Below, piece after piece: positions 1 through 64,000 of a DNA stretch of 64,000 bases. Location of the stretch: NCBI GenBank assembly GCA_022840825.1, contig JALHDB010000001.1, forward strand, positions 134,669 to 198,668, in the 5' to 3' direction. Positions within the stretch are counted from its first letter, which is position 1, and each line of letters opens with the position of its first letter. The notes under the pieces are model-generated. The model was not told the origin of the DNA and made no database searches. It worked only from the letters and a program-made list of their open reading frames with translations. The position numbers were made by a program, and so were the translations under genes. This stretch comes from Negativicutes bacterium. GTDB lineage: Bacteria; Bacillota; Negativicutes; JALHDB01.

Positions 1-1517
1 CGGTTGCAACAAGCGGATTTGTAGGAAACGGTCACCCTGAAGCGCTTACAGCCGCTTTGGAGGAACGGTTCAAAGACGAGCAAGCTCCTCGTAATTTGAC
101 ATTACTATATTGCGCGGGGCAAGGCGATGGAAAAGACCGAGGGCTTAACCATCTCGGCCATGAGGGAATGTTAAAACGAGTTGTGGGTGGGCACTGGAAT
201 TTAGCACCGAAGGTTGGCAAATTGGCTGTGGAAAATAAAATTGAAGCTTATAATTTCCCTCAGGGAACTTTGACCCACTGGTTTCGCAGTGTAGCCGGTA
301 AAAAGCCTGGTGTTATAACTAAAGTAGGACTTAATACATTTGTAGACCCACGGATAGAAGGCGGTAAAATAAATCATTTTACTAATGAAGATCTGGTTGA
401 AGTAATTACACTGGGTGGTGAGGAATGGCTTTGGTATAAGCCGTTTCCGGTCGATATTGCGTTGATACGAGGAACTACAGCCGACTTAAACGGAAACGTG
501 ACTATTGAAAAAGAGGCAGTGTCGTTGGAAATTTTACCAATTGCCCAAGCGGCTAAAAACAGTGGCGGTATTGTAATAGTGCAGGTTGAACGAATTGTTG
601 AGAATGGTACTCTTCAACCAAGAGAAGTAAAAGTGCCTGGTATAATTGTGGATTATGTGGTTGTTGCAGATAATCCTGCTGAACATATGCAAACTTTTGC
701 TGAACACTACAATCCGGCAATGTCCGGTGAAATTCGTATTCCAATGTCAGCTATAAAGCCGATGCAGCTTGACGAACGGAAAGTAATTGCCCGGCGGGCT
801 GCCATGGAGTTGATTCCCGGTGCTATTGTCAATTTGGGCATTGGTGTTCCCGAAGGGGTTGCGGCGGTAGCCAATGAAGAAGGAGCCGGCGGACAACTAA
901 CTTTGACGGTTGAGTCTGGTCCGATTGGAGGAGTTCCGGCCGGTGGGCTAAGCTTTGGCGGATCGATCAATCCACAAGCTATTCTTGATCAACCTTATCA
1001 ATTCGATTTTTATGATGGCGGCGGATTAGATTTGGCTTACCTAGGTTTAGCAGAGACGGACCAGTACGGCAATATTAATGTAAGCAAATTTAAAGGGCGT
1101 GTTGCCGGCTGCGGCGGTTTCATTAATATTACGCAAAATGCGAAACGGGTTGTATTTTGTGGCTCTTTCACCGCCGGTGGCTTAAAGGTTAAGGTTGAAG
1201 AAGGGAAGCTAACTATTCTACAAGAAGGCAAGGCCAAAAAATTCATGGAGAATGTTGAACAAATTACGTTTAGCGGTAAATATGCCCAAAAGGTTAATCA
1301 GCCGGTTATGTATGTAACTGAACGGGCGGTGTTTCAATTAACTCAGGTCGGGATGCTATTGACGGAGATTGCTCCGGGTATCGACTTGGAGAAAGACATT
1401 CTGAAACTAATGGATTTTAAACCGATTATTTCACCCAACCTTAAAACAATGGATGCACGGATTTTTACCGATCAACTGATGGGACTTAAAGATTGGATTG
1501 CAGCAAAAAGAAAATAA
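1..1517 (+). CDS. pct: Propionate/acetate CoA-transferase family protein (Pct/YdiF-like, fused alpha-beta). 5' end lies upstream of the window.
   Basis: The reading frame is open from position 3 with no stop. The N-terminal [13 protein letters not shown] motif and overall layout match family I acyl-CoA:acetate CoA-transferases such as Clostridium propionicum Pct. Confidence 0.8.
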
Positions 1518-1540
1518 ATAAGTAAGAAGGGGTGTAAAGC

Positions 1541-2719
1541 ATGAAAGAAGTGGTAATTGCCAGCGCAGTTCGTACACCTATTGGAAGTTACAACGGTTCT
1601 TTGGCGTCACTGTCGGCCGTGGACCTAGGGAAGATTGTTATTAAAGCAGCTTTGGAACGGGCCGGAGTCAAGCCCGAAATGGTGGGGGAAGTATTGTTTG
1701 GGTGTATTTTACAAGCAGGACTAGGGCAGGGAGTTGGCCGGCAAGCAGCTATTCATGCCGGGATTCCGGATTTTGTACCGGCAACAACTATAAATAAATT
1801 ATGCGGATCGGGCATGAAGGCTGTAACGATGGGAGTACAGGCTATTCGTGAAGGTGATGTTGATATTGTGGTGGCCGGCGGAGCCGAAAGCATGTCTAAT
1901 GCTCCTTATCTTGTTGAAAAAGCCCGCTGGGGATATCGGATGGGTGATGGAGTATTAGTAGATTCCATGATTCGCGACGGATTGAGTGATATTTTCAACA
2001 ATTACCATATGGGAGTGACTGCCGAGAACGTTGCTGAACGCTACCGGCTGTCACGGGAAGAACAAGACCGGTTTGCCCTTGAATCGCAACAAAAAGCAGC
2101 GAGGGCAATTACTGAAGGTGCTTTCGTTGATGAGATCGTGCCGGTAACTATCAAAGGTAAAAAAGGGGATACTATAGTAACGATTGACGAACATCCGAAA
2201 CAAGGCGTTACGTTGGAAGCATTGGCCAGTTTGAGACCGGCATTCAAAAAAGATGGAACTGTTACGGCCGGTAATGCATCCGGAATTAATGACGGAGCAG
2301 CAGCATTGGTGTTAATGTCGGCGGACAAAGCCAAGGAATTGGGCGCGCCTGTACTGGCTAAAATTCGTGGCTATGGCAGCGCCGGTGTCGATCCGGCCTA
2401 TATGGGTATCGGACCTATTGGGGCAACTAAAAATGCACTCAAAAAGGCAGGGATGACAATTAAGGATATTGATTTAATTGAAGCTAATGAAGCATTTGCC
2501 GCCCAATCACTGGCAGTCGGCAAAGAGTTGGGTTTTGCTACCGACAAACTAAATGTTAACGGCGGAGCCATTGCTCTTGGTCACCCAATTGGTGCCAGTG
2601 GTGCGCGCATTTTGGTAACTTTGCTGTATGCTATGCAAAAACGGGGCCTTAAGACCGGCTTAGCAACTTTGTGTATTGGTGGCGGCATGGGAATTGCAAC
2701 GATAGTTGAGCGGCAGTGA
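1541..2719 (+). CDS. Acetyl-CoA C-acetyltransferase (thiolase II)
   Basis: 392 aa. The N-terminus reads [13 protein letters not shown] and the active-site Cys context [10 protein letters not shown] is present. The C-terminal [11 protein letters not shown] and CIGGGMG motifs are also present, and an RBS lies upstream. Confidence 0.9.
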
Positions 2720-2847
2720 ACTCGTTTCAGCAAAGCTGAAACATCGGGAGCTCAGGTGGAGAGTCAACTCCACCTGAGCTGACGCCGCCTATAGAGGCGG
2801 GGAGTCTTAACTCGCTGAATAAGATGAAAAATTAAGGAGGGACAACG

Positions 2848-3987
2848 ATGCAATTCACATTTACAGAAGATCAATTAGCAATTCGGGATATGGTGCGAGA
2901 TTTTGCCGTGAAAGAAGTAGCACCCGGAGTCGAAGAACGGGATGAAACAGAAACTTTTTCTCGGGCGTTATACGACAAAATGGGGGAACTGGGACTGTTG
3001 GGGATTTGCTTTCCTGAGGAATACGGCGGAGTTGGCGGTGATTATTTAAGCTACATTCTAGCTATTGAAGAATTATGCAAGGTTGATGACGGCATGGGAA
3101 TCGCTTATTCAGCATCAGTTTCGCTGTGTGCTTCACCGTTGTTTCAATACGGAAATGAACAACAAAAACAGAAGTATCTTGTGCCACTTGCAACCGGTGA
3201 AAAAATGGGTGCTTTTGCCCTAACGGAAGCTAATGCCGGAACGGATGCATCTTCTCAGCAAACAGTTGCTCAACTTACCGGCGATCAATATATAGTTAAC
3301 GGCAGCAAGATGTTCATAACAAATGGCGGCGAAGCAGAAACTTATATTGTATTTGCTATGACTGATAAATCTAAGGGAGCTCGCGGTATTTCAGCCTTTA
3401 TATTAGAAAAAGATATGCCTGGTTTTACGTTCGGTAAAAAAGAGCATAAGATGGGAATCCGTTCATCGCAAACAATGGAACTTGTATTTCAGGATGTTAA
3501 AGTACCTAAGGAAAATTTATTGGGAAAAGAAGGCGACGGTTTTAAAATTGCCATGGGTACTTTAGATGGCGGCCGTATTGGTGTTGCGGCCCAAGCGCTT
3601 GGTATTGCTCAGGCTGCCGTAGATCATGCCATAAAATACTCCAAGGAAAGAACTCAGTTTGGCAAACCGATTGCGGCAAATCAAGCAATTGCGTTTATGC
3701 TGGCGGACATGGCTACCTACGTTGAGGCATCCCGCCTATTGGTATATCAGGCTGCCTATCGTAAGGAGCACGGTTTGTCTTACAGTAAAGAAGCGGCAAT
3801 GGCTAAATTGTTTGCATCGGACGCTGCCATGAAAATTACTACCGATGCCGTACAAATATTTGGAGGATATGGCTACAGTCGTGAGTATCCGGTTGAAAGG
3901 TTAATGCGTAATGCCAAAATAACCCAAATTTATGAAGGAACAAATCAAGTGCAGCGAATGGTTATTTCCGGCTCGATTTTACGGTAG
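2848..3987 (+). CDS. Short-chain acyl-CoA dehydrogenase (butyryl-CoA dehydrogenase-like)
   Basis: 379 aa ACAD fold. It carries the catalytic region [12 protein letters not shown] and FAD-binding motifs, with a strong RBS AAGGAGGG upstream. Confidence 0.88.
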
Positions 3988-4005
3988 GCAACAGGAGGTG
4001 AAAAA

Positions 4006-4788
4006 ATGGAACTTACCAGTCTTTTATACGAAGTTGATCAGGGTATTGCCGTAATTACTCTTAACCGGCCACAGGCTCTTAATGCGTTGAACGGTACACT
4101 GATGAGAGAACTTAGTATTTTACTGGATGAAGTGGCAGGAAATAAAATGGTAAAAGTAGTTATAATTACCGGCAGCGGTGAAAAAGCTTTTGCCGCCGGG
4201 GCAGATATTGCCGAGATGCAAACGATGACGGCACTGGAAGGCCGGGAATGGGGCAAATTAGGACAGGAAACCTTTACAAAACTTGAAAAGCTCCCTCAAC
4301 CGGTCATTGCAGCCGTGAACGGATTTGCTTTAGGCGGTGGTTGTGAATTAGCAATGGCGTGTGATATTAGGATCGCTGTCGACAAGGCTAAGTTTGGCCA
4401 ACCGGAAGTTTCTTTGGGGATTCCGCCGGGATTTGGCGGCACACAGCGTTTACCGCGGTTGATCGGCCGTGGGCGGGCGTTAGAATTATTATTGACGGGG
4501 GATATGATTGCCGCACCGGAAGCATTCCGGCTAGGCTTAGTCAACCGGGTGGTATCGCCAGCAGACTTAATGGCGGAGACCAAAAAAATGGCCCAGACCA
4601 TTATGAAGCGAGGCAATATTGCCGTAAATATAACCAAAGCAGCAGTTCACCGCGGGATGGAGACTGATTTGGTGACAGGTTTGGCTTATGAAGCGGAAGT
4701 ATTTGGTCTTTGTTTTGCGACTCAAGATCAGCGGGAAGGTATGGCGGCCTTTTTAGAGAAACGGAAGGCCGATTTTACCGGAAAATAA
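4006..4788 (+). CDS. Enoyl-CoA hydratase (crotonase family)
   Basis: 260 aa. The crotonase signature AAVNGFALGGGCELAMACDIRIA is present. Confidence 0.88.
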   Translation: MELTSLLYEVDQGIAVITLNRPQALNALNGTLMRELSILLDEVAGNKMVKVVIITGSGEKAFAAGADIAEMQTMTALEGREWGKLGQETFTKLEKLPQPVIAAVNGFALGGGCELAMACDIRIAVDKAKFGQPEVSLGIPPGFGGTQRLPRLIGRGRALELLLTGDMIAAPEAFRLGLVNRVVSPADLMAETKKMAQTIMKRGNIAVNITKAAVHRGMETDLVTGLAYEAEVFGLCFATQDQREGMAAFLEKRKADFTGK

Positions 4789-4809
4789 AAATGACAGGGG
4801 GAGAGAATT

Positions 4810-5550
4810 ATGCGGGGTTTAAAAGATAAAGTGGTCATAATTACCGGTGGCGCAGCCGGGATCGGCAAGGCAACAGCTTTGCGGTTTGCTGAAGAAGGTG
4901 CAAAGGTGGTAGTGGCGGATTACGCCGACGGGGCACAGACAATTCAGGAAATAAAAACAGCTGGCGCGCAAGCAATATATATCCAAGCAGATGTTACTAA
5001 TCCGGACAATGTTAAAGAAATGGTAAACAAAACATTGGAAGCTTATGGCCGTATCGATGTTCTGATCAATAACGCCGGTATTACTAAGGATTCGATGATG
5101 AAAAAGATGGCCAAAGAAGCCTGGGATGCGGTAATAGCTGTAAATCTTACCGGTGTATTTAATTGTACTTCCGCTGTACTCCCGACTATGCTGCAGCAAA
5201 ATTTCGGCGTGGTTTTAACAGCATCTTCAGTGGTCGGTCTATACGGCAATCTTGGGCAAACAAATTATGCGGCAACAAAATGGGGCGTAATTGGCATGAC
5301 CAAAACATGGGCCAAAGAAATGGCAAAATACGGGCTGCGGTTTAATTGTGTAGCACCTGGATTTATTGGTACAGAAATGGTTCGCAAGATTCCCGAACAA
5401 GTTCTCCAAGAAAAAATCATCATTAAGATTCCGGCCGGCCGCTTGGGAGAACCGGAGGAAATAGGTGCGATTTATGCTTTCTTGGCTTCGGATGATGCTA
5501 AATACATTAATGGAGCAGTAATTAGCGTTGATGGAGCATGTACACTGTAA
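4810..5550 (+). CDS. Short-chain dehydrogenase/reductase (3-oxoacyl-ACP reductase/acetoacetyl-CoA reductase/type-II 3-hydroxyacyl-CoA dehydrogenase-like)
   Basis: 246 aa. It has the TGGAAGIG Rossmann motif, the NNAG motif and a YxxxK catalytic tetrad context (NYAATK). Confidence 0.85.
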   Translation: MRGLKDKVVIITGGAAGIGKATALRFAEEGAKVVVADYADGAQTIQEIKTAGAQAIYIQADVTNPDNVKEMVNKTLEAYGRIDVLINNAGITKDSMMKKMAKEAWDAVIAVNLTGVFNCTSAVLPTMLQQNFGVVLTASSVVGLYGNLGQTNYAATKWGVIGMTKTWAKEMAKYGLRFNCVAPGFIGTEMVRKIPEQVLQEKIIIKIPAGRLGEPEEIGAIYAFLASDDAKYINGAVISVDGACTL

Positions 5551-5600
5551 ACGTACTTTAGTTTGCTAATATTCCTTTTGAGTCAAACTTAATTATTGGC

Positions 5601-5650
5601 TCCTGTAATTGTTTCGTTTACGCGGAACATAATTACAGGAGTTAACTTTT
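5601..5650 (+). terminator. Putative operon-end hairpin (10-bp perfect stem TCCTGTAATT/AATTACAGGA) with a weak T tract
   Basis: An inverted repeat is read directly. The 20-nt loop is itself partly self-complementary, and TTTT follows. Confidence 0.4.
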
Positions 5651-5735
5651 GTAGCTTCCATTTCTTTTTTATGGAAAATAATATAATTACATGATAAAAT
5701 TTAATAAAAAAAAAGAACGGTCTCAGGAGGCGTAT

Positions 5736-7883
5736 ATGCGAATTCGGGATATCATGAGCAAAGCCGAAGTTGTATTATTGCCGGATGTTTCCTTGCTGGA
5801 AGCTGCAAGCATGTTATATAAGGCGGGATTGGATGGTGCGGCGGTGGTGGATGAGGACCGCCGAATTATAGGAATCGTAACTAAAGCTAATTTCTTAAAA
5901 GCGATGGCCGAACAACGCCTATTGGAATCTCCGGTCGGAAGCATCATGAAAACAGGAGTGCATACTTTACAGGCCATGCTGCCAATAATAACCCTGCGCT
6001 GTGATCCTGATATCTTTTCTTATGGTTTTTATCCGGTGCTCGATGACAAACGCCAACTGTGCGGGTATATCACTAGGCCTATTTTGATGCAATATTTGTC
6101 AGACAGCATGTTTCAATTGGTAGAAGAATTAAAAGCGGTTTTAGATTCAACCTATAATGGGGTTATTGCAATAAATGCTGCCGGAAAGGTTATTTGGTAT
6201 AATGCTGCTGCCGAACGACTAATGCAGTTGCCGGCGGCAAAGGTTGTCGGTCAGCTAGTTGATGAAGTAGTGCCAAACACAGCATTACTGCGGGTAATTC
6301 AGACCGGCGAAGCCGAAGTAAATCAACAGCAGCGGATATACGACAAGGTAATTATAACTAACCGCACGCCAATCATCAAAGATGGAAAATGCATTGGAGC
6401 AGTGGGTGTATTTCAAGATATTACTGAACTTCAGTCGGTTGCCGATGAATTAGAGCATATAAAGAATCTAAAAAGCACATTGGAGTCTGTATTGGAAAGC
6501 GAATTTTCGCGGATTGTAGTTGTGGATAGATCCGGTCGCATTAGTAGAATGAATCAAGCGTATTTAGAATTCTTGGGTTATGAATCACCTAGTCAGGTAA
6601 TAGGGAAGCATGTTACTGAAATTATAGAAAATACACGGATGCATATTGTTGCCCAAACCGGCAAGGCTGAAATTATGGATGTACAGAAAATAGGGAACAG
6701 GAATTGTGTTGTAACAAGGACACCGATCATGAAAGACGGCGAAATTGTCGGAGCGGTAGGAACTGTAGATTTTAAAGATGTAAAAGAATTAAAATCCTTG
6801 GCCCGTAAAGTGAGCAAGCTACAATCTGAACTGGAATATTATAAGGAAGAATTGATCAAGGCTCACGGGGGAAAGTATACTTTTGACAGCATTATCGGTG
6901 ACAGTGAGAAAATGAAATGGCTAAAAACAACGGCTATGCGGGCAGCAAAAGGAAATTCTACCGTACTTATTTTGGGTGAAAGCGGTACTGGTAAGGAATT
7001 ATTTGCTCATGCGCTGCATAATGCCAGTTCCCGGCGGAATGGTCCGTTTATCAAAGTTAACTGTGCAGCAATTCCGGAAAATTTATTGGAATCAGAACTG
7101 TTTGGTTATGATGAAGGAGCATTCACCGGTGCCAAGCGAGGGGGAAAACCGGGTAAATTTGAATTGGCTAACGGTGGAACCATTTTTTTGGATGAAATAG
7201 GGGATATGGCCTTTCCCATGCAGGCTAAGCTTTTGCGAGTGCTGCAGGAAAAAGAAATTGAACGGGTCGGCGGAACAAAAACAATTAAAATTGATGTGCG
7301 GGTAATTGCGGCAACTAACCGTGATATTGAGGCGATGATTGAGCAAAATAATTTTCGTCAAGATTTGTATTACCGATTAAATATTATATCGTTGCAAATA
7401 CCTGCATTGAGAGAACATAAAGAAGATATTCCGCTGTTAAGTATGATGCTGCTGCGAAAAATTGCTCTTCATACTCCCCATGACGTCGAAGGAGTAGCCA
7501 AAGAAGCGGAAGAGTATCTTGTCAATTATGCTTGGCCCGGCAATGTAAGAGAACTTGAAAATGTGTTGGAACGAGCTATTAATCTTATGGATGATGAACG
7601 GTATATACTACCGGAACATCTGCCGCCTGTTATTAAACGCAGTTATCAAAATCCAGCTGTGGATAGTGGTGCACCGCCAATTCCAGCTGCCAGATCATCT
7701 GGCCGGTCCGAATTAGGAAGCATCAAGAAGGATGCCGAACGGGAGGCGTTGTGGCGGGCCCTTATTAGATCAGGCGGTAATAAAACCCGTGCGGCTAAAT
7801 TGTTAGGAATTCAGCGGTCCGCATTTTATGAAAAACTTAAGCAGCACGGTATCACCGGTAAAGAGCCTGAATTGTATCAATAG
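5736..7883 (+). CDS. Sigma-54-dependent transcriptional activator (CBS pair - PAS - PAS - AAA+ sigma-54 activation domain - Fis-type HTH)
   Basis: The RBS AGGAGG is followed by ATG at 5736. The N-terminal CBS pair is followed by Walker A GESGTGKE, the sigma-54 contact motif GAFTGA and a C-terminal HTH ([19 protein letters not shown]). Confidence 0.9.
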
Positions 7884-7933
7884 ATTTCGACAAAAGAATA
7901 TTACAACAGTGAATTATTATAGGAGGTCATAAA

Positions 7934-8137
7934 ATGCCATACATAAACATTAAAATTACGAAAGAAAATGTAACGCCTGAGAAAAAGGCCCAGCTAATTA
8001 AGGGGGCAACACAGTTGTTGGTGGATGTATTGGGTAAAAACCCCAATACTACGGTTGTCGTGATTGATGAGGTCGATACCGACAATTGGGGGATCGGCGG
8101 AGAAACAATAACGGTGCGTCGAAAACAAGGCAAATAA
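7934..8137 (+). CDS. 4-oxalocrotonate tautomerase family enzyme
   Basis: 67 aa beginning MPYINIKI, with the catalytic Pro1 after Met. The beta-alpha-beta tautomerase size is typical, and the RBS is AGGAGG. Confidence 0.8.
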   Translation: MPYINIKITKENVTPEKKAQLIKGATQLLVDVLGKNPNTTVVVIDEVDTDNWGIGGETITVRRKQGK

Positions 8138-8237
8138 TACATGATGACCTTAGGTTCAACTGGGAATAGTTTTCCAACATATTCTATTTGATTTTAAGGA
8201 CGTCTTATTATATAATCTATATTTGCTGATACAAACA

Positions 8238-8590
8238 AATATTCGAATGCTATGAGGAGTCACGGTGAAGCAATTTTGGCTTTGCTGAGGAAAGTCCAGA
8301 CTACCACAGACTGCGATGTCTGTAGTGTGTGTGCCTATCGCAAGATAGGGCAGGTAATCCTGACGGCGGTGAATTTGACTCACGAAGTCGATAGTAGCCT
8401 GAAAGTGCCACAGAAACTATTCGGTCTGGCGACAGGCCGGTGCAAGGGTAAACCCCACACGGTAGAAACCCAAATTATGGTAGGGGAGCCTCTTTGAAGG
8501 AATGTGAACAGAGAAGGGGAATATCTTACAGATATTAGATAAATGACTCCATAAAACAAAAACTGGCTTACGGTAGCATTGAGATGTCAG
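8238..8590 (+). ncRNA. rnpB: RNase P RNA, Bacillus type B (rnpB)
   Basis: The conserved blocks GAGGAAAGUCC, GAAAGUGCCACAG, GGUAAACCCC, GAAACCCAAAUU and GGUAGGGGA are present in order. A P1 helix pairs AAUGCUA near 8246 with UAGCAUU near 8580. A TATAAT -10 lies at 8211-8216 and an intrinsic terminator follows. Ends are approximate. Confidence 0.85.
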
Positions 8591-8623
8591 ATACCTGCAA
8601 TTAAGTAGGTATCTTTGTTTTTC
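8589..8623 (+). terminator. Intrinsic terminator after rnpB
   Basis: AGATACCT-loop-AGGTATCT hairpin followed by TTTGTTTTT. Confidence 0.7.
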
Positions 8624-8712
8624 AAGCCAAAATAAGTATAGTGGCAATCAACATAAAAATAGCCGGCCTGTTAAGGCACGGCTAAAGATAGTAAATGGGG
8701 AAAGAGATGGGT

Positions 8713-9006
8713 TTAATCGTCGGTGAGGCAATCGCCTGATGGTCCAATAGCGACTATTTGCGAGAGATTTATCTTCAGCAAGTCGCCTTCATCATACAGT
8801 GGTGGTTGGATATCTTCTCTTGTTCCGTTAAACAAAATTTCCGGCGGGCAAGTCAATCTGATGAAAAGAAATGAATTATTGGTTTTTGGGAATGGTGAAA
8901 AACAAGAGACAGGGCTCACCAACTGTCCTTGAAATATTAACCCGGAAAGCGTTACAATCCTAACTCCGGATACTAGATTTTGTCGTTCCTCATTTTGGCT
9001 GCTCAT
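8713..9006 (-). CDS. Hypothetical small protein (97 aa)
   Basis: A strong RBS AGGAGGA lies 8 nt upstream of the ATG on the minus strand. No recognisable motif. Confidence 0.55.
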   Translation of the reverse strand: MSSQNEERQNLVSGVRIVTLSGLIFQGQLVSPVSCFSPFPKTNNSFLFIRLTCPPEILFNGTREDIQPPLYDEGDLLKINLSQIVAIGPSGDCLTDD

Positions 9007-9100
9007 GGGATTCCTCCTATAGTAATATTTGAAATGCTTATAGTATAATATGAAAAAGTTTATGTTAATGTTGCTTTGATTAGGAATTTTATTGGACTAT

Positions 9101-9146
9101 TTACTTAAAACAAATTGCCAACTAGCTTGTTATAAGCAGTTGGCAA
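9101..9146 (-). terminator. Intrinsic terminator after the 129-aa minus-strand ORF
   Basis: TTGCCAACT / AGTTGGCAA 9-bp stem, followed on the minus strand by TTTGTTTTAAG. Confidence 0.55.
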
Positions 9147-9153
9147 TCAATTA

Positions 9154-9543
9154 CTATACTGTTTTTATCCATTCTTTCAATTTTTCTATGATGTCAGTGC
9201 GTGCAATTTCTATATCGTTACCATACCATTCTTGTCCGGTATCGATATCAAACCAAAGGTCTTTATCCGTAAAATCACCGGATGGGTAAAGTTTTTCCTG
9301 CGCTGAAATTACGATAGCATCAAGCATGCTTTGCTTTATCGTTTTCCGGCTTGTTCTGCTACCGGTTCTTTCAACAGTTGATACCTTAATTTCCTGTTCT
9401 TCTAAGTAAATGTCAATTTGGCTTAATAATTTGCCTTGCTCGCCGGCTTCGCTAATAGCTTGTTTAGCGGCTGAAATAGCGTCTTTACGATCGATTTCGT
9501 CTGTAACATTGATTTTTGTATTGCCAAGAATTAACTTATACAT
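9154..9543 (-). CDS. Hypothetical acidic small protein (129 aa)
   Basis: The RBS GAGGAGGTG is followed by ATG at 9543 (minus strand). The ORF-track start at 9558 is probably an upstream extension. Confidence 0.55.
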   Translation of the reverse strand: MYKLILGNTKINVTDEIDRKDAISAAKQAISEAGEQGKLLSQIDIYLEEQEIKVSTVERTGSRTSRKTIKQSMLDAIVISAQEKLYPSGDFTDKDLWFDIDTGQEWYGNDIEIARTDIIEKLKEWIKTV

Positions 9544-9609
9544 AATGCACCTCCTCAAAGAAACTTTATGCCTTATTAAGTATCAGTAGAACTACTGATT
9601 GCAGTAAAG

Positions 9610-9900
9610 TTGACTAATGGGATTAATTGTTATATAATCATATTCGATAATCCCATGAAGCAGATTATTAGATTATTGAATGGGTCAGAAAGTTGGCGGT
9701 TGATGCGAGCCAATCCAGGAGATCATCGAACTCACTGCCGAGGAGCAGTTGCGCAAGCAATTGACGCATAACCGGCGTTACAGGATTAAGAGGGTAATAA
9801 CATAATGTTGTTACCAATCAGGGTGGTACCGCGGGAAAACTCGTCCCTGGCATTTTGGCCAAGGGGCGATTTTACATATTACAATCATTATTTTATTGTT
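9610..9900 (+). promoter_or_regulatory. sigmaA promoter (TTGACT-17-TATAAT) plus a leucine T-box riboswitch leader controlling leuS
   Basis: -35 TTGACT at 9610-9615 and -10 TATAAT at 9633-9638. The T-box sequence AAUCAGGGUGGUACCGCGGG is at about 9816-9836. The candidate specifier is CUC (Leu) in GAACUCACUG. A terminator hairpin CCCTGGC..GCCAAGGG plus a U tract ends near 9890. Confidence 0.85.
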
Positions 9901-9930
9901 TCATTTTATTCGTAGTGGGAGGTAACAATT

Positions 9931-12417
9931 TTGAACGAAGAAGTAAAATACAGTCCGCATGATATTGAACGGAAATGGCAAAATGAATGGTTCGATAATA
10001 ATGTGTTTCATACTGTTATGAATCGCCAGCGTCCGGAATACTATGTGCTGGAAATGTTTCCGTATCCATCGGGTAATTTGCATATGGGTCATGTACGCAA
10101 CTATTCCATTGGCGATGTAGTGGCCAGATTTAAAACCATGCAAGGATTTAATGTGCTTCATCCGATGGGATGGGATGCATTCGGTATGCCAGCCGAAAAT
10201 GCTGCAATTAAAAATGGTATCCATCCTGCCAAATGGACGTGGGAAAACATAAAGAATATGCGCCGCCAACAAAAAGAATTGGGATTGTCCTATGATTGGG
10301 AACGGGAAGTCGCTACTTGTCATCCCGACTATTACAAATGGACGCAGTGGATGTTTTTACTGTTTTTTGAACGCGGTCTAGCTTATAAGAAAAAAGCAAC
10401 AGTAAATTGGTGTAACGATTGCAATACAGTTTTGGCTAATGAACAGGTTATCGATGGCCGTTGCTGGCGGTGTGATTCAGAGGTAGTTAAGAAGGACCTG
10501 GAACAGTGGTTTTTCAAAATTACAGATTATGCTGAAAGATTATTGCAAGACCTGGATGAGCTTAAAGGATGGCCTGATCGTGTTAAGATAATGCAGGAAA
10601 ACTGGATAGGGCGCAGCGAGGGAGCTGAATTCAGTTTTGATGTTCCGGATGTAAATGAAAAAATTCCCGTGTACACTACTCGTCAGGATACGGTATTCGG
10701 CGTTACTTATGTTGTATTGGCTCCGGAGCATCCATTAGTAGAAAAATTAATTGCCGGGAAATCTACCGCGCAACCGGTTCGTGATTTCATTGAACGAGTC
10801 AAGAAACAAAGTGAAATTAACCGAACTTCGAATGAAGCGGAAAAAGAGGGCATGTTTACCGGTGCTTACGCCGTAAATCCGTTTAATAATGAACGGGTGC
10901 CAATCTGGATCGCCAACTATGTATTATATGATTATGGTACCGGTGCGGTCATGGGTGTGCCGGCTCACGACGAACGCGACTGGCAGTTCGCAACCAAATA
11001 TCAATTAGAAAAACGGTTTGTTATCAAACCACATGATGCCAAACATGACATTCAATCCATGAATGAAGCTTATGATGGGCCGGGAATCATGATGAATTCG
11101 GGTGAATTTTCCGGCATGGATAATGAAAAGGGCAAGCAAGAAATTGTTCAGTGGCTAGAGGATAACGGTATCGGCAAGCGCCGAATCAATTATCGTTTGC
11201 GTGATTGGTTGATATCCCGTCAACGGTATTGGGGTGCTCCGATTCCGATCGTCTATTGTCCTAACTGTGGAACTGTCCCTGTTCCAGATCAGGATTTACC
11301 GGTTATGCTTCCGGAAAATGTTGATTTTGCAGCAGGCTCAGTATCTCCGCTGGCACAAGTCGAAGAGTTCGTAAATTGTACTTGTCCAAAATGCGGCGGA
11401 CAAGCACGGCGTGAAACTGATACAATGGATACGTTTATTTGTTCGTCATGGTACTATATGCGGTATACTGATCCGCGCAATGCTGATAAGGCTTTCGACA
11501 GTAATAAAGTCAACTACTGGATGCCTGTTGATCAATATATAGGCGGCATAGAACATGCTATTTTGCATTTGTTATATTCAAGGTTCTTCACTAAAGTACT
11601 GAAAGATGCAAATTTGCTCAATGTTAATGAACCGTTTAAAAATTTACTGACCCAGGGTATGGTTATTAAAGATGGCGCAAAAATGTCTAAGTCTAAAGGA
11701 AATGTTGTATCACCTGAAGAAATCGTCGGCCGTTATGGCGCTGATACTGCGCGGTTGTTTATTCTGTTCGCAGCTCCCCCGGAAAGAGACTTGGAGTGGA
11801 GTGACCAAGGTGTTGAAGGATCTTTTCGGTTTTTGGGACGGCTATGGCGTATCGTAACGCATTTTAATCAATATATTGATGGACACCTTAATGACTACGA
11901 TCCGACCGTACTCAGCAAAGAGGAAAAAGATTTAAGACGAATTTTGCATGCCACGATTAAGAAAGTCACTGACGACATTAGTCAACGATTTAATTTTAAT
12001 ACGGCAATTAGCGCAATTATGGAATTGGTAAATTATCTGTATGCATTTAAAGAATTAAACTTAGTACCGAATTCTGCGTTGATGAAAGAGGTCATAGCTG
12101 GCTTATTGCGGCTTCTTGCCCCGTTTGTGCCGCATATTACCGAAGAATTATGGAATCAGGCTATTGGTCAAGGAAGTGTACATAATCAATCATGGCCGGC
12201 TTATGACCAAGAAGCTATTAAAGTCGATGAAGTGGAAGTAGTTGTGCAAATCAATGGTAAAGTTCGTGAAAAAATAATTTTGCCGGTGGGCATTGATGCT
12301 AAAGAAATGGAACAAGCGGCTTTAGGTTTAGAAAAAGTGCAGGCATTGATTTCCGGAAAACAGATAGTAAGAGTAATTTGTGTTCCGCAAAAGATAGTGA
12401 ATATTGTTGTAAAGTAA
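9931..12417 (+). CDS. leuS: Leucine--tRNA ligase
   Basis: 828 aa with the HMGH and KMSKS (KMSKSKGN) class I signatures. It has a TTG start with RBS GGGAGGT. Confidence 0.95.
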
Positions 12418-12426
12418 ATACTACAA

Positions 12427-12458
12427 AACAAACCCGGACGGTCAGTCCGGGTTTGTTT
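12427..12458 (+). terminator. Bidirectional intrinsic terminator after leuS
   Basis: AAACCCGGAC-loop-GTCCGGGTTTGTTT. Confidence 0.8.
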
Positions 12459-12523
12459 AGCTCTTTAAGTCCTTTTAATTACTGGCGCTGGAAGCGGATA
12501 TCAGACTGAGTCTGGGATTTGGC

Positions 12524-12823
12524 TTATTTGCGCTTATTTTTTGGCTGGTGTTCATTTTGCGTTAATTGCTTGTTCTGAGGTTTAAACAAATAGTAATAAC
12601 CCAGTAACAATATTACTAACCCGATGGGGATTGCCCCCACCCAGTAACTGCGAGTGACAATGGTGAGAAAGTCATAGCCGATAACTGTTAACGGTACTAA
12701 GAACAATTGAGCATAGCGGCTTAGCCGGCTTTCACTGCCTAACAGCCGCAATAGTGTGCCATAGACTAAGATTGCAACACTAAAAGATACAAAGGAAAGA
12801 AAAATCAAATACAAGAAAAACAT
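12524..12823 (-). CDS. Small integral membrane protein (99 aa, 3 predicted TM segments)
   Basis: The RBS GAGGTG is 9 nt upstream of ATG at 12823. The protein is hydrophobic with a lysine-rich C-terminus. Confidence 0.5.
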   Translation of the reverse strand: MFFLYLIFLSFVSFSVAILVYGTLLRLLGSESRLSRYAQLFLVPLTVIGYDFLTIVTRSYWVGAIPIGLVILLLGYYYLFKPQNKQLTQNEHQPKNKRK

Positions 12824-12978
12824 GGAGTTAAGCACCTCATTTCAGAACTATAATGTTATAATACAACAAAAAAGTTGCCCTGTCATGCAAAGACATAATT
12901 TTACGCAATTTGGATGAATTTAGCAGGATAATGGATAATGCTGTAGAATTTGTAATTGTTTAGGAAGGAAGCGATCGA

Positions 12979-13584
12979 ATGGAAAAATACCGGACAAAGC
13001 TAATTTTTATTACCGTGCTGGCTTTGTGTATTACCATCGTAAGTTTCTACAGTCACTGGCAAAAAATGAACATACGGCAAAAAACACTTGTGCAACCGCC
13101 TGATGCGGTGGCAAGCGTTGTCGCCAAAGAAAGAAGTGAGACCGAAAAGTTTGTAATATATATCAGTGGTGCGGTTAATCAACCTGGTGTATATAAAATT
13201 GCAAACGGGACGCGGGTACTTGATGCGGTAAACCTTGCCGGCGGGTTGACACCTCAAGCAGATGTCGACAAAATAAACTTAGCCAAAAAACTCAAAGATG
13301 GCATGCATGTACATGTGGCAGAAAAGAAAATCAAAATAAGTACACGTGGAAAAAGTAATTCTAATCCTACCCAAACCGGAAATGGTCACAGCCAAATAAT
13401 AAATATCAATACAGCGGGTCAAGAGGAACTTGATAAATTGCCGGGCGTTGGTCCGGCTTTAGCTCAAAAAATCATTATTTACCGTCAAGAGCACGGTCGA
13501 TTTAATACATTCGATGATTTGCTGAAGGTTCCCGGAATTGGTCCGGCAAAGTTAGCCCGTCTAAGAGATAAAGTAATATTATGA
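12979..13584 (+). CDS. comEA: Competence protein ComEA (SLBB domain + helix-hairpin-helix DNA-binding domain)
   Basis: It has an N-terminal TM segment. The C-terminal HhH motifs read LDKLPGVGPALAQKII and LLKVPGIGPAKLARL. Confidence 0.9.
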   Translation: MEKYRTKLIFITVLALCITIVSFYSHWQKMNIRQKTLVQPPDAVASVVAKERSETEKFVIYISGAVNQPGVYKIANGTRVLDAVNLAGGLTPQADVDKINLAKKLKDGMHVHVAEKKIKISTRGKSNSNPTQTGNGHSQIININTAGQEELDKLPGVGPALAQKIIIYRQEHGRFNTFDDLLKVPGIGPAKLARLRDKVIL

Positions 13585-15932
13585 TTTTGTACAATGGTTT
13601 CCTATGTTGTCTGATTTCTTTTGCAGTTGGTGTCGGATTAGGCAGTCTCGTGTCGTGGAATTTGGTATACATATACGTTTTATTTGCAGTTATATTGTTG
13701 ATAGTTACGGGTGCAATTTACTGCAAAAAATATCAAGTTACCATTGGCGCGTTAATTTGTTTGTTTTTGGTAATGGGAACAATTCGTTTTATGCAGGATA
13801 ATACGGTAGCCGTTTCGGATATTAGTCATCTTGCCGGTACGAATGTTGCGGTGTGTGGTACGGTAGTTAAGGTTGGCCGAGAAATCAGTGAAACAAGTGA
13901 AACTTTAGTATCACAATATGATATCAATGCGAATTTTGTCCAAGATGGCAGTAAGATTTTACCGGTTAGCGGAGGTTTAAGGGTTTGGCTGCAACAAATA
14001 CCTGAGCATAAGTTAAACTTACTCCCAGGGGATAAAATTATAGTTCACGGTCAACTAAGGTTGCCTCATGGCTATAATAATCCAGGAACTATCGACATAA
14101 AAGGAGCCCTGCGGCGACAGGGAATTAGCGCAATAATTACAGCTAAACGCAATAATGTAGAGGTGAAGGAGCAGGGTTCGAAACAGGACTGGAGATATTG
14201 GTTGTATATTTGGCAAAACTATGTGCGTAAGCTAATGCACTCAGCTATGCCAACGGCTGATGCTGCAATATTATCCGGCATGATATTTGGAGGATACAGC
14301 GGAATTTCTCCAACAGTAGTAAAGGATTTTACAACTACAGGTATCGTGCATATACTATCTGTATCTGGCACGCATATTGCATTAGTGGCAGGTATTTTAT
14401 TTTGGTTAGGAAGAAAACTGCATTTTAGCGAATTACTTACAGCAATATGGGCGGCGGCGGCAGTTTGTTTATATGCTGTTATCAGTGGACTAACGCCCCC
14501 GGTTGTTCGTTCGGCAATTATGGGTTTGATGGCATTGGTGGCGGTTGCTTTGGGCCGGGAAAAAGATGCACCGCTTGCTTTGTTTTTCTCAGCGTTTATA
14601 ATGCTGCTTGATGAACCTTCGTTATTGTATGACATTAGTTTTCAGCTATCATTTTTTTCAACAGCGGGATTGGTTTTTTTATATAAAAAATGTTTAAATT
14701 TATTCTCATGGCTGCCTAAATTGGTGGCTGGGCCATTTGCGGTTACATTCGCTGCCCAGTTAGGGGTATTCCCGTTTATTGCTTGGTACTTTAACAATTT
14801 TTCAGCCAGTTCATTTGCAGCAAATTTAATTATTGTCCCTATTGTTGAAAGTGTAGTGATAATTGGACTGCTGGGCATCGGTGTCTCGCTAGTCAGCTTG
14901 ATAGCCGGGAAAGTTATTTTGGTTATTTGCAGCTTGTTGATTGGTTTGGTGATATTTTTAACGACGATACTTGCTCATGTTCCCGGTGCTAACGTTTATA
15001 TTCCGAGTATGAACTTGATCAGCGGATTGATTTATTACCTTATCATTAGCTGGATCTTTAGTAATGTAAACCTTAGCGGATATTTTAACCGAAGATATTT
15101 CGCAGCATTTATGTTACTATTAGTTGTAATAAGCGGATTATATTATAGTATTCATACCCCGGCTTTATCAGTTCATTTTATTGATGTTGGACAGGGAGAT
15201 GCTGCGCTAGTGGTAACACCACATGGCTGTAGTATACTTATTGATTCCGGCGGGAAGGCCGGACAAAGCCAATTCGATGTTGGCGAGCGAGTGGTTTTAC
15301 CATATCTGAAACATTATGGAGTAAGGCAGCTTGATTATCTTATGTTAACCCATGGGCATCAGGATCACGCCGGTGGAGCGGCAGCAATAGTCCGTGAATT
15401 GCCGGTCAAAAATGTGTTGGTGGCGCAAGAAAAGTTTACGGCGGCAATGCAGAACCTGTTGCGAAATGATTGGGTTACTATTATCCCGATGTTTAAAGGG
15501 CAGACGATTATCATTGATAATGTAGCTTTTAAGATTATTCATGCCGGCTTGACTCAACAGCATAAGGAAGGTAATGAGTTATCATGTGTGATTCGCGCGG
15601 AATATGGTCAACACAGTTTTTTATTTACAGGTGATTTAGACGCGAATGGCGAAAACGATTTGTTAAATGACAAAATCGACAAGGTTACTGTGCTTAAAGT
15701 TGGGCATCATGGTTCAAAGACGTCAACTCAGCAGGCCTTTGTATCGGCTTTATCACCCGCCTATGCCGTCATATCTGTCGGTTATAATAATCGATTTGGT
15801 CATCCGAGTACGGAAGTATTGCAACGGCTTCATAATAATCATATCAAGGTGTTTCGGACTGACGTACATGGTGCGGTCTTGTTCCGGTCGGATGGAGAAA
15901 AGCTCAGTGCTTATCCTTACATGAATGAATAG
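13581..15932 (+). CDS. comEC: DNA internalization competence protein ComEC/Rec2 (competence domain + metallo-beta-lactamase domain)
   Basis: 783 aa polytopic membrane protein. The C-terminal HGHQDHAGG metallo-beta-lactamase motif is present, and the start overlaps the comEA stop. Confidence 0.9.
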   Translation: MILYNGFLCCLISFAVGVGLGSLVSWNLVYIYVLFAVILLIVTGAIYCKKYQVTIGALICLFLVMGTIRFMQDNTVAVSDISHLAGTNVAVCGTVVKVGREISETSETLVSQYDINANFVQDGSKILPVSGGLRVWLQQIPEHKLNLLPGDKIIVHGQLRLPHGYNNPGTIDIKGALRRQGISAIITAKRNNVEVKEQGSKQDWRYWLYIWQNYVRKLMHSAMPTADAAILSGMIFGGYSGISPTVVKDFTTTGIVHILSVSGTHIALVAGILFWLGRKLHFSELLTAIWAAAAVCLYAVISGLTPPVVRSAIMGLMALVAVALGREKDAPLALFFSAFIMLLDEPSLLYDISFQLSFFSTAGLVFLYKKCLNLFSWLPKLVAGPFAVTFAAQLGVFPFIAWYFNNFSASSFAANLIIVPIVESVVIIGLLGIGVSLVSLIAGKVILVICSLLIGLVIFLTTILAHVPGANVYIPSMNLISGLIYYLIISWIFSNVNLSGYFNRRYFAAFMLLLVVISGLYYSIHTPALSVHFIDVGQGDAALVVTPHGCSILIDSGGKAGQSQFDVGERVVLPYLKHYGVRQLDYLMLTHGHQDHAGGAAAIVRELPVKNVLVAQEKFTAAMQNLLRNDWVTIIPMFKGQTIIIDNVAFKIIHAGLTQQHKEGNELSCVIRAEYGQHSFLFTGDLDANGENDLLNDKIDKVTVLKVGHHGSKTSTQQAFVSALSPAYAVISVGYNNRFGHPSTEVLQRLHNNHIKVFRTDVHGAVLFRSDGEKLSAYPYMNE

Positions 15933-15942
15933 AGGTAAATAA

Positions 15943-16953
15943 ATGGACTATGCCAAAGCTTACAGTCAAATTAAAACAGGAAAAATACAGCATATATACC
16001 TGATCAGTGGGCAAGAAAGATATATGGCATATGAATTGCAAAAAGCAATTATAACGGCATTGACAGGGTCTGACGAAGGATATTCAGGTCTGACAATATT
16101 CCAAGATGATCCGGATGTGGAGGATATGGTTCATTTGTTGGAATCGGTGCCGTTTATTGCCGATAAGAATGTCGTTGTCGTACAAGATACTAAGCTGTTC
16201 AAAGCTAAAAGTGACGGCCAGGAACAGGGCAAGCTGATTCGGGTTTTAGAAAATATGCCGGAATACAGTTATCTAATTTGGATGACTAAAGAAAACGCAG
16301 ACAAACGCCGCAAGTTATATAAATTGGTTGAAAAATTCGGTGCAATCATCGAAGTTAATTCTCTTAAACTTAATGAAGCCCGTCAATGGCTATATGGATA
16401 TTTGGAAAGTGCTGCGATAAAAATGAAGCCTGATGCTATGGACTATTTAATCAATATACTTAGTATAATGCCGGCAATTTCTTTGGGCTTCGTTGTTAAT
16501 GAACTGGAAAAATTATTTTTATATATTTATCCGGAAGAAACAATTAGCAGTGATGCGGTAAAAACTATGCTGGCAAAAGTTCCGGAAGTTTCAGTGTTTG
16601 CAATGTTAGAAGCCTTGAGTGAAAAAAATGTTGGCAAAGCGCTTAGTTTGTTGGATGAGCAGTTGAGAGACGGACAACATCCGCTAATAATAGTTTCTAT
16701 GCTTGCATATCAGGTCCGGCGATTATTGCAAACCAAAGAAATGGCCGGCAAAGGTCTGCCAAATGCCGAGCTTTCCCGCAGGTTAAAAGTACCTCTGTTT
16801 GTTGTTGATAAGCTGATTAAACAGAGCCGGGGGTTTGCGTTACCTAGGCTGAAACAAGCAATGATTGAATTGACCAAGGCCAATAGTGAAATTAAATTTA
16901 GCAGCAGCGGAACAGTTTCCTTAGAAAAAATCATAATAAGCATATGTAAATAA
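15943..16953 (+). CDS. holA: DNA polymerase III delta subunit
   Basis: 336 aa. It sits after comEC as in B. subtilis (yqeN) and has the delta-subunit architecture. Confidence 0.8.
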   Translation: MDYAKAYSQIKTGKIQHIYLISGQERYMAYELQKAIITALTGSDEGYSGLTIFQDDPDVEDMVHLLESVPFIADKNVVVVQDTKLFKAKSDGQEQGKLIRVLENMPEYSYLIWMTKENADKRRKLYKLVEKFGAIIEVNSLKLNEARQWLYGYLESAAIKMKPDAMDYLINILSIMPAISLGFVVNELEKLFLYIYPEETISSDAVKTMLAKVPEVSVFAMLEALSEKNVGKALSLLDEQLRDGQHPLIIVSMLAYQVRRLLQTKEMAGKGLPNAELSRRLKVPLFVVDKLIKQSRGFALPRLKQAMIELTKANSEIKFSSSGTVSLEKIIISICK

Positions 16954-16988
16954 AACCCTGTTCAAGAAATTGAACAGGGTTTTTATTA
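16953..16988 (+). terminator. Bidirectional terminator between holA and convergent rpsT
   Basis: AAAACCCTGTTCAA-loop-TTGAACAGGGTTTT. Confidence 0.8.
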
Positions 16989-17258
16989 TTTTGCTATGTT
17001 CATTTGATTAATGCGTTTAGCCAGACGGGATTTTTTCCGGGCTGCAGCATTTTTATGAATTACACCTTTAGCGACTGCTTTATCGATTACACTGCTAGCT
17101 TTGGACAGGAGGTTCTTCGCCTCTTCTGCATTGCCGGCTTCAGTCGAACCAAGAACTTTACGGGCAACGGTACGAACTACCGATCTGGTGGCAAAATTAT
17201 TGGCACGTCTTAATGCGTCTGTTTTTACACTACGTTCGGATGATTTAATATTTGGCAA
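16986..17258 (-). CDS. rpsT: 30S ribosomal protein S20
   Basis: The protein is basic and Ala/Lys-rich (ANIKSAEKRVK-type N-terminus; here PNIKSSERSVK). A TTG start is preceded by RBS GGAGGTG. Confidence 0.9.
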   Translation of the reverse strand: MPNIKSSERSVKTDALRRANNFATRSVVRTVARKVLGSTEAGNAEEAKNLLSKASSVIDKAVAKGVIHKNAAARKKSRLAKRINQMNIAK

Positions 17259-17435
17259 GTGCTTCACCTCCTTATGACCATTTCACCTACAATATTCTAG
17301 CATGTGAAAAAATAAAATGCAAGGATTTCCGAAAAAAGCTCGCATTTTTGGAAACAATAACTCAAAAAAGATTCAGAATAACCAGTATGTTATTTGGGAT
17401 AAGCTAGCAATAATGAAAAATGAGGAGTGATTGCC

Positions 17436-18404
17436 GTGAATTCATGGAGTACGCCGCGCACTGATTTAGCAGTTGAAGCTAAAGAATTGTTGTCCCGTCA
17501 GGTAAAAGAAGATATTCCCGGAGTATTGACCGAAACATTGCATGATGATGACGTAGTAGTAACAAGAGTGCATATTACAACCATTCAAGCCGGACAAATG
17601 ATGGGTAAAGCACCAGGTAACTATATTACGGTAGAATGTTATGGGCTGCGTTATAAAAATACACCGCTGCAAAAAAAAGTTATGAATTTGGTAGCACAAG
17701 AATTAGTAAATTTGGCAAAGCTGCCGTTGACAGCAACTGTTCTAGTTGTCGGATTGGGGAATTGGGATGTTACTCCGGATGCCTTAGGGCCAAGGGCAGT
17801 TAGCAAAATTGTAGTAACCCGCCATTTGCAAAAGATGTTGTCACCTGAGTTGCAAGGCGGTGTCAGATCAATGTGCGCTTTGGCTCCGGGAGTTCTTGGC
17901 AATACCGGCATGGAAACAGCCGAGATTATTAAGGGAGTAGTGACGGCAATTGGGCCTGATTTGGTAATAGCGGTTGATGCTTTGGCGGCGGCAACCAGTC
18001 ACCGTATGAATACGACGGTGCAATTGGCTAATTCAGGTATTCATCCGGGATCAGGAGTTGGAAATAAACGATTTGGTTTAACACAGGATTATCTGGGAGT
18101 CCCGGTTATTGCCATAGGTGTTCCTACGGTGGTGCATGCCTCAACTATTGCCATGGACACATTGGATACGTTACAAGATCATGCTGCCTTTTCACGTTAT
18201 TTTAAAAGTATGCAAAACCTTTCCGAACATGATCAGCGTACGATTGTGAGGCAGGTATTACCTGATACATTGGGTGATCTGATGGTAACGCCCAAAGAAA
18301 TAGACCGGCTGATCAATGATATGGCTGATATAGTTGCCGGTGGAATCAATCAAGCGATGCACCCCAATATCGATTACAAAAATATTCATAACTACTTGCA
18401 TTAG
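17436..18404 (+). CDS. gpr: Germination protease (spore endopeptidase)
   Basis: Full-length GPR homologue. A GTG start lies 8 nt after RBS GAGGAG. Confidence 0.85.
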   Translation: MNSWSTPRTDLAVEAKELLSRQVKEDIPGVLTETLHDDDVVVTRVHITTIQAGQMMGKAPGNYITVECYGLRYKNTPLQKKVMNLVAQELVNLAKLPLTATVLVVGLGNWDVTPDALGPRAVSKIVVTRHLQKMLSPELQGGVRSMCALAPGVLGNTGMETAEIIKGVVTAIGPDLVIAVDALAAATSHRMNTTVQLANSGIHPGSGVGNKRFGLTQDYLGVPVIAIGVPTVVHASTIAMDTLDTLQDHAAFSRYFKSMQNLSEHDQRTIVRQVLPDTLGDLMVTPKEIDRLINDMADIVAGGINQAMHPNIDYKNIHNYLH

Positions 18405-18498
18405 AAATACTTGTCCTGCTGTATTCGTCAAACAGTACTAGGTTTTTACTGCTAAGCATATACATCGTATGTAAACAGATGTATGGGAGGCAGTAACC

Positions 18499-19497
18499 GT
18501 GAAATTGCCTAATTGGCTAAAACCGCTATTGTTTGTGGTTCCGTTTTTTGTATTTATAATCTGTGCAAGCCATACGGCAGCTATGGATAAATCTCTAATG
18601 CCTTCGATTGCTATCAAATGGAGTAATGTCCTATTTTTAGGCATACCCGGATTAGAGCAAACGAAACAAGATCCTGCTAAAAGTGAGACTTTTACTTTTA
18701 GCAGGATGAAAATACTTCGCAATATGATTTTATCGATTACCGATATTGATATTGGCAACTTAAAAACGCTGATGAGTATTGAGATAGCGGGGCTGTCAAG
18801 TACTTCGCCCGGGAAAAAGACCGTAACAGTTACGTCAGTACCAAATAAGGCTAATTTTACGATAAGAAAAATGAATTTGAGTGGTAAACCGATCGTCGGC
18901 ATTTATCATACTCATACTTCAGAGTCGTTCGTTCCTTCATCCGGTTACTCCCACCGGCGGGGGGGAAATACCGGCGATATTGTGACGGTTGGTGAGGCCG
19001 CTGTACAAAGATTTGCTACAAACGGCATTGTTGCTGTTCAGAGTAAAGCGATTCATGACTATCCGTCATTTATGAAAGCATATAGTGCATCAGAAGCTAC
19101 GATCAAAAAAATGCTGCAGGATCACTCGGCTCTGGAAATGATTTTTGACATCCACCGTGATGCGGATAAGCGGGAGAACATTACGGCGATGGTTGATAAT
19201 CAGGAAACCGCTAAAATTCTCATTGTTGTTGCGCAGGGGCAACCGGATTTACCGCAGCCTCATTGGGAAGAAAATTATGCATTTGCTCAACTGATTGATA
19301 AAAAGTTACAGCAACATTATCCGGGTGTTTCGCGGGGGATTCAATTAGTTGATTGGCGCTATAATCAGCATTTGCATCGCCGGGCGTTGCTAATTGAGGT
19401 CGGCAGTCAGGAGTCGACCACTGAAGAAGCTATTCGCAGCATTGAAATGTTTGCTGATGTTGTTTCGGAAATAATCGCAGAAGGCAGTGAATTTTAA
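18499..19497 (+). CDS. spoIIP: Stage II sporulation protein P
   Basis: The position after gpr matches B. subtilis. It has an N-terminal membrane anchor and the SpoIIP amidase-like domain. Confidence 0.85.
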   Translation: MKLPNWLKPLLFVVPFFVFIICASHTAAMDKSLMPSIAIKWSNVLFLGIPGLEQTKQDPAKSETFTFSRMKILRNMILSITDIDIGNLKTLMSIEIAGLSSTSPGKKTVTVTSVPNKANFTIRKMNLSGKPIVGIYHTHTSESFVPSSGYSHRRGGNTGDIVTVGEAAVQRFATNGIVAVQSKAIHDYPSFMKAYSASEATIKKMLQDHSALEMIFDIHRDADKRENITAMVDNQETAKILIVVAQGQPDLPQPHWEENYAFAQLIDKKLQQHYPGVSRGIQLVDWRYNQHLHRRALLIEVGSQESTTEEAIRSIEMFADVVSEIIAEGSEF

Positions 19498-19975
19498 ATT
19501 GTATAATGGTTTGAAAAAAAAGGATTTATTGATTATTGCCCGCAGTTTATCGGTGTTATTTTTGACCGCTGTTTTAGGAATCATCATTGCCGAGAGACAG
19601 ATGAATTCTTTAACCCACTGGCATAAAACGGTACAAGCATTCTCGATTACCCGTTGGTATAATGGAACATATTGCTTATGTTTATTTGGACGTCTTTATT
19701 CAATCAATGGTTTGTACATTGTTGGCAGTTTTGTTAATATGAATGACAAAATCAACTTTATTATCGGCGGAACGGAATTTGCTATGCCAATAAAACTGTA
19801 TTTTGATATAAATGTTTTACTTAACTTAATACAGGATATTTATCAATGGGTAGAACATATTATAATTGGGGTTGCTGTCAGGATGTATGAATTGGCAAGG
19901 CAGTTACGACCGTACATTAACAAATTGTCAGAATGTTGGCGGATGATAGTAGATATATTGTTCCGTTATGTGTAA
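19487..19975 (+). CDS. Questionable ORF in the yqxA position (small membrane-anchored protein, or a non-coding AT-rich spacer)
   Basis: No convincing RBS. The region is AT-rich and the C-terminal half is Trp/Cys/Arg-rich and un-protein-like. Only the N-terminal hydrophobic segment looks genuine. Confidence 0.25.
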
Positions 19976-20066
19976 TACACGTTCTGCTTGCAGGCTGGCA
20001 GAAACAGATGATATAATTTATAACAGTAATTTTATCTGTACTTGGATATCAGAGAGGAGGCCTGCT

Positions 20067-21863
20067 GTGAATACCGCACATATCCGCAATTTTTCTATTA
20101 TTGCTCATATCGATCATGGTAAATCAACCTTAGCTGATCGTTTATTGGAATATACCGGCACACTCTCTGCCCGCGAAATGGAAGAGCAGGTTCTGGATCA
20201 AATGGATTTGGAACGGGAACGGGGCATTACGATTAAGGCCCAAGCAGTTCGGCTGGAATATACGGCTAAGAACGGTGAGAAATACATGTTAAACCTAATT
20301 GATACACCGGGACATGTTGACTTTACATACGAAGTATCACGAAGTTTAGCCGCTTGTGAAGGTGCTTTGCTTGTAATTGATGCTGCCCAAGGTATTGAAG
20401 CTCAGACGCTGGCCAATGTTTACATGGCGCTGGAACATGATTTGGAAATTATTCCGGTTATCAATAAAATTGATTTGCCAAGTGCTGACCCTGATAAGGT
20501 CAAACGGGAAGTAGAAGATGTAATTGGAATTGATGCTTCTGAGGCAATATTAGTAAGCGCCAAGTCTGGCTTGGGAATTGAAGATGTATTAGAGGCTATC
20601 GTCCAAAAGATACCACCGCCCCAAGGTACGGCTGAGACTCCGCTCCGGGCGTTGATTTTTGATTCCCATTTTGATTCATATAAAGGCGTTATTGCCTATG
20701 TTCGAGTTGTGGACGGAATAATTACACCGGGAATGAAAATTAAGATGATGGCAACCAATAAAACTTTTGAAGTTACCGAAATCGGAGTATTTCGTCCGGT
20801 TATGACTAATGTTGATATGCTGGGACCAGGTCAGGTAGGTTTTTTGGCTGCCAGCATTAAAAATGTAAAAGATACTCGGGTTGGCGATACCATAACCGGG
20901 GCGGATTATCCTGCTGAACAGCCATTGCCGGGGTATCGAAAAATTACGCCGATGGTATATTGCGGTCTATACCCGGTAGAAAGTTCTGAATATGATACGT
21001 TGCGCGATGCTTTGGAAAAATTAAAGTTAAATGATGCCGCTTTAGTATTTGAACCGGAAACTTCAGTTGCTTTAGGTTTCGGTTTTCGGTGCGGTTTTTT
21101 AGGTTTGCTGCACATGGATGTAATTCAAGAAAGATTAGAGCGAGAATATAATTTAACTTTGATTACGACTGCCCCTAATGTTATTTATCAAGTGTATAAA
21201 ACTGACGGGCAGGTATTGGAAATTGATAATCCGTCTAAACTACCGCAGCCGACGGAGATTGACCACATCGAGGAACCTTATGTAAAAGCAACGGTCATCG
21301 TTCCTACCGATTATGTCGGCGCAGTAATGGAGCTGTCTCAGGAAAAACGCGGCGAGTTTAAAGATATGACCTACTTGGATTCTACCAGGGTTATGCTTGT
21401 TTATCATCTGCCGCTAAGCGAAATCATTTATGATTATTTTGACCGTTTAAAATCTTCCACCCGGGGATATGCTTCATTGGATTATGAACTGCGGGGTTAT
21501 GAGCAGTCCAAATTAGTAAAACTGGACATTTTGTTGAACGGTGATCCGGTTGATGCCTTGTCGGCAATTGTGCACCAAGATAAGGCTACCTATCGGGGAC
21601 GGCAGTTGGCCGAAAAACTGCGGGGTATAATTCCGCGACAGATGTTTGAAATACCTATTCAGGCTGCTATTGGTAATAAAATTATAGCACGGGAGACTGT
21701 TCGTGCAATGCGTAAAGATGTATTGGCAAAATGCTACGGTGGTGATATCAGCCGAAAACGAAAATTGCTGGAGAAACAAAAAGAAGGCAAAAAACGTATG
21801 AAGCAAGTCGGCAGTGTGGAGATACCGCAAGAAGCATTTATGGCTATTTTGAAAATGGATTAG
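20067..21863 (+). CDS. lepA: Elongation factor 4 (LepA)
   Basis: A GTG start follows RBS GAGGAGG. The G1 motif AHIDHGKST and the LepA C-terminal domain are present. The ORF-track start at 19968 is an extension. Confidence 0.95.
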
Positions 21864-21870
21864 GATTGCT

Positions 21871-23007
21871 ATGAACATAGGCCTTTATCTGCATATACCC
21901 TTTTGCCGCCAAAAGTGCTATTATTGTGATTTTCCCTCATATGCTGATTATGAACAGTATTATGTCGGCTATGTTGATGCGCTATGCCGAGAAATTGCGA
22001 TACAGGGCAGTCTTTACTCACGACAAGATGTTGATTCAGTATATATTGGCGGCGGTACGCCTACTGTTTTGTCCAATAATATGCTGGCTGCAATAATTGA
22101 AAGTATTTATAAAAATTTTCGTTTGACATCTGCGGTGGAATTTAGTGTTGAGGCCAATCCCGGCACTGCTGACTACAGTAAACTTAAACTATTGCGGGGT
22201 ATGAATGTCAATAGAATCAGTTTTGGCGTACAAGCCTTTCAAGACCGATTATTGACTGCCATTGGGCGGATACACCGACAAAAACATATATATGAATCAA
22301 TAGAATGGGCCAAGCGGGCCGGTTTTGATAATATAAATATCGACTTAATGTATGGATTGCCTGGGCAGAAAATCGCCGAATGGAAAGAGTCGCTGGATAT
22401 CTTTTTAAATAGGGATATTTGTCACATATCGGTATACGGATTAAAGATTGAAGAAGGAACGGTGTTTTTTCAATTACAGCAGACTGGACAACTTGAATTG
22501 CCGAGTGAGGAAAATGATGAGGCAATGTATGAATATGTTAACTGTTTATTACCGGACGCCGGTTATCGCCGCTATGAAATTTCAAATTATGCTAAAGCCG
22601 GATGTGAATGCCGGCATAATCTAAAATACTGGCGGTATCAACCGTATGTTGGTATCGGAGCTGCCGCCTGCACGTTTATTAATAACGAGCGGAGAACCAA
22701 TACAACAGATGTAATAAAATATATTGAACAAATCAATCATCGACAATCAGCCGTTGAATTTGTAGAACGGATAGCATCGGACAATGCAATGGCTGAATAT
22801 TTATTTCTTGGCTTACGTACGAACGAGGGAATTGATTTGGCAGACTTTCAAAACAGATTTAATGAAGATTTTATGCAGCGTTATGGCAGCATATTTAACA
22901 AAATGAAAAAAATAGGATTATTGATGCAATTAGATAATAGGATACTTCTTACGTACCAGGGAATAAAATATGGTAATGTAGTTTTTCGATCTTTTTTGCC
23001 AAACTAA
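21871..23007 (+). CDS. hemW: Radical SAM heme chaperone HemW (coproporphyrinogen III oxidase-like, HemN paralogue)
   Basis: 378 aa with the CxxxCxYC radical SAM motif (CRQKCYYCDF). Confidence 0.85.
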   Translation: MNIGLYLHIPFCRQKCYYCDFPSYADYEQYYVGYVDALCREIAIQGSLYSRQDVDSVYIGGGTPTVLSNNMLAAIIESIYKNFRLTSAVEFSVEANPGTADYSKLKLLRGMNVNRISFGVQAFQDRLLTAIGRIHRQKHIYESIEWAKRAGFDNINIDLMYGLPGQKIAEWKESLDIFLNRDICHISVYGLKIEEGTVFFQLQQTGQLELPSEENDEAMYEYVNCLLPDAGYRRYEISNYAKAGCECRHNLKYWRYQPYVGIGAAACTFINNERRTNTTDVIKYIEQINHRQSAVEFVERIASDNAMAEYLFLGLRTNEGIDLADFQNRFNEDFMQRYGSIFNKMKKIGLLMQLDNRILLTYQGIKYGNVVFRSFLPN

Positions 23008-23025
23008 CTTATTATCTTGACAGCA

Positions 23026-23083
23026 AGGCAAATGAGTGGTATTTTTTTATTAGATGTTAGCACTCTAGTTAATAGAGTGCTAA
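23026..23083 (+). promoter_or_regulatory. sigmaA promoter (TTGACA-17-TATTTT) with a perfect CIRCE operator TTAGCACTC-N9-GAGTGCTAA at 23057-23083
   Basis: A perfect 9-N9-9 inverted repeat matching the CIRCE consensus sits just downstream of the -10 and upstream of hrcA. Confidence 0.9.
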
Positions 23084-23108
23084 CAACAGACAGCAGGAGG
23101 TGGAAAAT

Positions 23109-24137
23109 ATGTTAGATGAAAGAAAAAGGAAAATTCTGCAAGCTATCATTGATGATTATATTTCCACCGCGGAACCGATTGGGTCTCGCACGATTGCCAG
23201 AAAGTATAATTTAGGTATTAGTCCTGCTACAATTCGTAACGAAATGTCTGATTTGGAAATGCTTGGGTATTTGGAGCAACCACATACCTCAGCCGGTCGA
23301 ATTCCATCGGCGAGAGGGTATAGATTTTATGTCGATTGCCTATTGTCACCGGCAAAACTATCCGAAAATGATATTGCTTTAATTGAAAGTTGGTATAAGA
23401 CGAAAGTTCGGCGTATTGACGAAGTATTTCAGGAAACGGCTAAGATTTTATCCAGAGTAACTCGTAATGTATCGATCGTTTCTGCGCCACAAATGCGTCA
23501 ATGTACTTTTCGCTATATACAGTTTTTGCCGTTAGATGAAGAAAGAGTTATTGTTGTGCTGGTTTCGGACACCGGTCTAATTGAAAATAAAGTTATTAAA
23601 ATTCCGCAGGAGATCAGCTTAGAAGATTTACAGAAAATTGCTCATCGTATAAATTTGCGGTTAACAGGAATGTCCTTTGATTCTATTAAAAGCTCGCTGC
23701 TGCATGAGATAAAACGAGAGATACTCCAACAGGAAAACTTATTTGAAGCTGCGATGGAATTATTACGCGAAGCCTTAGCGATCAATTCGACTGAAAAAGT
23801 ATATCTTGGTGGTACCACTCAACTATTGGAACAACCGGAATTTAGGGATGTTGACAAGGTAAAGAGTCTGCTGGGAGTATTAGAAGAAGAAAGAGTACTA
23901 TGTGATATTCTCCAGCGCCAGAATAATCAAGGTGTATTGGTTACCATCGGTCAGGAAAATAAATTTAGCGTTATCAAAGATTGCAGTATGGTTCAAGCGA
24001 CTTATCATATCGACGGTCAGATAGTCGGTACTATTGCCGTACTGGGACCTACCAGGATGGAATACGGAAAAGTAATGGCCGTAATCGAGTTTATGAATCA
24101 ACACCTTAGTCAATTATTAAATAAGTATAAAGTGTAG
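23109..24137 (+). CDS. hrcA: Heat-inducible transcription repressor HrcA
   Basis: RBS AGGAGG then ATG. The N-terminal winged helix reads [26 protein letters not shown]. Confidence 0.92.
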
Positions 24138-24159
24138 GGTATTTGGAGGGAATAAGATT

Positions 24160-25743
24160 ATGAGTCTTAAGCAAGCCGGCAGCGGCTCTGAAGTGGATGA
24201 GAGATTGGCTGCGCTACTTACTAATGCCAATGCGGTTAGAGCGATTACTTCTGCCGTTGAAGGAACAATCGGCCCTAAAGGCCTGGATACGATGCTTGTC
24301 GACCGGTTTGGCGAAGTTATTATCACTAACGACGGTGTTACAATTTTAGACAAAATGGATGTAAATCATCCCGCTGCGAAGATGTTAATCAATATTGCTA
24401 AGGCCCAGCAAGCAGAGGTCGGCGATGGTACAACTACAGCAACAATTATGGCCGGGAGTCTGGTAGGAGAAGGCGTAAATCAAGTAATCCGCGGTGTGCC
24501 GGTGGCTAAAGTAATTGAAGGTATAAAACACGGTATTGCTTTAGCACTTGAAGAAGTAAAAAAACACGCCCGCCAAATAGACAATATTGACGATTCGATA
24601 TTACGTAACATTGCTATGATTGCCGGTCGCGAGTATCAGGATATTGCCGATTTAGTGGTAAAGGCTGCGCAGTTAATAGGAATGGAAAAGTTGCTTGAAC
24701 CAAACTTTAAATTGTCCGATATTATAACTGCTGAAGAGGGCGCAGATAACGAAGTATTTATGGGCGTAATAATTGACCAAGAACGAATGAGTAAGGAAAT
24801 GCCGCAATCGATAACAAATGCCAAAATATTAATAATCGATGATGCTCTGGAACCGGAAGAACTCGGCGATGAAGCATTAGGTACCGAGATCGGTTTCAAA
24901 CGCTATATAGAGTTTCAAGATGAGTTTAAGGCTAACTTACATAAGATTGTAGATTTAGGCGTAAATGTAGTACTCGTTGATCGTGGCGTAGATTCCAGCG
25001 CCGAAGAGATTTTTACCGATGCCGGAATTTTAGTTGTTCAGCGTGTTTCTGCTAAAGACCTGAGGCGTGCAGCAGAGCATACCGGAGCCAGAATGATGAA
25101 ACGTACCGGACTAAAAAAAACGCCTGAAGAAATTGTTAGGTATATAGGGCAGGCTGCCCAAGTGTATGAGGATGAAAAGTTGGAACAAGTTAGGACTATT
25201 GGTGGTTTAGGCAAACCAATGGCGACAATTCTAGTTGGTGCTGCAACTGAAGAAGTAGTGGGTGAACGTGAAAGAATAGCCAAAGATGCTGCTTCCAGTG
25301 TTCAGGCTGCGGTCAAGGGTGGCTTTGTTCCCGGCGGCGGTTCGATAGAAATTGCAGTTGCCCGCCATGTACAAAAGTGCCGGGATAGTGTAAAGGGTAT
25401 GGCCGGTTATGGAGTAGAATGTGTGGTTAATGCTTTGAAACGCCCGCTGGCTCAGATTGTAGAAAATGCAGGATACAATCATTTGGAAAAAGTCGAGCAG
25501 ATTATTTCGGCACAAGCCGAGCAATCGCTTGATTCCTTAGGGATTGATTGCGATTCGGGTGAAGTCAAAGATATGCTGGATATTGGTGTGGTTGATCCGG
25601 TAAATGTGAAGGTTCATGCCATTAGGGCAGCAGGAGAAGTTGCTGTTGCAATCTTGCGTATCGATACTATTATTAAGAAAAAAGAACAAAATGCAAATAC
25701 CAAGGCTGGTGATGCCGAAAGTACTGGCTTACCAGACTTCTAA
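24160..25743 (+). CDS. Group II (thermosome/CCT-type) chaperonin, bacterial archaeal-like chaperonin
   Basis: 527 aa with the thermosome-type N-terminal equatorial motifs [26 protein letters not shown] and [14 protein letters not shown]. There is no GroEL-type N-terminus and no groES partner. The gene sits between hrcA and grpE. Confidence 0.85.
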
Positions 25744-25762
25744 ATTCGTGAGGTGATTACTT

Positions 25763-26347
25763 TTGGAAGATGTAAAACAGACTACCGATGAAACAACTCT
25801 TGATGACACAGTAAATAACTGCGAACCGGAAATTGATGAAAACTCTGCGGTGTCCGCCCAAGAGGCTGCCGGTGAACAAGATAAAGAAACTGTGCAAGCA
25901 ATATTGGCTGAGCAGCAAAAGTTAGCAGATGATTTATCTAATCGGTTGATAAGATTGCAAGCTGATTTTGAAAATTTCCGGCGCAGGTCCCGCCAGGAAA
26001 AATCAGAAATGTCTACGCTGGTGACTGCCGATGTAGTTAAACAATTATTACCGGTTATCGATAATTTTGAGCGGGCGTTAAATAGTGCTGCTACGCAAGA
26101 CGTGCAGGCATTGCGCTCAGGAATTGAAATGATTTATCGGCAATTAATAAATAACTTAGAGAAGATCGGTGTGCAAACAATTCTTGCACTGGATATGCCG
26201 TTTAATCCTGAACAACATGAAGCAGTTATGCGAGCCCATGATGACAGTAAAGCTGAAGGCACTATTATCGAAGAATTACAAAAGGGATACTCGATCAACG
26301 GTAAAGTAATTCGTCCCAGTATGGTGAAAGTCGTCGCTAACTCATAA
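25763..26347 (+). CDS. grpE: Nucleotide exchange factor GrpE
   Basis: It has the characteristic coiled-coil region (LQADFENFRRRSRQE) and the C-terminal beta domain. Confidence 0.92.
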   Translation: MEDVKQTTDETTLDDTVNNCEPEIDENSAVSAQEAAGEQDKETVQAILAEQQKLADDLSNRLIRLQADFENFRRRSRQEKSEMSTLVTADVVKQLLPVIDNFERALNSAATQDVQALRSGIEMIYRQLINNLEKIGVQTILALDMPFNPEQHEAVMRAHDDSKAEGTIIEELQKGYSINGKVIRPSMVKVVANS

Positions 26348-26424
26348 TGCGGTGATTATTATTAGATATATTGAAATATGTGCCTTGCTAGGCAGATATG
26401 AACAGCTAAAGGAGGAAATATATT

Positions 26425-28269
26425 ATGGCTAAAGTAATTGGTATAGACCTTGGTACTACCAATTCAGTTGTATCAGTAATGGAAGGTGGAGAGCCGGTAG
26501 TTATTGCAAATGCTGAGGGCAGCAGGTTAACACCTTCGGTGGTAGGTTTTTCGAAAACGGGTGAAAGATTAGTGGGGCAGCTGGCCAAACGTCAGGCCGT
26601 ATCTAATCCTGATCGGACAATTAGCTCAATCAAGCGGCATATGGGTACTGACTATAAGGTCAAAATTGATGATAAAGATTATACTCCCCAACAAATTTCC
26701 GCGATGATTTTACAAAAATTAAAACAAGATGCGGAAAATTACTTAGGAGAAAAAATTTCGCAAGCTGTTATTACTGTGCCGGCATATTTTACCGATAGTC
26801 AACGGCAAGCGACAAAAGATGCCGGTGTTATTGCCGGATTGGAAGTACTTAGAATAATTAATGAACCGACGGCAGCTGCGCTGGCTTACGGCCTAGACAA
26901 AGGTGATGACCATACTATCCTGGTTTTTGACCTCGGCGGCGGAACTTTTGATGTTTCGATTTTAGAATTGGGTGAAGGTGTTTTTGAGGTAAAAGCAACT
27001 CACGGCAATAACCGTTTAGGCGGCGATGATTTCGATGAGCGTGTTATGAATTGGCTGGTTGCCGAATTTAAGCGCGAAACCGGTATTGATCTTTCCAAAG
27101 ACCGGATGGCTATGCAACGGCTGATAGAGGCCAGTGAAAAAGCGAAGATCGAATTATCGGGTGTGTTAACAACGAATATAAACTTACCGTTTATTACAGC
27201 TGATGCTTCCGGACCGAAGCACTTGGATATTAATCTATCCCGGGCCAAATTTGACGAGTTGACTGCCGACCTGGTAGAGGCAACCATGGGACCAACCCGT
27301 CAGGCAATGAAAGATGCCGGATTATCGCCAAAAGATATTGCGAAGGTAATTTTAGTTGGAGGATCTTCCCGTATTCCGGCCGTACAAGAAGCGATTAAAA
27401 AGTTTTTAGGAAAAGAACCACACCGCGGAGTAAATCCTGATGAGTGTGTGGCCGTTGGTGCGGCAATTCAAGCCGGTGTACTGGTGGGTGAAGTTAAAGA
27501 TGTATTGTTGTTAGATGTTACTCCGCTGTCTTTGGGTATTGAAACTTTAGGTGGAGTATTTACTAAGATTATAGATAGGAATACCACTATTCCTACCGAC
27601 AAGAGTCAAGTATTCTCGACTGCAGCTGATAACCAACCGTCGGTAGATATTCATGTTCTGCAAGGTGAACGGGATATGGCTGCTTATAATAAAACTTTAG
27701 GCCGTTTTGAATTAGCGGGTATTCCGCCGGCTCCGCGCGGAGTTCCGAAAATTGAAGTTAAGTTCAGTATTGATGCCAACGGTATTGTGCATGTTACGGC
27801 CAAAGATCTGGGTACCGGCAAAGAACAAGCCATCACTATTACTTCTTCCAGTGGTTTAAGCAAAGATGATATCGATAAGATGGTCAAAGAAGCTGAGTCT
27901 CATGCCGCTGAGGATAAAAAGCGTAAAGAAGAAGTGGAAGCACGTAATAGCGCGGACTCATTGATTTATCAAGCAGAAAAGACCATTAAGGATATGGGTG
28001 ATAAAGCCGATAAAAACTTAGTGGAAAAAGTCCAAAAAGCAGTTGAAAAACTTAAAGATACTTTAAAGGGAAATGACATCGAAAAAATTAAAGCTGATAC
28101 CGAGGAATTGACTAAACCTTTATATGAGCTTTCGGCTGAGATGTATAAACAGGCCCAAGAACAAGGAGCTCCGGGACAACAAGCAGGTAGTGCCGGTAGT
28201 TCCAAGCAGGAAGCCAATAAAGATGAAACCATAGTTGATGCTGAAGTTGTGGATGACGATAAGAAATAA
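26425..28269 (+). CDS. dnaK: Chaperone DnaK (Hsp70)
   Basis: The [18 protein letters not shown] and [11 protein letters not shown] signatures are present. Confidence 0.97.
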
Positions 28270-28286
28270 ATATTAGGATGGTGTGA

Positions 28287-29429
28287 TTGGTGAGTAAAAA
28301 GGATTACTATGAAATTTTAGGTGTGCCAAAAACAGCGTCTGATGATGAGATTAAAAAGGCGTTTCGGAAATTGGCCCGGAAATACCATCCTGATGTTAAC
28401 CGTGATGACCCTAAGGCCGAGGAGAAATTTAAAGAAGTCAATGAAGCTTATGAGATATTATCTGATGCTCAACGCCGGGCGCAGTATGACCAATTCGGTC
28501 ATGCTGCGTTTGAAGGCGCTCAAGGTGGCGCAGGAGGTTTCGGAGGCTTTGGCGAAGGCGGTATTAATGATATATTCGATATGTTCTTTGGGGGTGGTCA
28601 CTCCGGGTTTGGTTTTGGCTCTCGCCAGCCTGGACCGGAAAAAGGTGCCGATTTACGTTACGACCTGACTATTACTTTTGAACAAGCTGCTTTCGGACTA
28701 GAAACGGAAATAGAATTGCCTCGTACGGAACAATGCCCGGCTTGTCATGGATCAGGGGCGGCACCGGGAACTCATCCGGAAACTTGTCCGGAATGTCATG
28801 GTACCGGCCAAGTACAGTATACGCAAAATACTCCATTTGGCCGGATGATGAATGTTAGGGCTTGTGATCGATGCAAAGGAGAAGGAAAAATAGTTCATAC
28901 TCCTTGTAAAGAGTGTTCAGGACGCGGTAAAGTGCGCAACCGCCGCAAGATCAAAGTTAAGATTCCGGCCGGTGTCGATAATGGGTCGCGCTTACGGGTG
29001 CCCCGGGAAGGCGAAGCCGGATTGCGAGGCGGTCCGCAGGGAGATTTATATGTGTATATTTTCGTTAAACCACATAAACTATTTACACGATCAGGTAACG
29101 ATGTTATATGTGAGGTGCCTATCAGCATAGTTCAAGCGACTATTGGCGATGAAATTGAAGTGCCGACACTTGAGGGAAAGGTTAAACTACGGATTCCAGA
29201 GGGGACTCAACCGGGCACAATTTTCCGTTTGCGTGAGAAAGGTATTCCTTCCCTGCGTGGAACCAGCAAGGGAGATCAACACGTTAAAGTTAAGGTTGTG
29301 ATTCCTAAAAAACTCACTGAAAAACAAAAGGAATTGCTTATTGCTTTTGCTCAGACCGGAGGCGAAAATATCAATCCGGAAGAAAAGAGTTTTTTTAAAA
29401 AAGTTAAAAATGCCTTGGGAGGACTATGA
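28287..29429 (+). CDS. dnaJ: Chaperone DnaJ (Hsp40)
   Basis: The J domain carries HPD. A G/F-rich region and four CxxCxGxG zinc-finger repeats follow. Confidence 0.95.
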
Positions 29430-29460
29430 AGGTCACAAAAATGCTAAGGGGCGATAATAC

Positions 29461-30399
29461 ATGAAGTGGGCCGAAATTACTGTCCAGACTAGCCATGAGG
29501 CCACCGAGGCGGTGGCTAATATTTTTCATGAACTAGGCGCCAGCGGAGTGGTCATTGAAGACCCGGAACTAATTAATTCCTATCGCCGGTCCGGAACATG
29601 GGAATATTGTGACATACCCGAAGAGGAAGATACTCAGACTGTAACTGTAACAGCGTATCTTCCGGTAAACGAAGAATTGAATCAAAAATTGCATATTTTT
29701 GAACAACGGATCAATGATTTGACAACGCATAACTTAGATAAGGGCAGTGGTAAGATTCAATTACGGGAAATTGCTGAAGAAGACTGGTCCTCTTCATGGA
29801 AACAATTTTTCCATCCGCTGAAAATTGGTGAGCGGGTCGTAATTAAACCTTCCTGGGAGAACTATCAGCAATTAAATGATGAGGTTGTAGTTGAATTGGA
29901 CCCGGGTATGGCTTTTGGAACAGGCAATCACCATACAACCAGTATGTGCATAGGAATTTTGGAAGACGTTATTCAGACGGGCCATGTCGTGTTTGATATT
30001 GGTACTGGTTCAGGAATATTAGCAATTGTGTGTGCAAAACTAGGAGCTAGCAGTGTGCAGGCAGTTGATATCGATTCTGTTGCCGTACAGGTTGCTGCTG
30101 ACAATATCCTAAAGAATAAAGTTGAAGATATAGTGAGCATTAAGCGCGGGGATTTGTTATCCGGAGTGACAGGCAAAGCAGATGTTATAATTGCTAATAT
30201 AATTGCTGATGTGATTGTTGAACTGATAACTGATGTTAGCAATAAATTAAATGAACACGGTCTTTTAATCGCCAGCGGGATTATATCCGATCGACTGACG
30301 GATGTTTCAACCGTAATTATGGACCACGGATTGACAATTGAAAAGGTTATCGAGCAAGGTGGCTGGGTGGCAATGGTGGTAAGTAAGGGAGGAGAATGA
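29461..30399 (+). CDS. prmA: Ribosomal protein L11 methyltransferase
   Basis: The SAM motif DIGTGSGILAI is present. The position after dnaJ matches Bacillus. Confidence 0.9.
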   Translation: MKWAEITVQTSHEATEAVANIFHELGASGVVIEDPELINSYRRSGTWEYCDIPEEEDTQTVTVTAYLPVNEELNQKLHIFEQRINDLTTHNLDKGSGKIQLREIAEEDWSSSWKQFFHPLKIGERVVIKPSWENYQQLNDEVVVELDPGMAFGTGNHHTTSMCIGILEDVIQTGHVVFDIGTGSGILAIVCAKLGASSVQAVDIDSVAVQVAADNILKNKVEDIVSIKRGDLLSGVTGKADVIIANIIADVIVELITDVSNKLNEHGLLIASGIISDRLTDVSTVIMDHGLTIEKVIEQGGWVAMVVSKGGE

Positions 30400-30400
30400 C

Positions 30401-31153
30401 TTGCGCCGTTTTTTTGTTGACCACCACTTAACTGAGAACATTTGTATAACTGGTGAAGATGCGCATCATATTGTACGGGTATTACGGATGAAAGTCGGCG
30501 ATTTGATTACAATAGTATCAAAAACAGATGGACAAGCCGGTACAGCTACTATTACCGGCATAAAAGAAAACTATGTCGAAGTTACGCTTAACGAGCTTGA
30601 TTCTGGTAATAATGAATCGCCGGTTCAGTTAATATTAGCCCAAGCGTTGCCCAAAAGTGATAAAATGGACTATATAATTCAAAAGGCAGTTGAACTAGGT
30701 GTTACCAAAATTATTCCGCTTGAAACGGAGTTTTGTATTACTCATTATGATGCAAGCAAGAAGCAGCAGCGGCAACAGCGGTGGCAAAAAATAGCGGCTG
30801 AAGCTGCTAAGCAATGTGGCCGGAATATTGTGCCTGTGGTCGAAGCGATTTGCAGTTTAACAGATTTTTTAGTTTCTTTGCCAGCTAATTCCTCTGAACA
30901 GCTGGTAATTATGCTCTACGAAAAAGCGACGGGACGGGGATTGAAACAAGTATTCAATCAGCAAAGTATGCAATCATTTGTACTATTGGTAGGTCCTGAA
31001 GGCGGCTTTTCCAATAACGAAGCAGAATTGTGCCGAAAGTATGGAGCGGAGATTGTTACATTAGGTCCACGGATATTACGCACTGAAACAGCGGCTGTAG
31101 TTGGCGTTGCTGTCGTGATGTATCATTTTGGAGATATCGGAGGAGGACTGTAA
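30401..31153 (+). CDS. rsmE: 16S rRNA (uracil1498-N3)-methyltransferase RsmE
   Basis: 250 aa with a PUA-like N-terminus and a SPOUT domain. Confidence 0.85.
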   Translation: MRRFFVDHHLTENICITGEDAHHIVRVLRMKVGDLITIVSKTDGQAGTATITGIKENYVEVTLNELDSGNNESPVQLILAQALPKSDKMDYIIQKAVELGVTKIIPLETEFCITHYDASKKQQRQQRWQKIAAEAAKQCGRNIVPVVEAICSLTDFLVSLPANSSEQLVIMLYEKATGRGLKQVFNQQSMQSFVLLVGPEGGFSNNEAELCRKYGAEIVTLGPRILRTETAAVVGVAVVMYHFGDIGGGL

Positions 31154-31154
31154 T

Positions 31155-32453
31155 TTGCCACGGGTCGCGTTTATTACATTAGGCTGCAAAGTAAATCAGT
31201 TTGACACAGCTGTCAGCGAGGGGCTGTTTAGGCAGCGGGGTTATGAAGTTGTCGATTTTGAAAGTGTTGCGGATGTTTATGTTATAAATACTTGTGTGGT
31301 TACTAATACCGGTGAACGTAAATCTCGCCAAATCATTCACCGTGCTGCCCGGCGTAATCCTGAGGCTATTATCGTAGTTACCGGTTGTTATGCTCAAACC
31401 AATCCGGCGGCCGTGGAAAAAATTCCAGGTGTAAGCTTGATTATCGGCAACCAGGATCGAAATAAGATCGTTGATTTAGTGGAGGAGACAAAAAATCAAC
31501 ATAAAATCACGAATGTGGTTCAAGATATTATGCATACCGATGAATTTGAGGATATTCCCTTGTATCATTCTACGCAGCGAACGCGGGCATTTTTGAAGAT
31601 TCAAGAAGGATGCACTAACTTTTGTACATATTGTATTATTCCGTTTGCCAGGGGACCCTTGCGTTCCCGCTCCTTAAGCAGTATTAAGCAAGAAACAGTT
31701 AGATTGGTTGCTGATGGATATAAAGAAATTGTTTTGACCGGCATCCATCTCGGCGCTTATGGTTACGATCAAAACCCGCGTCTATCGCTTGCTGATGCCG
31801 TCCAAACCGTTTTATCGGTGAATGGAGTTGCCAGACTTCGTTTAGGCTCATTGGAATCGATTGAGGTCGGAGAAGAAATAATAAATATCATGATGGAAGA
31901 TGACCGACTCTGTCCACATCTTCATCTGCCGTTGCAAGCAGGTGATAACACTGTTTTACGTAAGATGAATCGTCATTATACGGTACAGCAGTACCAAAAG
32001 TTGCTTTTCGATATTAAACAGAAGATTCCGCAAATTGCGATAACTACGGATATTATTGTCGGGTTTCCCGGCGAGACTGAAGATATGTTTGTCAATACTT
32101 TACAATTTCTGCAAGGGATGGACTTTTTAAAGATACATATATTCCCGTATTCCCGGCGAACGGGAACTCCTGCCGCCACTTTTCCTGAACAGATACCGGC
32201 GGAAGAGAAGAAGCTGCGCGTAAAACGAGTAGAGGAAGTTGCCAGGCAAAACACCGCAAAGTTTATCCAAGGTTTTATCGGTACCAAAGTAAATGTATTG
32301 TTTGAAACCGAAAAATCCGGTATAATCGACGGTTTAGCCGAAAATTACATTCGTATTTATACCGCTGCCGGTAGTGCCCAAATTATTGGTAAGATTGTCA
32401 GTGTCCAAATTACCGGACTATATAAAGACGGTGCCTGGGGCAAACTGCAATAA
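31155..32453 (+). CDS. mtaB: tRNA threonylcarbamoyladenosine methylthiotransferase MtaB (MiaB-like radical SAM)
   Basis: The MTTase N domain is present and the radical SAM motif is CTNFCTYC. A TTG start follows RBS AGGAGGA, and the ORF-track start at 31128 is an extension. Confidence 0.88.
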   Translation: MPRVAFITLGCKVNQFDTAVSEGLFRQRGYEVVDFESVADVYVINTCVVTNTGERKSRQIIHRAARRNPEAIIVVTGCYAQTNPAAVEKIPGVSLIIGNQDRNKIVDLVEETKNQHKITNVVQDIMHTDEFEDIPLYHSTQRTRAFLKIQEGCTNFCTYCIIPFARGPLRSRSLSSIKQETVRLVADGYKEIVLTGIHLGAYGYDQNPRLSLADAVQTVLSVNGVARLRLGSLESIEVGEEIINIMMEDDRLCPHLHLPLQAGDNTVLRKMNRHYTVQQYQKLLFDIKQKIPQIAITTDIIVGFPGETEDMFVNTLQFLQGMDFLKIHIFPYSRRTGTPAATFPEQIPAEEKKLRVKRVEEVARQNTAKFIQGFIGTKVNVLFETEKSGIIDGLAENYIRIYTAAGSAQIIGKIVSVQITGLYKDGAWGKLQ

Positions 32454-32572
32454 TTTTCTGTCTAGCGCTATTTTTAACAGCAGGATATCAAAAAACCAAG
32501 CAGAATATTTCTAAATAAGGGAATATTATAGTCATTGAAGTGATCTCATAAGCCGTGAGGGGAGGTGTTTCC

Positions 32573-32920
32573 ATGAATCAAGATTGCATTTTCTGTAAAA
32601 TTGCAGCAAAACAAATACCGTCCCAAATCATTTATGAGGATGAATATATACTGGCTTTCCCTGATATCCAACCACAAGCTCCTGTTCATTTCCTGGTTAT
32701 TCCGAAAAAACATATTGAAAGTCTCCTTGAGGCCCAACCGGAAGACAGTGAATTGTTTGGCCATGTGATGTCTATTTTACCTGAGATTGCCCGGCAGGCA
32801 AACCTTGCGGAAGATGGCTTCCGAGTTGTAATTAACACCAAACATAATGGTGGACAGACGGTACCGCACCTACACTGGCATATTTTAGGCGGAAGATTTA
32901 TGACTTGGCCGCCAGGCTAA
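32573..32920 (+). CDS. HIT family nucleotide hydrolase (HinT-like)
   Basis: The histidine triad HLHWHIL is at the C-terminus, and the N-terminus reads CIFCKI. Confidence 0.88.
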   Translation: MNQDCIFCKIAAKQIPSQIIYEDEYILAFPDIQPQAPVHFLVIPKKHIESLLEAQPEDSELFGHVMSILPEIARQANLAEDGFRVVINTKHNGGQTVPHLHWHILGGRFMTWPPG

Positions 32921-32923
32921 TAT

Positions 32924-32952
32924 TGACAAGTTTTATGTACCTAATGTATAAT
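32924..32952 (+). promoter_or_regulatory. Consensus sigmaA promoter for rpsU-yqeY (TTGACA-17-TATAAT)
   Basis: -35 TTGACA at 32924-32929 and -10 TATAAT at 32947-32952. Confidence 0.8.
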
Positions 32953-33016
32953 CGTTAGGTGTATGTAGTCTAGGTATGCACTTCCCCGTAGGTCTGCGTG
33001 GAGGGAGGGAGAACAG

Positions 33017-33193
33017 ATGGCAGAAGTTAAGGTAGGTAAAAACGAAACATTAGATAGTGCGCTTCGCAGGTTTAAGCGCTCTTGCCAAAAAGCTGGCGTA
33101 CTTTCTGAAGTGAGAAAACGTGAACATTACGAAAAACCTAGTGTAAAACGCAAGAAAAAGTCCGAAGCAGCACGTAAACGTAAAGTTAGATAG
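33017..33193 (+). CDS. rpsU: 30S ribosomal protein S21
   Basis: 58 aa, [58 protein letters not shown], with the RBS GGAGGGAGGGAG. It is absent from the ORF track because it is under 60 aa. Confidence 0.92.
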
Positions 33194-33210
33194 TTGCGGA
33201 GGTATTTACT

Positions 33211-33663
33211 ATGTCGATCAAAGATAGATTGACTGAAGATATGAAGCAAGCCATGAAAGATCGAGAAGACGGAAAAATCCGTTTATCAGTAATTCGTATG
33301 ATTCGTTCCAGCATTAAAAATGTTGAGATAGACGAAAAAAAAGAACTTTCGGAAGAAGAAACGCTTGGTATAATTGCTAAAGAACTAAAAATGCGGCGTG
33401 ATTCATTAGCCGAATTTGAAAAGGCCAAGCGCGATGATCTGGCTGAATATGCCAAACAGGAAATCAAGATTTTGATGCAATATTTACCACAGCAGTTAAG
33501 CTCGGAAGAATTAAAGGCAATTATTGCTGAGGCAATTTCCAAGGTTGGTGCCGTTTCTGCAAAAGAAATGGGAAAAGTTATGGCAGCAGTTATGCCACAG
33601 GTCAAAGGACGGGCAGACGGCAAGATCATTAATACTATTGTGCGTGAGATGTTAGCTGAATAA
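33211..33663 (+). CDS. yqeY: GatB/YqeY domain protein
   Basis: 150 aa. Its position after rpsU matches Bacillus, and it has GatB C-terminal-like helical repeats. Confidence 0.85.
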   Translation: MSIKDRLTEDMKQAMKDREDGKIRLSVIRMIRSSIKNVEIDEKKELSEEETLGIIAKELKMRRDSLAEFEKAKRDDLAEYAKQEIKILMQYLPQQLSSEELKAIIAEAISKVGAVSAKEMGKVMAAVMPQVKGRADGKIINTIVREMLAE

Positions 33664-33667
33664 CTAT

Positions 33668-33698
33668 AAACGGGGCAGATTTGCCTCGTTTATTTTTT
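33668..33698 (+). terminator. Intrinsic terminator after yqeY
   Basis: AAACGGGGCA-loop-TGCCTCGTTT followed by ATTTTTT. Confidence 0.7.
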
Positions 33699-33761
33699 AT
33701 GAAGGAATGAGCTAGTTTTTTAACGAATATACCAGGTATAACATTTTCAGGGGGTTATCTT

Positions 33762-35060
33762 ATGGCTTTTTACCGCCGCTGGATCGTGGTTATGGTATTG
33801 TGTATAACGGCTTTTTTGTCAGCAAGCTATCCTATAGCCTATAGTAATGCATCACCGGTTGTGGTGGTGTATATTAAAGGCGAAATCGATCAAGGACAAG
33901 TTGCCTTAGTTCATCGAGCACTTGATAGTGCAGTTAAGAATAATGCACAGGCGGTTGTTGTTGAAATTGATACATTCGGCGGGTTGGTGGATTCTGCTAC
34001 GAAAATTCGGGATATGCTGATTGAATCTCGAATTAAGACTATCTGTTATATCAAGAATCGGGCGTGGTCAGCCGGAGCACTAATTGCGTTGGCTAACCAG
34101 CATATTGTAATTGCTCCCGGCGGAAGTATAGGCGCAGCGGAGCCTATTCCCACCACTGAAAAGACTGTGGCTGCTTTAAAAGCTGAATTTGCTTCTACAG
34201 CCACCAAAACCGGCCGTAATCCGCGTGTTGCCGAAGCAATGGTTGATAAATCGCTGGGGTTTGATCCCTATGCCAAGGCCGGACAAATCTTGGCTTTAAC
34301 CGACTATCAAGCTAAAGATGTAGGATATGCGGACTTAGTGGCGAGTAGTCAGCAAAAGCTATTTGAGCATTATGGCTTGAATGGGGCGCCGTTACAGGAA
34401 TATACACAGCAATGGTCTGAACGGGCGGCCGGCTGGTTGTCGAACCCATCCATTAAATCCTTACTTATTACTGTTATCTTTCTGTCGGTTCTGGCGGAAA
34501 TCAAGACTGCCGGGTTAGGTATTGCGGCGGTCATCGGCATGATTGCAGCATTACTGCTGTTTAGTAGTCAATGGCTGGTGGGAGTGATAAGCTGGTTGGA
34601 AATTTTGCTGTTCATCGGTGGTGTAGTGCTTATTGGTATGGAGCTTGCAGCGCCCGGATTATCTGTTTTTGGTATCAGCGGCATTATTTCAATTTTTGCC
34701 AGTTTGTTTTTAACCTTGGGAGCTAATGCCCAAGCGGTGAACTTATTAGCAATCAGTCTGGTTTTGGGTGTTGGTATCTTTTTACTGATAATGAAATGGC
34801 TGCCAACAAGTAAGTTGTGGATGAAACTGGTACTGAAGGATTCCGAAAATACCGAAGCAGGGTTTGTAAGCACAAAAAAATTTGATCATTACATTGGCTT
34901 AGAAGGGATTGTTATTACCAAACTGCGTCCGGCAGGGGTAGTAGAAATTGCCGGTGAAAAAATTGATGTTGTTTCGGAAGGACAATATATTCTTCCGGGG
35001 ACCAGAGTAAAGGTGGTGACAGTAAGCGGTAATAGGATTGTGGTTCGCCCTATTCAGTAA
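33762..35060 (+). CDS. nfeD: NfeD-family membrane protein (ClpP-class serine protease domain + OB-fold), YqeZ orthologue
   Basis: The N-terminal ClpP-like domain has a signal anchor. Hydrophobic TM segments sit in the middle and a C-terminal OB domain follows. The gene is paired with the downstream flotillin. Confidence 0.85.
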   Translation: MAFYRRWIVVMVLCITAFLSASYPIAYSNASPVVVVYIKGEIDQGQVALVHRALDSAVKNNAQAVVVEIDTFGGLVDSATKIRDMLIESRIKTICYIKNRAWSAGALIALANQHIVIAPGGSIGAAEPIPTTEKTVAALKAEFASTATKTGRNPRVAEAMVDKSLGFDPYAKAGQILALTDYQAKDVGYADLVASSQQKLFEHYGLNGAPLQEYTQQWSERAAGWLSNPSIKSLLITVIFLSVLAEIKTAGLGIAAVIGMIAALLLFSSQWLVGVISWLEILLFIGGVVLIGMELAAPGLSVFGISGIISIFASLFLTLGANAQAVNLLAISLVLGVGIFLLIMKWLPTSKLWMKLVLKDSENTEAGFVSTKKFDHYIGLEGIVITKLRPAGVVEIAGEKIDVVSEGQYILPGTRVKVVTVSGNRIVVRPIQ

Positions 35061-35080
35061 AATAGCGGAGGTGTATTATT

Positions 35081-36076
35081 ATGGGTACTGTGATTGGTAG
35101 CGTTTTTATTTTGGTTGTTGCAATTTTTGCTTTAAGTATATTCTTTCATTTTGTACCGATTGGCTTGTGGATTTCGGCAATTGCCGCCGGAGTACGGGTG
35201 GGTATTTTTACTTTGATTGGTATGCGGTTGCGTCGAGTTCCTCCGGCACAGATCGTAATGCCGCTTATAAAGGCTAATAAAGCCGGATTGGATGTCAGTG
35301 TAAATCAATTAGAAGCTCATTACTTAGCAGGTGGAAATGTTGACCGAGTTATTGATGCCTTAGTTGCAGCGCATCGGGCACAGATTCCGTTGTCCTTTGA
35401 ACGGTCTTGTGCAATCGATTTGGCCGGTCGAAATGTGTTGGAAGCTGTACAAATGAGTGTAAACCCCAAAGTAATTGAAACTCCGATTGTATCGGCAGTT
35501 GCCAAAAACGGAATAGAGTTAAAAGTAAAAGCTAGAGTTACAGTGCGGGCTAACATTGACCGGTTGGTTGGTGGAGCAGGTGAGGCTACAATAATTGCCC
35601 GTGTAGGCGAAGGAATTGTTACTAATGTTGGTTCTGCTGACCATCATACGGAAGTACTGGAAAACCCGGATCATATTTCCCGTACTATTTTGGAAAAGGG
35701 ACTTGATGCCGGTACGGCATTTGAAATACTGTCAATCGATATTGCTGATGTTGACGTTGGCAGAAATATCGGAGCAGAGTTGATGACCAATCAAGCCGAA
35801 GCTGATAAGCGGATCGCTCAAGCCAAGGCCGAGGAACGGCGGGCCATGGCAGTGGCGAAAGAACAGGAAATGAAAGCTTATACCCAGGAAATGCAGGCTA
35901 AGGTCGTTGAAGCCCAGGCTGATGTTCCTCGTGCCCTGTCAGTTGCTTTAAAAGAAGGGAAACTGGGAGTAATGGATTACTATAACATGAATAATGTCTT
36001 GGCGGATACGCAAATGCGGGAGACTATCAGTAAGGCCGGGATTATTGACACTAAACCAGAAGAACCGAAGAAATAG
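35081..36076 (+). CDS. floA: Flotillin-like protein FloA (SPFH domain)
   Basis: 331 aa with an N-terminal TM, an SPFH domain and a C-terminal EA-rich coiled coil. It is YqfA-like. Confidence 0.9.
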
Positions 36077-36084
36077 GTGATATT

Positions 36085-36474
36085 ATGGACTGGGATTTTA
36101 TCGGGCCACTGCTTTTATTGGCAATAATATACGGATTACCGGAGTTATTTAGAAAACGGCGTAAAGGACAGCAGCAAGAATTTCCCGAGCCTGAGGAAAT
36201 CGAGGTCGTTTTACCGCCACCGGTAGAACCGCCACCCGTTATTCAGGCTAAGATTCCGCCGATTGGTATCAGCCAACAGCAACCAAGTTTTAGTGATGAA
36301 AAGCAGACAGCAGATACCAAGACCGAGGTGAGTTCGGTGGTATCCAAGCAAATGTTTATCAGCCGGCACACTATTGTAAATGGCTTGATTTTCTCCGAAA
36401 TATTGCAAAAACCAAAAGCGTTTAGATCTAATTTTGCCGGTAGTAGAACCAGACGTGGTAATGACTTAAAATAA
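36085..36474 (+). CDS. Small membrane-anchored proline-rich protein in the YqfB position
   Basis: It has an N-terminal TM followed by a basic stretch and then a PPPVEPPPV proline-rich linker. The RBS AGGTGA precedes it. Confidence 0.6.
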   Translation: MDWDFIGPLLLLAIIYGLPELFRKRRKGQQQEFPEPEEIEVVLPPPVEPPPVIQAKIPPIGISQQQPSFSDEKQTADTKTEVSSVVSKQMFISRHTIVNGLIFSEILQKPKAFRSNFAGSRTRRGNDLK

Positions 36475-36480
36475 ATAATT

Positions 36481-36520
36481 AATCAAGGGTTTTTAGAATA
36501 ATAACCCTTGATTTTTTTTT
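36481..36520 (+). terminator. Intrinsic terminator after the nfeD-floA-yqfB operon
   Basis: A perfect 10-bp stem ATCAAGGGTT / AACCCTTGAT is followed by a T9 tract. Confidence 0.85.
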
Positions 36521-36575
36521 GCGGTTTTGCGCACAATAATTAAAATCGGAATTTTTGTACAAGGAGGCGCAAGTG

Positions 36576-38060
36576 ATGACGCAATATAAGGGAAGGCTGA
36601 CATTTGCAAAAGGTACTTATGTTGAATTTGTTGTTGCGCCTAATCAAGATGTTGATTTTGGAGATATTGTGGTTGTAGAGGGAAAAAATAATGATCGCTT
36701 CTATGTTCGAACCTATGACTTTAAAGTCAAGTCTCGCTGGTCAGGGTTAAATGGTGTAAATTATTTAATGAGTAAGCTTGATGAAAATGGTCAGGTGGTA
36801 AATCAAGAAGAATTAGATTTTTATCTTGGGGGCAATCATACCGTCAAGGTAGCTATGGCTGAACAGCTTTGCTATTCAGATGGTGATGGGCATCTGTTCA
36901 ATCCCAAAACATGTCCGGATTTTTTTTGCGAAGTTAGGTCCTTAAGTACCGACGATACGTCATTGCTCAAAGAGTTAAAAGGAGATATTGAAATTGGCTA
37001 TTTAAAGACTGGCAGAAGTGTTTTGGATTTACCGGTCGGTATTTATGGTTCTAAAGCTATTACTGAACATATCGGTATATTTGGAACGACCGGCTCAGGA
37101 AAAAGTAATCTGGTAAAAGTGCTAGCCAGTTCGGTCATGGACAACGGCAACTACGGCTTATTGATTTTCGATGTTCATAATGAATATTGCGGCGACTTAG
37201 CGCAGCATACCAAGGCTGAACAATCTTTACGTGTTTATAATCCCGGTTCAGTTAGTGCTTCGGCCCAAAAGTTTTATATCAGTCCAAGTGAAATTGAGCC
37301 ACAGAATATTGTTTCTTGTGCTAACTTTACCGAACCACAGCTAGACGCTCTGTACAAAATTTCATCGGTGTGGCAAGATAGCTGGATGGAATACATGTTA
37401 AAATATGAAACCCAAGATATCATTGAAGAATTAGCCGGCTGTACCGGACAAAAATTTCAATCCCGTACGATTAGCAAGATCAAAAGTATTTGCTGGAATA
37501 TCGAGCAGGAACTTAATTTATCAGATTCGGAACAAAGTGTTCTAAGCAATATTTTGGCGGAATTAGAGCAAGGAAAGGTTGTTATCATCGAACTCAAAAA
37601 TGTTTCACCGGTAGGAGAGCAAGTGTTATCCACGCTATTATCCAAGAAATTGCTAAAGCATTATGCAAATAAGCCTAACCGCAATGACAGTCGGCCAATT
37701 TTAGTAATTTTAGAAGAAGCGCATCGATTTTTAGGCAGAAAGGAACGGGTTAGCGAAAACATATTCGCTAGATTAGTCAGTGAGGCGCGCAAATTCAATT
37801 TAGGGTTATGTGTTGTTGATCAACAGCCACGATTGCTGCATGATCAAGTGCTTTCACAACTGAATACATTGTTTATTTTAGGTTTGGCCTCTAAAGCAGA
37901 TAGGAATAAATTAGAAACTATGTGTAGAAAGGATATCCTTCAACAACGCAATGAAATAAAAAATTTAGATTGCGGAGAAATGATTGTGGCTACAAATTAT
38001 ATGAGATTTGCTGCACCGGTAAAAGTGCATAAATTTGATGATTTCTTACAGCGCAGCTAA
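36576..38060 (+). CDS. Standalone HerA/FtsK-superfamily ATPase (DUF87; N-terminal HAS-barrel-like domain + P-loop ATPase)
   Basis: RBS AAGGAGG lies 8 nt before ATG at 36576. Walker A is GIFGTTGSGKSN and the HerA-type Walker B is ILVILEEAHRFL (EEAH). About 170 aa precede the P-loop. Confidence 0.8.
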   Translation: MTQYKGRLTFAKGTYVEFVVAPNQDVDFGDIVVVEGKNNDRFYVRTYDFKVKSRWSGLNGVNYLMSKLDENGQVVNQEELDFYLGGNHTVKVAMAEQLCYSDGDGHLFNPKTCPDFFCEVRSLSTDDTSLLKELKGDIEIGYLKTGRSVLDLPVGIYGSKAITEHIGIFGTTGSGKSNLVKVLASSVMDNGNYGLLIFDVHNEYCGDLAQHTKAEQSLRVYNPGSVSASAQKFYISPSEIEPQNIVSCANFTEPQLDALYKISSVWQDSWMEYMLKYETQDIIEELAGCTGQKFQSRTISKIKSICWNIEQELNLSDSEQSVLSNILAELEQGKVVIIELKNVSPVGEQVLSTLLSKKLLKHYANKPNRNDSRPILVILEEAHRFLGRKERVSENIFARLVSEARKFNLGLCVVDQQPRLLHDQVLSQLNTLFILGLASKADRNKLETMCRKDILQQRNEIKNLDCGEMIVATNYMRFAAPVKVHKFDDFLQRS

Positions 38061-38080
38061 TTTTGAAAATAAATTTCCGT

Positions 38081-38129
38081 AATAACACAAGCCAAATACA
38101 GTCCGTTGCTTGCGTATGGACTGTATTTG
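38081..38129 (+). terminator. Perfect 24-25 bp hairpin (AATAACACAAGCCAAATACAGTCC / GGACTGTATTTGGCTTGTGTTATT, 12-nt loop) without a U tract. It is a possible factor-independent terminator or RNA structural element.
   Basis: The inverted repeat is read directly. The stem is unusually long and perfect. Confidence 0.45.
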
Positions 38130-38189
38130 GCTTGTGTTATTAGTACTCTATCACGCATACAATTATAAATAGAGTTTGGGGGGAGTGGG

Positions 38190-38465
38190 ATGCAACGAAA
38201 ACAGGATCATTTACGAAGATTGGCTGCCATACTAGAAATTCCGCAAGACATTGTATTGGATTTGCCGCGCATAACTATGTTAGGTAATCAGCAAGTTTTG
38301 ATTGAAAACCATAAAGGAATTATTGAATATACACCTTTATTAGTAAGAGTGAGCTTAAACCGGGGAGAATTGGTCATCATTGGGCAGAATATATCATTAG
38401 GCAGTTTACAGTCTGAGCAGATATTGGTAGAAGGTACCATTACCCAGCTTAATTATGATATTTGA
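38190..38465 (+). CDS. yqfC: Sporulation protein YqfC
   Basis: 91 aa with the conserved DLPRITMLGN...IENHKGI motif of YqfC. Confidence 0.9.
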   Translation: MQRKQDHLRRLAAILEIPQDIVLDLPRITMLGNQQVLIENHKGIIEYTPLLVRVSLNRGELVIIGQNISLGSLQSEQILVEGTITQLNYDI

Positions 38466-38477
38466 GGAGGATAGTTT

Positions 38478-39659
38478 ATGCTAATGCTCAATATCATAAA
38501 CTTTATAACTGGTATTGTAAAGATTCGCATAAGCGGTTTATTTCCAGAAAAATTTATTAATTTATGTATTGCCCAAAATATACTGCTGTGGAAAATTATT
38601 GAAACACAGGAATGTTTTTATGCTTACATCCGGCTGACAGATTTTTTGCAAATTCGTCCGTTGGTGCTGCGCAGCAGGGTTCGTATTAAAGTAATGGAAT
38701 ATTACGGCTTGCCGTTTATTAAAAAGAGACTTAAAAAAAGGAAAGTACTGGTAATTGGTGCGATAATTTCAGTTGTAGTGTTAAATGTATTATCTTCTTT
38801 TGTATGGTTTGTGGATGTGCAAGGGAACAAGCTTGTTTCAGATTTAGATATCAAGCAGATCGCGCAAAATAATGGTTTGAAAGTCGGTATAGCAAAATCA
38901 ACAATAACTGTTAAAAATATAGAGAATGCTATTCTTTATCACCTTCCCACAGTCGCTTGGACCAGTGTGAGTATTAATGGAACACGGGCCTTAATTGAGG
39001 TAGTGGAAAAGACTTTGCCGCCACCTCTTGAAAGCAGTCCGGCTGACCTAGTTGCAGTTAAAGATGGAGAAATAACTGAAATTGTCCTTATTTACGGCGA
39101 GCCGGTTGTAAAAGTTGGCGATAGAGTCAGCAAAGGCGATCTTTTAATCAGGCATTCGCTAGTATTAGCGGAAGCGTCAAAAAGTATAAGGGCAAAAGGT
39201 ATAATAAACGCAAAGGTAAGATATGAAGCATTAGGTGAGGCTAAGACCAAAGAAGAACAATATTTGCGAACAGGTCAAAGAAAAGTTGCGGTTGCCGTAG
39301 ATTTTAATAATCAAAAGTTATGGTTAAAAAAAGCTGATGTTAGTCAATATTCATTTTTTGAAAAGGAACAAATATGTAAAAGCTTTTCGAAGTGGAGGAA
39401 AGGAGGTTTTCCTGTCGAATTACATATTGATGTTTATCATGAATTAGAAAAAAAATGGTCACTGCAATCTTATGATCAAGCTGTTGAGAAGGCAAAGATA
39501 CAGGCGCTATCCCAAATTCAAAATATTATTCCGTTAAATGCCCAAATCTTAAAACGGGAAATTGAAGTTATGTCGGATGAAGACAATATGAATGTCAACG
39601 TAAAGGCGATAATTGAAACGATAGAAGATATTGGTCAGGATTTAGTTATTGAACAATAA
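38478..39659 (+). CDS. yqfD: Sporulation protein YqfD (stage IV)
   Basis: 393 aa with the N-terminal motif VKIRISGLFPEKFINLC, a TM segment, and its position after yqfC. Confidence 0.88.
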   Translation: MLMLNIINFITGIVKIRISGLFPEKFINLCIAQNILLWKIIETQECFYAYIRLTDFLQIRPLVLRSRVRIKVMEYYGLPFIKKRLKKRKVLVIGAIISVVVLNVLSSFVWFVDVQGNKLVSDLDIKQIAQNNGLKVGIAKSTITVKNIENAILYHLPTVAWTSVSINGTRALIEVVEKTLPPPLESSPADLVAVKDGEITEIVLIYGEPVVKVGDRVSKGDLLIRHSLVLAEASKSIRAKGIINAKVRYEALGEAKTKEEQYLRTGQRKVAVAVDFNNQKLWLKKADVSQYSFFEKEQICKSFSKWRKGGFPVELHIDVYHELEKKWSLQSYDQAVEKAKIQALSQIQNIIPLNAQILKREIEVMSDEDNMNVNVKAIIETIEDIGQDLVIEQ

Positions 39660-39673
39660 TAAGGAGGCATATT

Positions 39674-40633
39674 TTGCAGACTCAAGAAAAAGTTACTTTT
39701 GCCGATAGCCAGGAAATTATTGCAGTTGTTGGGCGCCATGACGAGCATATTAAGATTATAAATGATATTTTTGCTTGCAAGATCGTACCTCGCGGCGATG
39801 AAATAATGATTAGTGGTGAAGATACCGAAGTCAGACAAATAGTTCATTTGTTTCAAGAATTATTATATTTGTACAGGCAAGGAAACGCGATTACAACCCA
39901 CGAAGTTCGCTACGGGATTCGGATGATCAAGGAGAATCAGAGCGAAGCTCTTCATAGAATGTTTGCAGACTCAGTGTTAATTACTGCCCGAGGTAAACAC
40001 ATTAAACCGAAAACACTAGGCCAACGAGTCTACTTAGAGGCAATCAGGCAAAACTATATAACAATCGGAATAGGTCCCGCCGGAACTGGGAAAACTTATC
40101 TTGCAGTAGCAATGGCAGTTTTTTCCTTGAAAAACAGAGAAGTCGACAGGATAATTTTGACTCGCCCCGCTGTGGAAGCAGGTGAAAAGCTTGGCTTTCT
40201 GCCTGGAGACTTACAGGAGAAAGTTGATCCCTACTTAAGACCATTATACGATGCGTTGTATGATTTATTAGGATTAGAAACATTTCAAAAATATATGGCA
40301 AAAAATATTATTGAGGTTGCACCGTTAGCATATATGCGCGGACGGACATTGGACGACTCCTTCATTATTTTGGACGAAGCACAAAACACTACTACCGAAC
40401 AAATGAAGATGTTTTTGACCAGGCTGGGTTTTGGTTCTAAGATGGTCGTCACAGGAGATGTAACGCAAGTGGATTTGCCGTCAGGAAAAGTATCCGGATT
40501 AAAACAGGCACAAGCTGTTTTGCAAAACATAGCCGGTATACAGACGGTCTTGTTTGATGACCGTGACGTAGTTAGACATGAAATAGTAGGTCATATAATT
40601 AAAGCCTACGAAAGTTTTGATACCGCAAAATAA
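39674..40633 (+). CDS. phoH: PhoH-like ATPase (YbeZ family)
   Basis: Walker A GPAGTGKTYLAV is present. The gene pairs with the downstream ybeY region. Confidence 0.9.
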   Translation: MQTQEKVTFADSQEIIAVVGRHDEHIKIINDIFACKIVPRGDEIMISGEDTEVRQIVHLFQELLYLYRQGNAITTHEVRYGIRMIKENQSEALHRMFADSVLITARGKHIKPKTLGQRVYLEAIRQNYITIGIGPAGTGKTYLAVAMAVFSLKNREVDRIILTRPAVEAGEKLGFLPGDLQEKVDPYLRPLYDALYDLLGLETFQKYMAKNIIEVAPLAYMRGRTLDDSFIILDEAQNTTTEQMKMFLTRLGFGSKMVVTGDVTQVDLPSGKVSGLKQAQAVLQNIAGIQTVLFDDRDVVRHEIVGHIIKAYESFDTAK

Positions 40634-40662
40634 TTCGGTATCGCATATTTGGAGTTGATGGG

Positions 40663-42864
40663 ATGTCATCATTTAATAATAAGGTGCGTAACTTTTTTGA
40701 CCAGCATGCCAGCATTTATTCAAAACCTATTTTTAGGCTAATCGTGTTAGGTCTGGCCGTTTTTACCGTACTTATGGTTTTGTTGTCGGCAGATTTGGTA
40801 CCTTCAAAATTATCACTTAAAGTAGGACAAGTAAGTGACCGCGACGTGGTATCACCTCGAACCGTTTCATTTATTGATGAGATAAAGACTAAAAAGTTAC
40901 AAATGGAAACAGTAGCTGGAGTAGCCAACGTCTATGATTTAGATACCAGCGTAATTACCAAAGTAGAGGGAGAAGTTTCGGTACTATTTCAAACAACACG
41001 ATCAATTTTTGCCAATGAGCTTCTTAATAGTGCTGAAGCAAGGAAAGACAAACTTAAATCTACTCTACCGACTATTTCGGGAGTATCTTATAGCGATGAA
41101 ATACTTGCAGCCATCGCTCGACTTAAAAAAAATGACTTAGATCAAACTGAAAAGACCACCAAATTATTATTGACTAAATCCTTTCAAAGAGGGATCCGCG
41201 AAGGTGATCTTGATTTCGCTAAAAAGAATGTTGCGCTGGAAATTGAAGCACTTAATCTTAACACGACTATCGAAAATGCAGTTTTGGCGATTGTCCAGCC
41301 CCTTTTGCAGCCAAATCTAATTCTCAATGTAAAAGAAACTGATAAGCGCCGTAAGTCAGCCTCAGCTAGTGTTGAGCCGGTCCGGCAAACGATCAAAAAA
41401 GGTCAAATTTTGGTCCGACGCGGCGACTTAGTTACTGATGAACAGATCAAGGCTGTTGAAGAAGTTGGCTTGCTGGCAAGTCATATGAGTGAGACCCGCA
41501 TGATTGGGCTGGCAATATTTCTGCTAGCCGTAATGTCGGTGATTTTAGGGTATATTTATAAATTGTTTCCGCGAATTTTTGCTAATGAAGTTTATTTGCT
41601 ATTAATGAGTTTAATTATAATTTTAACTTTAATACTTAGCAAAGCGACTCATTACTTTTCAAATTTTTTAGCTCCGGTAGCGGTCGGGGCATTATTGACT
41701 TCAATATTAATTGATATGAGAATAGGTGTGTTGCTGGCAATGGCAACTTCCCTATTGTTTGGGATTATTGTCGACATGGATTTTCGCTCAGTTGCAGTTG
41801 CCTTGGCCGGCAGTCTGGCAGGAGTATACAGTGTGTCCAAATTGATACATGGCTATAGTCTTACCCGCGCCGGTGTGATTATTGCAGCAGTCAATTTTTC
41901 GGTAATTATATCTACCGGACTAATTGCCCAGATAGACTACATGCAAATCATGATGCAAGCTTTGTGGGGTATTGTCGGCGGTATAGCGGCCGCTGTTATT
42001 ACTATTGGCTTACTGCCTTATTTAGAGAATACTTTTCATATTACCACACCGATTTCTTTGCTAAATTTGGCCAAGCCTAATCATCCTTTGTTACAACAAC
42101 TGCTGCTGAGTGCACCGGGTACCTATCATCATAGTGTTCTGGTTGGGAATATGGCTGAAACTGCCGCTGATTTAGTAGGTGCAGATCCTATCACCGTAAG
42201 AATTGGTGCATATTATCATGATGTCGGTAAAATTAAAAGACCATACTTTTTCATCGAAAATCAAATTTCCGATGAAAACCCTCATGATAAAATTGCACCC
42301 AGTTTAAGCACTTTAATAGTAACTTCACATGTCAAAGATGGTGTTGATCTATGCCGGGAATTTAAAATTCCGAAGGTTATCATTGATATCGTAGAGCAGC
42401 ATCACGGTACCTTGCTGGTTAGTTATTTTTACCGCCGCGCTACCGAGAATGAGCATAGTGAGTGCATAGTCGAAGCTGATTTTCGTTATGAAGGACCACG
42501 GCCGCAGACGAAGGAAGCAGCTTTAGTGATGCTGGCAGATGCTTGTGAGGCTGCGGTTCGTTCTTTATCGCGGCCTAATATCAATCGTATTGAAGGTACG
42601 GTTCGTAAACTGATACGGGAACGATTGCTTGATGGTCAGCTTGACGAATGTAATTTGACATTTAAAGATTTAAATATAATTGGCGATGTGTTTATTCGTC
42701 TGTTATCCGGAACCTTTCATAACCGGATAGAATATTCGGATGTTAAGGACTTAGAGAGGAGGGGCAATAAGAATGCAAATAATGTTAGAAACGGTTCAGG
42801 AAAAGATAATTGTGACTCCGCAAATGGAGCAAATAATTCAGTTAGTGCTAAGAACGGCAGCTGA
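40663..42864 (+). CDS. pgpH: 7TM-receptor HD-domain phosphohydrolase (YqfF/PgpH-like cyclic-di-AMP phosphodiesterase)
   Basis: It has an extracellular N-domain, 7 TM helices and an HD domain (HHSVLVGNMAE, YYHDVGKI). An unusual Asn/Gly/Ser-rich C-terminal tail overlaps ybeY by 92 nt. Confidence 0.8.
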   Translation: MSSFNNKVRNFFDQHASIYSKPIFRLIVLGLAVFTVLMVLLSADLVPSKLSLKVGQVSDRDVVSPRTVSFIDEIKTKKLQMETVAGVANVYDLDTSVITKVEGEVSVLFQTTRSIFANELLNSAEARKDKLKSTLPTISGVSYSDEILAAIARLKKNDLDQTEKTTKLLLTKSFQRGIREGDLDFAKKNVALEIEALNLNTTIENAVLAIVQPLLQPNLILNVKETDKRRKSASASVEPVRQTIKKGQILVRRGDLVTDEQIKAVEEVGLLASHMSETRMIGLAIFLLAVMSVILGYIYKLFPRIFANEVYLLLMSLIIILTLILSKATHYFSNFLAPVAVGALLTSILIDMRIGVLLAMATSLLFGIIVDMDFRSVAVALAGSLAGVYSVSKLIHGYSLTRAGVIIAAVNFSVIISTGLIAQIDYMQIMMQALWGIVGGIAAAVITIGLLPYLENTFHITTPISLLNLAKPNHPLLQQLLLSAPGTYHHSVLVGNMAETAADLVGADPITVRIGAYYHDVGKIKRPYFFIENQISDENPHDKIAPSLSTLIVTSHVKDGVDLCREFKIPKVIIDIVEQHHGTLLVSYFYRRATENEHSECIVEADFRYEGPRPQTKEAALVMLADACEAAVRSLSRPNINRIEGTVRKLIRERLLDGQLDECNLTFKDLNIIGDVFIRLLSGTFHNRIEYSDVKDLERRGNKNANNVRNGSGKDNCDSANGANNSVSAKNGS

Positions 42865-43237
42865 TTTATATAGAATTGATGAATATGCCGAAGTAAGTAT
42901 TGTGCTGGCTGATGATGAATTTATCCGGCAGCTTAACCGCGATTATCGTGGAAAAGATACAGCTACCGATGTACTTTCTTTTGCCTTGGACGAAGGTGAA
43001 GAACCGGAGATTTTAGACGGTCCTCAAGAAAAACTGCTTGGTGATATCGTAATATCCCTGGAAACAGCTGTTCGTCAAGCTGAAGATTATGGCCATAGTA
43101 GTGAAAGAGAAGTTGCTTATTTAACTATTCATGGTTTTTTGCATTTATTAGGATATGATCATGAACTGGAACAGGACCGCGAACAAATGCGTAGTCAGGA
43201 GGAGAAAATATTAGCGGCTTTGCAGTTAAGCCGTTAA
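42773..43237 (+). CDS. ybeY: Endoribonuclease YbeY
   Basis: The zinc motif HGFLHLLGYDH is present. The RBS GGAGGGG is 9 nt upstream of the ATG. Confidence 0.9.
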   Translation: MQIMLETVQEKIIVTPQMEQIIQLVLRTAADLYRIDEYAEVSIVLADDEFIRQLNRDYRGKDTATDVLSFALDEGEEPEILDGPQEKLLGDIVISLETAVRQAEDYGHSSEREVAYLTIHGFLHLLGYDHELEQDREQMRSQEEKILAALQLSR

Positions 43238-43243
43238 ATCATT

Positions 43244-43606
43244 ATGTCACGATCGAGTTTTTTCATGTCGTTTGTTTATGCTGCCCGAGGTATACGACAT
43301 TGCATCTGCACGCAAAGAAATATGAAATTTTTAATATTAGCAGCGGTTATAGTAATTGCAGCGGCTTGGTGGTTAAATTTTAGCCGGGCGGAATTTATGA
43401 TTTTAATATTAACGGTGGCGAATATTCTGGCTGCTGAAATGATAAATACGGCTATTGAAAGTGTTGTTGACTTAATATCGCCGGATTATCATCCATTGGC
43501 TAAGTTTGCCAAAGATATGGCCGCCGGTGCGGTATTGCTGCTGGCGATTGCTGCTGTTGTTATCGGAATTCTGCTGTTCGGGAATAAAATTATTATAGGG
43601 GGCTGA
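43244..43606 (+). CDS. dgkA: Diacylglycerol kinase / undecaprenol kinase DgkA
   Basis: 120 aa with 3 TM segments and the motif EMINTAIESVVDLISPDYHPLAK, which aligns to B. subtilis DgkA. Confidence 0.88.
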   Translation: MSRSSFFMSFVYAARGIRHCICTQRNMKFLILAAVIVIAAAWWLNFSRAEFMILILTVANILAAEMINTAIESVVDLISPDYHPLAKFAKDMAAGAVLLLAIAAVVIGILLFGNKIIIGG

Positions 43607-43610
43607 TTTT

Positions 43611-43976
43611 ATGCAACTAGTAGATGAGGCTATAAATGCCAGAAAGAATGCTTATGCTCCTTACTCCAAGTTTCCAGTCGGAGCTGCAGTATTGACCGTT
43701 GACGGGGAAATATTTTCCGGTTGCAACATCGAGAATGCTTCTTACGGTTTAACTACCTGTGCAGAGCGAACAGCTATCTTTCAGGCTGTTGCCAAGGGAA
43801 AACAGCAGTTTAGTGCCTTAGCAGTAGTGGCTGATACCAGCCGGCCGGTTATTCCTTGTGGAGCTTGTTTGCAAGTTATGGTCGAATTTAATATTCCCAA
43901 AATAATATTGGCAAATTTGAAAGGCGAAAATTTAGAACTTTCGCTTGATGAACTTTTGCCTTATCAATTTAAATAG
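43611..43976 (+). CDS. cdd: Cytidine deaminase
   Basis: The zinc motifs CAE (TCAERTAIFQAV) and PCGACLQVM are present. Confidence 0.9.
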   Translation: MQLVDEAINARKNAYAPYSKFPVGAAVLTVDGEIFSGCNIENASYGLTTCAERTAIFQAVAKGKQQFSALAVVADTSRPVIPCGACLQVMVEFNIPKIILANLKGENLELSLDELLPYQFK

Positions 43977-43998
43977 GTTATATTTGGAGTTGATTTAT

Positions 43999-44892
43999 AT
44001 GAATAGTGAAAATTTCAAGTCTGGTTTTGCTACGGTTATTGGTCGTCCCAATGTAGGTAAGTCGACCTTAATTAATAGCTTAATCGGTCAAAAAGTAGTG
44101 ATTATGTCAGATAAACCACAAACTACCCGTAATAAGATTATGTGTGTTTTAACATTGGAAGATGCGCAAATCTTATTTATTGATACACCTGGCATTCATA
44201 AGCCCAAGCATAAGCTAGGCGAGTATATGGTACAGGCTGCCCAAAGTACTTTGCAGGAAGTTGATGTAGTCATTTATGTTGTCGATGTAACCGAGAGCTT
44301 TGGCAAAGGTGAAGAATATATTTTAGAACACTTGAAAAAGATTAAGTCACCGGTTATTCTGGCAATTAATAAAATTGACCGGGTAGCAAAGGAAAAATTA
44401 TTATCCGCAATAGCCGACTACAGTCGACTGTATGATTTTGCCGCGATAGTTCCTATTTCGGCAACGCAAAATATTAATACGACTGAGCTGGTGGCCGAAA
44501 TCAAGAAATACCTCGAACCGGGCCCTAAATATTTTCCGGATGATATGATCACCGATCAACCGGAAAGGTTAGTAGTTGCCGAAATGATTCGCGAGAAAAT
44601 TCTTCACGTAACTGAAGAGGAGATCCCTCATTCCATTGCTGTAGATATTGAGGAAATGGCGACTCGTAATAATCAGGACGTATATATTCGCGCGATTGTG
44701 TATGTTGAAAGAGACTCGCAAAAGGGTATTGTGATCGGAGCTCAAGGTAAACTGCTAAAACAAATTGGCAGTTCAGCTCGGAAAGATATCGAAAGGTTGC
44801 TTGGTTCAAAGATTTTTCTGGATTTGTGGGTAAAGGTTAAAAAAGACTGGCGTAATCGCGAGGGTGTACTAAAATCGTTTGGCTATGAGTAA
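43999..44892 (+). CDS. era: GTPase Era
   Basis: ATG at 43999 gives MNSENFKSGFATVIGRPNVGKST. A KH domain is at the C-terminus. The ORF-track start at 43945 is an extension overlapping cdd. Confidence 0.93.
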   Translation: MNSENFKSGFATVIGRPNVGKSTLINSLIGQKVVIMSDKPQTTRNKIMCVLTLEDAQILFIDTPGIHKPKHKLGEYMVQAAQSTLQEVDVVIYVVDVTESFGKGEEYILEHLKKIKSPVILAINKIDRVAKEKLLSAIADYSRLYDFAAIVPISATQNINTTELVAEIKKYLEPGPKYFPDDMITDQPERLVVAEMIREKILHVTEEEIPHSIAVDIEEMATRNNQDVYIRAIVYVERDSQKGIVIGAQGKLLKQIGSSARKDIERLLGSKIFLDLWVKVKKDWRNREGVLKSFGYE

Positions 44893-44930
44893 TTAAGCTT
44901 CTTATAGTCGATGTATATTTATGCTGTTTA

Positions 44931-44959
44931 TTGACCGGTACCATGTTAAATGGTATTAT
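44931..44959 (+). promoter_or_regulatory. sigmaA-type promoter (TTGACC-17-TATTAT) for the CorC-like gene and recO
   Basis: -35 at 44931-44936 and -10 at 44954-44959. Confidence 0.55.
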
Positions 44960-45028
44960 TTCTTAAAAGGAAGATAAAAGAGAACATGAATTAGGGAGAG
45001 ATGCGCTATCGATTCTGCGATATACAGT

Positions 45029-46339
45029 TTGGTAAAACTGTCTAGTGCGATTTTTTTAGTGTTTTTAAATGGATTTTTTGTTATGGCTGAGTTTTCTTTA
45101 GTTAAAATACGCAAAACTCGGTTAGAAGAATTGGTTCAACAAGGGAATAGGAGGGCAGAGTTAGCGTTAAAGATTGTAATGTCTTTGGACAATTATTTAA
45201 GTGCAACGCAACTGGGGATTACCCTGTCTTCACTGGCCTTAGGCTGGATAGGCGAACCGGCGGTGGCGTCTTTGTTGCAGCCGATATTTAACCATTATTT
45301 TCCCAAATATGTTTTACTGTCTCATACGATAACTTTTGCCGTTTCTTTTACTATAATTACGTTCTTACATATAGTCTTAGGAGAACTTGTTCCACGGTCT
45401 CTCGCCTTGCAGCGTGTTGAGAAGCTGGCTTTAATATCAGCTGTGCCATTATATATTTTTTATAAACTTGGTTATCCGGTCATTATGTTGTTTAATCGGA
45501 CAGCTCGAGCTATTCTGAGTATCTTTGGTATTGATAAAGTTAATAATGAGGATATTGCGCACTCCGAAGAAGAATTAAGAATGATTGTAAGCGCCAGTCA
45601 GCGGGGCGGCGTACTAGATCAAATGGAAAGCAAATTAATTGATAATGTTTTTGACTTTGCTGATCGTATCGCCAGAGAAGTTATGGTTCCACGGCAAGAT
45701 ATGGTATGCTTATTTGCCGATGATACGTTTGAGGAAAACATGCAAGTTGTAAGAGAAACCGGACATACACGCTATCCTTTATGTGAGGATGATAAGGACC
45801 ATGTAATTGGCATGATCCATATCCATGACATGATGGATTTGTATTTGCAGCAACAGGCTGATGTTGACTTACGCGAAGTTATGAGAGAAATATTAGTGAT
45901 TCCGGAAGGCATGTCAGTTGCTAATCTGTTGCAAGTTATGCAGCGAAAAAGGACTCATTTAGCAGTTGTTGCTGATGAATTCGGTGGAACGGCCGGATTA
46001 GTGGCTATGGAAGATGTCATTGAAGAAATAGTTGGCGACATACACGATGAATATGATGAAGAACAAATCGAGATCCAGCGGTTGCCAAACGGTTCCTATG
46101 AATTTGACGGTCGAGTGCTGCTTGATGATGTTGCTGAATTATTACATTTGCATTTGGAAGAACATGAAGAAGATACGATCGGTGGCTATATTTTTGGCTT
46201 GTTGGGCCGGCGGCCGGAGGTCGGTGACCAGTTAACTATTGGTAATTATAGCTTTAGTGTACTTGAGGTCAACGGATTTAGAGTAGTACGTGTACAGGCC
46301 GAGCTTTTGGCTGTTACTGAGGAAGATGAAGTGATATGA
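45029..46339 (+). CDS. CNNM/CorC-family transporter (DUF21 membrane domain + CBS pair + CorC_HlyC domain; TlyC-like hemolysin homologue)
   Basis: 436 aa with 4 N-terminal TM helices, tandem CBS domains and a C-terminal transporter-associated domain. Confidence 0.85.
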   Translation: MVKLSSAIFLVFLNGFFVMAEFSLVKIRKTRLEELVQQGNRRAELALKIVMSLDNYLSATQLGITLSSLALGWIGEPAVASLLQPIFNHYFPKYVLLSHTITFAVSFTIITFLHIVLGELVPRSLALQRVEKLALISAVPLYIFYKLGYPVIMLFNRTARAILSIFGIDKVNNEDIAHSEEELRMIVSASQRGGVLDQMESKLIDNVFDFADRIAREVMVPRQDMVCLFADDTFEENMQVVRETGHTRYPLCEDDKDHVIGMIHIHDMMDLYLQQQADVDLREVMREILVIPEGMSVANLLQVMQRKRTHLAVVADEFGGTAGLVAMEDVIEEIVGDIHDEYDEEQIEIQRLPNGSYEFDGRVLLDDVAELLHLHLEEHEEDTIGGYIFGLLGRRPEVGDQLTIGNYSFSVLEVNGFRVVRVQAELLAVTEEDEVI

Positions 46340-47076
46340 ATATTGTTCAGACCGAGGCTATTATACTAACAGCGCGTGACTGGGGTGATGCTGACCGTAT
46401 AATAACTTTGCTTTCGCCTGAATTAGGAAAAACTAAGGCTGTTGCTTATGGCGCCCGGCAGATCAGAAGCCGGCTGTCAGGGGCTATTCAGCCTTTTTCG
46501 CATGTTGGTATACATTTAGCTGCCGGTAAGAATATTGACTCGGTCAGGCAGTGTCAGATCATCGATTCTTTCCCGGCAATAAAACAAGATTTAGCACTTA
46601 TGGCTTATTCCTCATTTATCGCGGAGTTATCTGTCGAATTGCTGCCGGAAAGTGAGCCTCAGCCGCAAGCTTTTTGTTTAGTACTTAACACGTTGCAGAC
46701 TTTAACAAAGAGGAATCCAAGGATAACCATCCAGGCATTTGCCTGGCAATTGTTATCTTTGACCGGCTATCAGCCGGAATATATCAATTGTGTTACTTGT
46801 GGGCAGCAAATTATCTTTCCTGCTCACTTTGATTCTTCTGCCGGCGGAGCTATCTGTAACGAATGCGGCAAGTTATCAGATGTTTGTTATGATCAAGATA
46901 CCTGTAGTTTGTTAGCTCGTTTTTTGACGCTTGATATGGCTGCACCAGATAAATTTTTAGTTTCGGGGGCTGCTTTAACTCAATTGGAAAAAATACTTCA
47001 CAGTTTTTTGTTAGTCGTCTTAGAAAAACCACTTAAATCACTAAGTTTCATTCAAACGGTTACAAAAAATGATTAA
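46336..47076 (+). CDS. recO: DNA repair protein RecO
   Basis: 246 aa with the zinc-finger CxxC...CxxC (CVTCGQ...CNECG). The start overlaps the upstream stop (ATGA). Confidence 0.88.
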   Translation: MNIVQTEAIILTARDWGDADRIITLLSPELGKTKAVAYGARQIRSRLSGAIQPFSHVGIHLAAGKNIDSVRQCQIIDSFPAIKQDLALMAYSSFIAELSVELLPESEPQPQAFCLVLNTLQTLTKRNPRITIQAFAWQLLSLTGYQPEYINCVTCGQQIIFPAHFDSSAGGAICNECGKLSDVCYDQDTCSLLARFLTLDMAAPDKFLVSGAALTQLEKILHSFLLVVLEKPLKSLSFIQTVTKND

Positions 47077-47138
47077 ACTGATTTTGATTATTATTAATTT
47101 TACTGGAGAAACTATAATATGTAATAAGGAGGGAAAGT

Positions 47139-47573
47139 ATGGAACAAATAACATTGGACAAGATTGATATAATTCGGGAGCGAACCAATGTTTCTTACCG
47201 CCAGGCCAAAGAAGCATTAACAAAGCACGATGGAAATGTATTGGAGGCATTAATCGAGCTGGAAGATGGTAAGCAAACTTCTTGGACTGAAGAATTTTCC
47301 GTCCGCTCCGGTGAAGTGGTTGACCGAGTAAAGCAATTGATTCACGAAGGTAATGTTACCAAAATTAGAGTGAAGAATGAGGAAAAAACTTTAGTAGAGA
47401 TTCCGGTGACACTGGGAGCTATTAGTGCAGTGATTTTACCTCAACTGGCGGCTTTAGGAGTGTTGGTTGCCGTATTTAAACGGTGTACAATTGAGGTAAT
47501 TAGAAAAAACGGCGATACGGATATTATCGAAGCTGAAAAAGATGATAATGATATCAACAATAATGTACTATAA
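47139..47573 (+). CDS. Hypothetical protein with an N-terminal UBA/NAC-like helical domain and a DUF4342-like hydrophobic C-terminal segment
   Basis: 144 aa with a good RBS AAGGAGGG. The N-terminus DKIDIIRERTNVSYRQAKEALTKHDGNVLEALIEL resembles UBA-like domains. Confidence 0.6.
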   Translation: MEQITLDKIDIIRERTNVSYRQAKEALTKHDGNVLEALIELEDGKQTSWTEEFSVRSGEVVDRVKQLIHEGNVTKIRVKNEEKTLVEIPVTLGAISAVILPQLAALGVLVAVFKRCTIEVIRKNGDTDIIEAEKDDNDINNNVL

Positions 47574-47606
47574 GACATTATTAAATAATAAAATTGTAAC
47601 ATTTTG

Positions 47607-47638
47607 ACAAGTTATAGCAAATAACTTGTTTTTTTTTG
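47607..47638 (+). terminator. Intrinsic terminator
   Basis: ACAAGTTAT-loop-ATAACTTGT followed by a T9 tract. Confidence 0.8.
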
Positions 47639-47846
47639 TATAATTAACTGATTTTTTTTGTTTGCTAATAGGAATTTTGCATATCCGTGTTTAATATAAA
47701 AATAGTATAGTAGCGATATAAAAAGAATATGGCATTATTTTTTAGTATCGAAACAAGTACAAAGAGTAGTTGAAGTAAAGGGGGGGATGTAATAAAGTCG
47801 GATTTGCCTGAATTGTTCTATCAAAAAATAAAAGTGAGGTGCAATA

Positions 47847-49097
47847 ATGGTTTATATTGGTGGATTAATTGTATTACTAACGTTTTATGCAATCATCAAA
47901 AGATATGAAACAAGAATGGTATTATTTGTAGCCGGTTTGGCTATGGCCATTCTGGCCGGCAAACCGGTTGCAGCCATTGATGCTTTTGCGGCACGCATGG
48001 TCAGCAGCGGTCTGGTAACAGTAATTCTCACTGTTATGGGTTTTGCGTATGTTATGAAATTAACAAAATGTGATGCTCACTTGGTTAAAATGATGACCGG
48101 GGTTTTATCCAAAGTTCGGGTTATCCTGATACCGGGTACTGTTCTTATTACAGCGGCAATTAACGTTGCTTTGCCTAGCGCCGCCGGTTGTTCAGCTGCA
48201 GTTGGCGCGATTATGATACCAACCTTAATTGGTGCCGGTGTGCACCCGGCTGCTGCTGCCAGTGCGGTATTGGCCGGAACTTGGGGCAGTGTTTTAAGCC
48301 CTGGTGGTACTCATAATGCGTTTATGGCCAAGATGGTAAATACTGATGTATTGACCGCAATTGCTACTCACGTTAATGCGACATTCGTAGGCATAATTGT
48401 AGTGGCTATCGGCGTAACGGCTATGTCTATCTGGAAGAAAGAAGATAAGGGCTATGTAGCGGAAGCAGATAAAGCTGTAACTGAAGAATTAAAAGTAAAT
48501 TATTTAAAAGCGATTGTTCCGTTGATTCCGCTTATCCTGCTGGTATTGGGCAGCAAACAAGTCGGAGTTATTCCTTATGTTTCAGTTCCCCTGGCAATGA
48601 TTAGTGGTACTATAATTGCATTCTTTGTAACATTTACTAATCCGCAGGAAATTTCCAAGCAATTCTTTGCCGGTATGGGTGATGCTTATGGCAATGTTAT
48701 GGGTATTATCATTGCGGCTGCTGTGTTTACAACCGGTATGAAGTTAATTGGTTTAACCGGTGCTTTAATTAATGCCATGAAAGCTTCCTCAGGAATTGCT
48801 AAAATTGCGGCAACGTTTGGACCGTTCATTATTGCTGTATTAAGTGGTTCCGGTGATGCTGCAACGTTGGCATTCAATGGCGCAATTACTCCTCATGCTC
48901 AACAATTTGGCTATGGCATTCTGCAAATGGGTTCGATGGCCCAGTTGTCCGGGTCACTTGGCCGTTCAATGTCCCCGGTGGCCGGTGCTGCCATTGTTTG
49001 TGCCGGGCTGGCCGGTGTAAACACGATGGAATTGACCAAAAGAAACTGGCCGGTTATGGTTGTAGCTGTTTTAGTTGTTATGTTTATTCTCCTGTAA
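47847..49097 (+). CDS. DcuC-family anaerobic C4-dicarboxylate transporter
   Basis: 416 aa polytopic membrane protein. The N-terminus (IIKRYETRMVLFVAGLAMAIL) and the central GMGDAYGNVMGIIIAAAVF block resemble E. coli DcuC. Confidence 0.6.
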   Translation: MVYIGGLIVLLTFYAIIKRYETRMVLFVAGLAMAILAGKPVAAIDAFAARMVSSGLVTVILTVMGFAYVMKLTKCDAHLVKMMTGVLSKVRVILIPGTVLITAAINVALPSAAGCSAAVGAIMIPTLIGAGVHPAAAASAVLAGTWGSVLSPGGTHNAFMAKMVNTDVLTAIATHVNATFVGIIVVAIGVTAMSIWKKEDKGYVAEADKAVTEELKVNYLKAIVPLIPLILLVLGSKQVGVIPYVSVPLAMISGTIIAFFVTFTNPQEISKQFFAGMGDAYGNVMGIIIAAAVFTTGMKLIGLTGALINAMKASSGIAKIAATFGPFIIAVLSGSGDAATLAFNGAITPHAQQFGYGILQMGSMAQLSGSLGRSMSPVAGAAIVCAGLAGVNTMELTKRNWPVMVVAVLVVMFILL

Positions 49098-49113
49098 TAC
49101 CAAGCGGTTTTAT

Positions 49114-49365
49114 TTGACATCGCCATGAATATTTGCTATATTTTTAATTAAATACGGCAATGACGGAATAAGTAGTCTGTTTCAGCGAATTGGGGACAGT
49201 GCAAGCCCAATATTAACAGATGAAGGCATCCTAAGCTGCGAGAGGAAATTCTTCAAGAAAAGTAAAACTCGCTATAAAACTTAAGGTGGGCACAAGCCAA
49301 TCAGGGTGGAACCGCGGGAAACTAATAAAACTCTCGTCCCTGTAACTTTTAGTTACAGGGACGAG
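49114..49365 (+). promoter_or_regulatory. sigmaA promoter (TTGACA-17-TATATT) plus a glycine T-box riboswitch leader controlling glyQS
   Basis: The T-box sequence AAUCAGGGUGGAACCGCGGG is at about 49298-49317. The candidate specifier is GGC. A perfect terminator CUCUCGUCCCUGUAACU...AGUUACAGGGACGAGAG plus U6 is present. Confidence 0.88.
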
Positions 49366-49404
49366 AGTTTTTTATGTTTATTTTGACTTTAGGAGGAGTG
49401 ACAG

Positions 49405-50289
49405 GTGAAATTTCAAGAGATAATCTTGACATTACAAAAATTTTGGGCTGAACAAAATTGTATTCTTGGTCAGCCTTATGATGTGGAAAAGGGTGCCGGA
49501 ACAATGAACCCTTCCACTTTTTTACGGGCATTGGGACCCGAACCATGGAATATTGCATATGTAGAACCTTCGCGGCGCCCTACTGACGGCCGTTATGGCG
49601 ATAATCCCAACCGTTTATTTCAACATCATCAATTTCAAGTAATAATGAAGCCATCACCGGATAATATTCAAGAGTTATATTTGGATAGCCTGGCTTGCTT
49701 AGGAATTGACCCTAAGCAGCACGATATCAGATTTGTTGAAGATAACTGGGAGTCACCGACTCTGGGCGCTTGGGGTTTAGGTTGGGAAGTATGGTTAGAT
49801 GGCATGGAAATAACACAGTTTACTTATTTTCAACAGGTTGGCAGTGTAGATGTGCATCCGGTTTCAGTAGAAATTACTTACGGTCTGGAACGCTTGGCTA
49901 TGTATATTCAAGGGAAAGAAAACGTATATGATATCGAATGGGTTGAAGGTATTACCTATGGCGATGTATTTCACCGCAATGAGGTCGAGCAGTCTTATTA
50001 TAACTTCCAAATTGCTGATACTGCATTATTATTTACCTTATTTGAGCAATATGAAAAAGAGGCTGTACGGATTATTGAACAAGGCTTTGTTTTGCCGGCT
50101 TACGACTATGTTTTAAAATGTTCGCATACTTTTAATTTATTGGATGCCCGGGGGGCTATAAGTGTCAGCGAGAGGACTGCCTATATTGCCCGCGTGAGAA
50201 ATATGGCCCGGCTGTGTGCACAAGCCTATTTGGATCAACGTGAGAAATTAGGATATCCGCTGCTAAAGGGGGGCAATCACAATGAATAG
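49405..50289 (+). CDS. glyQ: Glycine--tRNA ligase alpha subunit
   Basis: 294 aa and highly conserved ([17 protein letters not shown]). Confidence 0.95.
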
Positions 50290-52333
50290 AGACTTATTGC
50301 TGGAAATCGGTACGGAAGAAATACCAGCTAAATTTATGCCGGCTTCCTTATCCCAGCTGGAAAGCATTGCCTCAACAATGCTCAATGAACAAAGGATTAT
50401 TTATGGCAAAGTAAAGGTTTTGGGAACGCCCCGAAGATTAACGTTGATTGTAGAAGAAATTGAAGAAGTACAAGCCGATATTACGGTAGAGAGTAAAGGG
50501 CCTTCCATAAAAGTAGCCTATGATAATGGTACTGCGACTAAGGCAGCAATTGGTTTTGCCCGGGGACAAGGAGTAGCAGTAGAAGAATTAGTCATTCGTG
50601 ATGGTTATATATATGCTGTCAAAGAATTGAGAGGGCAAGCGGTAACAAATTTATTGCCATCAATTATGTCGGATATAATTAATGCACTTAGTTTTCCGAA
50701 GAATATGCGCTGGGCGAACCTGGACATAAAATTTGTACGACCAATTCGCTGGATAGTTTCTTTATTTGGTAATGAAATTATTCCTTTTAGTATTGCCGGA
50801 GTAAATAGCGGAAACAAAACACGCGGCCATCGCTTTTTAGGGCAGGAAGAAATCATTGTTGATAATGTAGCCGACTACTTCCAAAAATTGCAGGAAAATT
50901 ATGTTATGATTGATCAGGAGGAACGTCGGAACGTTATTCGGTGTCAAATTGAAGAACTCGCAGTACAACAAGGCGGAATAGCAGATATTGATGAGGAATT
51001 ACTGCAAGAGGTTATTTATTTAGTGGAATTTCCAACTGCATTATGCGGTAAATTCGATACTGACTTTTTGAAGCTGCCCAAGGAAGCAATTATCACCCCA
51101 ATGCGTGAGCATCAGCGCTATTTTCCGGTGCTATCACCTAACGGTGAATTATTACCGGTGTTTATTACTGTTCGCAATGGCGGGTCTGATTATCTTAGTA
51201 CTGTGCAGCACGGAAATGAAAGAGTATTAAAAGCGCGGCTGAGTGATGCTCAATTCTTCTTTATTGAAGATAGAAAGACGCCGCTATCTCAAAGGCTGGA
51301 CAGACTAAAATCAATTGTTTTCCAGGAAGGATTAGGCACATTATTTGATAAAACTCAACGTATTAAAAAGCTAGCTTTAATGATAGCCGAAGCTGCAGGA
51401 TTGGATTTGGATCAAACGATTGTCAGGGCAGCTGAATTAAGCAAGGCAGACCTAGTTACCAGCATGGTCTATGAGTTTACGGAATTACAAGGAGTTATGG
51501 GGCGTGAGTATGCCTTGCTTGATGGTGAGAATAAGGATACCGCTCAGGCGATTTACGAACATTATCTTCCTCGATTTTCCGGCGATAGTTTGCCGCAGTC
51601 AACTGCCGGACGTGCCGTGAGTATTGCCGACAAGATGGACAACATCGTTGCTACCTTTAGCAGAGGATTGATTCCCACCGGTTCACAAGACCCATACGCA
51701 TTGAGACGTCAAGCACTCGGTATTGTTAACATCTTAATTGACAGCAAGTATAATCTTTCTTTAGCTCAAATTATTGATAATTCCATTTCACTATTAGAAA
51801 TAAGTGCGACTGCTCAGGCTAGTCTCAAAGAGAGCATCCAGGAATTTTTTAAATTGCGGTTAAAGAATCTTATGTTGGATGAAAATATTCGGTATGATAT
51901 AGTTGAAGCAATCATGGGAACAGCTACTGATGATATATATGATGCCTGGTTGCGGGCAAAATCTTTATCATTATATGCCGTAAACAGTGTTCAAATACAA
52001 CAACTAGTACAGGCGTTTAGCCGGGTGGGGAATTTAGCTAAAAAAGCAGCGGTAACTGCTGTTGATCCCCAACTGTTTGAAGTTGATGTAGAAAACGAAC
52101 TTTATGAAAAGTATCTGGCAATGCAGAAAAAAGTTGATTCGTTGAGTAATTTTAGACAATACGATGAATTATTAGCGACATTATCTGAAATGGTTAGCCC
52201 GATTGATAAATTTTTTGAGACAGTAATGGTTATGGTAGAAGATGCGCGGATAAGGGATAATCGCCTGGCGCTTCTGCATGTGATTCATGCCTTAACTGTT
52301 AATATTGCGGATTTAAGCAAGATCGTTCTGTAA
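50282..52333 (+). CDS. glyS: Glycine--tRNA ligase beta subunit
   Basis: 683 aa. It overlaps the glyQ stop. Confidence 0.93.
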
Positions 52334-52373
52334 TTAAGGCGTACTATTGCTTTTCTGTTTGTAAATATACTTG

Positions 52374-52403
52374 AGCCGTAAACTTTTGTTTACGGCTTTT
52401 TTA
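52374..52403 (+). terminator. Intrinsic terminator after glyS
   Basis: AGCCGTAAAC-loop-GTTTACGGCT followed by TTTTTT. Confidence 0.8.
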
Positions 52404-52546
52404 ATTGTAGCGAGTAAAATTTATAAGAAAATTTTTTTGGGGAATGTTAATTTTAGCAGGAAATATTATATTTATATAGTATATACTAATTGTGAATTGT
52501 TCATAAATAGCATATACTATATCGAACATATATAAGGAGGATTTTT

Positions 52547-54940
52547 ATGGTTGAGAGGGCGGAAAAGTTTTTATTATGGTTTGATGAAATTGGTAAACAA
52601 GATGTTGCCTTAGTGGGCGGTAAGTCAGCTTCACTTGGTGAAATGACATCAAAAACTCATGTTCCGGTACCTTACGGATTTGCAACTACTGCCCAAGCAT
52701 ATCGATATTTTATGGAAAAAAGCGGGTTAACTGATAAAATTGCTGAGTTAGTTAATCAGTTGCAAGATGTAGAAGACAGTAGGCAGTTAAGGGAAGTATG
52801 TTTTAGTATTCGACAGGCTATAATGGCTGCCACAATGCCTGCCGACCTTGAGCAAGCCATCGCGAATGCTTATAGTCAATTAGCGGGCAAGACAGGCGAG
52901 CAGCAACCGTTTGTAGCGGTAAGATCTAGTGCTACTGCCGAAGATTTACCTGATGCGAGCTTTGCCGGTCAGCAAGATACTTATTTAAACGTACAAGGTG
53001 CACAACAAGTGGTTGAAAAAGTAAAAGAGTGCTATGCTTCGACTTTTACTGATCGTGCGGTGTATTATCGGGTCAAAAAGGGTTTTGACCATATGGAAGT
53101 GGCACTGAGTGCGGTTGTGCAAATGATGGTTTTTTCTAAGGCTGCCGGGGTTATGTTTACTGTTGATGTGGCAACCGGAAATGATGCAAATATTTTTATC
53201 GAGGGAGCTTGGGGTTTAGGTGAGTACGTTGTACAAGGCACAGTTACACCGGACAGCTATTTAGTCCGCAAGGATGATTTATTTATTGAGCAGCGGGTTG
53301 TTCATGAAAAGCAAGTAATGCTGGTTAGAAAGACAACCGGTGGATGTGAAGAACAATCGGTACCGTCAGAATTAATTAATCAGCCGGTGTTGACTGATGA
53401 AAAGATAAAACAATTGGCTCAGTTTGCTAAGGATATTGAAATTCATTATGGTTCGTATATGGATATTGAGTGGGCTGTTGATGAACGCACCGACAAGTTG
53501 TGGATTTTGCAAGCCCGGCCGGAAACTGTTTGGTCTAGACGCAATAAGCAGAAAGCTCCGTCAACTGAACAAACGAAACAGATTTCTAATGACAGAAAGG
53601 TGATTGTTAAAGGCCTGCCGGCCAGTCCGGGTAGAGTTGCTGGTAAAGCCCACGTTATTTTAGATCCTTCTTTAATTGACACATTTAAAGAAGGCGAAAT
53701 TCTAGTTACAGAAATGACGGCTCCCGACTGGGTCCCGGCTATGAAAAAAGCTAAGGCAATTGTTACCGATTCGGGTGGTATGACTTGCCATGCTTCAATT
53801 GTCAGTCGAGAATTGGGTATTCCTTGTATCGTTGGAACAAAAAGCCGGGGGCAGGCGGCAACAAAAACAATTCCTGACGGAACGCCAATTACGGTTGATG
53901 CCAGTAATGGAATTGTCTATGAAGGCATCATTGAGGATCTATTGGAAAAGACCACGACCAAAACACAAGAACAAGCTGTAGTAATGATGGAGACGTTCCC
54001 GGTAACCGGCACTAAAGTCTATATGAATTTAGGTGATCCAGATCTAGCCGAAAAGTATGGGGTGTTACCTTGTGACGGAATTGGATTAATGCGGGAAGAG
54101 TTTATCTGGACTACCTATATCCATGAGCATCCGTTGCATTTGATTGAGACAGGAAGATCGGATAAAGTTGTTGAAGGATTAGCAGACGGAATGAGAAAAG
54201 TTTGTCAAGCTTTATCGCCACGTCCGGTAACATTAAGATTTAGCGATTTCAAGTCCAGTGAGTACCGGGATCTGATTGGCGGTGATAAATTTGAGCCTTA
54301 TGAACCAAGCGCCTTATTAGGCTGGCGTGGGGCCTCCCGCTATTACGATCCAAAATATATCGAGGCATTTAAGCTTGAACTGAAGGCAGTCAAAAAAGTT
54401 CGCGAAGAATATGGGTTTAAAAATTTGCATGTTATGATTCCTTTCTGCCGGACAGTACAGGAAGCTGAAAAAGTAACTGCACTGATGACTGCCGAAGGAC
54501 TGCAGCGTAGTGCTGATTTCAAAGTATGGCTAATGGCTGAAATTCCCTCCAATATCATTTTAGCTGATCAGTTTAATAAGTTTGTTGACGGTTATTCCAT
54601 CGGGTCCAATGATTTGACAATGTTGGTAATGGGTTGTGATCGGGATAACGATACTGTCTCACACTTATTTGATGAACGTAATTTAGCGGTAAAACGTACT
54701 ATCCGTCATTTAATTGAAGTAGCTCACCGTGAAGGCAAGACAGTTTCTATATGCGGTCAGGCTCCAAGTGTTTATTCTGACTTTACCGAGTTTTTAATTA
54801 AGAGCGGAATTGACTCTATTTCTGTTAATCCTGATGCCGTAAAGGCAACTAAAAAACTAGTTGCCCAAGTGGAACAAAGAATTATGTTAGATAAGCTTAC
54901 CGGACGTGGAATTGCTGATAAGGAAGATTATACGTGGTAA
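52547..54940 (+). CDS. ppsA: Phosphoenolpyruvate synthase (pyruvate, water dikinase)
   Basis: 797 aa. The N-terminus is PpsA-type (WFDEIGKQDVALVGGKSASLGEM). The central phosphohistidine domain reads GGMTCHASIVSRELGIPCIVG, and a C-terminal PEP-utilising TIM barrel follows. Confidence 0.85.
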   Translation: MVERAEKFLLWFDEIGKQDVALVGGKSASLGEMTSKTHVPVPYGFATTAQAYRYFMEKSGLTDKIAELVNQLQDVEDSRQLREVCFSIRQAIMAATMPADLEQAIANAYSQLAGKTGEQQPFVAVRSSATAEDLPDASFAGQQDTYLNVQGAQQVVEKVKECYASTFTDRAVYYRVKKGFDHMEVALSAVVQMMVFSKAAGVMFTVDVATGNDANIFIEGAWGLGEYVVQGTVTPDSYLVRKDDLFIEQRVVHEKQVMLVRKTTGGCEEQSVPSELINQPVLTDEKIKQLAQFAKDIEIHYGSYMDIEWAVDERTDKLWILQARPETVWSRRNKQKAPSTEQTKQISNDRKVIVKGLPASPGRVAGKAHVILDPSLIDTFKEGEILVTEMTAPDWVPAMKKAKAIVTDSGGMTCHASIVSRELGIPCIVGTKSRGQAATKTIPDGTPITVDASNGIVYEGIIEDLLEKTTTKTQEQAVVMMETFPVTGTKVYMNLGDPDLAEKYGVLPCDGIGLMREEFIWTTYIHEHPLHLIETGRSDKVVEGLADGMRKVCQALSPRPVTLRFSDFKSSEYRDLIGGDKFEPYEPSALLGWRGASRYYDPKYIEAFKLELKAVKKVREEYGFKNLHVMIPFCRTVQEAEKVTALMTAEGLQRSADFKVWLMAEIPSNIILADQFNKFVDGYSIGSNDLTMLVMGCDRDNDTVSHLFDERNLAVKRTIRHLIEVAHREGKTVSICGQAPSVYSDFTEFLIKSGIDSISVNPDAVKATKKLVAQVEQRIMLDKLTGRGIADKEDYTW

Positions 54941-54989
54941 TTATGCACTGTTGGCAGTAAAGGTTAATTAGTTGTAATAAAAAATTACA

Positions 54990-55046
54990 GAAGCTCCCGT
55001 TGATTTGTACCGTTACCCTGTACATAATTACGGGAGTTTTATTTAT
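54990..55046 (+). terminator. Putative terminator after ppsA
   Basis: CTCCCGT ... ACGGGAG stem followed by TTTTATTT. Confidence 0.5.
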
Positions 55047-55246
55047 ATACTATGTTTGAATTGCAGTTTAAGCAGTAATCCGAGTATGACCGATATAATC
55101 AAATTAGATATATTGGTGATGCGCTGAACAGATAGCTGATCACTAAATTTAGGTCGATCTTGGAGGAATTATCTGCACTATAGCGTATACTAATTATTGT
55201 CGAATATACAATAATATTTAGCAGGTGATCCGTACTAGAGGAAGGG

Positions 55247-55900
55247 GTGTTGAATATCGCATTAACACCGCGCCAAAAAAAAATTGCAGAGATTGTAAGA
55301 GTAGAAGGGCCAATTACCGGTGACCAAATAGCGGTGAAATTGAACGTGACAAGAGCTGCCCTTAGGCCGGACTTAGCGATACTGGTAATGTCAGGTATCC
55401 TAGATGCCAGGCCCAGAGTGGGATATTTTTTTACCGGTAAAAATACTTTTAGTATGCTTAAGGAAGAAGTCAGCACGATGAAAGTGCGTGATGTACAGTC
55501 TGTACCGGTAGTGGTTCAAAGCGATACGACCGCTTACGACACTATAATGGCTATGTTCTTAGAAGATGTCGGCACCGTTTTTATTGTGGAGCCGGGTGGG
55601 ATACTTGCCGGGGTCGTATCACGCAAGGATTTATTAAAAGCGGCGATGGGTGCTAGTAGTGACTTGCAAAAAATGCCAATAAAAGTACTTATGACACCGT
55701 TAACGAAGATGGTTATAACAACGCCGGACGAATCGGTATTGTTGGCAGCCAAAAAGATGATTGATTATGAAGTTGACGGGTTACCGGTTGTGCGCATTGT
55801 AAATGAAAATGACAAAAAATTATTCGAAGTGATTGGAAGATTAACCAAAACTAATATCACACGATTGTTTGTCGAATTAGGTGAAGGAAAAAGGGGGTAA
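55247..55900 (+). CDS. ccpN: CcpN-type transcriptional repressor (HTH + CBS pair)
   Basis: 217 aa with an N-terminal HTH and tandem CBS domains. It is adjacent to yqfL as in B. subtilis (yqzB). Confidence 0.85.
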   Translation: MLNIALTPRQKKIAEIVRVEGPITGDQIAVKLNVTRAALRPDLAILVMSGILDARPRVGYFFTGKNTFSMLKEEVSTMKVRDVQSVPVVVQSDTTAYDTIMAMFLEDVGTVFIVEPGGILAGVVSRKDLLKAAMGASSDLQKMPIKVLMTPLTKMVITTPDESVLLAAKKMIDYEVDGLPVVRIVNENDKKLFEVIGRLTKTNITRLFVELGEGKRG

Positions 55901-55905
55901 CAGTT

Positions 55906-56718
55906 ATAACTAGTTTACCAATTATTTATGCGATATCAGATTCAATCGGAGAAACAGCAGAAATGGTAGCAAGGGCAACGGCCAGTCAGTTTGATTCAGG
56001 AAAATTTGATATAATTCGTATTCCTTATATTCAAACAGCTGAGCAAATAGAGGAAACTTTTCTAGAAGCAAAAAAAAATTACGGGATTATTTGCCATACA
56101 ATTGTTTCGCCGGAGCTTCGTAAGGTGCTGTTAGATAAGGCGGCCGAACATGATATAACAACCGTTGATATTATGGGGCCAATGATTGAAGCGGTTCAGG
56201 CAGTTTCTGGCTTATTGCCGAAAAATAAAGCCGGGTTGATCCACACTTTAGACCAGGAATATTTTAAAAGAGTGGAAGCTATCGAATTTGCTGTAAAATA
56301 TGATGACGGTAAGAATCCTTGGGGTTTATTAAAAGCAGATGTAGTAATGATTGGCGTTTCCCGCACTTCTAAGACACCATTAAGCATGTATCTTGCTCAT
56401 AAGAGACTTAAAGTGGCAAATGTACCGCTGGTTCCGGAAGTTCCTCCACCCGAGGAATTATTTCAAATTCCTGCAAATCGGATTATTGGGCTAATCATCG
56501 ATCCGTTCAAATTAAATGAGATAAGATCAGAACGCCTCAAAACTATGGGGTTAGGCTCGGATGCCAGTTATGCTAATTTAGAACGAATCATGGATGAATT
56601 AGAATATGCTAAAGCAATTATGCGGAAATTGCATTGTATTGTAATTGATGTATCAAATAAGGCTATTGAGGAAACTGCCAATAAAGTATTAGAATATGTT
56701 CAAAAAATACCCAAATAA
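55906..56718 (+). CDS. yqfL: PEP synthase / pyruvate phosphate dikinase regulatory protein (bifunctional kinase-pyrophosphorylase, DUF299, YqfL)
   Basis: The conserved N-terminal motif PIIYAISDSIGETAE is encoded upstream of the first ATG (55963). The true start is therefore non-canonical (ATA at 55906, GTT at 55903, or ATT at 55921/55924) after RBS AAGGGGGT. P-loop GVSRTSKTP is present. Confidence 0.75.
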   Translation: MTSLPIIYAISDSIGETAEMVARATASQFDSGKFDIIRIPYIQTAEQIEETFLEAKKNYGIICHTIVSPELRKVLLDKAAEHDITTVDIMGPMIEAVQAVSGLLPKNKAGLIHTLDQEYFKRVEAIEFAVKYDDGKNPWGLLKADVVMIGVSRTSKTPLSMYLAHKRLKVANVPLVPEVPPPEELFQIPANRIIGLIIDPFKLNEIRSERLKTMGLGSDASYANLERIMDELEYAKAIMRKLHCIVIDVSNKAIEETANKVLEYVQKIPK

Positions 56719-56720
56719 AT

Positions 56721-56750
56721 AAGCCCCCGTTCCACGGGGGGCTGTTTCAT
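56721..56750 (+). terminator. Bidirectional terminator between yqfL and the convergent OstA-like gene
   Basis: AGCCCCCG-loop-CGGGGGGCT with flanking T and A runs. Confidence 0.75.
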
Positions 56751-57244
56751 AATTTATCAGTTAGAATAGTATCTGTTACAACATTATACTTCAATAAATC
56801 GGCAGTCAAGGTATGGTTATCTTTAGTTACCTTTACATTACCAGTGAATGTTGCAATTTTATTTTTCCAATTAAAATTAACTTTGTCAGCGGTAATATCG
56901 ATCAGTGGTCGAGATAGGTGGACACCGCCGTCAATTTTGGCGATGTGTTTTTTGCCGTAAACATAAACACTTTGACCGTTAAAAAAGATATCATTTTGTT
57001 TTAAAGTAATCCCGCCTGTTCCCCATACCTCCATCGACAACATATCAACTCGGGCCTGGTCGGCTGTTATTATGCGATCTTTTACTTCTATGTAAACATG
57101 TCCTTTTAACACATATAGACCGGTTTTAAAGTCTAGATACTGCTTATCAGATTTAATTATTGGTTTTGCTGCATAACTTATGTTCGTTGAGAACAGTAAA
57201 GCCGTTATTATTAGAAAGCTAAGCCAAAAAGATTTTTTTACCAT
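56747..57244 (-). CDS. Secreted OstA/LptA-like (LptC-related) beta-jellyroll protein with signal peptide
   Basis: RBS AAGAGGTG is 7 nt from ATG at 57244. The signal peptide is MVKKSFWLSFLIITALLFSTNISYAAKP. The repeated beta-strand pattern and GNVKVTKDNHTLTAD resemble the LptA/OstA N-terminal domain. Confidence 0.55.
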   Translation of the reverse strand: MVKKSFWLSFLIITALLFSTNISYAAKPIIKSDKQYLDFKTGLYVLKGHVYIEVKDRIITADQARVDMLSMEVWGTGGITLKQNDIFFNGQSVYVYGKKHIAKIDGGVHLSRPLIDITADKVNFNWKNKIATFTGNVKVTKDNHTLTADLLKYNVVTDTILTDKL

Positions 57245-57341
57245 CAAATTCACCTCTTAATAATTATAACAAAAGATCTAAGTATTTTTCCAGAGTAATA
57301 TCTGGAACGAATAGAAATAAACTTATGATGGGAGTTATCTT

Positions 57342-58337
57342 ATGTTGGTTAGGGAGCGTACTGAAAAACTGGAATATCAGCAATTGTCACCATCAGCTGC
57401 CAAAAGCAGAGAGGCTGTCCGCAAACTGGAGGAAGAGCAGTGCCCGTTCCGGACTGATTTCCAGCGTGACCGGGACCGGATAATACATAGTAAGGCTTTT
57501 AGACGGATGAAACATAAAACGCAGGTATATATTGCGCCTGGCGATCATTATCGGATGCGAATGACTCACAGCCTGGAGGTAGCTCAAATATCACGGACAA
57601 TTGCTCGTGGATTGCTGTTAAACGAAGATCTAACCGAGGCTATTGCCTTGGGACACGATGTAGGTCACACCCCGTTTGGTCATGCCGGGGAATATGCTCT
57701 GCGTGAAATTATCGGACATTTTTACCATAATGAACAAAGTTTGCGAGTTGTGGAATTTATTGAGCGAGACGGCCAGGGGCTGAATCTTACCGTGCAAGTA
57801 AAAAATGGCATATTGAACCATACCGGCAATACGTTGCCGGAGACATTGGAAGCTAGAATCGTTAGAATCGGTGACCGTATTGCTTACCTATGTCACGATT
57901 TTGATGACAGTATGCGAGCCGGAATGATAAATGCGAATGATTTACCGGAAATAGTATCAACGGTGTTGGGCTCCAGACCTTCATTGATGATTACGGCAAT
58001 GGTATCGGATATTATAACTTCTTCAGCAGGTAAAAATGATATATATGTATCAGCGGTTGTGCAGGAGGCGATGGATGAATTTCGCAATTTTATGTTTGAA
58101 ACTGTGTACTATTCTTCTGCACTAGAACCGGAACGGAGTAAAGCGCAATATGTTATTCATAAGTTATTTGATTTTTATATGTCCAATAACAATCTTCTTC
58201 CGCAAGAATATATTACAAGAATTAATAAATGGGGTTTAACAACAGTCGTGGCCGATTATATTGCCGGACTTACAGATGTCTATGCGATTGAATTATTTAA
58301 TAATTTATTTATCCCGAAGTACCGTGCATATAAGTGA
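57342..58337 (+). CDS. dGTP triphosphohydrolase-like HD-domain protein
   Basis: The HD motifs HSLEVAQISRTIA and GHDVGHTPFGHAGE are present. 331 aa. Confidence 0.85.
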   Translation: MLVRERTEKLEYQQLSPSAAKSREAVRKLEEEQCPFRTDFQRDRDRIIHSKAFRRMKHKTQVYIAPGDHYRMRMTHSLEVAQISRTIARGLLLNEDLTEAIALGHDVGHTPFGHAGEYALREIIGHFYHNEQSLRVVEFIERDGQGLNLTVQVKNGILNHTGNTLPETLEARIVRIGDRIAYLCHDFDDSMRAGMINANDLPEIVSTVLGSRPSLMITAMVSDIITSSAGKNDIYVSAVVQEAMDEFRNFMFETVYYSSALEPERSKAQYVIHKLFDFYMSNNNLLPQEYITRINKWGLTTVVADYIAGLTDVYAIELFNNLFIPKYRAYK

Positions 58338-58543
58338 ACTTTTTTAAGCCCACCATGAATATTCATTATATGTTTGTCAAGAGGACAAAAGAGGAGATTT
58401 GTATTTTATATTGAATTATAAAGCATAGTGTCATTTTAAAACAAATTTTTACTGGTTGATACAGAACAGCAGGAGAATATTTGTTTTCGTAGAATAACCT
58501 GCGAGTGTGTCTAATTTTGTGCGCCTTTATTAAGGATGATGTA

Positions 58544-60337
58544 ATGAAAGACAATAGTTTAGATGATTTTATTGAGAATGTACGTGCACAGAGTGATATT
58601 GTTAGTGTGATAGCGGGCTATGTTTCTTTGCATAAAAGAGGGAAAAATTTTTGGGGATGTTGTCCTTTTCACCATGAAAAAACTCCATCGTTTTCGGTAT
58701 CGCCGGAAAAGGGTTTTTTCTATTGCTTCGGTTGCCATACCGGTGGAAATGTTTTTAATTTTGTAATGAAAATTGAAAATATTGCTTTTTTAGAGGCAGT
58801 AAAATTATTGGCAAGACGGTCCAACATACCATTTCCAGAGAAACATAAAACGCCTGCTGAAATGGCTAAAGAACATGAAACCGCACAATTGTTCAAAGCT
58901 TTAGAATTAGCTAAGAATTTTTTCCAAGCCTGTTTAGTGAAGACATCTTTTGGGACGCAAGCCAGAAATTATTTGGTAAAGCGGGGAATATCAAAAGATT
59001 TGATGGAAAAATTTCAATTAGGCTATGCACCGCCATTATGGGATAAACTATTAAATGCTTTAACTGAACGCGGCTTTGAAATCGATACTTTAGCAAAAGC
59101 CGGACTTATTGTTAAAAGAACTTCCGGCGATGGTTATTATGATCGGTTTCGTGATCGCATAATGTATCCCATCAGTGATATTCGTGGCCGAATTATTGGT
59201 TTTGGTGGCCGGGTGCTTAATGAAGGACAGCCGAAGTACCTAAACTCTCCGGAAACTGAAATTTTTAACAAGCGAAATACTCTATATGGCTTAGATAAAG
59301 CTTATCATAGTATACGTAGTTTAGGGAATGTTATTGTTGTTGAAGGCTACATGGATGTGATTTCATTGCATTCAGTTGGTATTACAAATGCTGTTGCTTC
59401 ACTCGGAACAGCATTTTCGGTTGAGCAGGCAAGAACTTTAAGGCATTATGCACAAGAAATCTATTTTGCTTATGACAGTGATGCAGCCGGACAAAATGCT
59501 ACTTTACGGGCTCTGTCAACGGTTAGAGCCATGGGGATCCCCATCAAGGTAATAACTATTCCTGATGGAAAAGATCCGGATGAATTTATTCGCAAACATG
59601 GACGGGAATCTTTTGATGTAATATTGAAAGAAGCGATATCATTATTAGACTTTCAGCTCCAGTTTGCACTTCGTAATCATGATATATCGACATTAGAAGG
59701 TAAAGTTGCCGTAGTATCGCAAGTTGTTCCGATACTGTCTGATGTTGATAATGCGGTAGAAGTGAATTATTATATCACGCATTTGTCCAAACTGCTTTCA
59801 ATAGATGAAAGTGCGATATTAAGTGAATATCGAAAATATATAAATAAAAAGGATAAAAATGTAAATATCGGTCAAACTAACTATAATAGGATTCCTAAAG
59901 ATGGTCTTAACCCTGCTTGTACTCAAGCTGAACGGCAGATTATCCGGTTTATGTTTGACGATATTGGATTAATTCCTTATGTTATGGCTCAATTGCCTAT
60001 TGAAGAGATTTATGATTCGAGCCGGAAAGAGATAATTGATTTAATATATAATGAGTATAATATAGGAAAATCAGCAGATCCTTCCCGGATCGTCCATAAG
60101 CTAAGCGACGAGGGCAAAAATGAATTATCTTTGATTATGTTATTAAATTCAGATTGTACTGATATAACTCGTGTTGTCGACGATTGTATGAAGACGATAC
60201 ATTTAGCACATTTACACGTTTTATATGAGCAACATCGGCTGCGGGCTGATGAATTAGAACGTATGGGGGATAGCGACTATCTGCAGGAATTGGCGGAAAG
60301 TCAACGAATTAAGAATGAAATCAAAAAACTACATTAA
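58544..60337 (+). CDS. dnaG: DNA primase
   Basis: The zinc-ribbon [15 protein letters not shown]...CFGC is followed by a TOPRIM domain (EGYMDVI). The ATG is at 58544. Confidence 0.93.
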
Positions 60338-60381
60338 CCGAATTGAGATTATTGATATTGTTGATGGAAGGAGGGAGTACG

Positions 60382-61950
60382 ATGACGGAGAAAAAACAAT
60401 TACCTACTGAGCAGGTTAACGAATTATTGCATAAGGGCAGAAAACGTGGCGGCGTATTGACATATTCAGAAATCATGGACAGTATGCAAGGCGAAGATTT
60501 GTCGCCGGATGACATGGATGATATGTACGAAATTTTTATTAATAAAGGAATTGAAATTGTTGATGAACTTCCGGAAAATGAAACCATAGATGTTCCGGGA
60601 TTAGAACTTGACGGGAATACGGAAGAAGTCGATATTGATCTTTCTATCCCGGAAGGGATCAACATAGATGATCCTGTTCGTATGTATCTGAAAGAAATCG
60701 GTCGAGTACCCCTGCTAACAGGTGAAGACGAAATTAAATTGGCTAAGCGCATGGATAAGGGTAATCAAGCTACCGAGTTTATTGATAAGATGATGGGTAT
60801 TGATAATTCTTCTAATAGTACCGACAGCGAGATAAATGAAATTTTAGCCAATATTAAAGCGGATATAAGTGAAGAAGAAACCTTTATGTTAAGGCGCGAT
60901 GCACATACGATTTTATTTCAATTAGTGCAATTAGCTAATCAGGGTAACGGCAAATTAAAGTTTGGCGTTGTGCAATCGGCTTGTGATGAATTAACACAGG
61001 ATGAATTAAAATATATTACTCGTGGACTAGGAATGAAAGGAATTGAAATTACTCCTGACGGTATTGATAATAAAGAAGGCCTATCAGCACCGGAAATTAA
61101 TAAATTAGAAGCAATTTTTAATTATTTTGACGGTATCGGCAATGTAACCGATTCTAGTTTGATTAATGAATACTCAGCCCTTAAAGGCCAGTATATAAAG
61201 CTTTTGCATAAGTTAGTTGAACAAGGTGAGACTTCGAAGCGCAGCCTATCTGAAGCTAATTTACGGCTAGTTGTAAGTATAGCTAAGCGCTATGTAGGAC
61301 GGGGAATGTTATTTCTGGATTTAATTCAGGAAGGCAATTTAGGCCTGATAAAAGCCGTAGAAAAATTTGACTATAACAAAGGATATAAATTCAGCACCTA
61401 TGCAACTTGGTGGATTCGACAAGCAATTACCAGAGCAATTGCCGATCAAGCCAGAACAATTCGTATACCTGTTCATATGGTCGAGACAATCAATAAATTG
61501 ATTCGAGTTTCGCGCCAATTATTGCAAGAATTGGGCCGAGAACCCTCGCCGGAAGAAATTGCCCGTGAAATGGATATAACTGTAGACCGGGTACGCGAGA
61601 TTATGAAAATTGCTCAAGAACCGGTTTCTCTAGAAACACCAATTGGTGAAGAAGAAGATTCTCATTTGGGTGATTTTATTGAAGATCAAGATGCACCGGC
61701 ACCTGCTGAAGCCGCATCGTTTATTTTGCTCAAAGAGCAGTTGGAAGAAGTGCTGGAAACATTGACAGCCAGAGAGAAGAAAGTGCTTCAACTTCGCTTT
61801 GGTTTGGAAGACGGCAGGGCTCGTACTTTGGAAGAGGTCGGTCAGCATTTTGGCGTAACCCGGGAAAGAATACGTCAAATTGAAGCGAAAGCATTACGTA
61901 AACTCAGGCACCCAAGCAGGAGCAAAAAGCTTAAAGATTTTCTTGAGTAA
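60382..61950 (+). CDS. sigA: RNA polymerase sigma factor SigA (RpoD)
   Basis: RBS GGAGGAGGGAG then ATG. Regions 2.4 through 4.2 are present ([27 protein letters not shown]; [30 protein letters not shown]). Confidence 0.95.
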
Positions 61951-61967
61951 AATCAAATCTTTGGTAC

Positions 61968-61996
61968 TTGACGTTATGGTTACTTTGTTTTATAAT
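61968..61996 (+). promoter_or_regulatory. Consensus sigmaA promoter (TTGACG-17-TATAAT) driving the tRNA pair
   Basis: -35 at 61968-61973 and -10 at 61991-61996. The tRNA begins about 20 nt downstream. Confidence 0.75.
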
Positions 61997-62017
61997 AAAT
62001 TTTGTTGACTGTAATGT

Positions 62018-62092
62018 TCCTCGATAGCTCAATGGTAGAGCACTCGGCTGTTAACCGAGTGGTTGTAGGTTCGAGTCCTACTCGAGGAGCCA
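62018..62092 (+). tRNA. tRNA-Asn (anticodon GUU)
   Basis: The cloverleaf was folded by hand. The acceptor stem is TCCTCGA/TCGAGGA and the anticodon loop is CTGTTAA. T-arm GGTTCGAGTCC and an encoded CCA are present. Confidence 0.85.
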
Positions 62093-62099
62093 AATATTT

Positions 62100-62174
62100 G
62101 GGCCTATAGCTCAGCGGTAGAGCAGCCGGCTCATAACCGGCTGGTCCCTGGTTCGATCCCAGGTGGGCCCACCA
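62100..62174 (+). tRNA. tRNA with CAU anticodon (elongator tRNA-Met, or lysidine-modified tRNA-Ile2)
   Basis: The cloverleaf was folded by hand. The anticodon loop is CTCATAA, a G1-C72 pair is present (so it is not an initiator), and CCA is encoded. Confidence 0.8.
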
Positions 62175-62192
62175 CTTATATATTAAAGAATT

Positions 62193-62216
62193 GCGAAGCT
62201 TAGCTTCGCTTTTTTG
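62193..62216 (+). terminator. Intrinsic terminator after the tRNA pair
   Basis: GCGAAGC-tta-GCTTCGC followed by TTTTTT. Confidence 0.8.
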
Positions 62217-62332
62217 CTATTTTTTAGTTTTATGGTTAATATAATCATAATCAGACTCACCGGATTTATAATATCAATAACTACAACAGGAATTATCCTA
62301 TTTTTAGCGAAGAGTATGAGGAGGAGAATTCA

Positions 62333-63022
62333 TTGAATTTGCATGCCAGACTGGCTGCTATTGCTGCAATGATTCCTTACGGGGCGCGGGTTGCTGATAT
62401 TGGTACAGATCATGCTTACTTGCCTGTGTATCTAGTGGAAAAGGAAATAATACCAATGGCCATTGCCAGTGATGTGAGTGAGGGGCCATTAAGTATTGCA
62501 AGAAAGACGGTACAGCAAAGAAATTTTACTGATAGAATTGATTTACGGCTTGGTAATGGTTTGGATGTTATTACTCCCGGAGAAGTTGATGTAATTGTTA
62601 TTGCCGGAATGGGGGGCTCAACAATTGTTGAAATCTTAAACAGCCGCCTGTCAATTACGAAATCTTTGCAACGGCTGATATTGCAGCCGATGGCGGCAAG
62701 TGCTGTATTGAGGTTCTGGCTGATTATGAATCAATGGACTATAGTTGATGAACAATTAGTGATTGAAGATGACCGTTTGTATGAAATTATTGCTGCCCAG
62801 CCAGGAGAAAGCCAACTCGAGGATCCAATTTTGTATGATATAGGTCCTATATTGTGGCACCGAAAGCATCCGCTCCTAATAATGCACTTAGATAAGTTGA
62901 TCGATAAACTAAATATTATTATTCAAGAAATGAAATTGAGCCAAACTGCGGTTAGTACTGACAAATTCCAACAGTATGTAGCAAAACGTAAAAGATTGGA
63001 GGAAATGCGAGCATGTCTGTAA
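62333..63022 (+). CDS. trmK: tRNA (adenine22-N1)-methyltransferase TrmK (YqfN)
   Basis: The N-terminus ADIGTDHAYLPVYL and the class I SAM MTase fold match TrmK. Its position before nif3 matches Bacillus. Confidence 0.85.
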   Translation: MNLHARLAAIAAMIPYGARVADIGTDHAYLPVYLVEKEIIPMAIASDVSEGPLSIARKTVQQRNFTDRIDLRLGNGLDVITPGEVDVIVIAGMGGSTIVEILNSRLSITKSLQRLILQPMAASAVLRFWLIMNQWTIVDEQLVIEDDRLYEIIAAQPGESQLEDPILYDIGPILWHRKHPLLIMHLDKLIDKLNIIIQEMKLSQTAVSTDKFQQYVAKRKRLEEMRACL

Positions 63023-64000
63023 ATTGCCATATAATAATGCAAGCACTGGAAGAAATAGCTCCATTTCGTTTTGCAGCTGACTGGGATAATGTTGGTCTGA
63101 TGGTTGGCAGTTCTTCTAAGCAAGTAAACCGAGCTTTAGTTTCCTTGGATATCACGGAACAAACTGTTGGTAGGGCTATACAGCAACAGTGTGATTTAAT
63201 TATCGCCCATCATCCGCTGATTTTTCCAAACCTGACATCAGTAAATACTGATACTGCTTCGGGAAGGATAATTAAAAAGCTGATTCAGGCCGATATTACA
63301 GCTTATGCACTACATACGAATTTAGATGCAGCTATTGGCGGCGTAAATGATGCGTTGGCAAATCAATTAGAATTGCGGAATGTTAGTGTTTTATCTAAGC
63401 AGTCTGCCGGACATTTATTAAAGTTAGCTGTTTTTGTTCCGACTTCTTACGTTGAAAATGTGCGTCAAGCTATTACGGCGGCTGGAGCCGGACACATTGG
63501 TAATTATAGTCACTGTACATTTAAGGTGGATGGTACGGGAACGTTTTTGCCGTTGGAAGGGTCCAATCCGTTTATTGGTAATCCAGGACATTTGGAGTAT
63601 TGTAATGAGTGCAGGTTGGAGACTATTTTACCGGAATCTATTAAAGACAAAGTACTTGCAGCTATGTTAGCAGCTCATCCTTATGAAGAAGTAGCTTATG
63701 ATCTAGTGCCGTTACTCAATAGTGGGACCCCAATTGGGTTGGGCAGAATTGGTAATTTGCCGCAGGTAATGAGTAGCACTGAATTTTCCCGCTATGTTAA
63801 AGACAAGCTTAAAGTTGATTGTGTTAAGATTGCCGGTCAAGCGAACAATATTCAGCGGGTAGCTGTATGCGGAGGGAGTGGAGCCAGCCTGATACCTCAA
63901 GCTGCAGCTTTAGGCGCAGATGTATTTGTTACCGGGGAAATTAGCTATCATCAAGCGCAGCAGGCCTTAGATCTTAAACTATGCGTTGTTGATGCCGGAC
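63013..64000 (+). CDS. Nif3-family dinuclear metal-centre protein (YqfO/GTP cyclohydrolase 1 type 2 homologue). 3' end lies beyond the window.
   Basis: The frame is open from ATG 63013 to the window end. It overlaps the trmK stop by 10 nt. The N-terminus reads APFRFAADWDNVGLMVG, and the central PII-like insert is present. Confidence 0.85.
   Translation, partial: MSVNCHIIMQALEEIAPFRFAADWDNVGLMVGSSSKQVNRALVSLDITEQTVGRAIQQQCDLIIAHHPLIFPNLTSVNTDTASGRIIKKLIQADITAYALHTNLDAAIGGVNDALANQLELRNVSVLSKQSAGHLLKLAVFVPTSYVENVRQAITAAGAGHIGNYSHCTFKVDGTGTFLPLEGSNPFIGNPGHLEYCNECRLETILPESIKDKVLAAMLAAHPYEEVAYDLVPLLNSGTPIGLGRIGNLPQVMSSTEFSRYVKDKLKVDCVKIAGQANNIQRVAVCGGSGASLIPQAAALGADVFVTGEISYHQAQQALDLKLCVVDAG

Follow-up and report, generated by a model that had tools for sequence, protein, structure and literature searches.

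A Group III chaperonin gene between hrcA and grpE in a predicted heat-shock operon of a Negativicutes bacterium

The dnaK operon of Bacillus subtilis has a promoter-CIRCE-hrcA layout, continues with grpE, dnaK and dnaJ in that order, and is regulated by HrcA through CIRCE. In other Bacillota, a chaperonin gene lies within an operon of this kind. The chaperonins concerned are referred to as Group III, a separately named bacterial thermosome-like clade whose prototype is Ch-CPN of Carboxydothermus hydrogenoformans (An et al. 2017). Group III chaperonins have been counted in 195 species (An et al. 2017), and their genes sit in the dnaK operon in all cases except one, according to An et al. 2017 and a review. 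HrcA regulation of Type III chaperonin genes is mentioned in a passage of a review that cites Techtmann & Robb 2010 (PMC2996707). Ch-CPN forms lidded 16-mers with a non-cooperative ATPase (An et al. 2017) and shields E. coli from lethal heat shock (review). All Group III hosts have GroEL/ES, beside which the role of the Group III protein is uncharacterised (review). Two hypotheses have been published for the origin of Group III: horizontal acquisition from archaea, and an ancestral relic.

The Group II chaperonins, namely archaeal thermosomes and eukaryotic CCT, have in common with the chaperonin described here the three-domain fold, the built-in helical lid, the ATP-binding motifs and the lack of any need for GroES. 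They differ in a nucleotide-sensing loop that is 6 residues longer and carries a gamma-phosphate lysine, in a lid that is 4 residues longer (An et al. 2017 and our alignment), and in genes that lie outside the dnaK operon; they work with prefoldin (An et al. 2017).

Publications going back to 2010 describe the Group III chaperonins, the presence of their genes in the dnaK operon and the control by HrcA; crystal structures date from 2017 and a resurrected ancestor from 2025. The gene, the operon position and the HrcA control having already been described, the present locus is an ordinary further instance of a known system. It was analysed within a 64-kb stretch of DNA (hereafter the window). 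Our overall reading, to which we assign a probability of about 0.9, is that the window contains a classical Firmicute class-I heat-shock operon, P(sigA)-CIRCE-hrcA-cpn-grpE-dnaK-dnaJ, with an added Group III chaperonin gene (cpn); the piece at 23026-25743 covers the 5' half of this operon.

Operon layout and predicted control

The locus comprises the following features:

23017..23045, + strand: sigma-A-type promoter, TTGACA, 17-nt spacer and TG-extended -10 TATTTT (region scan, conservation)
23057..23083, + strand: CIRCE operator TTAGCACTC-N9-GAGTGCTAA, predicted HrcA site (perfect match)
23109..24137, + strand: hrcA, heat-inducible transcriptional repressor, 342 aa (TIGR00331, 352 bits vs a cut-off of 197; Pfam HrcA and HrcA_DNA-bdg)
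24160..25743, + strand: subunit of the Group III (bacterial thermosome-like) chaperonin, 527 aa (RBS GGAGGG ahead; Pfam Cpn60_TCP1, 373 bits)
25763..26347, + strand: grpE, nucleotide exchange factor (Pfam GrpE, 160 bits; NF010738, 168 bits vs a cut-off of 137)
26425..28269, + strand: dnaK, Hsp70 (Pfam HSP70, 847 bits)
28287..29429, + strand: dnaJ, Hsp40 (Pfam DnaJ, DnaJ_CXXCXGXG and DnaJ_C)

An earlier note on this DNA had described a 527-aa chaperonin between hrcA and grpE, embedded in an HrcA/CIRCE-controlled dnaK operon and preceded by a perfect CIRCE element and a sigmaA promoter. All of these elements were recovered: the flanking ORFs encode HrcA and GrpE, the DnaK and DnaJ ORFs lie downstream, and the four motifs quoted for the chaperonin are all contained in ORF 24160-25743, which is intact, full-length and provided with a good RBS. 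The likely start of hrcA is ATG 23109 (342 aa in source records), with AGGAGG 10 nt ahead of it; a GTG at 23100, in the same frame, could serve instead. The start of grpE lies 19 nt past the chaperonin stop codon.

The near-consensus promoter, with -35 TTGACA at 23017-23022 and -10 TATTTT ending at 23045, has the top promoter-like score in the region scan (10/12, with the TG). The promoter is thus present as claimed, but its -35 hexamer begins 9 nt before position 23026, where the earlier note had let the feature start. CIRCE begins 12 nt past the end of the -10 element and is the sole match in the window even with 3 mismatches allowed, 0 being expected in shuffled sequences. Both elements recur elsewhere. 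Of the 69 related loci with upstream DNA, 66 have a perfect CIRCE in the corresponding position, its arms invariant and its loop variable. In a set of 68 sequences, made up of the window and the related loci having a perfect CIRCE and enough upstream DNA, 66 carry TTGACA and TGgTATTTT at equal spacing no more than 50 nt upstream of CIRCE, and the spacer sequence is variable. Judged by this promoter-operator arrangement, the chaperonin gene would be under HrcA/CIRCE control.

The intergenic gaps in the operon (22, 19, 77, 17 and 31 nt) leave no room for groES, and no groES was found next to the chaperonin gene among the ORFs and gaps at the locus, as the earlier note had also held. Within the 64-kb window, the scanned ORFs (150 aa or longer) included neither groES nor groEL; the sole other chaperonin-sized ORF there (535 aa, 60343-61950) is SigA and not a Group I chaperonin. 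A crude consensus scan gave no convincing internal terminator in the operon, the total count being equal to the shuffle expectation, and a candidate at 29499-29517 was rejected as falling inside prmA. Rfam models, RNA thermometers included, had no match in the leader of the operon or in its intergenic stretches. Internal processing of the transcript or secondary promoters may exist; a promoter-like site scoring 10/12 was observed at 26241-26268 within grpE.

Some 66 of the 70 related loci from Bacillota have the order lepA-hemW-CIRCE-hrcA-cpn-grpE-dnaK-dnaJ-prmA, and a relative of 42% identity likewise precedes grpE-dnaK-dnaJ-prmA. The B. subtilis operon has the same layout and is flanked by the same core synteny (lepA-hemW ... 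prmA-rsmE-mtaB); the difference is the chaperonin gene that is inserted here between hrcA and grpE. The nearest loci are those of other Negativicutes, for example Thermosinus carboxydivorans, Sporomusa, Anaerospora, Lucifera and Pelosinus, in which the protein is annotated as 'TCP-1/cpn60 chaperonin family protein'. Their proteins are 71-79% identical to the one described here. These loci share both the synteny, from lepA to prmA, and the promoter architecture, and differ from the present locus only by species-level divergence.

Family assignment and predicted structure of the chaperonin

The earlier note had called the protein thermosome/CCT-like rather than GroEL, and the profile check bore this out. 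The NCBIfam thermosome models (TIGR02339, NF041082 and NF041083) scored about 315-319 bits and the GroEL models at most 187 bits; the thermosome and CCT models also gave one end-to-end match. It is important to note that the chaperonin nevertheless falls short of every thermosome equivalog cut-off in NCBIfam (318.7 vs 400, 315.5 vs 671.1 and 314.8 vs 450 bits). In a PDB sequence search, the best scores were those of ACIII (9rwq, 667 bits), the resurrected Group III ancestor published in 2025, and of Ch-CPN (5x9u, 468 bits), as against about 250 bits for thermosomes. Identity is 46% with Ch-CPN (PDB 5X9U/5X9V), almost gapless over 518 residues, about 30-34% with archaeal thermosomes (about 27-34% when eukaryotic CCT is included) and 26% with E. 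coli GroEL. Other Negativicutes Group III proteins are 70-79% identical, the nearest relative at 79%, and the top match in a scan of GTDB representatives is 78% identical. Of all extant sequences, that of the Thermosinus protein comes nearest to the Group III ancestor that has been published. NCBI assembly GCA_022838805.1 also has the exact protein described here, as do the Logan runs SRR18493543 and SRR18493546.

The diagnostic features of Group III were taken from An et al. 2017. The nucleotide-sensing-loop segment (residues 148-166) has 19 residues in the chaperonin and in 44 representatives, and the lid segment has 37 (2 of the 44 being shorter), against 25 and 41 in most Group II representatives. 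In pairwise alignments against thermosomes the gaps in the nucleotide-sensing-loop region sum to 6 residues; the Group II extension is absent there, and instead of its loop lysine there is an Arg, in another register. In the lid, the aligned chaperonin is likewise without the 4 additional residues seen in Group II. Its residues R157, D376, L240, F246, Y249 and F256 align with R155, D373, L237, F243, Y246 and F253 of Ch-CPN; the two proteins share these catalytic residues (Arg, Asp) and hydrophobic residues of the lid (four), besides having a short loop and lid. Across 120 close homologues, R157 is always Arg, D376, D89-T93 and G392-G394 are kept in all, and the four lid residues are kept in 116-120; the ATP-binding motifs GDGTTT and GGG are invariant or nearly so.

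The AlphaFold monomer model of the chaperonin (pLDDT 90.6) has a helix at 243-265 in its lid and fits best, among PDB entries, to 5x9v (TM 0.88/0.94, rmsd 2.1 A). The top structural matches are the two Group III entries 5x9v and 5x9u (TM 0.87-0.94, rmsd 2.1-2.6 A), and all Group II chains rank below them (rmsd about 3.5 A, TM 0.8-0.85).

On the strength of its sequence and predicted model, we assign the chaperonin to the bacterial Group III clade and not to the canonical archaeal Group II thermosomes. The designation 'archaeal-type group II' in the earlier note therefore holds as far as thermosome-likeness goes and fails in the strict sense, since the thermosome cut-offs are not reached and the indels and residues that define Group III are present. 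That the locus is another instance of the Carboxydothermus type agrees with the Ch-CPN score, the diagnostic residues and the fit to 5x9v, as does the position of both genes in the dnaK operon. There are also differences: the host here is a spore-forming Negativicute (Sporomusaceae-like, represented by a metagenome-assembled genome only) where Ch-CPN comes from a thermophile of the Clostridia, the tail at the C-terminus is a little longer here, and the present protein is one known from sequence and model. The labels used in genome annotation ('TCP-1/cpn60 family', 'GroEL', 'thermosome alpha subunit') still fail to separate Group III from Group II, although simple markers do so: the indels of 6 and 4 residues, R157, and L/F/Y/F in the lid.

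Distribution and age in Bacillota

The earlier note had suggested building a phylogeny. A simple NJ tree of 500 columns, with E. coli GroEL as the root, shows the short-loop set as monophyletic with respect to Group II; in 92 of 100 bootstraps there is a clade of the chaperonin and the Ch-CPN-like representative from which Group II is excluded. Monophyly of the whole short-loop set has a bootstrap of only 29/100, or 58/100 without four long branches, so the assignment relies on the narrower clade together with the indel and residue markers. The whole short-loop set includes very divergent members.

Close peptide patterns by themselves led to related chaperonins in 70 species-representative genomes, and many metagenomic clusters also carry them. 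With these numbers and the 195 species of 2017, the earlier description of 'a few Firmicutes' understates the spread. A compositional anomaly was looked for in the chaperonin gene by comparing its GC and GC3 with those of neighbouring genes, and none was found (GC3 0.36, against 0.34-0.40 in the neighbours). The divergence of the chaperonin tracks that of lepA, hrcA, dnaK, dnaJ and prmA across 52-65 genomes (rho 0.74-0.87). From this neighbour-like composition and co-divergence, the gene is read as a long resident that has been vertically inherited in Bacillota. A recent horizontal transfer is rejected on the same grounds. Horizontal acquisition from archaea, presumed in the earlier note, thus stands as one of the two published hypotheses of origin and finds no sign in its recent form. 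The promoter-CIRCE-hrcA-cpn module of 70 genomes and the co-divergence bear on the choice between an ancient transfer and an ancestral relic, without settling it.

Three other explanations of the locus were weighed. The first takes the product for a genuine Group II thermosome, whose gene came recently from an archaeon and landed in the dnaK operon by chance. The best NCBIfam matches are indeed thermosome models, and the lid is built in. But every thermosome cut-off is missed by a wide margin, the Group II loop extension and 4 lid residues are lacking, archaeal thermosomes are far less similar than Ch-CPN or the other Negativicutes proteins, the composition and divergence are those of the neighbouring genes, and the insertion site is the same in 70 genomes. 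We consider such a transfer very improbable. Equally little credence can be given to a decaying or non-functional relic carried passively in the operon, which could appeal to the uncharacterised role alongside GroEL (review): the ORF is intact and well provided for translation, the ATP-binding motifs, R157, D376 and the lid hydrophobics hardly vary in 120 homologues, and identities of 70-79% across Negativicutes indicate strong purifying conservation. Least credible is a Group I protein, a GroEL paralogue that has diverged and uses a GroES encoded elsewhere, for although many bacteria have an extra groEL without an adjacent groES (review) and GroEL models do match in part, the best of them reaches 187 bits against a cut-off of 352 in a match split into two stretches, TIGR02348 gives 156 against 582, the thermosome and CCT models score higher over the whole length, E. 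coli GroEL lacks the lid segment (its lid window holds 17 residues, against 37 here), and the structural neighbours shown for the model are all Group III or Group II.

Proposed working of the operon

For a Group III chaperonin gene within a class-I heat-shock operon, the following working is proposed. Under non-stress conditions, HrcA would bind CIRCE just downstream of the -10 element and repress its own operon. As unfolded proteins build up, HrcA would become inactive, and the whole operon would be transcribed as a single mRNA, which we infer because the genes lie 17-77 nt apart and no convincing terminator was detected between them. As in the homologous Ch-CPN, the subunits of the chaperonin may then assemble into a 2 x 8 double ring, the cavity of which would be shut by the built-in helical lid (residues about 226-266) and not by GroES. 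By the same analogy, closure would be driven by ATP binding, with Arg157 touching the gamma-phosphate and Asp376 taking part in hydrolysis, in a protein that works without the nucleotide-sensing loop. Made together with DnaK, DnaJ and GrpE, the chaperonin presumably refolds stress-denatured proteins beside them and GroEL/ES.

The linkage of hrcA and the chaperonin gene is the most constant of the operon, being kept in all 69 related loci with upstream DNA. We take this as a hint towards the idea, which we hold to be unlikely, that the Group III chaperonin keeps HrcA in its DNA-binding state, instead of or besides GroEL. If true, a single operon would contain a self-contained feedback loop, with the repressor and its activating chaperonin made from adjacent cistrons. 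The two genes could be neighbours for no other reason than that the insertion point goes back to one ancestor, and published speculation stresses a partnership of Group III with DnaK instead (An et al. 2017; review). In four high-GC Bacillota loci, one of them from Symbiobacterium, hrcA and the chaperonin gene are still linked, and grpE-dnaK no longer lies between the chaperonin gene and dnaJ.

The heat-shock operon and its control elements

The chaperonin gene is directly preceded by hrcA (TIGR00331, 352 bits against a cut-off of 197) and followed by grpE, dnaK and dnaJ, as identified by Pfam and NCBIfam profile matches. An earlier note had placed a 527-aa chaperonin with the expected motifs between hrcA and grpE, downstream of a perfect CIRCE element and a sigma-A-type promoter, and all three were recovered:

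23017-23045: promoter TTGACA-17-TG-TATTTT, 11 nt upstream of CIRCE; top promoter-like site of the region
23057-23083: CIRCE, perfect TTAGCACTC-N9-GAGTGCTAA
24160-25743, + strand: chaperonin, 527 aa; Pfam Cpn60_TCP1 from end to end, 373 bits

This CIRCE is the sole match across the 64 kb with up to three mismatches permitted, and none occurred in 100 shuffles. The intergenic gaps in the operon (22, 19, 77, 17 and 31 nt) leave no space for groES, in agreement with the claim that the chaperonin has no adjacent partner; being short, they also argue for one transcript. hrcA likely starts at ATG 23109, which AGGAGG precedes by 10 nt; the source records give it a length of 342 aa. Inside grpE, at its 3' end and some 160 nt upstream of dnaK, lies a sigma-70-like site (ATGACA-16-TATTAT, 10/12; 26241-26268). 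It may serve dnaK as a secondary promoter or match by chance; such sites are as numerous in the region as shuffling predicts.

Assignment of the chaperonin to Group III

The earlier note labeled the protein as an archaeal-type Group II chaperonin. It is true that the best NCBIfam matches are thermosome models (315-319 bits), whereas GroEL models reach at most 187 bits in two separate pieces, so that a better score to GroEL, which the note had proposed to look for, was not found. The label itself needs revision, as the protein falls below each thermosome cut-off (400, 450 and 671 bits) and carries the features of Group III. An et al. (2017) define Group III by five features: a clade of its own; a gene within the dnaK operon; a built-in lid shorter than that of Group II, with conserved L237/F243/Y246/F253; the absence of the nucleotide-sensing loop, the gamma-phosphate being contacted by R155; and the catalytic D373. 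The pairwise alignment with Ch-CPN, the Group III chaperonin of Carboxydothermus hydrogenoformans, is nearly gapless, and these six residues are all present (L240, F246, Y249, F256, R157 and D376, respectively), while thermosomes have six additional residues in the loop and four in the lid in pairwise alignments. Across 120 close homologues, the six residues show little or no variation, and the same holds for the GDGTTT and GGG motifs.

For a broader comparison, the query was aligned with 113 full-length representatives obtained by searching 1.84 billion proteins exhaustively, with four named close Negativicute homologues and with Escherichia coli GroEL. The loop segment comprises 19 residues in the query and 44 other sequences, and the lid segment 37 residues in the query and all but two of these 44; Group II-type sequences mostly have segments of 25 and 41 residues. 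In the neighbor-joining tree rooted on GroEL, the short-loop and Group II sets are both monophyletic. The query and a Ch-CPN-like representative fall in a clade free of Group II (bootstrap 92/100); support for the whole short-loop set is only 29-58/100, lowered by a handful of highly divergent sequences.

Comparisons with PDB entries point the same way. In a PDB sequence search, the best matches were 9rwq (667 bits) and Ch-CPN (5x9u/5x9v, 468 bits; An et al. 2017), followed by archaeal thermosomes (about 250 bits). The proposed kinship with the Carboxydothermus gene was borne out, and both genes lie in a dnaK operon. The PDB names the 9rwq molecule "Ancestral Group II Chaperonin (ACII)", but the data-availability section of the paper on ACIII, the resurrected Group III ancestor, gives 9RWQ to ACIII, and the sequence agrees with Group III; the PDB name would mislead automated annotation. 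An AlphaFold model of the query (40-sequence alignment input; pLDDT 90.6, pTM 0.84) superposes best on 5x9v (TM 0.88/0.94, rmsd 2.1 A), along with 5x9u, and all Group II chains rank behind them (rmsd about 3.5 A).

Relatives and history of the gene

Relatives with 62-78% identity occur in 70 species-representative genomes, predominantly Sporomusaceae and other Negativicutes, and then Clostridia (among them Tepidanaerobacteraceae, Thermoanaerobacterales and Desulfitobacteriaceae). The order lepA-hemW-CIRCE-hrcA-cpn-grpE-dnaK-dnaJ-prmA is kept in about 66 of the 70, and CIRCE is perfect in 66 of the 69 related loci having upstream DNA. The -35, extended -10 and CIRCE arms are conserved, and the spacer and CIRCE loop vary, a pattern that reads as a clear regulatory footprint. 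Even in a 42%-identical relative, grpE-dnaK-dnaJ-prmA come next downstream.

The GC3 of the chaperonin gene (0.362) lies inside the range of its neighbors (0.34-0.40), and its identity across genomes tracks that of LepA, HrcA, DnaK, DnaJ and PrmA (Spearman rho 0.74-0.87). Based on synteny, the conserved CIRCE and promoter, GC3 and co-varying identity, the gene is an old, vertically inherited resident of the heat-shock operon in Bacillota. The evidence from scores, indels, composition, synteny and conserved residues contradicts each of three rival readings: recent import of an archaeal Group II gene, a GroEL paralogue that has diverged, and a relic in decay. The literature is divided on whether the clade arose by ancient archaeal transfer or is an ancestral relic, and the present data are compatible with either.

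Among the proteins found in the search for representatives, two of double length, P0147 (1057 aa) and P0182 (1047 aa), each have two query-matching stretches and appear to be tandem-fused chaperonin subunits on a single polypeptide. A divergent group (P0161-P0203; 475-511 aa, 28-33% identity to the query) shares the short nucleotide-sensing loop, short lid and Arg/Asp pair, with different lid-tip residues; its members may correspond to the non-canonical archaeal relatives that An et al. (2017) mention. The P0164 gene (locus L075, 5001-6536) is outside any dnaK operon and adjoins ATPase_2 and aconitase genes.

The proposed circuit and its host

The best-supported reading is a textbook class-I heat-shock circuit with one extra cistron. 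We infer its regulation, co-transcription, assembly and activity in the source organism as follows: HrcA bound to CIRCE would repress the sigma-A promoter; proteotoxic stress would inactivate HrcA and allow transcription of hrcA-cpn-grpE-dnaK-dnaJ; and the chaperonin would assemble, as Ch-CPN does, into a double octameric ring with a lid, closing upon ATP binding without GroES (An et al. 2017). A review citing Techtmann and Robb (2010) describes the "Type III" gene of the dnaK operon as HrcA-regulated; another reports that Ch-CPN shields E. coli from lethal heat shock and that hosts of Group III carry GroEL/ES as well.

The gene and operon type are already known in the closest described relatives and would not surprise a specialist. 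For example, the Thermosinus carboxydivorans protein, from the same bacterial class and the same operon, is closer to ACIII than any other extant sequence, according to the ACIII paper.

Four high-GC Bacillota genomes have CIRCE-hrcA-cpn-dnaJ without grpE-dnaK between cpn and dnaJ (chaperonin at about 6001-7590 in L031, L040 and L070, the last a Symbiobacterium sp., and at 3218-4810 in L066). The hrcA-cpn linkage is therefore steadier than the cpn-dnaK linkage stressed in the literature. This retained adjacency is the sole hint that HrcA may be kept active by the Group III chaperonin and not just by GroEL. We consider this improbable; if true, the operon would be a self-contained feedback loop.

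The host is represented solely by a metagenome-assembled genome (GCA_022838805.1). In its gene content the window is an ordinary core region of Firmicutes, with leuS and its T-box leader, comEC, holA, gpr, spoIIP, lepA and hemW on the 5' side of the operon, and prmA, rsmE, mtaB, yqfD, glyS, ppdK, dnaG and sigA on the 3' side. The sporulation genes gpr (germination protease), spoIIP and yqfD (17427-19497 and 38478-39659) indicate a spore-forming, Sporomusaceae-like Negativicute, which fits the chaperonin's closest relatives. Other features are:

8248-8575: bacterial RNase P class B RNA, 209 bits
9646-9851: T-box leader directly 5' of leuS, 129 bits
9931-12417: leuS
60343-61950: sigA
62018-62174: tRNA-Asn(GTT) and tRNA-Met(CAT), immediately 3' of sigA

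Follow-up and report, generated by a model that had tools for sequence, protein, structure and literature searches.

The herA-like gene and its neighbourhood

The window, by which we mean the whole 64-kb stretch of DNA that was analysed, carries a herA-like gene immediately upstream of the sporulation genes yqfC and yqfD, in a setting that also includes the genes for NfeD, FloA, a YqfB-like protein and PhoH. Beyond these flanking genes, the wider window keeps the order of the Bacillus subtilis leuS-comE-holA-gpr-spoIIP-lepA-dnaK-...-era-recO region; a preliminary description of this DNA had already recognised colinearity with the yqe-yqf region of that species. The features on which our account depends are as follows.

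36481..36520, + strand: hairpin followed by nine T, the terminator of the nfeD-floA-yqfB unit (folding; comparative alignment)
36529..36539, + strand: promoter-like (-10-like) motif GCGCACAATAA, family consensus GyrCAmAmTAA, 8-10 nt past the T-run (information-content profile)
36561..36567, + strand: Shine-Dalgarno sequence AAGGAGG, 8 nt 5' of the ATG (read from the sequence)
36576..38060, + strand: herA-like gene, with predicted N-terminal beta-barrel, RecA-like core and helical-bundle insertion (PF01935, 4d2i, AF2/Foldseek)
38080..38142, + strand: perfect hairpin between herA and yqfC, lineage-specific (folding, self-complementarity)
38156..38163, + strand: CATACAAT, sigma-E-type -10 of yqfC, 3' of the hairpin (read from the sequence)
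38190-38465, + strand: yqfC, YabP family (Pfam PF07873)
38478-39659, + strand: yqfD (Pfam PF06898)
38190..39659, + strand: yqfC-yqfD sporulation operon, directly 3' of herA in 43/44 orthologous loci

The herA-like gene has no counterpart in the usual yqe-yqf arrangement. In a Desulfotomaculum locus (L071) floA-yqfB-yqfC-yqfD runs without herA in between, and the same uninterrupted order, herA missing, is found in a Massilibacillus-like Negativicute (L072); by comparison of gene orders, this arrangement without herA is the ancestral one. The presence of yqfCD without herA in the latter genome means that herA is dispensable in at least some yqfCD-bearing lineage.

The two sides of the gene differ in how well they have been kept across orthologous loci. 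Of the 44 loci with downstream DNA, 43 have a yqfC in the same orientation no more than 500 nt downstream, the exception (L036) having floA-herA but no yqfCD after it. On the upstream side, 27 of 42 loci have floA at a distance of up to 900 nt and two more have it at about 1.1 kb, while the remaining 13 have insertions or replaced neighbours. At least eight distinct upstream contexts exist; the upstream junction has been broken at least eight times and the herA-yqfC junction once. Further along, phoH has been lost in the Pelosinus loci. The suggestion that the protein might partner its YqfB-like neighbour did not survive this comparison, and FloA and NfeD were dropped as candidate partners on the same ground. 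Adjacency must nevertheless be read with caution, as the yqe-yqf region is very syntenic across Firmicutes, unrelated genes included, and adjacency by itself is thus weak evidence of joint function.

As background, HerA ATPases are the motor half of two-part machines, notably NurA-HerA in end resection and Sir2- or DUF4297-HerA in defence. Here, no NurA, Sir2, DUF4297, Mre11 or Rad50 gene was found among the ORFs scanned in the window, which bears out the earlier statement that no partner lies nearby, and none of these adjoins herA in any of the approximately 47 loci; genes for T4SS, T7SS or Ced systems were likewise lacking near herA in the window.

An intact HerA-type ATPase

The longest open frame spans 36555-38060 on the + strand and opens at a TTG, but we take the ATG at 36576 as the start, giving a protein of 494 aa, because the orthologue alignment begins at residue 1 (MxxYKGRLT...). 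The strong ribosome-binding site claimed for the gene is the AAGGAGG listed above, and orthologues have AAGGGGG or AAGGAGG in the same place. Walker A (GTTGSGKSN) occupies residues 170-178 (nt 37083-37109) and Walker B (VILEEAH) residues 377-383 (nt 37704-37724), and in an alignment of 86 HerA relatives G175, K176, E380, E381, R405 and K406 are invariant. Together with a beta-rich N-terminal domain of about residues 1-157 in the AlphaFold2 (AF2) model, these are the two motifs and the barrel-like domain that had been read from the sequence beforehand. Judged by these conserved motifs, the product is a ring ATPase of HerA type within the FtsK/HerA superfamily, and it is predicted to be catalytically intact.

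Profile and structure searches place the protein with HerA and outside the FtsK branch. Pfam DUF87 (PF01935) matches at 108.3 bits against a gathering cut-off of 23.2 (E 7.8e-31, profile positions 1-219 of 220) and HerA_C at 22.1 bits against 22, while no FtsK_SpoIIIE domain was matched in Pfam at E up to 0.01; the best sequence match of a phmmer search of the PDB is Sulfolobus HerA 4d2i (E 1e-24, residues 99-490). An AF2 monomer model built from 86 diverse relatives reached pLDDT 90.2 and pTM 0.88, an earlier one from 23 close orthologues having been poor (pLDDT 61.6), and Foldseek aligned the better model to 4d2i over 501 columns (E 6.5e-32, TM 0.73/0.78). The best 50 Foldseek matches are HerA chains throughout, and the Foldseek matches include Sir2-HerA, DUF4297-HerA and TdpAB. 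The modelled fold is the three-domain HerA fold, that is, a HAS-type beta-barrel, a RecA-like core and an inserted helical bundle, and the identification as a standalone HerA/DUF87 ATPase is upheld. Barrel residues 54-88, which have low pLDDT, were considered as a family-specific insertion and rejected, as outgroups have residues there too. By analogy, the protein is predicted to form a hexameric ring with a central pore and to act as a nucleic-acid-stimulated ATPase or translocase.

The same searches allow more specialised assignments to be judged. The NCBIfam HerA equivalogs score well under their cut-offs (NF040937, 94.9 against 800 bits; NF040819, 85.5 against 970), as do the antiphage HerA models (NF042943, 70.1 against 800; NF042944, 58.8 against 850). 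PADLOC HerA models match the product with E down to 7e-33, and these matches, like those of Foldseek to defence HerA proteins, are due to the common HerA fold. No curated conjugation or secretion family reached its cut-off either (CedD 113.9 against 600; VirB4_plasma 28.3 against 590; CedB 27.1 against 700; TraC 16.3 against 567; EssC 14.2 against 778). Pfam TrwB_AAD_bind is matched weakly (E 0.0011), and the matches to conjugation and secretion models are restricted to the P-loop or generic core.

A conserved, vertically inherited family

Orthologues 67-81% identical to the herA of the window were recovered from about 47 loci, all from yqfCD-bearing Negativicutes, and a search of 1.84 billion representative sequences returned a single cluster at 878 bits, the next standing at 236 bits and at most 37% identity. 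Measured at the same loci, median identity to the window is 73.7% for HerA, 69.8 for PhoH, 67.0 for YqfC, 60.7 for YbeY and 42.6 for YqfD. By these sequence comparisons the family is one tight, strongly constrained orthologous group. The named carriers are all Sporomusaceae-type (Sporomusa, Pelosinus, Propionispora, Lucifera, Anaerospora, Dendrosporobacter, Methylomusa and Selenobaculum). A scan of 185,579 species genomes with family-invariant peptides found no carrier among Veillonella, Selenomonas, Megasphaera or Acidaminococcus, an absence from non-sporulating Negativicutes that is confounded with phylogeny and genome reduction. Our literature search found no paper on this herA family.

The five nearest relatives examined suggest where the gene came from. 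In four of them (L066, L067, L069 and L070) a NurA or NurA-like gene lies immediately upstream of herA, one of the four additionally carrying Mre11/Rad50; a fifth, archaeal, relative (L068) has herA followed by Mre11, and a homologue on a plasmid of Pontibacillus (Bacillus-class) has the order NurA-HerA-Mre11-Rad50. The orthologues themselves are not scattered beside NurA but keep the same place upstream of yqfCD. No relatives of the family were found in IMG/VR, and no family member in the phage collection (best match 23% query coverage, 29% identity) or the plasmid collection (best match 28% identical). The GC content of herA is like that of its neighbours, with no compositional anomaly. From these comparisons the insertion is ancient and has been inherited vertically, so that the earlier view of a gene inserted between floA-yqfB and yqfCD holds as regards the ancestral order, which lacks herA, and fails only if a recent island is meant. 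Defence genes are typically patchy in distribution, quick to evolve and carried on islands, the reverse of this single-copy chromosomal gene with its fixed position.

Putative separate signals for herA and yqfCD

Upstream of herA, the hairpin has an 11-bp stem (36481-36491 / 36503-36513) followed by nine T, folds at -14.1 kcal/mol and is unusually stable for its composition (z = -3.95; 0 of 200 shuffles as stable), and the terminator proposed at this place is thus real. Our terminator scan overlooked it, probably through its loop and G-C-pair limits. A hairpin with a T-run, differing in stem sequence, stands upstream of herA in nearly all orthologous loci. This is the ancestral terminator of the floA operon, and a terminator is present after yqfB in B. 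subtilis too (PMC3498285). Its 3' arm persists even in loci that have acquired a different upstream gene and a different 5' arm, and this arm and the T-run double as the upstream part of a conserved block 5' of herA.

The core of that block is the -10-like motif. Across 841 kb of loci the strict GyrCAmAmTAA pattern was matched at 21 sites upstream of herA and at a single site elsewhere, and GCGCACAATAA is its sole match in the window. A consensus scan found no sigma-70-type promoter on the + strand upstream of herA, and against TATAAT the block scores no better than background. It comes nearest to sporulation-type -10 elements, yet has C or A where those have T, the consensus strings being those of the published B. 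subtilis tables. Judged by eye, none of sigma-A, sigma-H, sigma-W/ECF, a Spo0A box, SpoIIID and a LexA box fitted the block, and no clear -35 element was found for the block. From its conservation we infer that herA has its own putative promoter, not sigma-A-like and unlike that of yqfC.

Downstream of herA, the perfect 24-25 bp hairpin of the preliminary description proved to have arms of 25 nt (38080-38104 / 38118-38142) that are 100% complementary, and it folds at -43 kcal/mol (z = -10.8). It has no U-tract and so does not count as a canonical intrinsic terminator; it probably forms a transcript 3' end or acts as an insulator. In keeping with the earlier proposal, herA looks like a transcription unit of its own. 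A REP- or MITE-like repeat was ruled out, as the window has no second copy, and Rfam gave only sub-threshold miRNA-precursor matches to the long hairpin on the herA flanks, which we take as noise.

Relatives carry other terminators or anti-Shine-Dalgarno hairpins in the herA-yqfC spacer. In Sporomusa and Methylomusa the spacer folds at -34 to -41 kcal/mol (z -5 to -8) with the yqfC Shine-Dalgarno sequence paired, and the sigma-E promoter of yqfC sits within the hairpin. In the window, the sigma-E-type -10, CATACAAT, is located 3' of the hairpin, which gives yqfCD a promoter of its own; relatives conserve CATACAT(T) upstream of yqfC, usually with GTACTAA 15-16 nt further upstream, and a similar element precedes spoIIP in the window. 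The yqfCD operon is under sigma-E in both B. subtilis and C. difficile (PMC3789822). The spacer sequences thus suggest that expression of herA and yqfCD is uncoupled, through terminators or through hairpins that would hide the yqfC ribosome-binding site.

Relation to known ring motors

NurA-HerA systems are the closest relatives of known function; for comparison we used Sulfolobus/Saccharolobus 4d2i, Thermococcus kodakarensis 9x1m, Deinococcus radiodurans 7wrx/7f6d and bacterial NurA-HerA-Mre11-Rad50 operons. They supply the best sequence and structural matches, and share with the product the Walker motifs, the Arg/Lys residues, the architecture (here predicted) of barrel, RecA-like core and helical bundle and nearly its length (494 aa against 500 aa for Sulfolobus HerA), and operons of this kind house the nearest relatives of the gene. 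The family of the window nevertheless lacks an adjacent NurA, Mre11 or Rad50 gene, is at most 37% identical to any NurA-linked HerA, stays under the equivalog cut-offs and is instead fixed upstream of sporulation genes in one bacterial class only. Sir2-HerA/Nezha, DUF4297-HerA and TdpAB share with the product both the HerA fold (Foldseek probability 1.0, TM ~0.7) and the ATPase motifs, whereas the gene of the window has no effector, lies outside defence islands and is non-mobile, vertical and highly conserved.

SpoIIIE, a DNA pump of the FtsK-HerA superfamily, provides a precedent for a ring motor dedicated to spore formation. The herA product belongs to the same superfamily of ring translocases, but its predicted fold lacks the membrane and gamma domains of SpoIIIE/FtsK and has instead the HerA-specific N-terminal barrel and helical bundle.

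What the HerA protein may do

The reading that we favour, tentatively and at slightly under even confidence, is of a hexameric translocase that has no nuclease, probably works on DNA and has a part in the spore cycle. On this view, a herA of the NurA-associated, end-resection type would have been inserted once, without its nuclease, in an ancestor of the carrier Negativicutes, at a site between the floA-operon terminator and the sigma-E promoter of yqfCD, and would have been passed on vertically ever since. It would be transcribed from its own conserved, non-sigma-A-like promoter, with yqfCD expression kept separate either by terminators or by spacer hairpins in which the yqfC ribosome-binding site is masked. 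HerA would probably be made in another compartment, or at another time, than YqfC and YqfD, which are mother-cell proteins. The protein would be a homohexamer that uses ATP to move a polymer through its pore, most likely double-stranded DNA if homology is a guide, with no dedicated nuclease encoded beside it, and its role in the spore cycle might be the handling or repair of the spore chromosome. The link to sporulation, drawn from context, is the least certain of these steps. A more specific version, in which herA is an unrecognised sporulation gene of the diderm spore-formers among the Negativicutes, with a forespore-type promoter and a ring translocase that serves the same late pathway as mother-cell YqfC/YqfD, either on the spore chromosome or docked to YqfCD, we regard as possible but doubtful.

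It would be comparably plausible, though again on the unlikely side, that the protein is an ordinary vegetative HerA of DNA repair or chromosome maintenance whose nuclease or helicase partner is encoded elsewhere (RecJ, for instance, or a NurA-like protein from another locus), with its adjacency to yqfCD an accident frozen at an operon boundary. The NurA-HerA(-Mre11-Rad50) repair genes that make up all its nearest relatives, the intact features of a DNA translocase in catalysis and fold, the putative promoter that sets herA apart from yqfCD, the colinearity of the region across Firmicutes whatever the function and the locus that retains herA without yqfCD are all consistent with it, and an interaction of D. 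radiodurans HerA with RecJ has been reported (PMC4663267). Against this, the two junctions have broken very unequally, the promoter-like block is not sigma-A-like and the searches brought up no orthologue from a non-sporulating Negativicute. A NurA-profile search gave 43 proteins, none of them named as Negativicutes, although this search is insensitive, is limited by shared words and left most matches unnamed. The family stands at the end of a long branch away from any NurA-linked HerA and has then been very strongly conserved, a pattern which suggests that its role has changed. We consider it considerably less probable that HerA is a cytoplasmic ring motor docked on YqfCD in diderm spore-formers, where it would power a step of cortex formation or late forespore maturation. 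Although the junctions on either side of it vary, the triad of herA, yqfC and yqfD has stayed together in 43 of 44 loci, the family co-occurs solely with yqfCD, and the reports of cortex-type defects in B. subtilis yqfC and yqfD mutants mention no ATPase partner (PMC3789822; 10.1101/2022.02.25.481979). The predicted fold, however, is that of a plain soluble HerA with no extra membrane-anchoring domain, and the separate promoters, along with the fact that read-through from herA would make yqfC untranslatable in Sporomusa, argue against stoichiometric co-expression; moreover, Bacilli, Clostridia and the lineage of the Massilibacillus-like genome have a YqfCD that functions with no HerA, and YqfD evolves fast (43% identity) compared with HerA (74%).

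Two further readings fare worse. Anti-phage defence, by HerA as a single-gene system or with an unlinked effector, is very improbable: the PADLOC models and the defence proteins among the Foldseek matches speak for it, but the curated antiphage models fall far short, no effector adjoins the gene in the roughly 47 loci, and a single-copy, fixed and vertically inherited gene with 67-81% identity across genera is absent from viruses and plasmids. We give almost no credence to an ATPase of conjugation, secretion or DNA uptake (of the VirB4/TraC, TrwB/TraD, EssC or CedB/CedD type), for which the weak matches to TrwB_AAD_bind, to VirB4-like models and to CedD speak; all curated scores are far under cut-off and confined to the generic core, and the gene stands on no mobile element and has no T4SS, T7SS or Ced genes nearby.

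Should the translocase indeed serve the spore cycle, it would be a second motor of the FtsK/HerA superfamily in endospore formation, beside SpoIIIE. Its partner gene is gone from the neighbourhood, yet HerA is among the most conserved proteins of the region and lies beside core sporulation genes. The Negativicutes are, to our knowledge, the sole spore-formers with an outer membrane, and with a true sporulation link herA would be a newcomer, particular to this lineage, in an endospore gene set that is otherwise very stable, as well as a handle on the poorly understood step of YqfC/YqfD; if the link is false, the family would still be a clean natural case of a HerA motor without a dedicated adjacent nuclease. 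A likeness may be drawn to HepA of Thermus thermophilus, a HerA homologue of a different lineage for which we know of no link to sporulation genes, the comparison being one of description. HepA is likewise fixed across a bacterial lineage, and it is reported to form hexameric rings (PMC5448004; PMC9960219).

Identity of the herA product

The product of herA is a bona fide and, by prediction, apparently active HerA-family ATPase. This assignment draws on a Pfam DUF87 ('Helicase HerA, central domain') match of 108 bits against a cut-off of 23, HerA_C being marginal, on the closest solved relative by sequence, Sulfolobus HerA (4d2i; E 1e-24, residues 99-490 against 82-466), and on structure comparison and invariant motif residues. 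AlphaFold produced a poor model from 23 close orthologues (pLDDT 61.6); from 86 diverse relatives it gave one with pLDDT 90.2 and pTM 0.88, whose top 50 Foldseek matches in the PDB are HerA chains only, including 4d2i (TM 0.73/0.78), T. kodakarensis HerA-NurA and D. radiodurans HerA as well as Sir2-HerA, TdpAB and DUF4297-HerA. Residues G175, K176, E380, E381, R405 and K406 are invariant in 86 of 86 HerA sequences, and an intact HerA ATPase, predicted to form a ring, is firmly supported. The preliminary description, which had read a DUF87/HerA ATPase with both Walker motifs behind a strong ribosome-binding site, was thus borne out.

Features of herA and its flanks (window coordinates)
36481-36520: upstream hairpin, 11-bp stem followed by T9; fold -14.1 kcal/mol, z = -3.95
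36529-36539: GCGCACAATAA, the window's form of GyrCAmAmTAA
36555-38060 (+): herA open reading frame as counted from a TTG
36561-36567: AAGGAGG, 8 nt 5' of the herA ATG
36576-38060 (+): herA from its ATG, 494 aa; Walker A GTTGSGKSN at residues 170-178, Walker B VILEEAH at residues 377-383
38080-38104 and 38118-38142: downstream hairpin arms, 25 nt each, 100% complementary; fold -43 kcal/mol, z = -10.8
38156-38163: CATACAAT, counterpart of the element 5' of yqfC in relatives

The ATG at 36576 is taken as the start because orthologues align from residue 1 (MxxYKGRLTYAKGTY...). The gene has a GC content of 38.3%, in line with its neighbours, and lies in the order NfeD, FloA, YqfB-like, herA, YqfC (YabP family), YqfD, PhoH, within a wider window that is colinear with the B. 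subtilis comE-holA-gpr-spoIIP-lepA-dnaK-...-era-recO region.

A constrained family fixed beside yqfCD

A word-indexed search found more than 120 HerA clusters at 66-81% identity, with named carriers in Methylomusa, Anaerospora, Dendrosporobacter, Sporomusa, Lucifera, Propionispora and 'Negativicutes/Sporomusaceae' MAGs, and with Selenobaculum gbiensis (also named Anaerosinus gibii) inside one cluster. Exhaustive HMMER against 1.84 billion 50%-identity representatives gave one cluster at 878 bits, the next match falling to 236 bits and at most 37% identity. Median identity to the window across orthologous loci is 73.7% for HerA, compared with 92.6% for RpsU, 83.2% for FloA, 69.8% for PhoH, 67.0% for YqfC, 60.7% for YbeY, 60.2% for YqfF, 42.6% for YqfD and 29.9% for YqfB, which places HerA among the region's most constrained proteins. 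IMG/VR held no member of the family, and the best phage and plasmid matches were, respectively, 29% identical over 23% of the query and 28% identical. It is firmly supported that the family is specific to its lineage, passed on vertically and under strong constraint.

Orthologous loci were collected by searching two family-invariant peptides against one genome per species (185,579 species), which yielded 45 loci, with Veillonella, Selenomonas, Megasphaera and Acidaminococcus all lacking a match. Contig look-ups added further loci, and the window's proteins were then mapped onto the full set. Of the 47 non-duplicate herA loci, 44 extend for 500 nt or more downstream; 43 of these have yqfC in the same orientation no more than 500 nt after herA, with yqfD after it wherever the contig continues. 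The sole exception is a 13-kb Pelosinus MAG contig (L036:2484-11013), where nfeD-floA-herA is followed by unrelated genes (nitroreductase-like, DksA/YteA-like, DedA-like and HflX); its HerA is intact (72% identity), and the contig may be a genuine rearrangement or a MAG chimera or misassembly.

The upstream side is less constant: 27 of 42 loci have floA no more than 900 nt away, and pairwise comparison of the upstream 3 kb distinguishes at least eight contexts. These include rpsU-yqeY directly 5' of herA (L013, L046), IS21 with a repeat array and a HAD hydrolase (S. ovata, L048), radical-SAM and MCP genes (L005), a cold-shock gene with Mg-chelatase-like genes (L074) and insertions of 1.5-4.4 kb (L023, L034), besides several further distinct ones. 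In Sporomusa ovata DSM 2662 (L048:2431-6154), an IS21-type istA/istB pair lies directly 5' of herA, and after it come about 1.3 kb in which the peptides FQYIHVTVK and FNTSMLRSK recur in the six-frame translations, as is typical of a CRISPR-like direct-repeat array; a mobile element may have caused the rearrangement that separated floA from herA there.

Origin and insertion of herA

Gene order was taken from the contigs of the closest HerA outgroups (31-37% identity). One, probably from Zixibacteria to judge by close NurA homologues (L067), reads NurA-HerA-Mre11-Rad50; in L070 the NurA gene overlaps that of HerA; in L066 and L069 an upstream gene with a weak NurA match overlaps HerA, Ku and LigD adjoining in L066; and the archaeal L068 has Mre11 after HerA. 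A Pontibacillus megaplasmid homologue (28% identity) has the order NurA-HerA-metallophosphoesterase-SMC. Because the closest outgroups carry such neighbours, the family derives from the NurA-associated end-resection type, and NurA, Mre11 and Rad50 are no longer beside herA; descent from a NurA-type HerA with loss of the adjacent nuclease is firmly supported. A word-dependent NurA profile search, a weak negative, returned 43 proteins, most of them unnamed, those named coming from Zixibacteria, Euryarchaeota and Actinomycetota and none from Negativicutes.

The order floA-yqfB-yqfC-yqfD without herA is found in Desulfotomaculum varum (L071) and in a Negativicute (L072:3431-7173) whose YqfD clusters with Massilibacillus, a genus that NCBI taxonomy files under Anaerosinus. 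The yqfB-yqfC spacer of the latter holds a terminator, then CATACATA, then yqfC, and in B. subtilis, too, a terminator follows yqfB (PMC3498285). This ancestral order points to a single herA insertion, with the floA-operon terminator on one side and the yqfC promoter on the other, since when herA has moved together with yqfCD and not floA. Both herA-less loci have a short NfeD (174-211 aa) compared with the window's 432-aa NfeD1b-type protein.

Signals around herA and yqfC

Whatever gene lies upstream, nearly all loci show one succession: a hairpin, 7-10 T residues in a run, a T-rich stretch of 8-10 nt and GyrCAmAmTAA. Because its stem sequences vary between lineages, the hairpin is a genuine structure; the S. 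ovata group has lost the 5' arm but retains the 3' arm and T-run, and therefore the sequence itself seems selected. Under its strict pattern the block has 21 occurrences 5' of herA against a single one in the rest of the 841 kb of loci; it stands between about 45 and 140 nt from the start codon, as would suit a promoter whose leader varies in length. Against published B. subtilis -10 consensuses, with an anchoring that biases the scores, it reaches 0.59 for TATAAT, on a par with background (0.56), 0.81 for sigma-G-type (against 0.59), 0.73 for sigma-F and 0.71 for sigma-E. Its third position is C or A, not T, and no clear -35 is present upstream. The block thus appears promoter-like but not of sigma-A type, and comes closer to sporulation-type -10 consensuses.

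Downstream, relatives carry GTACTAA-N15/16-CATACAT(T) before yqfC, and both B. subtilis and C. difficile need sigma-E for yqfCD expression (PMC3789822). In the window, gpr (germination protease; 17427-18404, +) is followed by spoIIP (18499-19497, +), 5' of which stands the similar AGTACTAGG-N14-CATATACAT; the shared element is probably this lineage's form of sigma-E promoter.

Most lineages have a terminator-like hairpin and T-run between herA and yqfC. In Sporomusa and Methylomusa the spacer is only 69-85 nt and folds as a whole (-34 to -41 kcal/mol, z -5 to -8; L007:8507-8581, L003:7519-7590, L017 and L048), an arrangement with no equivalent in the window. There the yqfC Shine-Dalgarno pairs with an upstream anti-SD, CCCCUUCUC, and the hairpin also encloses the sigma-E-type yqfC promoter. 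Transcripts begun at this promoter would not contain the 5' arm and could be translated for yqfC, whereas read-through transcripts from herA could not, so that the spacer looks like a device admitting translation of promoter-initiated transcripts only. From the spacer terminators, or the hairpin that masks the yqfC SD on read-through, we infer that herA and yqfCD are deliberately uncoupled, the herA product presumably being needed when or where YqfCD must be absent.

The earlier proposal that herA is its own transcription unit is firmly supported by its conserved promoter-like block and by the terminator-like or SD-pairing hairpins before yqfC. Of the two structures said to bracket the gene, the upstream terminator is confirmed, with an 11-bp stem; the downstream one is a perfect hairpin, but no U-tract follows it. 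This hairpin is the sole copy within the window, and Rfam returned only sub-threshold miRNA-hairpin matches for it.

Three further spacers (L034:8486-8675, L035 and L038) share an imperfect palindrome of about 100-130 nt, GGCCGTTCAGAA.CCCCAGATGC ... GCAGATGGGG...AACGGCC, which may represent either a structured RNA or a mobile hairpin element. Pelosinus-type loci (L025, L029-L033, L039, L040, L049-L051) lack phoH between yqfD and yqfF and have long herA-yqfC spacers (150-304 nt) with extra hairpins.

Possible function

Our leading account, held tentatively, is of a homohexameric motor, probably a DNA translocase, that has no dedicated nuclease encoded next to it and acts in a process tied to spore formation or spore DNA maintenance. 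The tie to the spore cycle is plausible but unproven: it is argued for by the near-invariant yqfCD linkage despite many upstream rearrangements, by restriction to yqfCD-bearing Negativicutes, by the lack of a match in the four genera named above and by the non-sigma-A character of the block. Against it, the region is syntenic across Firmicutes whatever the function, exceptions run both ways (L036 with herA but not yqfCD, L072 the reverse), and both phylogeny and genome reduction confound the absence from non-sporulating lineages. A plain vegetative repair HerA with an unlinked partner, to be set beside the end-resection ancestry, is rather unlikely, though a serious competitor. That HerA physically partners YqfCD is improbable; the linkage of the genes stands beside their apparent uncoupling.

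No curated NCBIfam cut-off was reached (CedD 114/600, HerA_Thermprot 95/800, HerA_antiphage 70/800, VirB4-like 28/590 bits), and the protein was rejected as an equivalog of any named HerA subgroup. Anti-phage defence, for all the Sir2-HerA and DUF4297-HerA chains among the structural matches, is very unlikely, and a conjugation or secretion ATPase, rejected on the CedD and VirB4-like scores, is scarcely credible. A literature search found no paper mentioning the gene. HerA is a known kind of protein; the novelty lies in finding together a HerA that lacks its nuclease, extreme conservation, fixation beside a sporulation operon and restriction to one class. The chief value of the case is that it offers a clear hypothesis which can be tested in tractable organisms, Sporomusa ovata for one.

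Other genes of the window

The YqfB-like protein (36085-36474, +; 129 aa) has an N-terminal hydrophobic segment and a proline-rich middle, and is the region's fastest-evolving gene product (about 30% identity between genera); it had no Pfam match at E 0.01, and a precomputed PF27722 match is graded 'faint'. Directly after spoIIP lies a 162-aa ORF (19487-19975, +) with no Pfam match at E up to 0.05. Just 5' of dnaK, a 527-aa Cpn60/TCP-1 family protein (24160-25743, +; PF00118, E 3e-111) is encoded between ORFs 23100-24137 and 25763-26347, presumably hrcA, by colinearity with B. subtilis, and grpE; the dnaK operon of some Firmicutes has been described as including archaeal-like chaperonins.
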